Assembly (NCBI GenBank): GCA_021613535.1
Contig: CP075494.1
Location: 15,128,001 to 15,192,000 of the forward strand
DNA: 64,000 bases
Direction of reading: 5' to 3'
Source of the DNA: Adineta vaga
Taxonomy: Eukaryota; Animalia; Rotifera
The translations under genes and the position numbers were made by a program. The notes beneath the pieces were generated by a model. That model did no database searches. It was not told where the DNA came from and saw only the letters and a program-made list of their open reading frames with translations. The stretch's first letter is position 1; each line of letters begins with the position of its first letter. This document shows positions 1 to 64,000 of the stretch, piece after piece.

Positions 1-368
1 TATATATAAGTCCAGGAAATTCTTCATAGTTCATTTAAACACGCACATTGAACTGTGAACCCTGTTTATCTCATGAGATTTTCAATACATAAGAATCTTA
101 ATGACAAAATCAAATTTATCTTTGAAAAAATTTTCTTCGAATATCTTCTTATCCTAGTTTATGTCTTACATGAGAGAAAAGATAATACAGAAAATTCAAT
201 TTCGTCATATATGATTAATCATCCATGTGTTTTTCTTTTTATCACTGTCAATTATTAATTACCGATCATGTTTTTCAATACGGATAGAAAACAAACATAG
301 TCGCAAATTGATTGATCAAGTGAAACAACTTTCGAGTGAATAATCGTTATCATTGGAATAATATAAGA

Positions 369-2340
369 ATGACAAAGACTATATGTTATGTAGAATATTC
401 AGAAGAAGAAGAAAGATATTATAGACAAGATTTGAATTATTTATTTTCATCATTAGATTATTTTTAGTAATATCTCATTAATAATATTCCGACATATTCT
501 ATTGTACATATCGTTCATAAAGTAAAATATGTATTCTCAATGATGATTGGTTACCTGTTCATATCATACCTATTGAAGAAAAGGAGACCTATCAAATACG
601 TATTGGTTGATATGACTAATAACTGATTATATGAATATTTTGTTTGATTGTATAGGAAAATATTTCCTTGATAGAAATTGGATTCAATTGAACGATTAAT
701 GAATTCATCAATGAATAATAAACAAGATGTTACTGAACAAATTCTTTTTTGTCAAAATGGTATTACTAATTTGAACGTATCATCAAAGAAAAACATTCTT
801 ACAGATGTGAATCATATCAAATCAATTGAAGAAACAAAATCTGTCGATGAAAGATTAGTTGTCGATATTCTTTCGAATGAATATCAATATAATACATCAT
901 CATTTGAACTTCATACAGTTCAACAATGTTGTATAGTATCAATAATCTCTCCACGTGCATTTACGATTCAATTAACTCGAAATCTAGTTGAATGTGAAGA
1001 ATTCTATCAAAATATGAAGTAAATACAGATGATTATAATTTCATTATCTTCTAAATTTCTTTTCTTGTTTAGTAATTATTATAATTCAATTGATGATCTT
1101 CAAATTCCTCAAGAATATTTACGTAAAAATCTTCTTTGTGTTACTTATGATGAATCTATTCATTGTTGGAATCGTTCTCAAATTATGGAATATGATTTAT
1201 ATGAAGATACTGTCAATGTTTTCTTTGTTGATTTAAATTCTTGGCAAGAAAATATTTCACGTTCACGTATTCGATTTATTTTAACAAAATATTCTTCTCA
1301 ACCTGTTTATATATTAACATGTCGTTTAGCAGCGATTGATTCATTGCATAATTCCAGTGAATGGACTGATGTAGTAACAAAAACATTTCAAAATGTTATT
1401 CAGCATTGTCAATGTGATGTTGAACCATTATTGAAACGATGTGATAATATGTTTTATGTGAATTTATTTGCCGCACATGATGAAGCATATGTTTGTATTA
1501 ATGATTTTTTAATTCATTGTCAAATGGCAAAACCTGCTGATGATAATATTAATGAAGTAAATTCTGTAAGAACAAAATCAAATTGACTTTCAAGATAAAG
1601 TTAATTTTTCGTTTGTTTGAAGATGATTATGTTCGATGATAATGGACAACCTATGCATGCAATGATGGCACTCTATTGGAAAGCAGAAGTGTAAGTTTAT
1701 TGATAAGAGAGATTTAGCTAAGACGAAAATTGAAATTCTTTTTCTTTAGAACGATATCCGAACCAGAAGTATCTATTAAAAAGCGAGATGATGATCGTCA
1801 ATCGAATGCTTCTACAGCATCTTCGCAAACAAAATATTCATCTCTGATAAGAGTGATTTTCATCAATGAAAAAGATAAAATAATATTTGCAAGATATAAA
1901 TCTTATATTATGTTGCCCTGGTTTACTCTATCAACTATTCTAAATGAAGCAAATGAAGAGAAAATAAAAAGTCTAGTGAGTTCTCTTAGAAAGAATATGT
2001 ATACAACCTTTTTTTCTATTTCCAAGGCGAATAAATTTGGTTTTAAACCAGTTTTTATCGATCCTCTTTCTCATCCTATTCTTTGTTCTCAATTAGTCAA
2101 ATCTATATTTCCAATATCAATATCAACTGAAATTAATCTATATTCTATCGATTGTGTTAGAAAAATTCTTCATGTTTATCATTATCAACATATGGAAATT
2201 TTGCAAGTATTAGATCAAGCACGATTAGCTGAAGCTAGTGGTGATATGACATTTTGGGATAAGTCTTATCAAATAGAAAATATGAATCGACATGAATAGA
2301 GGAACTTATCCATATTGAATTTGCTTTAAGTCTATCTTAG
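369..2340 (+). CDS. Tudor-domain protein (extended Tudor/SN-like), multi-exon; 5' end uncertain, probable frameshifts
   Basis: Exons spanning ORFs 678-1022, 1029-1586 and 1730-2299 give 'VSIISPRAFTIQL...YDESIHCWNRSQI...VNVFFVDLNSWQENI...CRLAAI...WTDVVTKTF...INDFLI', the extended-Tudor pattern. GT-AG introns at ~1019-1072, ~1567-1622 and ~1692-1749. Confidence 0.65.
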
Positions 2341-2440
2341 AAATAGTCATGAATATATTTATTAATTTTTCTCTTTTCAATTATTGTTAACTGTACATAT
2401 AAAAAGAAAGAAAACAAACAAACAACGATAAACATATTAT

Positions 2441-4827
2441 TTACATCTTTATAAGATTTTCTATTTGTGTGTTCGAATTGGAGTAGGAATACCTCGTTTG
2501 ATTAAAGCTCGTTTTCCTGATGGTGTTGTCTAAAGGAATAAATATCACATAGAAATAATTCATATAGGAAGACAAAAACTTGAATAATCATACCGTCATT
2601 GATATTTCAAACCTGTCGTTGTATTTCCTACATTTAAACTATGTGTTGATGTATTTTCAGTTGTATTAACGATTTGATCAATTAGACGACGTTGTTTAAC
2701 AGGTGTAACGATAGCTGAAGAGGTTGTATCTATATTAAAACGTTTTGTTGTTTGTGCTTGTTTAGATTGTGCTCGTGTTTTTAATGTGGAATTATTCAAT
2801 GGAGTTTTACCAGTTGGTAAATGAGGAATACCAGCACGACGAGCAGTAGTTAATGGTGTTCGTAGATTTGGATGTTGATCAGTCTAGAAAAAAAATTGCT
2901 TTCTAATTAGATCGAAAGTCATAATTGAATAAAGAATATTCCTACGCGTTTTGATGCAACATTTGGTGTTCCACTAACGAGTTGTTTCATTTTCAAAGGT
3001 GTTCGTCCAACGATTGTACCAGTAGAAGTCTAGACAACATGCATATTCAATTAGAAATGATTTGAACTTTCTTTCTTTCTTAGTTTACCTTAGCTGCTTC
3101 ACGTTCTCGTTCTTTCGCTTTCGTATAATCGTCTTTTCGTTGTACAATATAATCAGAAATTTCTTTTCCATTTGCACTCATAATAAATACTTGTCCATGA
3201 TTTTTCTCTCGATACTGATCAGCAATATGTTGAAGACGTAATTCACATTCTCGTAATGATGCTTCTAATTTCTTACGAGTTCTATCTTCAGCAAGTGCAC
3301 TATAACCTCGCCGATGAAAACGTTGTGGATCACTGGCATTTTTCTACAAAACATTTCTTTTAAAAATTGTAAGTAGAAAAAAAAGCCGTTCTACTTCGAA
3401 TTCTTGAAATTCTGTAAATAATTCATTCCATGCTTCAATTTGTTCATACATTGAACGATTAACTTCATATTGAGCCTCTAATTCTTGTGCAAGTTCTTCA
3501 TGCATGAAATATATATCTTCTGTAAAATCATCTAAATATTGCGCAAAGAAAAACAACTTAGGAATTTATCTACAAGTTAAAGAAAATGTGAAATACTTGT
3601 ATATAAAACAGCATATTTTGAATCATTTGTAACATCACCAACGGATAATTTATTAAGAATAAGTTGAATACGTTCACGTGCTTTTAATATATCACTGGTT
3701 AATTTTTCCATTGCATGTTCGGTATAACGATCAACTTCGGCAATGAGCTAAATGAAAAGGAAAACGAATTAATATCAAATTTTTGTTTGTTTTCATAAAC
3801 AAAAAATTTACATCTGGTAATTTTGACATGCGACATTGTTTAGTATTTGAAACGACTAAAGCTTTTTCATTGGGTATTAATGATTGATGTTTTCGCATCA
3901 ATGTTGTTAACTGTTTATGTGATTCTTCAAAACAAACTTCAGCTTTTCGTACTTGTTCACTTATCTATTTATGAAAGATTAGTTATTATTCTAGATGAAA
4001 AAGAAATCATGTTTTACTTCAGCAAATTCTTTATCTACTAGTTCAAGAGCTTCTTTTGTTAATGTATACTGATCAATTTGTGTAAGATCTAATGCTAATA
4101 GACGTCCAACCATTGTTTCAGTAGTTGGTCGTTTCCATCCATAGACTTCTTCATATTCATATAATGTACGAACAATATCCGATAAATGATTAATACGTTT
4201 TTTCTACAAGAAATAAATTTTGATAAGATCAATTTTAAATCTCCATGTGATTACTTTTTCTTCACGTAATTCATTGATATGTTCGGATAGAAGACTGATT
4301 TGTGCAACTAATTGTTTGGAATTAAAATTTGAATTTTCAATTTGTAATGAACGTTCATTTAATTCATTACATAATTGTCTTTCTTCTCGACGAATATCCG
4401 GTTCACATTCAAGTAATTTTTCATGTTCTTCTTTTAAACATTTATATTTATCAACATAAGTACGTAAAGCTTGAAGAACAGGCAATGTATTTCCATATAA
4501 TGGACACGTTTTATCTGGATGTAAGTCAGATAAAGTGATTCAAAACGTGAACGTATTGGTGCAAGTTCCGTACGTTTACGTTCAAGTAAAGCTTCATCTT
4601 CTGCTATCATTTCAGTAACCATTTTCTAAAGAAAAAAAAACAAGTTTTCCTTTCCTTTCATTTTAATTATCAGTATATAGTACTTGTAGTTCACGTTTGG
4701 TTTCTTGAATAAGTGAATTTGGATCGTCACCAACATCACTGCATAATTTGATGATTGAATGAATGTTTTGAGAATAAACTTCATTAACAATATCACCCGG
4801 TTGTCGAAGTGAAGACGGCGGTGACAT
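2441..4827 (-). CDS. PRC1: PRC1/MAP65/Ase1 microtubule-bundling protein, multi-exon, apparent 1-nt frameshift near 4530
   Basis: ATG at 4827 (MSPPSSLRQPG). Long coiled-coil exons, then 'WNELFTEFQEFE-KNASDPQRFHRRGYSALAEDRTRKKLEASL', matching the MAP65/Ase1 conserved motif, then a basic TP-rich tail. TAA at 2441. Confidence 0.8.
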
Positions 4828-5400
4828 AATGTAATGAGATTTTTAGTGAAACAATTGATTAAATTAGTTGCAGACGAGATTTATATATATTTTGGTATTG
4901 GCTATATGAACAAAGAGCTCAACTATAAGTGAATTGATATCAATCGAATTAAACCATTTGTCTCTTGATGCAGTAGAGATATTTAAATACATATTTTTCT
5001 TCGTTAAAATCATTTTAATTCTCTTAAAAATCAACGAAATCTTTTCTCAATAGATGGCGCTTATAATCATCTGTTCTACTCTCAATACAGAGAAATACTC
5101 AAAACCTAATACATGACAGTTATATCAAATATGAAGACGATTGCATTGAATAATCCAACGATATAATCATTGATAAATTCCGAAATCATATGTTTTTATT
5201 CATACATTTATTAAGCTTTCAAATGACTCACATCAAGAAACATTTATTTGTAGTTAATCAAAGCTTAAAGTACATATCTTGTTTTTGTATTCATATAATT
5301 TTGATTTGAAGAAAATATATCATTTATCATGATCGATAGATTCTAAAATACAAGACAAAATTTATTTAGATCATTGTGACATGCACTGATAGTAATTACT

Positions 5401-5680
5401 TTAGATACTCATTGTTGGTACTTTCTTATTATAACAGCATGATGATCTATTCCATCTTTGACAAATAAGTATGAGAATAGTAATAGAAATGAACGATATA
5501 AAAACAATTAATACTGCTTCCCATCTTGTATTTTCAATATGTAAAGCTCTATAATCGAAAAAACGAGACAAACGTAGTTTATTACGTACCATTAGACTAA
5601 TAGAAGAAGATAATTCTCTTTTTCAATCTGATAGATAGACAGACATAGATATAACACCATGTGATACGGAATATCATTTA
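5401..5680 (-). CDS. Putative small single-pass membrane protein (possibly frameshifted)
   Basis: ORF 5401-5592 has a clear TM segment 'AVLIVFISFISITILILIC' followed by basic/Cys residues. An upstream in-frame start (MIFRITW...) would need a 1-nt correction in an A-run near 5620. Confidence 0.3.
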
Positions 5681-6148
5681 TAATAAAGATAAGATTATAG
5701 ATAATGTCATTAGGAATATATCTTGATAATCTCTTTAAAGCAATATTAGAAAATAGAAAATTTCTTCTACCGATCATTTCTATTTGTGATTGTATGAATT
5801 ATGAAAACTCTTTATTCATTCTGAATAACAATTGAAGATTTGTGTCAAAATTTTATTTTCTTTTGGGGTTTTTTTCCATCAATATTTTCGTGATATTCCC
5901 TAGTAAATGATAATATCTTGTTTTTTTTCATATTACCGTCTTCTCTTCCGTTCTCTTGTTTTATATATGCCTAAAACATCGTTAACATTTATATTATTTC
6001 AAAGCGATAACTATAAAAAAAAGCAATGAACCATGACGATATATATATACACAGATTGCATCTTTATTACGACTTGATGAGACAGAGAGTGTCATCAGTT
6101 TGTTTTTCTTCTTGAAGAACGTGTATAGACTGTGTCATTTAAGAAACT

Positions 6149-7646
6149 ATGGCGGAGAATTTAACTGAGATGATGCAACGCGAATGGTCTTTAGCTAATA
6201 ATGAGAAAAATAATTACCATGGAAAGTTGAATAATAATCATTCTTGGCATTCACGGCGATTTACACGTAAAATATCTGATCAAAGTAGTGGAAATAATCA
6301 TCACCATCATCAACATCCATTAACAAATGATTATAATGATATATCATCATCATCATCGATACCTCCTGCACGTTTATCGAAGTTTTTCTCTAATCGAACC
6401 AATTCAGATGGAGCATATGATACAGATGGAGCATTTGAATCCTCAAGAAATTCTCTGAGACATCATCATCATCATCATCATCATAGTAGTAGTAATAATT
6501 ATGATTATTTAGTATCACCACGATTACCTGTCCGGCATCAGATGACCCAACCACCAAAATCAATGATTAATGGCTTGAGTCATCATCGTTCCATTAATAA
6601 AGCACAATTTAATTCGAATTCACCTCTTCCTTCTATTCCAGATCATGATGATCGAGATGATGATTCCAATGATGATAGTGATGCTCGTCGTCGACATATT
6701 CGTCTTAGTCGTCGTACACATCGTCCATCTACGATTGGTGGAATACATGATGTACGTCCAAATCGTACAATAACACCATCACAACATGCTGCACCTGTTC
6801 TAAAACCTCTAAGAATAATATTTATGCGTCATAGTGAACGTGCTAATCAAGCACTAGGTCCAGATTGGTTTAATAAAGCATTTCGTACAAATTCATATGT
6901 CGCTTATGACGACAAATTTACCACGTATGTTACCTAAAAGACGATTTGATGAAGCCTTTGCATTCGATGCACCATTAACAGGTAAGAATTTTTATTCATC
7001 GTATTCTTCTAATTTCTATATTTTAGTCAATGGTTTAAATATTGCTCGTCTTACTGGACGTGCTATGCTATCGAATGGTTTAATACCTGATGCATGCCTA
7101 TCATCAACTGCTCTTCGTTGTGTACAAACATGCGAACGAATTTTAACAGGTAATTATTTTGCATAATTCTCTTTGTTTTCGTTCATTTTGTTCATTCTCA
7201 TAGGTATGGATCGTCGTAATCGTATTCCAATTCGAATTGAGCCTGGCCTATTTGAATGTCCTCATTTGAATCATAATATTACCGATAGTTTTATGAGCAA
7301 AAGAGAATTAATGGAAAATAGTTATAATATTAAACATGGATATAAAGCATTAGTTCCAAAAGTTCCTGTACCGGAAACATTAGATGATTATTTTGATCGA
7401 AGCGCTGCTGTTATACATGGTATTATTGATAGATATGGTCATCGTGGTGGAACAGTTCTTATTGTTACACATGCACCAGGTTTATTAGCATTGACTGATG
7501 CATTGAAAGGTGTACGACCAAATATTGAAACATTCTATCGAACTGTATCAACTTATCCACCATTAGCAACCTATTTAGCTGAATATGATGGTACAAAATG
7601 GAGATTTTCAGATCAACCATTCAATATTATTTCAACTGAACAGTAA
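6149..7646 (+). CDS. Histidine phosphatase (PGM superfamily), UBASH3/STS/ecdysteroid-phosphate-phosphatase-like, with His-rich disordered N-terminus; 1-nt frameshift near 6912
   Basis: 'IFMRHSER' (RHG motif), 'NLPRMLPKR', 'DAPLT', 'SSTALRCVQT', 'IRIEPGLFE', 'VLIVTHA'. Introns ~6982-7027 and ~7150-7203. Confidence 0.85.
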
Positions 7647-7998
7647 AATGAACATTAGATGTACTTATTTTTTCAAAAAAAAAGTTTATTTTTCTTTATA
7701 TATAATATACTTCTGATTAACACTTCGTTTCTTTGCATTCGACTCTCATGTATGAACTGATGATATCCTAGAGCCACTATTGGTGTTGAATGAAAAAATC
7801 TTACCTTCATGTTTTTTGTTTTTTCTTAAAAGTCAATAGTGGATGTTTATTAACAATTTGGAAAATAGTGTAGTGGTGATATGCAACCTCTAGAGTAAGT
7901 GAGGTTGTGGTTGAGAGTATGGATGAGATGAGGATAAAAATATCGATTGAATGTTCACACTCAGATCTTGATTTTCATTCTGACTCTCGAGATATATA

Positions 7999-8337
7999 AT
8001 GTATGAACGAATGAGAAAAGAACATTCAGAAAAATCGCTGATCTAGCTCAACGAGAAGAAAAAGCAAAGAAACAGGTAAAAGATTTAAAAATTATGTCAT
8101 TTTGATTTTCATATTGATGAAAAAAGGTCGCGAATAGAGAACAATGAAACATCGAGTTAATAATTTACATGTCACGAATGAAGAACTTCAAGTAGAAAAA
8201 AACTTTTAAATCTTTTTTTTTAATCAATGAATATTTAGACATGGTTACATGATGAACATCAAGTTATTCGATGTTATTTAAGACATCCAAAAAACTTTGA
8301 GACAAATAAAAGTTGCTATTGCTCCCTAATTCATTGA
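7999..8337 (+). pseudogene. Degraded spliced coiled-coil gene fragment
   Basis: Three exon-like blocks bounded by GT..AG (8076-8127, 8192-8239) reading 'MYERMRKEHSEK(I)ADLAQREEKAKKQ', 'MKHRVNNLHVTNEELQ' and 'TWLHDEHQVIR'. Frames are broken by indels or stops. Confidence 0.3.
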
Positions 8338-8845
8338 ACTCTAATGTTTACGATTAAGGACTTATTAACGAGTAAATGTGTGTTCTTTTATTTGTCGATC
8401 ATAAATGAACAGCATTGAAAAATAGTCTTTTAAAAATGATACTTTCAAAGTTTTTCAAAAGGAACCATCCCGAAAAATTTCTAGCCGGAATACGGCTTCT
8501 GGAGCGAATGTAGTAATTCTTAAATATAACTAGGACAAAAATAGAGAATGTAAAACTATGACATCAATCGCTTCATTAAATTGTTTCAATAATAGTTAGT
8601 AGCATTGAACGCATGGTATTTTCATTTGTTAAATGGAATTATCCATATCAGTTAGTATGAAAACAAAAAGGCCAGAACAAATGTTCCTTTCTATAAAGAA
8701 AAGGACAAGTAGAGACAATTATCGATAGATGTCATTTAAACGTAAAGATTTATTGGATTTTTCTTGACGCAATCAGTATATTGCGTTATTCACTGAAGAT
8801 GAAGAATTATTTCTTAATAATATCGAATTTTCTTTCTTAGGAAAA

Positions 8846-9996
8846 ATGAGTGATCAACGTTTTAAATATTATACAGGTTACGAAGTTGATAATGAACCAA
8901 GTGATGATGACGATGATATTCCCTGTAATACAGCAATCACAAATGGACAAAATGGTTCAGATAGGTAAAGAATTTTTAATAGAAAATTGATTTTCTAATG
9001 AAACGTTTGTTTAGTTCGGATGATGAATTTGACCGTCCACTTCGTGAATATGTAGAAAAGACACTGGCACAGACAGACGGGAAGAAAAAATCTACATCGA
9101 CGAGTTCCAATACGTTTGCAAATGAAATGGAAAATGAATTAGATCAAATTTATCATAATTTTATTACACGTGGAACATTTGAATTACCAATATCGAGTAG
9201 GAATTCGTTTGATTTTGTTTTCAGGATATATTGTTTAATATTTGTAGCACAAAAAACAAAAGAAACTAAAACCGTCGCGCTTAATCAAGCAGATGAAGAT
9301 GATAGTGATGATGAACCAAGTACGTGATCAGCTTCTTTTTTATTTAATAAAGTTTTCTCATCGAACAAAAATCTTTTAGATCAACCAGTCGTGAATAATG
9401 ATGAGCAAGAAAAAGTCAATGATGATCTTCTCTATGATCCCGACGAAGAAGAAGAAGATGAAAAATGGATGGCAAAAGAACGACTCAAGTACGTGTGTAC
9501 ATATTCATGGATTCTTAACATAGTCTTTCCTTTTAGATCTCGAGGTGCACAAAATGTCGACAAAATCGATACTTCAGCACTTGGACCGACTGATGCTGTT
9601 CTAAATTGTCCTGGTTGTATGGTCTTAGTTTGTCACGATTGCCAAAGGTAATCTGGATGTTTTTCGTTTTTTATTCTCATTTCTTTCTCTAGACATGAAA
9701 CAAATCGAAATCAATATCGTGCAATGTTTGTATTCAATTGTACAATTGATGAAAATCGTGTTGCGGCGGTTGCAGCCAGTCATAATGAAAAATCTTCCAA
9801 ACAAAAGAAGAAGAAGAATAACAAACGATTTAAAACTGATGATCCAACTTCGGTGAATACTGAAGAAGATGAAGACCAAAAGAATAATCAAGATATTCTA
9901 AGACCAGTATTGTGTAGTGAATGTGGAACAGAGATCGGTGTCTACGAACCCAAAGAAGAATTGTATCATTTTGCCAATGTACTTGCTAGTCATTGA
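8846..9996 (+). CDS. EAPP: E2F-associated phosphoprotein, multi-exon
   Basis: 'DDLLYDPDEEEEDEKW', '[36 protein letters not shown]' and 'PVLCSECGTEIGVY...YHFANVLASH' match the EAPP C-terminal domain. Confidence 0.92.
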
Positions 9997-10337
9997 AGAA
10001 TTTCTATATATTTTTTTGTGTTCCTATTGTTAATATACATTCGCGAATAAACAGCATTTTTTTTTAGAAAGAACGAATTGATGAACTTGAGTTGTCACAT
10101 ACCGAATTCTGATTTTTCGTCAATACATACTTCTCTTATCTATTCGTTCTTTTTCAAAAGCATAAAAAAAATGAGAGAACAGGTATATTGTGAATTGTTG
10201 CCCTCTATCTTTATCTCTAACAAACATGAATCATTGCCGCAATATTATGCTTTAAACTAGTATATCTTCAACACACACATAGCGTCTGTTGTTCTTTTTT
10301 TTATATACATCTTTAGAATTTCAACAGCGTGAAACCA

Positions 10338-11361
10338 ATGATTATACTTGAAGTACATAATCGTATAATTGAAGAATTATTAACCGTACAAATCGAAACA
10401 TTTTTACGTAAAGAAAAGTTAGTTGAAATCAAAACGAATATTGTTGGTAAAGTGAATGATTTGTACATATTTGAAGAAACCTACTCATTTTAATTCAACT
10501 AGATTTTGATGGTGCACTTTATTTTGTTACACAAACACGTGATAGTCCATTTACTGTTAGTATTAAATTGAAATTTTTTCAAGAATTAGAACAATATGGT
10601 ACTGATGAAGTGAGTTGAAACTTGTTTTCTTCTGCGTCTTGTAAAAGAAGACAACTGAAATTTAGATTCTTCGTCGTGAATATGGTGATCTATTAGTTAC
10701 ACCTTTGGAAGGATATAATGCAACATTATCATTTGATATAGCTACCCAATTATCTAAAGGTGAAGCTAATGATGTTTGGTCACCAATAGTTCGAAAAATT
10801 TCAATGCTTAAAAGATATTGTTTTGCGGCTGTATTAGAAAAATATTTCGACTTTCAAAGTAAACAACTACCGGCAACAACGAATCAAAAACGAGCGGTTA
10901 TTCATTATCGTGAAGATGAAACAATGTATGTGAATGCATCATCAGATCGGGTGACCGTCATTTTTTCAACAGTTTTCAAAGATCCCGATGATAATGTTAT
11001 CGGACGAGTTTTTATGGAAGTTCGTTGAATATTGTTTTGATTTCTTGAATATTTTCTTCTATTCAAGGGACTTCGTGAACGAAGACAACAATTTCAACAA
11101 GCCCCACAAGTCATTGTGAGTTATCGAACACCACCCGAAGAGCTAAAAGATATGCCTGATGCTCGTACAGGCGATAACATTGGTTATTTAACTTTTGGTC
11201 TGAATAAATATGTCTTTATTGATCTTTACTTTGTGTTCTTTTTTATATTCGTAGTTCTCTTTCCTCGTCATACAAAAGTCGGAGCACGAGAGAATACAAT
11301 TAATCTGATTTATATTCTTCGAAATTACTTTCACTATCACATCAAATGTTGCAAAGTAAGT

Positions 11362-11395
<34 letters not shown>

Positions 11396-11600
11396 ACATC
11401 ATCTGTTTGAATATTACCAGGCGTATTTACACGCACATATGCGTCAGAAAACAAATGAATTTTTACGACGTCTTCAATTAGCTCGACCAGAAGTAAAGAA
11501 AACATATCGACGTGGTGCTGCTGGTGAGTTTGCAATGCATAAATTTTCGATAAAAAACCCTTTGTTTTGTTTAGGTGATGCAGCGACTGGTTTGGAATGA
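10338..11600 (+). CDS. ARPC2: Arp2/3 complex subunit p34
   Basis: '[13 protein letters not shown]', 'DFDG', '[10 protein letters not shown]...[25 protein letters not shown]', 'LFPRHT', '[18 protein letters not shown]'. Confidence 0.95.
11365..11392. repeat. (TA)n microsatellite in an ARPC2 intron
   Basis: Direct TA dinucleotide run. Confidence 0.9.
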
Positions 11601-11713
11601 TTTTTTTGTCTAAATAATTTGTAATGATTTTTTAGTTTTTCTTCTTCATTATCAATTGATTTACTTACATTTTTATTGATTTTAATACGCACATAGATGA
11701 ATGGTTTGTTCTG

Positions 11714-12414
11714 TTAAATATAACGAATATTTGCATGAAGAAATTCACAATCTCGATATTTTCCTCGCGAATAATTACGAAAACGACATAGACATATAAA
11801 TGGAAAATTATTCTTCAAAGTCAACTTTGTATAGAATATATTAACACAACGAGCAGTTACATTTCGAGTTGCATATTTTACTTGACATTTGATATGACCG
11901 CGTTGTTCGTTATTACATCCATTCAGACCATTTGTAATGAATTCAAAAAGGCCACCGAACCAACCACCCAGGGAAATACCTTTTTATTGCCGAGGGGCAA
12001 AAAAAGGAGTGAAAAATTCATTATGAGAAAAGTATCATTTACCAAGAATGATAATTGTACAATAAGCAATACAATATGAAGTCTTATTAAATTCTCGCTT
12101 TTCGGCGCTTTGAGAAAAAGAATAGGAGATTTTAATTGGCAACGAATATTCAAATCAAATTACCGGTTTAATTTGTTAAGATAAGATGGTGAAGTTTCAT
12201 GTTGACGGATAATTGTTTGCTGTTGAATGATATAGGCAGGTGACCAATTTGTTTCTCGTAAATCTCGATGATTTTGTGTACGTTTTAAGAGATAAGATAT
12301 ATCGTGAAGATCATTAGAAAACGTACGCTTTGATGTTATAGAAGTTGTCTCATATAGAGTAGTATTATGTTTGTTTGATAGTAGAAATGGAGATGAAGAT
12401 TGATAATTAGTCAT
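11714..12414 (-). CDS. Three-exon type II membrane protein with C-terminal 6-Cys EGF-like module (not in ORF track as a whole)
   Basis: Exon 1 12414-~12164; exon 2 ~12108-12043 (AEKREFNKTSYCIAYCTIIIL); exon 3 ~11979-11714 (GISLGGWFGGLFEF...GCNNEQRGHIKCQ...RCVN...FICLCRFRNYSRGKYRDCEFLHANIRYI*). Both GT-AG introns keep the frame. Confidence 0.65.
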
Positions 12415-12930
12415 TTGTTTTTTGTTTATATAAAAGAAAAATAGTATCTTAACAACAAATCGTTACTATGTTCTTTAAGTCAATAATTTTCTAATCAGTA
12501 ATCTGACCTTCGTTAAGACAAAATTGTCACGAACACATCCTACGAACCTGTCAATAACAACAACAAGTTAATCTTTTGAGGAAAAAAAACGATGATTCTC
12601 AGTATGACTTTGTTGATTCTCTTAGTGGAAACTGACAAATTACATTATCGATCTGATATTCATGGTTGATTCAAAAAGAAAATAGATTACATACCACCAG
12701 TACTCGAATCTCATTCATGCGTTCTAACTAGTTCCATCGAAGTGTATAGTGCCCTCTTTCGTATTGATACAATATTTCTTATTACTATTACAGTTCGTTC
12801 GTTCGATTGATGAATTGGTTATCTCTTACTGATCTATGAATCATTTCCACACAATTCCTTCCTTTGTTTGCCTTCTTCTTATCTAGAACACGAAGAAAGG
12901 TAATAACCTTTCATTACAAACGTTTATTCT

Positions 12931-13339
12931 ATGGAAGTTTCAACGATGTCAGTGAAGAATACAACTCATTCTTCGATATTAAATCAAACTCTCACAACAA
13001 TTGTATCACCGAAAAAACCTTTATTAGATAAAGGACAAGAATTAATTCGTAATCGAATCAATCAAATTGATCGAGGTACTTTAATCTGGAGTACAATTGC
13101 ACTTGCAGCTTTTACTTGTTTAATTTTAATGTATATTGGTGTAAGAACATTCATGTAAGTTGTTCAAGATAGAGAAACATAGATCTATGAACCTTCTTCT
13201 TTTAAGGCTACGTAAAAAACGTCGATCAAGAAGATACAAATTACTTAGTAATGCAACAACAATGGAAGAACCACTCTTCAACGAACGTGCTGAAGACGAA
13301 GACGAGAAAGATGATGACACATTGTTCGTACGAAGATAA
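12931..13339 (+). CDS. FAM174-like (DUF1180) single-pass membrane protein; 5' end uncertain
   Basis: S/T-rich ectodomain, TM 'LIWSTIALAAFTCLILMYIGV', then 'LRKKRRSRRYKLL...MEEPL...EDEDEKDDDTLFV', typical of the FAM174 cytoplasmic tail. Intron ~13155-13206. Confidence 0.7.
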
Positions 13340-13836
13340 ATGCAAGATACAATCGTCGGTTTTTCTTGCATTTTTCTTTTTCTCGTCTTCGCGTTCTTCT
13401 TATTCTATATTTTCTATACACTGTTACTCGCCCCTTCGTCGTCTTCTGCTTTCAAGTTATATATATATATGATACTTTGATATTCTTTTGTCTTTTTCAA
13501 ACGATTTATTTCTTGATTCAATAAAAAGATATTTCGAACGTCAATTTACAGCTTAGATTCTTCTTCACCATCGTAAGTTTGATCATTGAATAAAAGTAAC
13601 GGAATCGATTATTATCTATGAAAGATTATTTCCGTCTGTTTGCCATATGTGATTGAATATTTTATCATAACGAACGATGTTATGTCTGAGATAATTATAT
13701 TATTAGAAAAGAGCAGATAAGTTCATTAGATAGATGCAAAAGAAAATCTTTTTTTTCCTATTTTATTTCATTCAAAACATCGATGTGATGTATAGAGACG
13801 GTATTTATTATAGATTGATCAATTTCATTTGAAAGA

Positions 13837-15432
<1,596 letters not shown>

Positions 15433-16130
15433 ATGAAATATATATATATACATGCTCTAGTCATCAATGTCTGTCGTTGGAGTTCTTTTTTGTAAAAAAA
15501 AACAATTATCCATCTTTTCATCTCATTAACATCGACATATCATTTAACTAGATTATACGAACAGTGTATTTCTTGTTGACATTTCTTTGCTGATTATCTG
15601 AAACTTTCATAACAAAGATGTCATAGTATGTATTTATGTAATTAGACGAATATTCTTTTGTTAATTCTTGACAATGTATAGGTATGGAAGTTTTTCGAGG
15701 TAAAGTTTGTCAGATGATTAACATTAAGAAGAAAAATAATACACATGTCGTTGTTGTTGTTGTTAGAGATCTTCTTTTGTAATAAAATAAAATGACGAAT
15801 ACTTGAGTATTTTCCTCTAGAGAGACAATTCACTATTGTATACGATAAAAAGAACTGATCACTTTAAGAAATTAGTCGATTTGTTTATTAATGCAAATTC
15901 GATTATTAACAAGAATTTGTTGCGAATAAATTTTGTTGAATATATCGATTAAGATTTGCACATCGTGCAGAAAAGGGTGACATCTCGTTTTGATGTAATT
16001 GGCCACAATATTTCAATGACACGAAGAAACATGTCGTTGCGATTGCGATGAGGAAAAAAAGTAAAGTAAAGCAGTCGTTTTCTCAACACAACCTGTGCGT
16101 CTTTTGTGAAACTTATTCTTAAAATAAATA

Positions 16131-16777
16131 ATGGCATATAATGATTCTCATGATATGAATAGCAGATTATCTCTCGTTCTGGACGTGAAAGTAAAACAAT
16201 TTTCATAAATTGACATCTGATATTTTGTATATTTTAGACATTATTAACTAATGAAGGTTATCGGAAATTGTTTGAAAAATGTGAAAATGTTTATGATATA
16301 TTTTCTCGTCAAAGAGATTTATACAATCAGTACGATTTTATAAAATGGATAGACGCACTATCGTTTTTGAACCACTATTCTGTTATTGAACCGTTGATTG
16401 TTTTTCCGAAGAAACTTTTTCCAGGCAACACTCCCTTACAACATGATGATTGTGTTACCCTTATTCAGTTTTATTCTCTTATGGAAAATATTTTCCGTAA
16501 TACATTACTTCATCCATATATTCCTGCTTATCGTACAATTAATAAAAACTGTGGAAGATATTGTTCATTTTTCCGACGTTACGAAACCAAATTACCATTT
16601 AGAGAACTTCGATTTGATACCTTTAATTCGAATTTATTGACTTATACAGGCAATGATCAACAGAAGACGATTATATATGCCTTAACTTGTAGTATTCTTT
16701 ACCATTATTATCAACGGGAACTTGAATTTTTGATTAAAGATCAAGCAGAACCTAAACGACGACAGCATGGAAATTAA
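16131..16777 (+). CDS. Two-exon protein of unknown function (~200 aa)
   Basis: ATG 16131 exon (MAYNDSHDMNSRLSLVLDVK) splices in frame through GT 16191..AG 16237 to ORF 16268-16777. No motif recognised. Confidence 0.55.
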
Positions 16778-17145
16778 ACAACGATATTTTACTGGTGAAA
16801 TAAAAGAAACCAGTCTTAAGACTGAAATATATATTTGTTCGTTTTTGTGAATTATGTTTTGATTATCGATTTGTTTTTCATTTTCCTATTCTAGATTTGA
16901 TATAAATCAAAAAAAGCTTTATCATGTTAAATATCTCGTCATTACTCATGAATTTTCAACTCCCAGAAAAATTCAATACATTATATCGGTAACAGTTATA
17001 TTTCTTTACTTAATTTAGACGATTGAACAAATTAAGCACTTATCATTAAGAGATAGATATAAGCCTGATTTATTTTATTTTTATTTTTAATGAACGCTTG
17101 AATTATGAAAATTAATTTGAAAAAAATTAGAATTGAAAAAAGTTT

Positions 17146-17901
17146 TCACCAAATATGTGGTTGAATACTTGGTTGTGCTGCTATTATACGAAGAAATTCG
17201 GCTTGTGGTACATAGCCTGTCGGATCTAATTGAGGTGTCAATTGACTCCAAACAATATTATGTTGAGAAGCAGGTTCAAAATTAGGAATTTGATAGAACT
17301 GATTCATATGTTGAAGAAGTTGAAGTGCTTCTGCTGCATTTACATAACCAGGTCGTGAGATAACACCACCAGGCATTGCATTAATAACATATTGCCAACG
17401 ATTTGTTGGACTATCAATACCACGTTGTAATAGAACATATGCCATCATAAATTCATCAAATGTTAAAACTCCTACATAGAAAATACCTTTCGATACTTCT
17501 TCTTTCCTCTAAATCGTTTTTTTCTCTTACCATTACGATCTTTATCAAACATAACAAAAATTCCTAAATATAAAAACAAATCGAACATATTAGAATAGAG
17601 AATATTTCTTCTAAAAATAAATCATACGTTCAGCTTCACTATCTAAATTATATGGACTAGCATTTGGATTAATTTCCGTATAGGATTGTTTGAATTCACT
17701 AACCGTCATCCTATTCAATAACGTTTTTATAGAAGAAAGAAAAACCCACGGTGTATGACTTTACCGTCCATCTTTTCCAGCTCGTTCAATAAATGCTTCA
17801 TAGAGTTGTTGAATAATATGCGGTGGTAATTGACTTTGTTGACTAAAAAGTCTTATATCATAATCGGTTAATGTTCTTCCTCGATTATTTTGATTACCCA
17901 T
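17146..17901 (-). CDS. EF-hand Ca2+-binding protein, neuronal-calcium-sensor-like, putative N-myristoylation
   Basis: Starts 'MGNQNNR'. Loops 'GKDGRMTVSEFK' and canonical 'FDKDRNGVLTFDEF'. Four exons. Confidence 0.75.
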
Positions 17902-18047
17902 AACGTTTTGTTTTTTTTTACAAATGAATATGAAAATATTCGTTGATGTTCTGCTTGAATACATTCGTATTATCAAATAGCCTTGATGATCAATTGTTTT
18001 GTTTTGTTTTTAGATATTAATAGATTGTTTATGTTTATCGTTGACTA

Positions 18048-18693
18048 ATGATTAAAGCAATACTTGTTTTTAACAATTCAGCTAAACCAAGATTGGTGAA
18101 ATTCTTTGAACATTATTCGGAAGAAATTCAACAACGAATTCTTCGTGAAATATATCAATTAGTTTCCAAACGTGATGATCATGTTTGCAATTTTCTTGAA
18201 GGTGGCTCGATTATTGGTGAAAATGATTGTCGATTAATCTATCGTCATTATGCAACATTATATTTTATCTTTTGTGTTGATAGTTCCGAAAGTGAATTAG
18301 GTATTTTAGATTTAATACAAGTTTTCGTTGAAACATTGGATAAATGTTTCGAGGTAAAGAATGACTTTTTGTTATCTTCAACAAAGAATTAGAAATGTAT
18401 ATATATATATATATATATATATTTATGTTTAGAATGTTTGTGAACTTGATTTAATCTTTCATGCGGATAAAGTTCATTATATTCTTCAAGAAATTTGTCT
18501 TGGTGGAATGGTTTTAGAAACAAATTTGAATGAAATTATTGCACGATTTGATGAACAATCGAAATTAGAAAAACAAGAAGCTGGATTCTCAGCCGCACCT
18601 GCGAAAGCAATGACGGCATTGAAAGAAATGAATTTACCACAAAAAATTAAAGATATAAAACTTCCTGATCTCAATCTCAATTTACGTTTTTAA
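18048..18693 (+). CDS. AP3S1: AP-3 adaptor complex sigma subunit
   Basis: 'MIKAILVFNN..KPRLVKF', 'LIYRHYATLYFIFCVDSSESELGILDLIQVFVETLDKCFENVCELDLIFH'. Intron 18354-18432. Confidence 0.95.
18398..18422. repeat. (TA)n microsatellite in the AP3S intron
   Basis: Direct TA run. Confidence 0.9.
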
Positions 18694-18904
18694 AATTATT
18701 CGAAAGAACTAAATGTAAAATATGGTTTCTTTTAGCAATTAATAACAAATCTTGATTTTATTTTCTTGTTTATTTGATGTTTTGACTGTTGAATCAATCA
18801 ACTTGTTGAATTCGAAGTTTATTGACATAACATTACGTTTGAAAAAATACATCAATAGATGACAAAGAAAAGAAAAACATTTTGCTTTTGTATCTCTGCA
18901 TACA

Positions 18905-19648
18905 TTAGATGTGTGCGAGTTCATCCTGTTCTTCCGAATCAGAACCTGAGATTGCTTCACGTTGATTATTTCGTGCACCTTTACCACTATCTTTCTTCGT
19001 TCCGATTAAATTTCGTGCATTTAAATTGCCTGTCTTCTTTGGCATTCGATTCGGATTATAATAATCACTCGCATCTTCTTCATCGTCATCGGAATCATCT
19101 TCTGAAATACTTTCATTTCCAGTTCGTCGATCGGCAGGTAAACCATTATCATTATCACTTGATTCATCATCATTATATCGTTCATCGAAAATGACATCTT
19201 CTAATCCTTCATTTGTACTATTCGATGTTTCAGTTATATTGATATTATCAGGAATTTCACGCATTCGTTTCAATTCACGAGCTTCGTCAGCTAGAAGAAG
19301 AAAAAAAAGGAAAAGATTTCAAATGTATTTCCTTAAAATCTTTATTTTACCATGATATTTCATAATAACATCAGCTTTATCATCTTGATAATCTCGAAGT
19401 CCGACGAGAATAACATCGCCTTGATTGATCCATTGTTTTTTGCGTAATTTACCACGAATATGACATAAACGTTTCTTTCCTCCAGCTGTATCGAAACAGA
19501 ATGCTTCTAAATGTCCATTACCTAAAATTCGTGTCACTTGAGCATAGGATTGTCCCTCTTCTCGAAGAATTAATTCACGTTTAACATCATCATTTTCATT
19601 TTTACCACGACGACGATTTTTACCACCTTTTCCTTTATTTTTTGGCAT
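18905..19648 (-). CDS. EIF1A: Translation initiation factor eIF1A with extended acidic C-terminus
   Basis: '[18 protein letters not shown]', '[12 protein letters not shown]', '[18 protein letters not shown]'. One intron ~19292-19350. Confidence 0.95.
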
Positions 19649-22600
19649 TGTTTAATGAATTAATTGAATGAAAATGCCCTGAAGTTCTATAAATACAATC
19701 GATATATGATAGTAAAAATTTCCGTAATAATTCACGTGAAAATTCTCTACTCCAAATAAACAATCGATGAAAACAACAAAACAGATTAAAGTCTACCAAT
19801 CATATCCAGTTTATGACTACAGTGTATATTTATAAAAAAAAAGTAATATATCATTTGACAACGGATATAAATCCTTGACAACAGATGTCGACAGATGAAA
19901 GATAGTGCTTGACTTGCTAATATTTGAATCAAGTCGAAACAAAAAGTTTGATTTCTTAGACTCTTTAATCATCAATCACCCGAAGAGAAAATATTCCGAT
20001 TTACGTTTTTCCTCGAATCAACAATCCATTCTTCAATTGATTTTCTTGTCGATTGTTTGATCGGTGTACCAAAGAAACGTATGTCTGACTTTCTTTCAAA
20101 AGATTCAAGTAACTCGGATCTTGTATGACTATGAAAGACAATTGGATAGACCTTACCATCAAAGTTTAAGCATATAATAGACGTCATCGTGCATCTAGTA
20201 CGTGGAATAGGTCAAAGTTCAATTTATTGATCTTTACTACGTTCATTCCTTGTATTTTCAACTGAATGTATAGTTAATTACGTGTTATTATTAACTTGTT
20301 TTCTGACAAAGTTCAACGTGAAAACCATTTTGATTATAAATTTCTCTTAAATAACATATTCCGAAAGTAACCATTCTCTTTCTATATTATTTCGACACTC
20401 TTCACTAAAAACTCTATTGTGAGATAATTTCCAATAGAATTATTCAAAGAACATTTCTTTGAGCTTTATCTGAATTGAAATTATAATACATTTATATTCT
20501 ATCCCGGTCAAAGTAAAAGGACGAGTAGATATCTCATTTCTTATGCATAACATCATCATGTAAATTTGCCTTTTTTCCTCCCTTATTTTGATATAAGGTT
20601 TGATTTTGACCATATGATTAGTTAGGTTTTCTTTTTACAATAGTTGTTGATTAAATTATAAAAACAATTTGATCGTTTCAATGCTTTATATGCAAATTGT
20701 TTTCGTCGTTTAAGTGTGTTCTCAAATAGTTACTCGTAACAAAAAAAGAAGCTAGGTATCAACATAAACTAGTCGCTTTTCTCCTCTCCTATAGAAATTT
20801 GTTTAGTTGAATAGAAATGTAAATTGCAGATTGTTAGTTCGTAGTTTTCAGAATTGTTTTCTGCATAAATATCAGAAACTATTCGATCGAATAATTACAT
20901 CATGTCACTCAATTATGACGATGTTTCTCGAACGAAAAACTGATGAATAGATCATTTGAAAGATGTTCGTTGAGACAAATAATAACATATCGTCAATATT
21001 TTGACTAACCTTCCTTCCGTTCTTATACACAATGAAAAAACTATTTCTAAGTATTCACTCGACGAACTAACTACATAATTGTTCTAACAGGAGATAAAAA
21101 CGATTCTTCTTAGATTTGTGTATGTTGACTTGCTATCGTCTATTTCATTCGTGCTTTTTTTTACTCATTTGAGATTGTGTTAGACTGTTTGTTCTTCAAA
21201 GAAGCGTGTATATCTAAAAAGACATCAATCAAATCTTACACGCATGTTCACATCACAGAAGTGACAATTTCAACAGAGTAGATGTTTCTCAAGTTTATTC
21301 GATTAATAAAATAAGCCGGTAAAAGAATCTCATGTTAGTTAAACCGAATAGATTCTACTTCCGAAGAAGAATATTAATTTCTTTGACTGCAACATGGTTG
21401 AATAAATTGAGAGCGTCAGAACGCTACAAGTTAGAAGTGAAATAGTTCTTTTCATGTTTGAATTTATATTACTTGTGTCATGATGTAATCTCGGAACAGA
21501 TTCAGTTCGCTCAGTAAATAAGTAATGTGTCGGATGACAATGAAATATCGATGAAGATCGCACAGTTTCTACTCAAATCTTCTATTGTCATTCATGCGTA
21601 ACTGCTTCTCCAAGTAAAGTTCACGCTTTTTGTTTCGTTGGAGATAAAAAAAATATTCCGTCAGTTATTGACAGGCAATTTGAATAAGAATAAATAGATT
21701 GTTTTGAGAGTGACGAATATCTAATAGATATAAAAGTATATCGAATTGTCAATTCCTTGAATGTACTTTAATTAATTATAGATTAAAATATCATGAATTT
21801 ACAAATTTATGCCGTGTTAGAAACGTCTTAGACAAGAAATCATTTGAGGAAGTTTATAAATTCAGTTCGAATACGATCTTGATGATTTATATAATGCAAG
21901 AGAAATTCCAGTATCGATAGAAGTCTGTTTTCCAGTTTGACAAAAAGAAAATCAAGATATAATAGTGAAAACAGCTGTCATGAACAGAAAATGATTTCTT
22001 TCTTTTCACTATTGTCATTCGAAGTATCATCTAACATAGTGTCGGCAGCAGCTGAATAGCAATTCTTCTTTCTCACCATGTTTTCTATTCACGATGACGT
22101 CGTCCAAATCATATCTTGATTTTGTTCTTGTAAGACAATTGAGTTCATAAGTTTTACCGACGCATGTCATTGAAAGATTAGTTTTGTCATTTTTCTTAAT
22201 CTTATCATCGACTAGAATAATTTTTCTTCTAACTGTCATATTTCTTTTTTCAATTCGATTAGATTGTTGGATTTTGTTCTTTTATTTAATGATAAATCTG
22301 CGTTTTCATGTCCATTTCCTTTTCATAATCACTTATGCTTGAACAATTATCATCAATCATACAAATGACACTAAATCGAAGAGAAGAATAGTGATTTTAT
22401 AGCATACATTAGCTTCGATTTGTCCTATATGTTAACAAATACACTTTGGTAAGTTTTCTACTTCAATAAAGATCTATGCAATCATACATGAATTAAATAT
22501 ACTTTTCAACTTACAAAATACCTCTGATGATAGTGCTTCAGGTCATTTGTCTCATTTGTATTAGTTCATATTCGTTTGCCTGAAAACTGAATATGTAATA

Positions 22601-23599
22601 AGAATATCAAAAAAAAAGAACTTCTCTACTTTGCTACGATCTCACCAAACGATAGACATAGTACAAGAATTGATTTACAGACTTATTGATTATTCACAAT
22701 GCGATATTCGGTAAAAAAAAATCTGCGTATCTACATAAGCTAGTCGACGAATATTTGTCGAGAAAAACTGATTATATAGTTGAAATATAATCCCGAATGA
22801 ATTTATTCATGCATTTAGTTAATTAAAATCAAAACTAAATGATTATTATCATATTCATGATTTCTTTTGCTTCACTTGTCAAACATCTCCTCTTTCTCTC
22901 ATTAGTTTTCTAATGATAGAAAAACGAATACTATGCTAACATTATTTGCGTATTAAACTTTATATTAAGAATCATCTTCATAACCAGTTATTATTTTTTT
23001 GTTTTACACCCCGATGAAATATTCTATTAACTATCTAATTTTTCACATCACTGCTTATTAATCAAAGGAAACATAGAGACATCTTTGCGTCGACAATTTT
23101 CTTTTACGTCAATTCTTATTCACATGCAATAGTACTTCATTTTGCACGTCAATTTTCATTTCTTCTCAACAAATCAGTTTCAAATAGAGACTAATTTCTC
23201 AATGATATTTCATCACGGTCGATAGAAAAATCAATATTATACGTTCGTCTATACATCACAAAATGTGATCGTAGTTTCTCTAAAAGAAAAAACATAGATC
23301 ATTTCAAGTTCGTTAAAATATATAGCATTTTATGTACTTCCGTATTAAGTAACATTTGATTATTGTGAACATAGATATTACTATCTAATTTCATGTTAGA
23401 TAAAGTAACAGAAGAAATTCATCAAGCAAGCGAGAATGAGAGAAAAACAATATTAGATTGTTGATGAATGAAGAGAAGCGCAAAGAAAAAGACGAGAAGG
23501 AATGGATTCATAAGCATAATCATTATTCTATTCTAGACATTCCATATTGATAAGTTAGAAGTTAACATATATATATATATATATCTTTTTTCATCAACA

Positions 23600-25620
23600 A
23601 TGGTTAACATTTCGACAAGAGTTATAATGCCTGTCGATACACCAGAATATTATAATAAATTTCAAAAATTACAAACGATTTTAACGAAAATTACTAATCC
23701 ATATATATTCATTATTGGTTGTATTGGTTTAATAACAAATACATTAACAATTGCACTTCTATTGAGAAGTTTTATGACTAAAAATCTTCGACATAAATGG
23801 ACATTGATTGCTTTAGGTATGTACAGAAAATCAACATTGATTTCGTCAAAAAAAAGAAGAGAAATCTCGAAGATGTTAGAAAATCATTTAGATTTATTTT
23901 AAATCTTTAAAAAGATTGTCTTTTGAAAAAGTGACATGCAGAAGTGCACTCTTTCACACTCATCTACTTAATAATAGTTATTCATCAAAGACGATTTAGG
24001 TTTTGAAAAGTATACGAACTATCAAATGACTATATAGTCATTTTTAGTATAATATTTGATTTGACAATAGGGACGGAAATACATAAAGTGTCTCTATAAT
24101 TAGTACTAAGTCTAAGTTTGTCAGACGAATAAATAAATGTTGATACAGTTTTTCAATGCGAATTTCGAATAAGTATGATATTCATATATGGGTGTTCTAT
24201 TTTTTTAAGCTCACAGCGACCTTGTTCATAATGTAGCTTTATTAATTCGTGTTCTTCATGACATAACCAAAGGAAAAATTCCACATCTATGCTTAACAAT
24301 ATCATTTCTTAGTCAATTAGCTGAATTATTATCAGCTTGGTTTACTGTTTTATTTACAGTTCAACGTTATGCAGCTGTTCGATATCCAATTCAAATCGCT
24401 GTTGAAAAACGTTCAACACCGATAATCCTTCTTTTCTTTATTCTTACATTAAGTGTCGTATTTTGTTCTATACTAACATACCATGGTAATCATAACAATT
24501 GTCATGAAGAAATAACAACAAGATGGTATATTGCCGATGCTTTATCTTCATTTATTATTCCGTTTTCATTAATTTTAATATTTAATCTTCTTATTGTTAA
24601 TCTTATTCAACAACATGGACGATCAGAGATCAGTGCACATTCAACATTATCACGAAATGTTAAACGAAATAAAAATACGAAAAATCGTAATCATAACAAA
24701 TATCATCTACAAGAAGAAAGTTGTTTAATAACTTCAGTTTCAAATTATCAACCAACTGGACATACTCCAATATCTGATACTGATATGGAAAGAAAATTTG
24801 ATTCAACGGGATCATTCGGTCGATTCGATGAAAATATTAATTCATTAAATAAAAAAGATTTGGAAGGATTATATAACAATAACAATAGTGAAACAGAAAT
24901 TTCCAATAAAGAGATTCAGATAACAGTGGTAAGAGAGATTTTCATAGCTAACTTTCATTCTGTATTCAATATTTCTTTACGAATCTACTGAATATTATTT
25001 TCTATATTTAGTCACCAGTTGAAATAGTTAATCATAATATTGTTTATTATAATAATAATAATATTCAATCTTCTCCTCAACGTGCACAATCATTGTCGAA
25101 TGGTCAAAGAAAATCTCGTAATACATCATTTAAATCTAATGAATCACAAGAAGAAGCCGACTGTTCGAGTACGAAAGACGGACCAACAAATCAATCCATA
25201 CGAGTAACACGTATGCTCGTTCTTGTTTCTACGTGTTTTCTTATTCTCAATGCCCCAGCACATATCTGTGTTCTTATTCTGAAAATCTATACAACAATTG
25301 AATCACATATTTATAGTCAACATAATGTATTAGATCATTTTCAACAAACAGCTAATTTAACAAGTAATCAATTGAAAAAATTTGTTTTTATTGAAACTAA
25401 TAATAATAATACGATGCTTTACAAGAATTCTTCATCAGTTTATGATGGTGATGTTGTTAATGATGAAGCGGTTTTAATTCATTTACTTTATATAAGTGTT
25501 TTCTTTACACAATTAATAGCGTATGCATCATACGCCATTAATTTCTTTCTTTATTCATTTAGTGGAGTTGCTTTTCGAACAGGACTTCGACAATTCATTA
25601 AGAAATTACGTGAACGTTAA
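23600..25620 (+). CDS. Class A GPCR, FMRFamide/peptide-receptor-like
   Basis: TM1 'IGLITN', TM2 'LAHSDL', TM3 'FTVQRYAAVRYP', TM5 'IIPFSLILIFN', TM6 'RVTRMLVLVSTCFLILNAP', TM7 'YAINFFLY'. Exons ~23600-23817, 24210-24928, 25012-25620. Confidence 0.85.
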
Positions 25621-26426
25621 TATTTCTATTGTGAAGACTTTATTCTTTTTCGATCAAGTTAGATTTCAGTCAACGACAATGTTAATCTACGAATTGTTCT
25701 TATATTATCAATGTAATAATGTAATGAATTTTTTTTTCTTGTTTCAAGTAATTATGTGTGTATATATATATTTATGTACTAATAAATATTGTTTTAAATG
25801 ATCGTACACTTTTCCAACGAATCGACTTTTGATAAAACATGAACAATTTTTATCATTTATTTCGTCTTGAAAAACATTGATTGGAATTATAAAGGTGTGA
25901 AGTTCTAATATCACCTTTGTAAATATATCGTCAAATATATAACCGTGAGATGAATCACTTTTGGGTTTGGATGTTATATTACATTCAAATGCCTAAAACT
26001 CTAAACAGAGGGGCTATGAGTACCCATGTTTTTGAAGGTTTTTATACTTCAGTAGAGTCATGTTTTACGATCTTCTTCAATGGATAATTGTGAAGAAAAA
26101 TTGAATATGTCAAGATGATCGAATATTTATTATTGAAACTGTTGTATTAAATATCCATTGCTTTGTTGTTGTTATCTTTTCTTGATGGAGAAATATGAGA
26201 TTGATCATATGCTAATACATTGATCTCCAATACTGTCAGTAAAAACAAAACGAAGAGGACGTATTGAGAAAAACAAAATCCCGAATAAAATCATACAAGT
26301 ACATAAAACTTCGATAACAAAGGAAAATAGAAAAAGTCGCTCAACTGTACATACACACAATCAATTAAAAGAATGTGAGAAAATTTTTTATATATTATAC
26401 ATCGAAATGAACAACGAGTAGATCTT

Positions 26427-28542
<2,116 letters not shown>

Positions 28543-29426
28543 TCGATGAATACTTTCGTTATTTTCTCAGATTTCAACGAAAATTTCAAGTACGTAAAAG
28601 ATTTTTCAAGTAAATGTCATTTATTCAACAATTGAAATTATTCTTATTTTGTTAATAAAGACTTTTCGACAATGTATTAGTCAAAAGAATAAACGAGTAA
28701 TAAACTTCTCAAAAGATGTCTCTATAGACACGTATAGAACAATCTTAATCAATTTCACTTCTTTATACAATATCTATTTTCATAATCATTACACTTGATT
28801 TGTTTTCATTAGTAAACAAATAATAGTCTTGTTATTTACCTTTTCTTTCCTCTTGATATTCGTATCTTATACAATTCGTTACGTGTTTTATATTTATTAA
28901 TTACATCAAGTTCGTTCGATGATCATTTTCCGAAAATATTCATCCGACCGACAAGATTGATTGATGAATAAGTTCGTTCTCGTGTTCAAATTCAAACGAA
29001 TTTCATTATCTGATATCATTTGGATTCGATAGATTTTTCTAGCTTTATTTTTTTGATAATGATGTGATAGTAATGCACTTCAGAAATGAGAAAATGTTAC
29101 AGCGACATCTATAGAAGAAAAGATTGTTGTTGTTTTTGTTTGTCTTTCTCAGAATATCAATAATAAATAATTTTAAAAAAAGGTTAATTGATTTAAGAAT
29201 TTCAAGTATTTACAAATGAATCTAGTCTGTTTGACAATTCGTTGTTCGAAAGTAATCAAGCTGCCTATTCGTTTATTTTGTTTTTATTTGTTTATTTCAA
29301 ATTGTCGTACACGGTTCGAATGAAAGAAAGAAAGAAAGAAGGAGGAGAAGAAAGACAACTTATATATCGAAATTTTGTTTTTTTAGATTCATACAGTTGT
29401 GTAGTTATATGCCAGTTGCCTAAATC

Positions 29427-30940
29427 ATGAGTTCAGAACGTTCAATTTCTCCTGATCCGTTACCCAGGTCACATTCCCATTCAAGCGTTATTCTTATCGG
29501 TGATAAAGATAGTAATGGTCGTGCTGCTCGTCAATCTTCATCAGCAGTACAAAAACGTCGACGAGAAAGTCCAAAGTAAAATGGCAAACAATTTTGTTTT
29601 CCATTATTTTATTTTCTATTTTAGTCGAAGTCCCACGCCACAATCACCACGTTCATCGATCTCACGATCACGTAGTCGTAGTCCAATCGGAGGTTCACGA
29701 TCACCCGTTGTTCGAAAGGAAAACAATCGCCGTTCGCCATCTCCACCTCCACCACCGAGTTCATCAAAACGACGTCGTAATAAAGAGGGTGGCAGTTCCG
29801 GTCGGCATCTCTGTGAACTTTGTAAGAATGATGTCGATGAAGCTAAACGTTTATATGGTGTTCTTGACAATTGCGATCATGTCTTGTATGTTCTTAAATG
29901 AATTCAATCTTGAGCTAAATCATTCTTTTAGTTGTTATGAATGTATCGTTTCATGGAAACGTTCAAGATATAGTAATGCTGAATCGGAAAGGTATAGAAT
30001 TACTGATTGATTTGACAAATTAACAAGAATTTTTCATATTTTAGTTGTCCAGTGTGTAAAGTTCGTTCAGCATTTATAACACCAAGTAAACATTGGTTTG
30101 AAAATAAAGATGACAAATCACGTATCATCAATAAACATAAAGATCATCTAAAGTAAGTGAATTTTCTTGAAGAAAACTTTCGTTCATATTTGAGCAAAAA
30201 AAACTCAACAACAATAACAATGAAATCATGCATAAAGATGTTAGTGATCTTCACTGTCTCATTGTTCTAGACTCGTGTTTTTATTCGTCGCTCGAGTTTC
30301 TTCTCAGATTAAGTCCATTATTCTTAAACAGATTTATTTGAATTACTATTGATTATGATTTAAACGAGTATCCATTTATTTACTTTGGCTTGTTAGAAAT
30401 ATTTATCTCCAATTATCTTTGGAAGAACAACCAAAATATTTATTTTTTACTATCCAAAGATTTTCAACTGTATGTATAGATGTGCTGTGATTTTTATCTT
30501 TATATCCGAATGAGCTTGACAAAAGAAATTACGCATATTGGTATATATGAATATCCATCTTCTCATCTTTCTCTTCCGATTGATTTTTATGAATTTAATT
30601 ATTGATTAAATTTTTTCTTCTTTTCTCAAGGTCACTTCCTTGTCGGTATTATCTTCGTCATGGATTTTGTCGATATTCGGATCGATGCTTCTATGATCAT
30701 CATGAAGCAGCTAAACAATATAAACAACAAAATCCACAATCAAGAGATCGTGATCGTGATCGTGACCGCGATCGTTATCGTGGTGATCGTAGTGATCGTG
30801 GTGATCGTGGTGACCGTGGTGACCGTGATCGCGATCGTCATTATAATGGTAGTCGTTCACACCATCATTCACCATCGCCACCACCACCAGCACCGTCAAG
30901 TCGATATTCATCCTCACGTCATCGTGAACGTGCTTATTAA
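29427..30940 (+). CDS. Makorin-like RING E3 ligase (C3HC4 RING + C-terminal CCCH) flanked by RS- and RD/RG-rich low-complexity regions
   Basis: 'CELC...YGVLDNCDHVFCYECIVSW...CPVCKVRSAFITPSKHWFE...PCRYYLRHGFCRYSDRCFYDH' is the makorin RING + final CCCH. N-terminal 'SRSRSRSP', C-terminal 'RDRDRDRD..RGDRGDR'. Confidence 0.8.
30744..30840 (+). repeat. Coding tandem repeat (GATCGT / GGTGATCGT)n encoding RD/RGD repeats
   Basis: Direct 6- and 9-nt repeats seen in the sequence. Confidence 0.85.
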
Positions 30941-31695
30941 TTCACCAAAAACAATAGAACATTAAACAAGAAAAGAGTTTTTTGTTTTCTTTGTATATGT
31001 CATTGATTGAAAATTTATGAACGAACACAAAATGCTTTTGTCGTTGCTCTCTTGTTGCTTTCCCTTGTTTGTTTGTTTCTTTGCTTAAGAAAAGCCTTCA
31101 TTACAGATCGTCTTGTTCTTTTTTTTTCTTCTTTTTCTTCTTTTGCTGTTGTCTATCTGTCTAATGTCTTTTCTTCTTCCGATTATATCACATATAACCT
31201 CGAATCTCCCTGTTCAATGACACGTACATATTAACTAGAAAATCAAAAAAAAACCTAATTGTGTTGTTTGTTTGTCTCTAAGATAAAACATAAATTTAAA
31301 CATTTCTCTTTCGATTCTTTGTTAAACTAGTTTCTTCCACCGAGGTCAATTTATTCGAGAGATCATGCTTTTCTTTAGATGCATCTCAGAAGGAAGACTT
31401 GACATTTTTTTCAATTTTCATTTCCCTCGTATTCCACAATAACACAAAAGATACTTCTACATGCTTCAAAAGGATCATTCATTTTCAAATACACTTTATC
31501 ATCTCCCACTCGAGAAGTATTTCTATCATAAAATAACAATTCTGTTCATCAAGAATACTCTATAACTAGATATATACATTCACGAAACCTCATTCTGAAT
31601 AGGCTAACATCACAAATGGGTCGTGTTGAAATGTTTTTCATTGTACATGATATTTATTACTGAACAAAAATAACGTTGAATGACAAAGTAAATGT

Positions 31696-34598
31696 TTATT
31701 CGCCACAATAGACACCGCCATCGTCGAGAATTTTCGGTGATGATAAGTTTGGAGCTAAAGATAGTCTCACCATTAATAATTGTTTTTTATGACGGGTAGT
31801 TATATGTCGAGACGATGATGTTCTTCGTTGTGTTAAAGCAAAATGTTCATCATGATATTTGTCATGTTCTTTTCTTCGTGCTGCTGCTGATGATGATGCT
31901 GAATTACGTTTACGATCATTATGACGATGAAAACATAGAGAAAATGATTGATAATTCGAAGGTACTTCAGCACTTGCCACACTATGTTTGATTTTTTTCA
32001 TTGTTCTTTCTCGACGTTCATGATATTGTGTTGATGCCCGTTGACTTAAATCTCGTTCATATGAATTCTGTATAATATTTTCATCATTCAAATCTTCTTC
32101 GACAAAGATTCGACATGGATGAAAACATTTCAAGACAATTAAATATTCTTCACGAAATGATTCCGAAAGAAAAACATATAAAACAGGATTAAGACAATTA
32201 TTTGCATAACCAATTATTGTTGTTAAATGCGTCAATTCACGAAGAAAGCGCATATGGGAATTGATTGGTAAGATCGAAAAATTCAAACGTAATGAATGTA
32301 TTAAAGGTTCAATGGTAATAAAGATTTGAAGAAACCAGTAAGGTACCCAGCAAATAAAATAAGCAGTAATAACTGCTAGAACAATCCGAGTTACTTTTCG
32401 ATGCGAACGTTGTTTGATTTCGGATTTATGTTTTCGGCGAATATGACTAAGACGTATGAGAACAAGAACATAGAATGTTGTGATCATTGAAACAGGTAAA
32501 AGAAAACCGAGTAGAAATGCGTAATAAGTAAATACAATTTCAGGTGGTATTGTAAATATAAGTGATGGAAAATCAATGACGCATCTAAAATAATGTATAA
32601 ATTTTTCTTCTTACGAAATGTATCTAACAATTTCCTAGGTCATTGTAAAGAGAACTCTCGTTCATTCCTGATAGCTTTAGGCATAAACATACTTAAAAAT
32701 AATTATGATACTTAATTCTATCGAATCCTTCGGATTCAAATCAGGAGAGATACTCTCGTATGTCAATAAATGCTCTAGTACATGTTTCCGTTCGTGAAAA
32801 ATTAAGAAGGAAAGATAAGTCCAAAGAACATCGTTCTGATTGTTAATGACGTCAATCGAATAGGTTGGGCTTGAAAAGTTTAAACATAATCGTCTCTTTC
32901 CTTTTTTCTCATTTCATGCTTGAGAAATTAGATATACTTTTAGTTTCATATTCATATCATGTTTTTCATTCAAAGGGATTCGTAAATCTTTCGATGTCAA
33001 TGAATAAGTGATTAGCAAATGAATCATTGTTCTTCTTAGCGTAGGTTTAACATAGATTTCACACTGTTAATTAAGAAAAATCATAATTTTCTTAATCTAT
33101 AAAATCTCGAAATAGACGAAGAAATATTTTTAAAAAAAAAGATTATGTAACGCATTCGAATTGTAATTAAACCAATATTATTTATAGTCAGTTCTAAAAA
33201 TGTTGTTTTTTTTATCCCCAAGACATAGAGGTCCGCAGGAATTATATTTCTATTCTTAATTTGTGATTACAGTGATGCGTGTACGAATAGACAATAACAT
33301 CCTATGCGAAAAGAAACTAAGTACAAGACTAATGAGTTTCTTTCCTGAATTTCATTCGTCGTCTATCGACTTCTAATGAACTCAAAATATTCATCTCTAT
33401 CAAAGAGAACAAAATTACGTCGCTTTTTAGTTGACATTCCAATAAATTAAAGGATATTTTTTTATTTAAATTAACAACTGAATTACAGATATTCATTAAT
33501 TTAAGATGACAATCGTTGTTCTTCCTTTTATTATCCAGTACGGATGAGAGGAAAATATATTGATCAAAACCAGTTCTTATTATTTTGCATCTCTAATCAT
33601 ATAAGATGTCATCTGTCGAATTGTGTTCTAAAAAAAACTTCTTAGAAATCTGTTTTTTTTCTCTTCAGGGATTTCTATGATCAAAGTATTAATTCATTTG
33701 ACATGAAATAAAACGAGAAACATAGCTATGTGTAGTTCGCCTTCATTAAATTACACTCTTTACCAATAGATGAAGACTTTTTAGAATAAAAAAAAAAGAA
33801 GAAACTACACGCTGTACGTTCGTCATTCTTCCTTGTATGTTAAACAAGCTATTCCGACGTGAGTTATTTTGACTTAAGAAACAGCTGATTATATTAATTC
33901 AACGTATTGAACGGAAAAATATGTCTAAGTGTCTACTTCTCAGTTTTGTTTTTGACGAAACAAAAGAATAATGAGATTTCAACTTACTTTTCTACTCGAT
34001 AACCGAACCAGACCACATACTTTTCCGACGTGACTGTTGCAAAAACCCATGTAGGACACAGAAGAAGAACGGAGATGAGCCAACATCCTTAACGGAAAGA
34101 TATTGTAAAAGAAAATAGATTTAGAAAGCGAAACATTTCTTCAAACATACCAGCAATTATCAATACACATTTCGTTCTTGTACGAAATTCAATAGCTCGA
34201 ATTGGATGACAAACAGCCAAATATCGATCGAATGATAATGCAGCCAATAGTAATGAACTCACATATTGATTGATATGAATGAAATTAAAGTACATTTTAC
34301 ATAAAATATTGCCAAATATCCATCCATTAGCAAGGATTGTTATAATAAGAAATGGTACACTCAAAAGAAGAACAAAATCAGCAATAGCAATATTGAGTAA
34401 ATAAGTATTGGTCACTGTACGAAGACGTGATGAACGAAGTATACTTATAATAACAAGACCATTTCCGAATGTGCCAAGAAAAAATAAGATCGTATAAATT
34501 GGAACAAAATAATAAATTAAATTATTATTTGTTGAAAGTAAGATTTCTGTATTTGTATTATTTGTAAATAACATTGAATAGTTGTTATTATGTAACAT
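31696..34598 (-). CDS. Class A GPCR, somatostatin/allatostatin-C receptor-like
   Basis: 'GTFGNGLVI', 'LRTVTNTYLLNIAIAD', 'SFDRYLAVCHP', 'YAFLLGFLLPVSMI', 'RKVTRIVLAVITAYFICWVPYW', 'YANNCLNPVLYVFLSESFR'. Exons ~34598-34151, 34088-33989, 32584-31696. Confidence 0.88.
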
Positions 34599-35486
34599 AT
34601 CGCATTGGTTTTTAATTATTCAATTAAAATGAATCTATGTGCAAGACGAAAGAAAACTGAGCTACAAATAAAACTAACCGAGAGAGAAAATGGAAGAGAA
34701 GAAAGAGACAGAGAGAGAGAAGATTTAGTTTTTTTTTCTCTCTTCCGCTTTCTTTTTCTTATTATATCTTTGTAGAAAACAAAAACGGAAATACGAAAGA
34801 CGATCTTTAACAAAAAAAAAGAGAGGAAAGAATGAATGAAAAGCGATCGTAATTATCATCATTAATAACGACATTGTGATCTATTCTAAATATACTCTTG
34901 AAACTACTTTCATCAATATCTTTCAAGTAAAAAAAGAACATTTTGTTTTATTCGGTTATAACTCACTATTCGAAGAAGACATCATAGACAAACCGAACAT
35001 AATTAAATAATTCAAATAAACAGACAGAATATATGATGTTCTTCTCATCTGACACATTCATCGAGGGTAGTTTTTCTTTCTGCGTATCAAATAAAACTGA
35101 CTTAGAATCTAGTAGAAATTCTAACATTACCTTGATGAGTGAAATCGAAAGAAAATCTCCATAAATTTCTTTTCCAAGCTTATCATTCAAGTAGAAATTA
35201 TAAGTTCCTTTCGAATAAGTTTTCTCTTTTATGTTCATCAAGAGTAAATTATTATGTTTACAATGACAGTCCTTATCATTTATTTCGAAGAGAAAAAAGG
35301 AAACTAACGATAGATCGTTTCCTAATGCATGTGACAAGAGATTAATGATAACATGCATGTTTAGGTTTCCGGCGATTATCTATGTTGATTTAGAGTTAAT
35401 TCGGTACGTAGCATGTTACAAAATAAGAAAATAACATGAAAACAGTTTCCTCTAGAGATCAACAAGATAATATAAAAGTCTTATTT

Positions 35487-36464
35487 TTAAAATCGTGATG
35501 GGCGAATTCGTCGAAGTGTTTGATTTGCTTTAAGATAAAGACGAATTGTATGAGAATCATTATTACAACATTTGAATGTTACTCGACAATTACGTTTCAA
35601 CCAGAAAGCCGTTCGAAAACGTGTTGCAATTGTTTCAATATTGTAATTATGATTTGTTGACGAATGATTGATAAGAAATTGTGCACTAGCATTGAGCTTT
35701 TTTAAAGAATGTAGATTTTGTATTAATAATTGTTCGAGTGAATCGATATATACAATAGGATCGACATATGATGTAAATATAGAAAGATTTTGAAGATTAG
35801 GAAAATAGACAGCAAGAAATTGTAAACATAATTGATCGAAAGTGATTCCCATTGAAAGACAAGTAAGTCGAATGACTGATGGTACGGAAAGAAAATTTGT
35901 TATTTTATCTCGATTTGTACCGAAAAGTGATAAATGTAGAGATTTTAATTTAGGAATATATTGAAGTAATTCAATTGTATCATTTAATGATATGTAATTG
36001 ATAGTTAAATATTCAATATTACTCATCGATTGAATCGTGTTCAATATGGAAGAACGAACAGTTAATTTATGATGTAAATCTAATTGAACATTGATTAATG
36101 TTGAATTTTCTAAGATAAATTTGAGATTTATTCCCGGAAGATTTGTGTTTTTAATACAAAGACGTAATAAAGTTGATGGAAATTGAAAATTTTCATTGAA
36201 AAAACATCGATTCAATGTTAATGAACGAAGATTTGTATATTCATTCAAACAGATCGGTGATATTGTAAGTACTAAGGATAGAACACGATGTGGAGAATAG
36301 ATAACATCTTCATTTTCTGATGAGATATGTAATTGACTATTGGAAATAATTTCATCGATTCGTGAGTTGATGTTACTGAATGAATAGAATAATTCGTGTG
36401 CCCAAAAATAATCAAAAATTGACAAAAATAGTTCCGAAGGGAAATCTTCCAACTGTGTTGTCAT
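35487..36464 (-). CDS. F-box protein with C-terminal LRR-like repeats (intronless)
   Basis: N-terminal 'LEDFPSELFLSIFDYF...LFYSFSNINSRIDEII' F-box, then repeats such as 'NLRSLTL', 'PKLKSLHL', 'PNLQNLSI', 'SLKKLN'. Confidence 0.8.
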   Translation of the reverse strand: MTTQLEDFPSELFLSIFDYFWAHELFYSFSNINSRIDEIISNSQLHISSENEDVIYSPHRVLSLVLTISPICLNEYTNLRSLTLNRCFFNENFQFPSTLLRLCIKNTNLPGINLKFILENSTLINVQLDLHHKLTVRSSILNTIQSMSNIEYLTINYISLNDTIELLQYIPKLKSLHLSLFGTNRDKITNFLSVPSVIRLTCLSMGITFDQLCLQFLAVYFPNLQNLSIFTSYVDPIVYIDSLEQLLIQNLHSLKKLNASAQFLINHSSTNHNYNIETIATRFRTAFWLKRNCRVTFKCCNNDSHTIRLYLKANQTLRRIRPSRF

Positions 36465-36771
36465 TGAAAAATGTGCGGCGGCGACGATGACGACAAGAAA
36501 AAAACAACTGTGTTGGTGTGGATCTTCATTTACTTCGTCTATGTCTATCTCTCTCTAAATATATAATATAATCGGAAATCATCTGTTTGGTAATATCAAA
36601 TACCAATTGTGTAGAAAAAAAAAGAACAGAAGATGGCACTAGAATATACAATTAGATGAAGTTATCTGCCAGATTATTCGTATAATTATATGTTCTTCTA
36701 CTATGTTTTATTATATAAGTTACAAAAAATAATATTTCCAAGTACAAAGGAAATCGTTTTAGTTTGGACAA

Positions 36772-38508
36772 TTATGATTTGTTCTGAAGTAATTTCTTTG
36801 CATTATTTAAACGTGAATTTAAATCACTTGTTAATTGTTCATTCATCGATTTTGTAGCACGAGCAAGTATTCTCGCTGCTTCTTCGTAATTTGTAACAGC
36901 ATTTTGATACTGACCTAATTTGTAATAACTATTACCAATTCCATCATAGAATGGAACAAGATCTGTATGTTCAGGTGGTAAATAAGTCAAACTATTTTCT
37001 AATGCTTGTTGATAATGTTTCAATGCTTTCGTATAATCACCTTTGTTCATATAATTTGTACCAAGTCCTCGATGTACACGTATAAGACGATGCGGTTGAT
37101 TAAGAACAGAAGAATCTTCAAGCATTCCAAGAAAAAATTCTTCTGCTTGATCATAATCACCTTTTTCCATGATCAGTTTGCCTAGATAAGATAATGGATT
37201 CATATAAATTTCACTACTACGTAATGATGACACAACACGAAGTAATTGTGGTTCATCATCATTAATAATGATCAATTTAATCAACCACATCATTTTCGAT
37301 TGTTCAATAATTTGTTCAATTGATTCAATACGAAATACCGTATATGCGCTGAAAAGAATTCCATCCCTTCCACTCGTTTCCATTCCAAAAACTTCTTCAA
37401 GTGAGGCAAATGGACTTCTTGTACTACGTATTGTTGAATTAGTATGTATTTCAAAAACAATACCTATCATTTCAGGATGAGTAATAAGACGATGACATAT
37501 AAAATCAATCGCTAATTCTTTGTTTGTATCAGCCATGAAGAAAGTTGCTATAGAAAGAAGACCCTGGGAATTATTTTTGATTAATGTTTCAAATAATTCA
37601 TTCGACATTGTCTTTCCACGATAGACAATCCATTTCTTTTCGGTGATAGTTGAATGATTATCTTGAAAGATATTCAATTGAGCACATACATGTTTAGCAA
37701 AGAATCCGATTTTATAATGAATATCAATTTCTTGTGTTCGTTGAATACGTTGGATGATTCGCCAAAGAAAACATTCACGTGTCAACCATATTAAAGCTTT
37801 TTGTGGACGATAATTCGTTTCGAAATCTTGAATGGCACGTAATTGTTCTTCATCATTGACATAATGTATTCGAAGGATATTAATCAATTCCGTTTTTGCA
37901 TTTATTTCAAATTTCAAACGAAAGAGCATCTCTCTCATTAATTGCATTAGAAGAAACGATGCTTCTTGTTGCTTGCGTTTCACAGATATCGAACCATCTT
38001 GATTAGAAAGAGAAAAAGTTGAAATATTGATAAGATCAAGTTCACATAAGTCAGTATCAATTTTTAATTGTTGACAAAGACTATCGATATCATAAAAAGT
38101 GTTCGATAATGATGAGGAGGAATAATCTCCATTTTCTTTACTATGTTGAAAAGATGGATCTAAAACATAGATTTTTTCTAATTGTGGTAGATTTTGAACG
38201 CAATCAAGCCATGAATCCATAATTGGTACAATTAAAAAGACTTTTTCAATGCGAATTGTATTGATATAAGTAATACATTCATTGGAATCATTGAATATTT
38301 TCAACCAAGATATCATATGGCGAAGTTTTTTTTTTTCATTTTCGATATCGAGTGACGAATTTGACAAAAACCAAATGAGAACGAAATTTTCCATAATACG
38401 AATTGATTGATTCTTCGATGCCAAACTTTGTACGACAACCGGAGGTTCATGTTTGACTTCTAGAGGTTCGACTACATTGGATTCTGGTTTTGAATATGAA
38501 CAACCCAT
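36772..38508 (-). CDS. ADP-ribosyltransferase-fold + TPR protein (degenerate catalytic motifs), intronless
   Basis: 'ALIWLTRECFLWRII', 'VYRGKTMS', 'IVFEI', 'PFA', 'ILF..YTVFRIESI' mark the ART fold. C-terminal TPRs 'LGKLIMEKGDYDQAEEFF', 'GDYTKALKHYQQALE', 'IGNSYYKLGQYQNAVTNYEEA'. Starts MGC. Confidence 0.8.
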   Translation of the reverse strand: MGCSYSKPESNVVEPLEVKHEPPVVVQSLASKNQSIRIMENFVLIWFLSNSSLDIENEKKKLRHMISWLKIFNDSNECITYINTIRIEKVFLIVPIMDSWLDCVQNLPQLEKIYVLDPSFQHSKENGDYSSSSLSNTFYDIDSLCQQLKIDTDLCELDLINISTFSLSNQDGSISVKRKQQEASFLLMQLMREMLFRLKFEINAKTELINILRIHYVNDEEQLRAIQDFETNYRPQKALIWLTRECFLWRIIQRIQRTQEIDIHYKIGFFAKHVCAQLNIFQDNHSTITEKKWIVYRGKTMSNELFETLIKNNSQGLLSIATFFMADTNKELAIDFICHRLITHPEMIGIVFEIHTNSTIRSTRSPFASLEEVFGMETSGRDGILFSAYTVFRIESIEQIIEQSKMMWLIKLIIINDDEPQLLRVVSSLRSSEIYMNPLSYLGKLIMEKGDYDQAEEFFLGMLEDSSVLNQPHRLIRVHRGLGTNYMNKGDYTKALKHYQQALENSLTYLPPEHTDLVPFYDGIGNSYYKLGQYQNAVTNYEEAARILARATKSMNEQLTSDLNSRLNNAKKLLQNKS

Positions 38509-39361
38509 TAGAGAAGAGAATAAAATTTAACATGACTTTTCATATCTTCAGATTTCTTTCATAGAGTATAAAAATAGCAGCTAAGAACATGTCGTCTCTT
38601 TCATTAGTGTTTAATAAATCTATAGAATATATGAAACAAATAGAATGCTTTTAAAACAGTCAATCTAATTTTCTTAATGACATGATTCTTTTATTGACTG
38701 TTTTAAAGTTGTTAACATAAAAAGATTTCTTCTTGAATAAGTTTATACGAAGTTCTACTTTTAGATGAGTCTTTCCCATTGATAGGTCGATGATATAAGT
38801 CATTGTCACATGTTTTCTCAGAAAAGAAAGATGTTGCGTGTTGTTAACTTAGGAAGAAGTAGTCATAAAAGGAAACATTTTCTTCCAACAACGAATTCAT
38901 TTCAATGAAAATAAAACTTCTATTAAAATCTTTAATGTAAACAAATAAAATGTCGCTGAAAGGCTTTCATTCTTTTTCGAATGTATTACGTCATTATGAT
39001 TTCATGAAAGAGAAAATATCTTCCCGTATTACGTCAAAAAATAATACAAGGTCTTCTTTTCTTCCCAAACATAGAGAAAATTTCGTTTTTCTTGCCCATG
39101 ATGATCAAACATGACGCAGTTTTTTTTCCTTTTCTTTTCGAAGCACGCTTTTTATGAGAAAGCTTCTCCATAAATAGTCAGTAAATATTGTCATTATGAT
39201 AATGATAAACAGCATGTTGTTATTTATATGAATCATTTTTTTCCTTCTGTTCTTCAGCATTTCACAATTGTCGACACATAACGTTCTTTTATAAATAGAA
39301 AACATCAATCGACTTATTTCTACTTAAGTTTTTATATACACGTAAGAAACTAACGTACAAA

Positions 39362-41814
39362 ATGGCTGAACCATCGAGCACATTTGTTTGTCCGATTACT
39401 CATGAGCTTATGATTGATCCAGTTATTGATCCTGATGGAAATAGTTACGAACGAAAAGCTATTGAAGACTGGCTTCGTCATAATCAGACTTCCCCAATTA
39501 CACGTACACCTCTCACGAGAAGCGATCTTCGTCCTAATCGTGCTTTACAAACTGCAATCAATGAATATCGTAGTTCTCTTCAACCTGGACCACCAACAAA
39601 TCATGCTTCTCAAGTAAGTTCAGCACCATGTGAGCTGACAGTCAATGGAAACTATGGAAACGGTTTTGTTCATATTTCAATTCAACCACCACCGGATACC
39701 GCACGTTCTCCATGTGATATTTGTTGTGTAGTAGATACATCAGGTTCAATGGCTGTCCAAGCTGAAATACAAAATGATTCAAATGAAAAATTTGGTTTAT
39801 CTCAATTAGACTTGGTCAAACATGCATTAAAAACGATTATACATTCACTTTTACCACAAGATCGTTTATCAATTGTATCATTTGCAAATAGTGCGACAGT
39901 TTTATTTCAATTAACAAAGATGAATGAGGATGGAAAATCAAGTGCCCTAGCAGCTTTAGGACGATTAGAGGTTTGGATTTAACTTAACATTAATCTGTCA
40001 CAATTGTGATCATAATTTTTGTTCAGGATAGTGGTCAAACAAATTTATGGGATGGTCTCCGAGCTGGTCTTGACGTTTTATCAAAAGGCCAACGAGCAAC
40101 AGGATCTAATTCAGCGCTCTTTCTTCTAACTGATGGTTGTCCTAATATTGAACCACCTCGTGGTCATTTACCTACATTAGAAAAACTAAAACAAAAGACA
40201 AATTTTACTTGTACTGTCAATACATTTGGTTTCGGTTATGATTTGGATAGTAAACTTCTTGAAGATATAGCTATATTAGGAAACGCTGGTTCCTATGCAT
40301 TTATTCCTGATGGATCATTTGTTGGAACGATCTTTGTCAATGCTGTCACGACATTATTAGCAACTGTCGCAACTAATGTTCATGTAAGAATTCAACATTT
40401 TAGAATAATAAAATACTTATTTGTATTTCATTTTTAGATATGTATCGATGGACCACGTATTGAACCCTCTGATTTTACACGATATTATTCAACGCGATAT
40501 ACCAATACAGGTACAATATTTGATATGGGTTTGATAACATTTGGTCAACAGAAAGATTTACTTATTCCTCTAATGTCTGATTCATTAAATTCTTATGAAT
40601 TTTCAATCATCTATGATACATTAGCAGAAAAACGAAAAGTAACGAAGTTTAATATCGATAAAAATCATCAACCAGCAGTTCTTCATCATATCAATCAACA
40701 AGTATTTCGTCTTCAATTGGTTCATTGTGTACGCACAGTTTTTGAAGAGATGCGTAAACAGAAAAAGAATGCAACTGGTGAAACAGAAGATTTGCGAAGA
40801 GGCATGAGTCAATTGAAAAGTTTAGAAAATGAGATGAGAAATTGTACAGATTGTAATGATGAATATATCAAAGATTTACTTGCTGATTTAACTGGACAAG
40901 TTGATGAAGCAACTTCAAGAAATGATTGGTTTTCAAAATGGGGTGTTCATTTCTTACCCAGTTTAACTCGTAAGTTTAATTAAACTTCTCTTATGAAGAA
41001 AGAAGACGAGTTTTGTTTTGTTTTGTTTTAGGTGCACATCTTCTTCAATATTGTAATAACTTTAAAGATCCCGGTGTCCAACATTATGGTCGCGGTGTCC
41101 TTTTTTCGGAAATTCGTGATGAAATGGATACTATCTTTTGTGCTCTTCCCGCCCCCAGACCATCCCAACAAACTGGTGCACAGATTGATATGTCTGTTTT
41201 TAATAATGCATCAGGTGGATGTTTTCATGGTGGATGTACAGTACGTTTAATGAATGGTACAACAAAATTAGTACAAAATGTTCAACCAGGTGATCAAATA
41301 GCACCACATGGAGGAAAAGTTACTTATGTTGTGAAAACGAAATGTACTAATGGAAAAAGTCAAATGGTTATAGTATGTATTTGTTTTGATTAGTATATGA
41401 ACAAGTTATATTTTTTACAATGATTTTTAGCTTGAAAATGGTCTTATAATTACAGCATGGCATCCAATTCGTCTTGACCATCAATGGTTAATGCCGTGCT
41501 CATTTGTTTCTGCTCCAGTTGAAGTCACTTGTGATGAAATCTATAATTTTGCACTTGATCATGGTCATACAGTATTAGTTAATGATACTGAATGTGTAAC
41601 ATTAGGACATGGATTTCAAGAAGATATTGTTCGACATAATTATTACGGAAGTGAACGAGTTATTGATGATTTACGACGACTTGATAATGAACAAAATCAT
41701 TCTGGAATTATTGAAATTACCGAACAAATCTTAATACGTCACGAACAAACAGGAAGAGTTCGAGGTTTACAACAACAAATGACTATTAAACAACAACAAA
41801 TACCAGTTCAATAA
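39362..41814 (+). CDS. U-box - vWA - Vwaint - Hint/Vint protein (5 exons)
   Basis: U-box 'FVCPITHELMIDPVIDPDGNSYERKAIEDWL...SPITRTPL...LRPNRAL'. vWA MIDAS 'VVDTSGSM', 'QTNLWDGL', 'LLTDGCPN'. Vwaint 'WFSKWGVHFLPSL.RAHLLQYCNNFKDPGVQHYG'. Hint 'GG-CFHGGCTVRL', 'LIITAWHP', 'IYNFAL'. Vint tail 'CVTLGHG...HNYYGSERVIDDL'. Introns ~39971-40027, 40384-40437, 40970-41031, 41373-41430. Confidence 0.9.
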
Positions 41815-42243
41815 CTCACTTGATCTTTTTCTGACTTCTATTTTTACACATCTTCTAATGAAATTAGTTCTTCAAAAATAAATTTTAACTTTTCTATATA
41901 AGTTCATATTTATCATCGTATAAAAGGTTTGCAGAGATGTAAAGATGCGACCTCTTCTGTAAATGATTCAATGGATAGAAAAAAGAAAACTGGATAACTA
42001 ATAAACTCACTCAACATTGATGAAGAACTAAAGTCAAAAAGATTTTTACATCAATCTGTTTAATACGTTCTTATCGGAACTTTTCTGTCGATAAAATACA
42101 CAAGCAATGACTCATAATTTGTATGAATTGCATGATCATCCTTGCAATGTCTTTCTTTTTCTATATAAAAGCTTTTGACATGTCGAATTTCACTTACATA
42201 TAAACACATACTATTTCAAAATTTTCTTCTCATAGATAGAACT

Positions 42244-42906
42244 ATGTCGCATCTTAGTAATCGATTCGTACCATTCAATGAAATTGAAGGTACTGCTTCG
42301 AACAATGTTCCAGCTTATTCAAATAAAAATAGTAGTATTTTCAACATTGGACGACATTATCTTCATGGAATTTACACTGGTTATCAATGGCAATGTGTCG
42401 AATATGCTCGTCGATGGTTATTATTACGTAAAAGTTGTATATTCAAAGATATCTCATCTGCATGTGATATATGGCGTAGTGTCTCATATGTTGAACGAGT
42501 AACTGATGGTCAACAATTTACTTTACGACCAGTTCCAAATGGTTCATCAGAAGCGCCAGTGAAAAATTCATTACTTATTTATCAACGTAGTCGAAAGTTG
42601 CCTTTTGGTCATGTAGCGATTATAACTGATGTTGTATCCGATCATGTACATGTTGCTGAACAGAATAATTTACATAATTACTGGACGAATGATTACGCAC
42701 GTCGATTACCGATTCGATTTGAAAATGGGCTTTATTATATAGATGATAAAGATACAATTTTCGGTTGGATGGTTATTGAAGATAATGGTCAATTACAACC
42801 ATTAGAAGACTCACATAAAGATCAAATTCTTCCACAATATATTCATCGACAACCAACGGGAATATTCGCACGTTTATTTACTTCGAATAGAAACCAAAAT
42901 TCGTAA
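42244..42906 (+). CDS. Stand-alone CHAP cysteine amidase, glutathionylspermidine/trypanothione amidase-type (intronless)
   Basis: 'NVPAYSN', 'YTGYQWQCVEYARRWL', 'PFGHVAIIT', 'HVAEQN', 'IFGWM'. Cys-His-Glu triad as in the Gsp amidase domain; no synthetase domain follows. Confidence 0.88.
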   Translation: MSHLSNRFVPFNEIEGTASNNVPAYSNKNSSIFNIGRHYLHGIYTGYQWQCVEYARRWLLLRKSCIFKDISSACDIWRSVSYVERVTDGQQFTLRPVPNGSSEAPVKNSLLIYQRSRKLPFGHVAIITDVVSDHVHVAEQNNLHNYWTNDYARRLPIRFENGLYYIDDKDTIFGWMVIEDNGQLQPLEDSHKDQILPQYIHRQPTGIFARLFTSNRNQNS

Positions 42907-42978
42907 TAATTAATTCATAGAAGTGTTTATATTTTATAAATAAAAACGAGTTTAAAAAAAACAAGCATGTTTGATAAG

Positions 42979-43990
42979 TTATTGTGGTAAAATTTGATTT
43001 TCTCTTTGGAAAAAAATCAAATGACCTAGTACATTGACTACATCTCGACGAAATCGATCGGAGACGATGAAATAGCAATAAAACGAACTCTAAAATAAGA
43101 ATCTCATCAGTTTGTATATTGAATAAATTTCATTCTCACATCACAGAACAACTTACTACGTATGTCCCATAACCATAGCTACTAAAAACCAATTGAATCA
43201 CTTGTTCTATTTCATATTGATACGCACTTTTATTAACATTTGCTGTTACAAAGAAATATGTTTGAGCAGCACCAGCTGGAACTTGAAAAATCAATACACT
43301 CGCCGATTGTGCTAATGCCATAATTATCATTTGTTTTGTAAGATCATGTAATGCATGTCGTTGATGAAGATGTGCATAGGTAAGAAAAGCAAAGACTATA
43401 ATGATTGTCACTGGTATGATAGTCCAAAGACCAATTTGAATAAAATAATTATGATACCATGAATAAGATACGTTTGTCGATATACAAGATGATGTGCCGA
43501 CAACATTAATGAGTTGTTGATAGTAAACGTAGGGAATTTCGTGTAAAATCCAAATGCAAAGAGTTGAAAGAATTAAATATCGTGCAATTCGAACATTACT
43601 CATTCGACGATAGATGACCGAACGTGAAGAGGATAGATAGGCATTGATTGATTGCATACAAAGGAATGTTAGAGATGTTAGAGATGCAACATAGATTAAA
43701 GGTACACGAAATTTACACCAGAATTGACTGATTTTTGTGGGATCAAGTCGAAAATTATAACTAAATAGTCGAGTACTGAGACCAAAACCAATAACAGTCA
43801 AATCCGAAAACGATCTAGCTATGATATAATATGAAGATGCATTATGTCTATAATGGCCTGATGTAATGAAAATAATAATATTAAGAATATTGCCTAAAAT
43901 ACCACTGATTAGGAATATAAAACCAACAGTAAGACTTAAATTTTGAGAAATCATTTGAAGATTTGGCATATTCGTGACGTTCGACGACAT
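42979..43990 (-). CDS. Orphan class A GPCR (lineage-expanded type), 2 exons
   Basis: 'GILGNILNIIIF', 'FWCKFR', 'CMQSINAYLSSS', 'IIPVTIIIVF', 'TKQMIIM'. Second exon 'SSFYCYFIVSDRFRRDV...LPQ*' after an intron ~43090-43156. Confidence 0.8.
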
Positions 43991-44537
43991 ACTTCTTTAT
44001 AAAAATAAATATATCAAAATGACATACAGAAGTATTCATTCTATTTATATCCAAACACGAACAAAACAAATCTAATGCCCTCATACGGTTTCTGATGCGG
44101 AAAGGCAAAAGTTTAATAGAATTTATCTTCACAAACTCAGTTATTTGAGTTATAAGGTACAATTATCTTTCATTCATCTAAAAATAGTTTGCACTCCATC
44201 CTATGATCTATTTGGAAAAAAAACATCACGTTTCTCATGACGTAAAAATGCCACAGATTGAAGAAACACTCAAATTGTATAATAATGAACGAATTTGATC
44301 TTTATCACTTCAAAGTGTTATTAATGATCAACCTCGTTTCATTCACACATTTCTTTTCGAAATCAATTAACACATATTTAATGTTTTGTTTTTCCTTCAA
44401 TTTGATAATAACCATCGATTATGAGTTTTCTACCAGATGAATATCGTGAAAAATAATTTATTTAAGACAAATGATAAAGCAACAAGAATCTCAAGTATTT
44501 AGACAGAAAAAAGAAGAGAGAAAATGTACGTTCAATC

Positions 44538-46222
44538 TTAATCGCATAGACGATAAGCAGCCGATTGTGTTCCATTCAATGAATCACTTATTTCAAATAT
44601 ATATGCAATACATAAAAGTAGTTCATTTGTTTCTTTCTTCACTACCGTCTAAATAATGTTCATAAAACAATAAAAAAAGAGATGATCAATGATAATCACT
44701 TACTTGTAGTATGCCTAAATGTTCAAGTACAGCATTCATTTTGTCACGCATATACATTCCTGTTTTAAGTTTTTTAATAAAATCAACCATAAATGTACAC
44801 ATTGTTGTATCTGTTGAACGATAGAGATATTTGTTCATCATTTCATCATGTTTTATTGTGCCGTTCTATGAATTAGAGTTGAGACTGAAGAGTTTTCTAT
44901 GTAGAAAAACCTTACTTCGATTTTTTCGACAATTGTTCTATCAAATGAACAAACTTTTGTAGTTATTGAAATATTCATATGATTTTCTAAACTTTCAAAA
45001 CTAAACGCAAAGATTAGTCTATTCAATTTCGAAAGAAATCTTACATAGACGAATGATAAAATGTATCTGTTCCATCTTCTTCATAATCCATATTGACCTA
45101 AACAAAAGAGTTTTTTTTGAAAATTTCATTAAAATTTCCTTCTCAATTCTTACCCAAACTTTGACAACATAGAAAACGTCATCGAAATCTTTGCGATAAA
45201 GATCTTTTAACATTGGAAATAAATCAATAATTTGATTTATTTTTATTCTCTAAACAAATCTCACATATACATGAGAAAATCATCACTCTCAACTTACTTC
45301 AGCTTTCATATCAGTTCCAACTTCTTCATTGATATGAAGTAGATAATGTTTCTAAAAAAAACAAAAACTAAATTTCTATCGGGTTTACGAGCAATTCTTA
45401 CTGAATTCGGATTGGATTTTAATTGAATGTAGCCGGTAAATTCAACTAATCTTAGTCGATTAGAATTGATACAATGTGTATTCATTGTTGAAAGAAAATC
45501 AGTTGTTGAAGATGATGGTGTAAAAGCTTTCAAACTAATCGAACGAATATTTTCATCTTGTTAAAATTCAATAACTTACTCGATGAATGACGATGAAGTT
45601 ACAGGTGAAAAGATTGATACAGGTGGATTATAATAAGATGAAGTTGTTTCCGGATTTGTTGTTGTATGACGTAATTGTTGATAATGTTGATTGAGAAGAA
45701 ATGTTCGATGAGAATCTTTAAAATTTGAATCCTAAAACAAGATTTATTATTTTTTTCTTTCTCAATGATCAGAACTAAGATGTATATATTTACTTTAAAT
45801 AATGAATGAATTTCTTTCGATTTTCGTTTAGCTAAAACTTGAATATGTGATGACACTTGTTTACGTGTGCGTAATTTTCCTGTACGCATTTTAATATAAC
45901 GAGATATTAATTCATTTCTTCCGAACATTTTTCCTTCATCCGATAGAATAATTTTTCTTCGGCCACATGCTGGATAAATAGTCAATGCTTCCTACAAAAT
46001 AAAATCAATATTTCATCATCAAAAAACGAAATACTTTCATCATACATGAAAACTTTGCTCAATATCCGGACTCCATACACCTTCACCATCATTGTTTTGT
46101 TCATCGTCTAATTCTTCTGTTGAAGTTGATTCTTCTGATTTAATTGAACAATTTGTTCGATCAAAATCTTTAACAAATTGTAAGGGTGATGGCCAACAGG
46201 ACGGCATACTAAAAAAATCCAT
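44538..46222 (-). CDS. TEAD: TEAD/Scalloped transcription factor, multi-exon
   Basis: TEA domain '[66 protein letters not shown]'. YAP-binding domain 'LRLVEFTGY', 'FYVVKVW', '[13 protein letters not shown]', '[10 protein letters not shown]'. Confidence 0.93.
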
Positions 46223-47782
46223 CAATACAAATCGATCATGATCATCGAGAAGAGAAGGTACATCAAAATAAAAAAACGAATGTTACATCATCTACACACA
46301 CACACACACGCAAAGTTAATTCGATGAGTAAATAAGACATGTTGTTTGTTTCGAGATTAATAAGAAATGATCTATGCGTGGCAAAATATCTGCATAGATG
46401 TGAGAACAAAGATCAAATCTCTCCTTGTTATTGAGGTCTTCAATACTTACTTAATTAAATGATTAGAAATCATAATTTTTTCTTGAAAGAAAATTTGTCT
46501 GTAGATTTCAAATATATGTGAAGATATATGATACTCAATAAACAGCACATACACGCACAGAATAGAGATATGAGAAAGAATGTCGAAAGACGATTTTGTC
46601 TATGCAATGTAATGGATAAAATAGTTGTGCTATCACATCGAACTATATTAACCAATCTCTTTCAGGTATGTAATATTATCTCTTTTTGACTTTCTTCTTT
46701 TCTATTTATCTATATTTATATCTCTAAGCGAATCGAAATGATTTGTTTAACTTAACGTTTATGTCAATCGATTAAGCAGCTGTCACGTGTTCAATTAAAA
46801 TGAATGAACAGTTGGTAAATTGTTTTGATGAAGAAGAAAAAAAACAAAATCACCTGTGTATTTCGATGAGGATTGACAAATGTATATATGTTTAATGTAA
46901 TGTCTAGATGAACATCAATGAGAATGAAATTTTCTTCTGAAAATCAATTTCATTTCCGTGTGAAATTGACTGTTTACTCTTTCTGATGTGTTCATCAGCG
47001 AATTGAACGAAAGAAGGAAAAAAATACACACTTGTTCTTTTGAGAAAAAAAACACATCTAAAACACTCTTCTCTTCTCATGATGACTTCATTGAAAAGTA
47101 TTAGATCAAACAGTAATCAACAATTTGAAGAAAGTCCTCAGGCGCAAAGTATGTATGAAGAGGAAACATATGTACAATCAATGTTCACATTAGTAGTCTA
47201 TGAGTAATGAGATATTAACACGTATTGATCAATTTAGATGGATATTGTAAAAGGAAGGAAAAAAGAGCATATGTCTTTTCAAATTTTCGTAAATGTTGAA
47301 TAGAAAAATGAATCAACGGACATAAGAAGAAGAGATACTTGAATTGAAGTTTGTGGAGTAGACACTTGAAATAAATTTGTTGAATGATAAAAATTCGAAA
47401 TGATCTTTCATTTTAATTTTTCAAAAAATTCATTCGATTGATTACGAAAAACACTTGCATATCATTGTTATAACAATGTGAATGTTCTGTGTTTATACAA
47501 ATACAATGACTACATTACGTATGGACAAAAACATTTTCTCATTGGAAAATATGCGCACATACATACAAGGATATCTACCCAACACTTTCGTATTGCTTGT
47601 TTTCATCCTCTCTCAAACACACACACACACACATACATACATATACAGACAAAATAGTTGAATAGAGAAGGAAATGCTTTTGACAACAAATGAAAAGTGA
47701 AAAAAATCGAGCAAAGTTGACGAGAAAGAATAAGCGTGATATGAACACAAAACAGAAGAATTTTGACGACGAAAGAAAAGAG

Positions 47783-50058
47783 TTAAATTTGAGAAAGAAG
47801 TCGTTCAATAGCTGCATTTACATCGCCCATGGTTGCTGTCAAAGCTAAAATTATTTTCAAACAATGAATTCAAGAAAAGCAATATAACATCATTAATTAC
47901 CTCGAATATTCGCTTCACGATTGGTAAAACCCATGGAGACAAGTTGTTCTAACTGAACAGCATAACGTTGGTCCGGTGGTGTATTCTAGACAAATTTAAA
48001 TCATAAAATTTCGCAAGAAAAACGAGCTTTTAGAGGAACATACAATATTTTGACTCGACATCATGTTTAACATCTGAGCGAAGACACCAGCATAATTATT
48101 TGGATCATTAGCCGTTGATGCATTATTTGTACCAGATGATTGAGGAGGTTGATTCGTCGATGAAGTTCCAGTATTACCAGGTGATGCTAAACCAGTTGGA
48201 CCAAAACGAAGACCAGCTGGTAAACCACCGCTAAAAAAGTAGTTTGCTCATTGAATAGAAAATCATGATTAAATTCGTATATTTACGCTTGAAAGAGATT
48301 AGGAGCTGCAGTATGCAATCGTTGAAGACCTAAACGATACATAGTTGAATCATTCTTTATCGACAATTGATTTGTTTACCTTCTTGCACTTGTGTAATTG
48401 CTTCTAAAGCTTCTCGATTCTGCATTAATGATTGAACTTCAGGATTTCTCATTTGTTCCATCATTGATGGTAATGCATTCAACATTTGTTCGCGCAATTG
48501 AGGATTATTAGCAAACATTGGATTGTTCATAACCATTTGTCTTGATATATCTGGATTAGTTGCAAGCGCATCCATTAATGGTTGCATATAAGGTACATTA
48601 AGTACACTTTCAAGTAATCGAGGATTTTGAACTAATTGTGACATATAATTTTGCATCGAAGGTGAAATTAAACCAGGTGAACTACCCGTTGCACCTGTTG
48701 GAATTGCTGAAGGCGCTTGTTGAGCATTCGTTGAATCATTCGATTGTTGTTGAGTTTGATGTGATGGTGTTGCAGTAGTAGCGGCAGCACCACGTGGTGC
48801 CCATGGATTTGGTAATGGATCAGTATTTTCAGTTCGTACTGTTGATGTATTGTCTACGAGAAAGAAAAAGATTGGATGAAAGAAAAACAGACAAATTCTA
48901 TACCTCCATTGCCAGTGAATAATTGTGAAAATGGATTATTACCAAATTGTTCTTGTGCTGCTGAATACATCGGTTCTTGTACATCATGATAAATACGTTG
49001 TAAAGCATTGAAACCACCAGGAATACTCTAAAAGAATATTATAAAAGATTCTTGTTGAAAAATGTGAGCAAGAAAAAAACAAGAGAAATTTACTTCAAGA
49101 TTACTCATAGCTCGATCATGATTGCGCATCATTTCTTGCATTGCTGTTGGATTACGAGCAAATTCCATTGTTTGTCGAAGTAAATCAGGATTATTCAACA
49201 AATGAGATATTTCAGGATTACGCTATAAGATAAATCCAATCGATGACTTTTTCTATTCAAATGATTTTTACCTCCATTAAATCACGAATTTGTGGATTGC
49301 TAAGTAATAATGAACGTAATAAATCGGGATTACCTGTTATACTTTGTATAACAGGACTATCCATTAATTGACGAATTTGTCCTGGATTATTCATAATCTA
49401 TGTAAAAACAAATGAAAGCTTCGATTTTAATCAAGTCTCTACAATAAAATTACTTGTTGTTGCAATTGTTGTTGCATATCACCGAAATTTGTATTTGCAA
49501 AATTTAAATTTCCCATTCCAGGAAAAGCACCGAGACCAAATGGAAAAGTACCAGTTGGATTCGGCTGTTGTGTTGCAGTTGGATGAGTTTCAGCTTGAGT
49601 TCCGGGTGATGTTGCAGTAGGAGTAGCAGATCCATTCGAGGTTGTGTCAGATTTTGGTGCTCGGATAACCAAATGAATTGTAACACCATCTTTTATATCT
49701 ATGATTTTTGATGACGAAATTGAGAACAAGTTTAAAATCTTATACAAATCCTACCATGTTTTTTCAAATCTTCATCATCTTTGAGAATTTTACCAGAATA
49801 GATAAGACATATCTGATCATTCGATGTACTAAATTCATTCGCTACTTGATCTTTTAACTAAAACAAATTTATTTTGCATATTATTGAATTCTATGTCTAA
49901 GAATTAACCTGTTTAACAGTTGCAGATGCATCAATTGATATATCTTTCTTTTCTTTTGGTGTTTTAATTGCTAATTTCAACATTGAATTCGATGTTGTTT
50001 CGGATTTAGGACTAACCACCGGTGCATCATTATTGCTTGAATCCATTTGTTCACTCAT
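47783..50058 (-). CDS. UBQLN: Ubiquilin (UBL-STI1-UBA)
   Basis: UBL 'LAIKTPKEK...[12 protein letters not shown]...TIHLVIR'; STI1 '[29 protein letters not shown]'; UBA '[39 protein letters not shown]'. Confidence 0.95.
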
Positions 50059-50271
50059 TTGTTTAATTGTTATTGTTCGTTTTCAATAATTTAAAAGGAT
50101 AATCTACAATAGAAGAAAAACCATATAATGTTTTCTTCAATTCATTCTTGTTTTGTTGTGTCTAATAACATTTTATTGTCGTACAAAGAACAGAACAACA
50201 GTTAGAGAGACAAAAGGAAGAAAAAGAGAAAAATGATTATACAAGAAAGAAAGAAACAACCGGTTTGATCT

Positions 50272-57858
<7,587 letters not shown>

Positions 57859-58437
57859 GTTGGTGATCTAGAAAAAAAACGATATTAGAAAATTAGAAAT
57901 AAAAAATTTCAGTTTTAAGAAATAAACAAAGAATAGAATGTGTAATGTAGAAATTTTCATTTCACCATCTTCAATTTGATTAGTTTGTCCTCTAAGAGAA
58001 ACGATTATTTCTCCTGACATCTATGAAATCGTTCAAAATGATTTTTCAAAGAAAATCTCTTCTTATATTTTGAATTCATTTAAATAAAATATTTTGAAAT
58101 CGATTCGAATCGAATTTGTAAAAATGAATTTTAATTTTAATTGGCTCAATCATTATATGTTTTAAATATTGTTGTAAAAGTCATGGTTTTGCTCAAAATT
58201 ACTCATCTGGAACATTTCATCTTTATCGATCTATTCGTTCCGCATCGTGCTTCGAATTTTATACGTAACTATTCGTGTTATCATCACGAACACGTAAGAA
58301 TATATTTTGCATCGATATATGTACATGTGCCGGTCGACTGAACATCACCTGTTTGATCGTCATCGACTTTTTACCTATTAGTTATAATTTTTATTTCAAA
58401 CGAATATACAAAATAGTGCGAAAGAAATTGATTAACG

Positions 58438-60456
<2,019 letters not shown>

Positions 60457-61260
60457 GGAAATCTATAGATCTCTATCATTCGAGTTGTTTTTTTTTCATT
60501 TGTTCGTTGTTTTTTTTTCACTCGCTAAAATTTTCCAATTATTACATCATATCAACGAATAACTTAGTTCTGTGATCATGTTAGAGTGTTTGTTAATTAT
60601 TTACGTCTTTTTTTTGACAAAACATACATCCACTTTCATATGTTATATTCATTTGAGAAAGATTGAGACGCAAAAAGAACGCCATTATCTTTCACGTATA
60701 TATATATATATATATCTCATTGCTAACAGCACTCAATCAATCAGTTCATTAAAGCTTTTTCTTCTCTCTCATTCTTCAGGAAGTTTATTGAACAATATTG
60801 CAACGACATTTCAACCAAATATTCATCGAAATATTTTCCCATGTGCACCTTCATCTATTCATTCAGATAAATCCATTTCTGTAAGTAATTCAATCTACCG
60901 ATTCGATTGACATCTTTGTCTTCTTCTTTTTTTTATCGTTTTAGAAAAACTCATCATCTGCTCTTTGACAACAGTCAGATAAAAAACCATAAAATAAATC
61001 ATCATCGATTCGATTCCTATAAACATATTATTCTTTTTCTATTGCAAATGTCTATGTCTTTCAAGAAAGAAAAATAACCGTTCTTTTTTTTGCAGATAAA
61101 TAAATTATATCAAATTTCGATTCTATTTGTTCTATGAAATATTCGATGTAAAAGAGAACCTATTGACGATTACGATTCTTATCGTTATTTATGATCTCTG
61201 ATAAATAGTAAAAATTCTCTTCATAATTCGTTCTTTATTTGATTTTCAGATGTAATTGAA

Positions 61261-63520
61261 ATGACTTGTTCATCGGCTTGGGATTCAACACCTATTGGTC
61301 GTTTCTTTCATCTTCATTTATGTCAAAATGAAAATCTATCACCACAATTAATTATCGAAGATAAAGTTATTCGATCGATAGTTCACTTGAAAAACACTTC
61401 AACAATCTATTTTATTGCAACATTAATATCCGATGATGAATCACAACGTTTAACTTATGTAATCGATCGATTTCTAATTACAAATGATATTCATAATCAA
61501 CAATTATTAACTGGCGAATTTCCAGTACCGATTCAATGTGATATGAAGAGTTCTACAATGTTAGATACATTCATTCAAAGTGCAATTCAAGTAAGAAAAG
61601 TCATGATTATCCTACATCATATTTTTTCTTCTCCTAGGACATGGATAGTTACTGTCATTCATCATCATCACCTATTCAATTGCATCGATTTTCGTATCTT
61701 TGTGGTCAAATGTTGGCAAAATATTCTTCTTCTTCTTCTTCCCCTGTAAATATTCATTTCTCCTTTAATCTTTTAACACTAAATAATAGTTTTAAATTAA
61801 CACCAATTAATGCTCCGTGTATGCAAATTTTACCAACAGCTTTATTAAAAAGTCTTAGTTCATCAACAGGAAATAGTATTTATAAAAATCAAGCACATTT
61901 TGGTTATTGTAGTTTAGATCGTATGTTAAGAAATAAAATTTTATTAATACTTGAAAATGATCCACAAGCATGTACTTTGCCACTAATCGGAATGTAAGAA
62001 GTTAATCTTTTCATTTGAAAATCTAATTTTCATTCATCTTTAGTTGGGTATCTGGAATAACCGATATTCAATGTTCATTTGTTTGGGCAGCATGCCTTCG
62101 TTTTTGTATGAATTCATCATTGAACCAACGTCTTAGATCTGAAAACGAACCATTTTTACTGGCATGTTATCTCTCAACGTCGCATGGACAATGTGAATTT
62201 TATGAAGTTAAACCGATGACAATGGATTCGAATACAATTGAATATGATCGATGGGCATGTTCTAAACAAATTAATATACCGAATTTACCTGCGCATGAGT
62301 TGGATACAAGTTGTAGTACACAATTTCCATACGATTTTGAATTTCGACGTATTTGTGATAATTCAAACTTTCGTGCATCCCCAATGAAAAATGCTTCGGC
62401 AATTCCTTTGGATCATTATCAAGCAATATTTACGTCTCCGAATACAAATGGAAGTCTATTTGGTTTTCCTCGTTTACCACCACGGCAAAGTGCACATGAG
62501 CAGCCTTCATGGGAAGTCATAACCACTGCACCAATGCTGACTCCTAAACGTCAATCTCGACCGTCGTCATCATCTTCTTCTTCGGTGAAATCAAAAGAAT
62601 TTTTATCTCCAACATCATCAATAGATGTTTCTGACAATCGATGGAAAGAAGAATTAATTGAACGAATGCAATCGTATGAAACACATTTCTTATCATTAAC
62701 AAAACTTGTTCATCAACTTTTAAATGCGCAAAATCAACAAAATCTATTAACAACAACACCAAAGAAAGAATGTTCTAAACGAGATGTGGCTGTTCAAAGT
62801 GAACCATCATCACCTTATTTCGATGAATCCTTTGATAAAACAAAACATCATATTATACGATCACCAAACACTGGTCATTATCAACAACCAGCCCATCAAG
62901 TGAGATTACTTCAGTAGTAAAAAGGTTAACTGTTTTTTTGTACATTTAGTTAACTTCCAACCAATTTCAATCACCTTCATCTCAAACAACAACTGATCAA
63001 TCCAGTTTCTCCCGATCTTAAATCGATCGATATTCTCAAACCTATATTTCAATACATCGACAATCAACAACAAAGACAACAAAAAACAGTACATAATTCA
63101 ACTGATACTCTATCACCAAAATCAAATGAGGAAGAAGTTCTCATCACTTCCGATTCAAGTAATCCTATCTCAAAACATGTGACATCAACAAGAATGACAG
63201 GAATTAGTTTTACAGCAAATGGTGTTCAAATGCAATTTATCAATCAACAAAGTAGTACATCAACTGTTTATCCACCAGCTCAACTTCTTCTCACTTCGCC
63301 TCAAAAATCTGAAAATAATCTTTCGATTGAAGTTCATGCTTTAGAAATGAAATATCTCGAAGATGATCAATTAGCAGCAGCTATTGAATGTGATCGTTCA
63401 TCGGCAACGACTTCAACTACAGTACCATCATCATCTCCTCAAATTACGAATAAAAGTTTGTCATTTGAAACTCAAGAATATCTGCAAAGATATGGTCTCT
63501 TCTCGGATGAGAATAAATAA
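61261..63520 (+). CDS. STIL: STIL/SAS-5/Ana2 centriole assembly protein, multi-exon
   Basis: N-terminal 'WDSTPIG', 'GYCSLD...[24 protein letters not shown]...VWAACLRF'. Central coiled coil. STAN-like 'LSIEVHALEMKYLEDDQL' and terminal 'LSFETQEYLQRYGL'. Confidence 0.85.
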
Positions 63521-63711
63521 TATCATTATCAGATAAGAATGACACCGTCCACCGAATTGTTTTTCATTTGTGATATGACATTTTTTTCTATATTCTTTTT
63601 TATGCCTTGATTATTGTTCAGGTATTTTGCATTTTGTATACATATATATATATTCAAAACAATAAAACTGAAATGTAATCAAAGAAAATGATCAATAGAT
63701 CTAGTTTTGTT

Positions 63712-64000
63712 TTATGACAATGAACGAATCATTCGAATAGCATGTGGAGGACGTTTCGATGTATGAATATAATAATTTGATAAGATCCGTTGTTTTCGAA
63801 ATCCAACTTTTTCATATAAACCAATAGCTTTATAATTCTCAATATGAACATCTAAATAAATATATCGATAACCAGTTTGTTGTGCCCATTGAATCACTGT
63901 TTGTAATAAACGAGTACCTATTCCATGACTTTGATTTGTCTGTTGAACACCAAATAACATAACATAAATACCTTGATTAGTATCATCGGCATTATTAAGT
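63712..64000 (-). CDS. GNAT N-acetyltransferase (RimI/NAA50-like), 5' part outside window
   Basis: 'FGVQQTNQSHGIGTRLL', 'IYLDVHIENYKAIGLYEKVGF', 'NYY...AIRM'. Confidence 0.85.
   Translation of the reverse strand, partial: LNNADDTNQGIYVMLFGVQQTNQSHGIGTRLLQTVIQWAQQTGYRYIYLDVHIENYKAIGLYEKVGFRKQRILSNYYIHTSKRPPHAIRMIRSLS

What the first reader, a model, noticed from the sequence alone, without database searches (positions are those of the whole stretch)
39362..41814. Domesticated U-box-vWA-Vwaint-Hint(Vint) gene: a candidate self-cleaving, adduct-transferring ubiquitin ligase in an animal genome
Seen in sequence: one spliced ORF joins an intact U-box, a vWA with a complete MIDAS (DTSGS..T..D), a Vwaint helical region and a Hint domain. 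The Hint keeps the N-terminal nucleophile (GG|CFHG, Cys codon 41220-41222), the block-B TxxH (TAWH, ~41452-41463) and block F (IYNFAL). It lacks the terminal His-Asn of inteins and continues into the Vint tail (CVTLGHG...HNYYGS). Established knowledge: vWA-Vint proteins are known from fungi, plants and protists rather than typical metazoans. Hints without the C-terminal Asn (e.g. Hedgehog) form a thioester and transfer the N-terminal part to an external nucleophile. Inference: this is a horizontally acquired gene, now carrying 4 short host-type introns (one inside the Hint), whose product could cleave at G|C and covalently attach a U-box-vWA E3 module to an unknown acceptor (lipid, glycan or protein). 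That would be covalent-capture ubiquitination, possibly in immunity.
Basis: partly seen in the sequence, partly recalled or inferred. Interest (0 to 1): 0.85.

Follow-up and report, generated by a model that had tools for sequence, protein, structure and literature searches.

The report
Rotifer U-box–vWA–Vint ligase gene

Summary
Window 39362-41814 (+) is a five-exon gene. RNA contigs from three studies remove all four GT..AG introns (56, 54, 62 and 58 nt), and one carries a poly(A) tail; a DNA run keeps the introns.

Exon-by-exon Pfam scans find U-box, VWA with a complete MIDAS motif, Vwaint and Vint. Both are conserved in 115-116 of 116 relatives.

The genome is Adineta vaga. Orthologues occur in Adineta and Rotaria with the same four intron positions, plus older bdelloid paralogues.

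In trees the bdelloid genes form one clade. Its sister is a gene on a 269-kb virus-like contig, then a probable protist clade. A sponge copy lies elsewhere, and an AU test rejects rotifer+sponge monophyly (p = 0.006). This supports an old transfer into the bdelloid stem.

The architecture is not new. Bürglin (2008) described VWA-Vwaint-Vint proteins, some with a U-box, and a Tetrahymena Vint crystal structure exists (8R2C, 2024). At least 37 giant-virus loci encode full-length or partial relatives.

Self-cleavage is plausible but untested. Adduct transfer and an immune role are speculation. The scan had already noted the tandem paralogues on another chromosome.

The parts
39270..39361 (+). 5' untranslated region (lower bound of the transcript start)
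   Evidence: The 2357-nt RNA contig of run X1 begins at 39270. A TATA-like tataaata lies near 39291, inside that contig, so the true start is unresolved.
39362..39970 (+). Exon 1: start codon, U-box (about 39383-39574), linker, N-terminal half of the VWA domain with MIDAS DxSxS at 39734-39748
   Evidence: Pfam U-box 2e-21 and VWA_2 1.6e-9. The exon end is set by the RNA joint.
39971..40026 (+). Intron 1, 56 nt, GT..AG, phase 0
   Evidence: Skipped in RNA contigs X1 and X5 and kept in DNA run X14. Same position in the Rotaria orthologue P0159. Absent from the C1 paralogue copy L009a.
40027..40383 (+). Exon 2: C-terminal half of the VWA domain (MIDAS Thr of GQTN, Asp of LTDG)
   Evidence: Translation. 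Invariant T208 and D239 in alignment A1.
40384..40437 (+). Intron 2, 54 nt, GT..AG, phase 0
   Evidence: RNA joints in X1 and X5. Same position in Rotaria.
40438..40969 (+). Exon 3: beta-sandwich and first helices of the helical bundle, start of Vwaint
   Evidence: Pfam Vwaint 3e-8 at residues 141-176 of the exon. AF2 model of the orthologue's core, pLDDT 93.9.
40970..41031 (+). Intron 3, 62 nt, GT..AG, phase 1 (splits an Arg codon)
   Evidence: RNA contigs X1, X5 and X6 pass from 40971 to 41037 with 3 letters between. The place is masked as repeat by the tool, so it is read from record coordinates. Same position in Rotaria P0159.
41032..41372 (+). Exon 4: end of Vwaint, linker, Hint motif A with the nucleophile Cys563 (codon 41220-41222) and the GD motif
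   Evidence: Pfam Vwaint 6e-9 and Vint 5e-6. Aligns with the human Shh cleavage site SGG|CF...PGD. Cys present in 116 of 116 relatives.
41373..41430 (+). Intron 4, 58 nt, GT..AG, phase 0, inside the Hint domain
   Evidence: RNA joints in X1, X5 and X6. Shared with Rotaria and, by exon alignment, with the C1 paralogues.
41431..41814 (+). Exon 5: Hint motif B TAWH (41452-41463), block F-like IYNFAL, Vint-specific CVTLGHG and HNYYGS, C-terminal tail, stop TAA
   Evidence: Pfam Vint 1.6e-28. PDB 8R2C E = 7e-17.
41815..41897 (+). 3' untranslated region and poly(A) site
   Evidence: An X6 contig ends at 41897 with a run of A not present in the genome (table 7).

Best explanation
The locus is a functional A. 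vaga gene for a cytosolic 740-residue protein of the known U-box-VWA-Vwaint-Vint family.

Shown here:
- The gene is transcribed, spliced at four introns and polyadenylated.
- All four domains are present.
- The metal-binding MIDAS residues and the Hint residues (Cys563, Thr and His of TxxH, and two Vint-specific His) are those kept throughout the family.
- The orthologue's C-terminal domain models onto the Tetrahymena Vint crystal structure.
- The gene belongs to a bdelloid-wide, duplicated clade whose nearest relatives are intronless genes of a large virus-like contig and of probable protists.

Inferred:
- The ancestor of bdelloids took the gene from that protist/giant-virus pool. It then gained introns and duplicated.
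- The U-box recruits a ubiquitin-charged E2.
- The VWA MIDAS face, with the beta-sandwich and helical bundle, binds a partner.
- The Vint domain makes an N-to-S acyl shift at Gly562|Cys563, giving a thioester. This frees a 562-residue U-box-VWA-Vwaint fragment from a 178-residue Vint fragment.

Whether the thioester is simply hydrolysed or thiolysed as a regulated release, or is passed to a specific acceptor, is open. I rate regulated release as more likely than adduct transfer.
For: - Gene model and domains.
- Transcripts, introns and poly(A).
- Organism: protein P0181, labelled Adineta vaga, sits on a contig of 18,146,847 bases, the length of G000 contig C1.
- Orthologues: A. ricciae 78.5%, A. 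steineri and Rotaria about 70-72% identity to the window's exons.
- Introns: all four positions identical in Rotaria P0159.
- Conserved residues: A1 invariants. Among 116 sequences, Cys 116, Thr 115, His 116, H673 116, H682 115, and MIDAS 113-116.
- Fold: AF2 model against 8R2C gives TM 0.88, rmsd 1.9 A. Next come BIL, inteins and Hedgehog 1AT0. Profile against 8R2C gives E = 3e-50.
- Core model: pLDDT 93.9, VWA + beta-sandwich + helical bundle.
- Tree: bdelloids one clade (SH-aLRT 96), sister P0196 (99), then a metagenome clade (97).
- Context of P0196: dense intronless ORFs. A neighbouring ORF matches Atlas clusters labelled 100% viruses, though the few members with a known phylum are Uroviricota.
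- Giant-virus MAG loci with full-length or partial intronless relatives: 37.
- Atlas clusters of this architecture are 63-73% Nucleocytoviricota.
- AU test rejects a rotifer+sponge clade, p = 0.006.
Against: - No biochemical evidence exists here for E3 activity or for cleavage of this or any rotifer protein.
- The residue before the Cys varies across the family (G 50, P 49, V 11 of 116). Pro at that position could slow cleavage in some members.
- The tree is unrooted and was made with quick searches. Many rows have no organism label, and several viral rows are long branches.
- The direction of transfer between virus and eukaryote is unknown.
- The AU group was named after the tree had been seen.
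- The family is old and patchy in eukaryotes (PMC2362128), so vertical descent with many losses is not excluded outright.
- I did not search or tree the window's own joined protein. Orthologues stood in for it.
Confidence: 0.72

Rival explanations
1. Vertical inheritance. The gene descends from an ancestral eukaryotic Vint gene that was kept in bdelloids (and sponges) and lost in nearly all other animals.
For: Bürglin 2008 argued for an early eukaryotic origin with many losses and reported choanoflagellate members. A sponge, Oopsacas minuta, carries a VWA-Vwaint-Vint gene on a 1-Mb scaffold.
Against: Rotifer and sponge genes lie in different well-supported clades, and their union is rejected (p-AU 0.006). 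The rotifer clade's sister is virus-borne. No monogonont or other animal appears among the 120 best hits of either search. This reading would need very many independent losses.
Confidence: 0.2
2. Adduct-transferring or 'covalent-capture' ligase. The thioester at Gly562 is attacked by a specific lipid, glycan or protein nucleophile, which tethers the E3 module to it.
For: - Hint relatives do this: Hedgehog with cholesterol, and ciliate BIL-ubiquitin-like proteins (the BIL2 structure is among the fold matches).
- The Vint domain has a conserved C-terminal extension beyond the Hint core.
- The VWA-beta-sandwich-helical core resembles inter-alpha-inhibitor heavy chain 1. From my own knowledge, that protein is ester-linked through its C-terminus to a glycosaminoglycan.
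Against: No acceptor is known for any Vint protein. The protein has no signal peptide, so extracellular glycans are unlikely acceptors. By simple alignment, the Asp shared with Shh is position 25 from the Cys, not the cholesterol-activating Asp46 of Hedgehog. I saw no counterpart of that residue.
Confidence: 0.15
3. Non-cleaving scaffold. The Vint domain has lost autoprocessing in bdelloids and serves only as a binding or regulatory domain of an ordinary U-box ligase.
For: No cleavage data exist for rotifers. Some rotifer paralogues have lost the U-box (P0001 group), which shows that modules can decay.
Against: Cys, Thr, His and the Vint-specific His residues are intact in the window's gene and in all 18 bdelloid sequences used. 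Three further Vint genes of the same genome also keep the Cys.
Confidence: 0.12

Closest known systems
VWA-Vwaint-Vint ('Vint') proteins of protists and fungi, including the U-box-bearing members (Bürglin 2008, PMC2362128; Pfam PF14623/PF14624)
   Same: Same domain order, with the U-box in front. No signal peptide. Hint motifs A and B kept, a block-F-like stretch, and no intein C-terminal His-Asn. 40-47% identity over the full length to Tetrahymena and metagenomic members.
   Different: The host is an animal, and the 2008 paper stated the family was lacking in Metazoa. The gene carries four spliceosomal introns, whereas the viral and protist relatives seen here are intronless.
Tetrahymena thermophila Vint domain, PDB 8R2C (released 2024)
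   Same: Same fold. The AF2 model of the orthologue's C-terminal part gives TM 0.88 and rmsd 1.9 A at 34% identity. The window's exon 5 matches the chain at E = 7e-17.
   Different: A different organism, and only the Vint domain was crystallised. The accompanying paper could not be read here. From memory, it proposes ligand-regulated cleavage.
Hedgehog C-terminal autoprocessing (Hog/Hint) domain
   Same: The G|CF nucleophile motif, the following GD motif and TxxH. Exon 4 aligns with the human Shh cleavage site. 1AT0 and 6TYY are fold matches.
   Different: Pfam Hint scores 25.0, below its cut-off of 29.7. There is no signal peptide and no sterol-recognition region. TM to 1AT0 is only about 0.5. 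The N-terminal cargo is an E3 module, not a signalling domain.
Plant WAV3-type RING-VWA E3 ligases
   Same: E3 domain + VWA + weak Vwaint-like region. They are the nearest named non-Vint clusters in the Atlas (score about 0.8). Bürglin noted the likeness.
   Different: They have a RING instead of a U-box and no Vint domain.
Giant-virus (Nucleocytoviricota) U-box-VWA-Vwaint-Vint genes
   Same: Full-length or partial relatives in 37 IMG/VR loci, most of them giant-virus MAGs, at 26-38% identity; 34 span at least the VWA-to-Vint region and most of those include the U-box. One virus-like contig carries the sister of the bdelloid clade.
   Different: They are intronless and viral. I found no paper describing this architecture in giant viruses. 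PMC11915834 treats viral U-box proteins only in general terms.

Membership tests
VWA-Vwaint-Vint (Vint) family | VWA domain N-terminal to the Hint-like domain | tested here: met
   Pfam VWA/VWA_2 in exon 1 and VWA_3 in exon 2. MIDAS residues invariant.
VWA-Vwaint-Vint (Vint) family | Vwaint region between VWA and Vint | tested here: met
   PF14624 at 34.2 and 36.4 bits (cut-off 23.5), covering profile positions 1-36 in exon 3 and 39-70 in exon 4.
VWA-Vwaint-Vint (Vint) family | Vint-type Hint domain with motifs A and B, without motifs J/K/L or a C-terminal Asn | tested here: met
   PF14623 at 100 bits in exon 5. Cys and TxxH present. 8R2C match. The protein ends ...QQIPVQ with no His-Asn.
VWA-Vwaint-Vint (Vint) family | No secretion signal (intracellular processing) | tested here: inconclusive
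   The N-terminus MAEPSS... runs straight into the U-box with no hydrophobic leader. No signal-peptide predictor was available.
U-box E3 ubiquitin ligases | U-box domain above the curated threshold | tested here: met
   PF04564 at 76.3 bits against a cut-off of 21.4, profile positions 5-69 of 73.
U-box E3 ubiquitin ligases | E2-dependent ubiquitin transfer | not testable with these tools
   Needs an in vitro E1/E2 assay.
Hedgehog/Hog proteins | Hog domain above threshold, with a sterol/adduct region and a secreted N-terminal domain | tested here: not met
   PF01079 scores 25.0 bits, below its cut-off of 29.7. There is no signal peptide. True Hog-type genes exist elsewhere in this genome (L006).
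Inteins | C-terminal His-Asn followed by a nucleophile, with a host protein restored by splicing | tested here: not met
   No His-Asn end and no C-extein. The protein ends after the Vint tail.
Horizontally acquired bdelloid genes | Nested among non-animal sequences in a tree | tested here: met
   The tree is unrooted and made with a quick search, which is a caveat.
Horizontally acquired bdelloid genes | Integrated in the host genome (host composition, introns, transcripts) rather than contamination | tested here: met
   GC 0.32, the same as the flanks. Lies on a 16.9-Mb chromosome contig. Spliced, polyadenylated RNA.
Horizontally acquired bdelloid genes | Absent from related animals | tested here: inconclusive
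   No non-bdelloid animal except a sponge appears among the 120 best hits of two searches. Genomes of monogononts and other Gnathifera were not searched directly.

The most novel reading that the evidence does not exclude
Bdelloid rotifers domesticated a giant-virus-type self-processing U-box ligase. Its Vint thioester covalently hands the E3-VWA module to a cellular or pathogen target, giving an E3 that tethers itself to what it marks, used in defence.
Probability: 0.06. Interest if true: 0.85.

Novelty: new member of a known kind. Interest (0 to 1): 0.36.

Why it matters
It corrects the published statement that Vint genes are lacking in animals. They are present, expressed and expanded in bdelloid rotifers, and a separate copy sits in a sponge.

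It also ties this protein family to giant viruses, where it is common but, as far as I could find, undescribed.

The biological role of VWA-Vint proteins is unknown in every organism. A cultivable animal with several intact paralogues offers another system in which to test whether a ubiquitin ligase is controlled by Hint-type self-cleavage.

As a case of bdelloid gene transfer it is one among thousands.

Tried and rejected
1. I first took the invariant Asp of the GD motif for the cholesterol-activating Asp46 of Hedgehog. Counting in the Shh alignment puts it at position 25 from the Cys, so I dropped that claim.

2. The paper behind PDB 8R2C could not be reached. A DOI recalled from memory was not held, and three text searches found nothing. 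What I say of its content is memory only.

3. The AU test on the 88-row mixture-model tree did not finish in two runs. I used a 43-row LG+G4 set instead.

Exons were used singly by reference. The A. ricciae orthologue P0170 (78.5% identical to the window's exons) stood in for alignments, trees and models.

5. Contamination was considered and rejected, given chromosome context, host-like GC, introns and poly(A) RNA.

6. Literature searches linking bdelloids with Vint or Hint domains found no paper.

Full report
**What is there.** The window is AT-rich (GC about 0.32). On the + strand between 39362 and 41814 lie five open stretches that join through four short GT..AG introns. Pfam finds the following:
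- U-box at 2e-21, 76 bits against a cut-off of 21.4.
- VWA in exons 1 and 2.
- Vwaint split across exons 3 and 4.
- Vint in exon 4 (5e-6) and exon 5 (1.6e-28).

- Cys codon TGT at 41220-41222, in GG|CFHG.
- TAWH at 41452-41463.
- IYNFAL, CVTLGHG and HNYYGS in exon 5.
- MIDAS DxSxS at 39734-39748.

The protein is 740 residues. Cys563 is the predicted scissile-bond nucleophile.

**Is it expressed and spliced?** Yes. I laid contigs of four public runs on 39100-42100.
- A 2357-nt contig of run X1 runs from 39270 to 41856 with all four introns removed.
- Run X5, which has a different organism label, shows the same spliced form.
- A contig of run X6 carries the last three exons, and another ends at 41897 in a run of A that the genome lacks. 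This is a poly(A) tail, so these are RNA.
- The DNA-sized run X14 keeps the introns.

Intron 3 lies in a stretch the tool masked as repeat. Its removal is read from the contigs' own coordinates: three letters separate window positions 40971 and 41037. That fits a 62-nt intron at 40970-41031.

**Which organism?** The genome has 100.8 Mb in six contigs. A paralogue's product, labelled Adineta vaga in NCBI, sits on a contig of 18,146,847 bases, exactly the length of contig C1. The window is at 15.13-15.19 Mb of the 16.93-Mb contig C5.

**Family and paralogues.**
- An exhaustive search with exon 5 found 2323 representatives at E below 1e-3.
- Of the best 150, at least 33 have all six pieces from U-box to Vint.
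- A search with the best hit lists many bdelloid proteins from Rotaria, Adineta and Didymodactylos.
- Compared against the window's exons, A. ricciae P0170 is 78.5% identical. A. steineri and five Rotaria proteins of 733-741 residues are about 70-72% identical. These are orthologues.
- Older bdelloid paralogue groups exist, including the tandem pair on C1 (35-76% identity by exon).
- The Rotaria orthologue P0159 has exon ends at residues 203, 322, 500 and 613, the same four positions as here.
- Introns 3 and 4 also appear to be shared with the C1 paralogues. Intron gain and duplication therefore predate the Adineta-Rotaria split.

**Origin.**
- Relatives outside rotifers are 40-47% identical. 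They include Tetrahymena, MMETSP and EukProt transcriptomes, Acrasis, Chrysoparadoxa and many unlabelled metagenomic sequences.
- 37 IMG/VR loci, most of them giant-virus MAGs, carry intronless relatives; most are full-length.
- Atlas clusters with this architecture are 63-73% labelled Nucleocytoviricota.
- In an 88-row tree (LG+C20, quick search) the 18 bdelloid sequences form one clade (SH-aLRT 96).
- Their sister (99) is P0196, encoded on a 269-kb metagenome contig. Its surroundings are dense, intronless, mostly orphan ORFs with eIF-5/eIF-2B, Tpt1 and TilS-like genes.
- A neighbouring ORF on that contig matches Atlas clusters labelled 100% viruses, though the few members with a known phylum are Uroviricota (phage), not Nucleocytoviricota.
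- Next comes a clade of 12 metagenomic sequences (97). Two of these sit in eukaryote-like contexts, probably protist, one as a tandem pair.
- The only other animal hit is the sponge Oopsacas minuta. It is intronless, lacks the U-box and lies on a 1-Mb scaffold. With four close relatives it sits in a different protist clade (98).
- Forcing rotifers and sponges together costs 67 log-likelihood units (p-AU 0.006).
- Caveats: the tree is unrooted, the searches were quick, the AU group was chosen after seeing the tree, and many rows are unlabelled.

The reading I favour is one old transfer into the bdelloid stem from a protist/giant-virus gene pool. The direction between virus and eukaryote is unknown.

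**Is the machinery intact?**
- In 25 full-length sequences the MIDAS residues and the Hint residues C563, D587, T621, H624, P625, C668, H673 and H682 are invariant.
- In 116 sequences the Cys is present in 116, Thr in 115, His in 116, H673 in 116 and H682 in 115. The window's gene has all of them.
- An AF2 model of the orthologue's residues 465-738 (pLDDT 88) shows a helical Vwaint, a less confident linker that carries the scissile bond, and a Hint beta-fold with a C-terminal extension.
- The best structural match is 8R2C, titled 'Crystal structure of the Vint domain from Tetrahymena thermophila' (TM 0.88, rmsd 1.9 A). It is followed by the ciliate BIL2 domain, mini-inteins and Hedgehog 1AT0.
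- The window's exon 5 matches 8R2C at 7e-17.
- Exon 4 aligns with the human Shh cleavage site.
- A second model covers residues 105-548 (pLDDT 93.9, pTM 0.93). It is a VWA domain followed by a beta-sandwich and a long helical bundle. It resembles a bacterial VWA protein (4FX5), archaeal ArnAB, Sec23/24 and inter-alpha-inhibitor heavy chain 1.

**How it most likely works.** The points above are shown. The steps below are inferred.
- The U-box recruits a charged E2.
- The VWA face binds a partner through its metal site.
- Cys563 attacks the Gly562 carbonyl, helped by the TxxH residues, to form a thioester. This frees a 562-residue E3 fragment from a 178-residue Vint fragment.
- The fate of the thioester is unknown. 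I rate regulated release above transfer to a specific acceptor.
- The Asp shared with Shh is position 25 from the Cys, not the cholesterol-activating Asp46. I found no counterpart of the latter.

**What is known already.**
- Bürglin (2008) defined the VWA-Vwaint-Vint family. He noted four members with a U-box, the lack of a signal peptide and the likeness to plant RING-VWA proteins, and stated that the family seemed to be lacking in Metazoa.
- A Vint crystal structure has been public since 2024. Its paper could not be read here.
- The rotifer proteins are in public databases under automatic names.
- I found no paper linking bdelloids or giant viruses to this architecture.

**Verdict.**
Foreign origin and catalytic competence are well supported by sequence. 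The architecture is not new. The covalent-capture and immunity ideas have no evidence.
- This is a new member of a known kind, of moderate-to-low interest.
- Two side results deserve a note: the family is common in giant viruses, and animals (bdelloids and a sponge) do carry it.

Noticed in passing
L001:808-2058 (G000 C6, about 0.386 Mb, near the contig end): A single-exon 416-residue gene joins a Cys/His-rich N-terminal stretch that looks like a B-box-type zinc finger (by eye only; Pfam found nothing there) and a long, apparently coiled-coil region to a complete Vint domain (Pfam 7e-43) with the nucleophile Cys kept. It has no VWA and no U-box. Relatives P0004 and P0005 (413-423 residues) exist. 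This domain combination is not in the 2008 description.
   Followed up: partly
L010:1666-5000 (G000 C1, about 16.50 Mb): A divergent fourth VWA-Vwaint-Vint gene. It appears to be preceded in the same direction by an adenylate-kinase-like P-loop region and a C3HC4 RING finger in place of a U-box. Motif A (GGCFSGEC) and TxxH (TPTHP) are kept. The gene model was not resolved.
   Followed up: partly
L006:1315-2094 and L007 (G000 C1, 13.38 and 13.33 Mb): Two genes with a hydrophobic leader, a Thr-rich stretch and a Hedgehog-type Hog/Hint domain (CFSSETMV, TPTH, SCYA). These are true Hog proteins, not Vint.
   Followed up: no
L056:8001-9998 (Oopsacas minuta scaffold) and L057: A sponge genome carries an intronless VWA-Vwaint-Vint gene without a U-box. 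Close relatives (70-76% identity) lie on large ENA contigs with animal-like neighbours (FLYWCH, exportin-T). In the tree it is separate from the rotifer clade, so Vint genes occur in at least two animal lineages.
   Followed up: partly
window 36772-38508 (-) and 42244-42906 (+): The flanking genes are a 578-residue single-exon ORF with C-terminal TPR repeats and an ORF with a CHAP (amidase) domain of bacterial type, possibly another foreign gene.
   Followed up: partly
AF2 model of P0170:105-548 (orthologue of window exons 1-4): The VWA + beta-sandwich + helical core resembles inter-alpha-inhibitor heavy chain 1 (E = 2e-13) as well as ArnAB and Sec23/24. From my own knowledge, ITIH heavy chains are ester-linked through their C-terminus to a glycosaminoglycan after propeptide cleavage. 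This is a possible functional parallel to a VWA module released by a Hint domain.
   Followed up: no
P0253 (847 residues, JGI metagenome): A relative carries a ubiquitin domain (PF00240) in addition to U-box, VWA, Vwaint and Vint.
   Followed up: no
L055:1846-6618: In a probable protist contig, two intronless U-box-VWA-Vwaint-Vint genes lie in tandem, as do the two paralogues on A. vaga contig C1.
   Followed up: no
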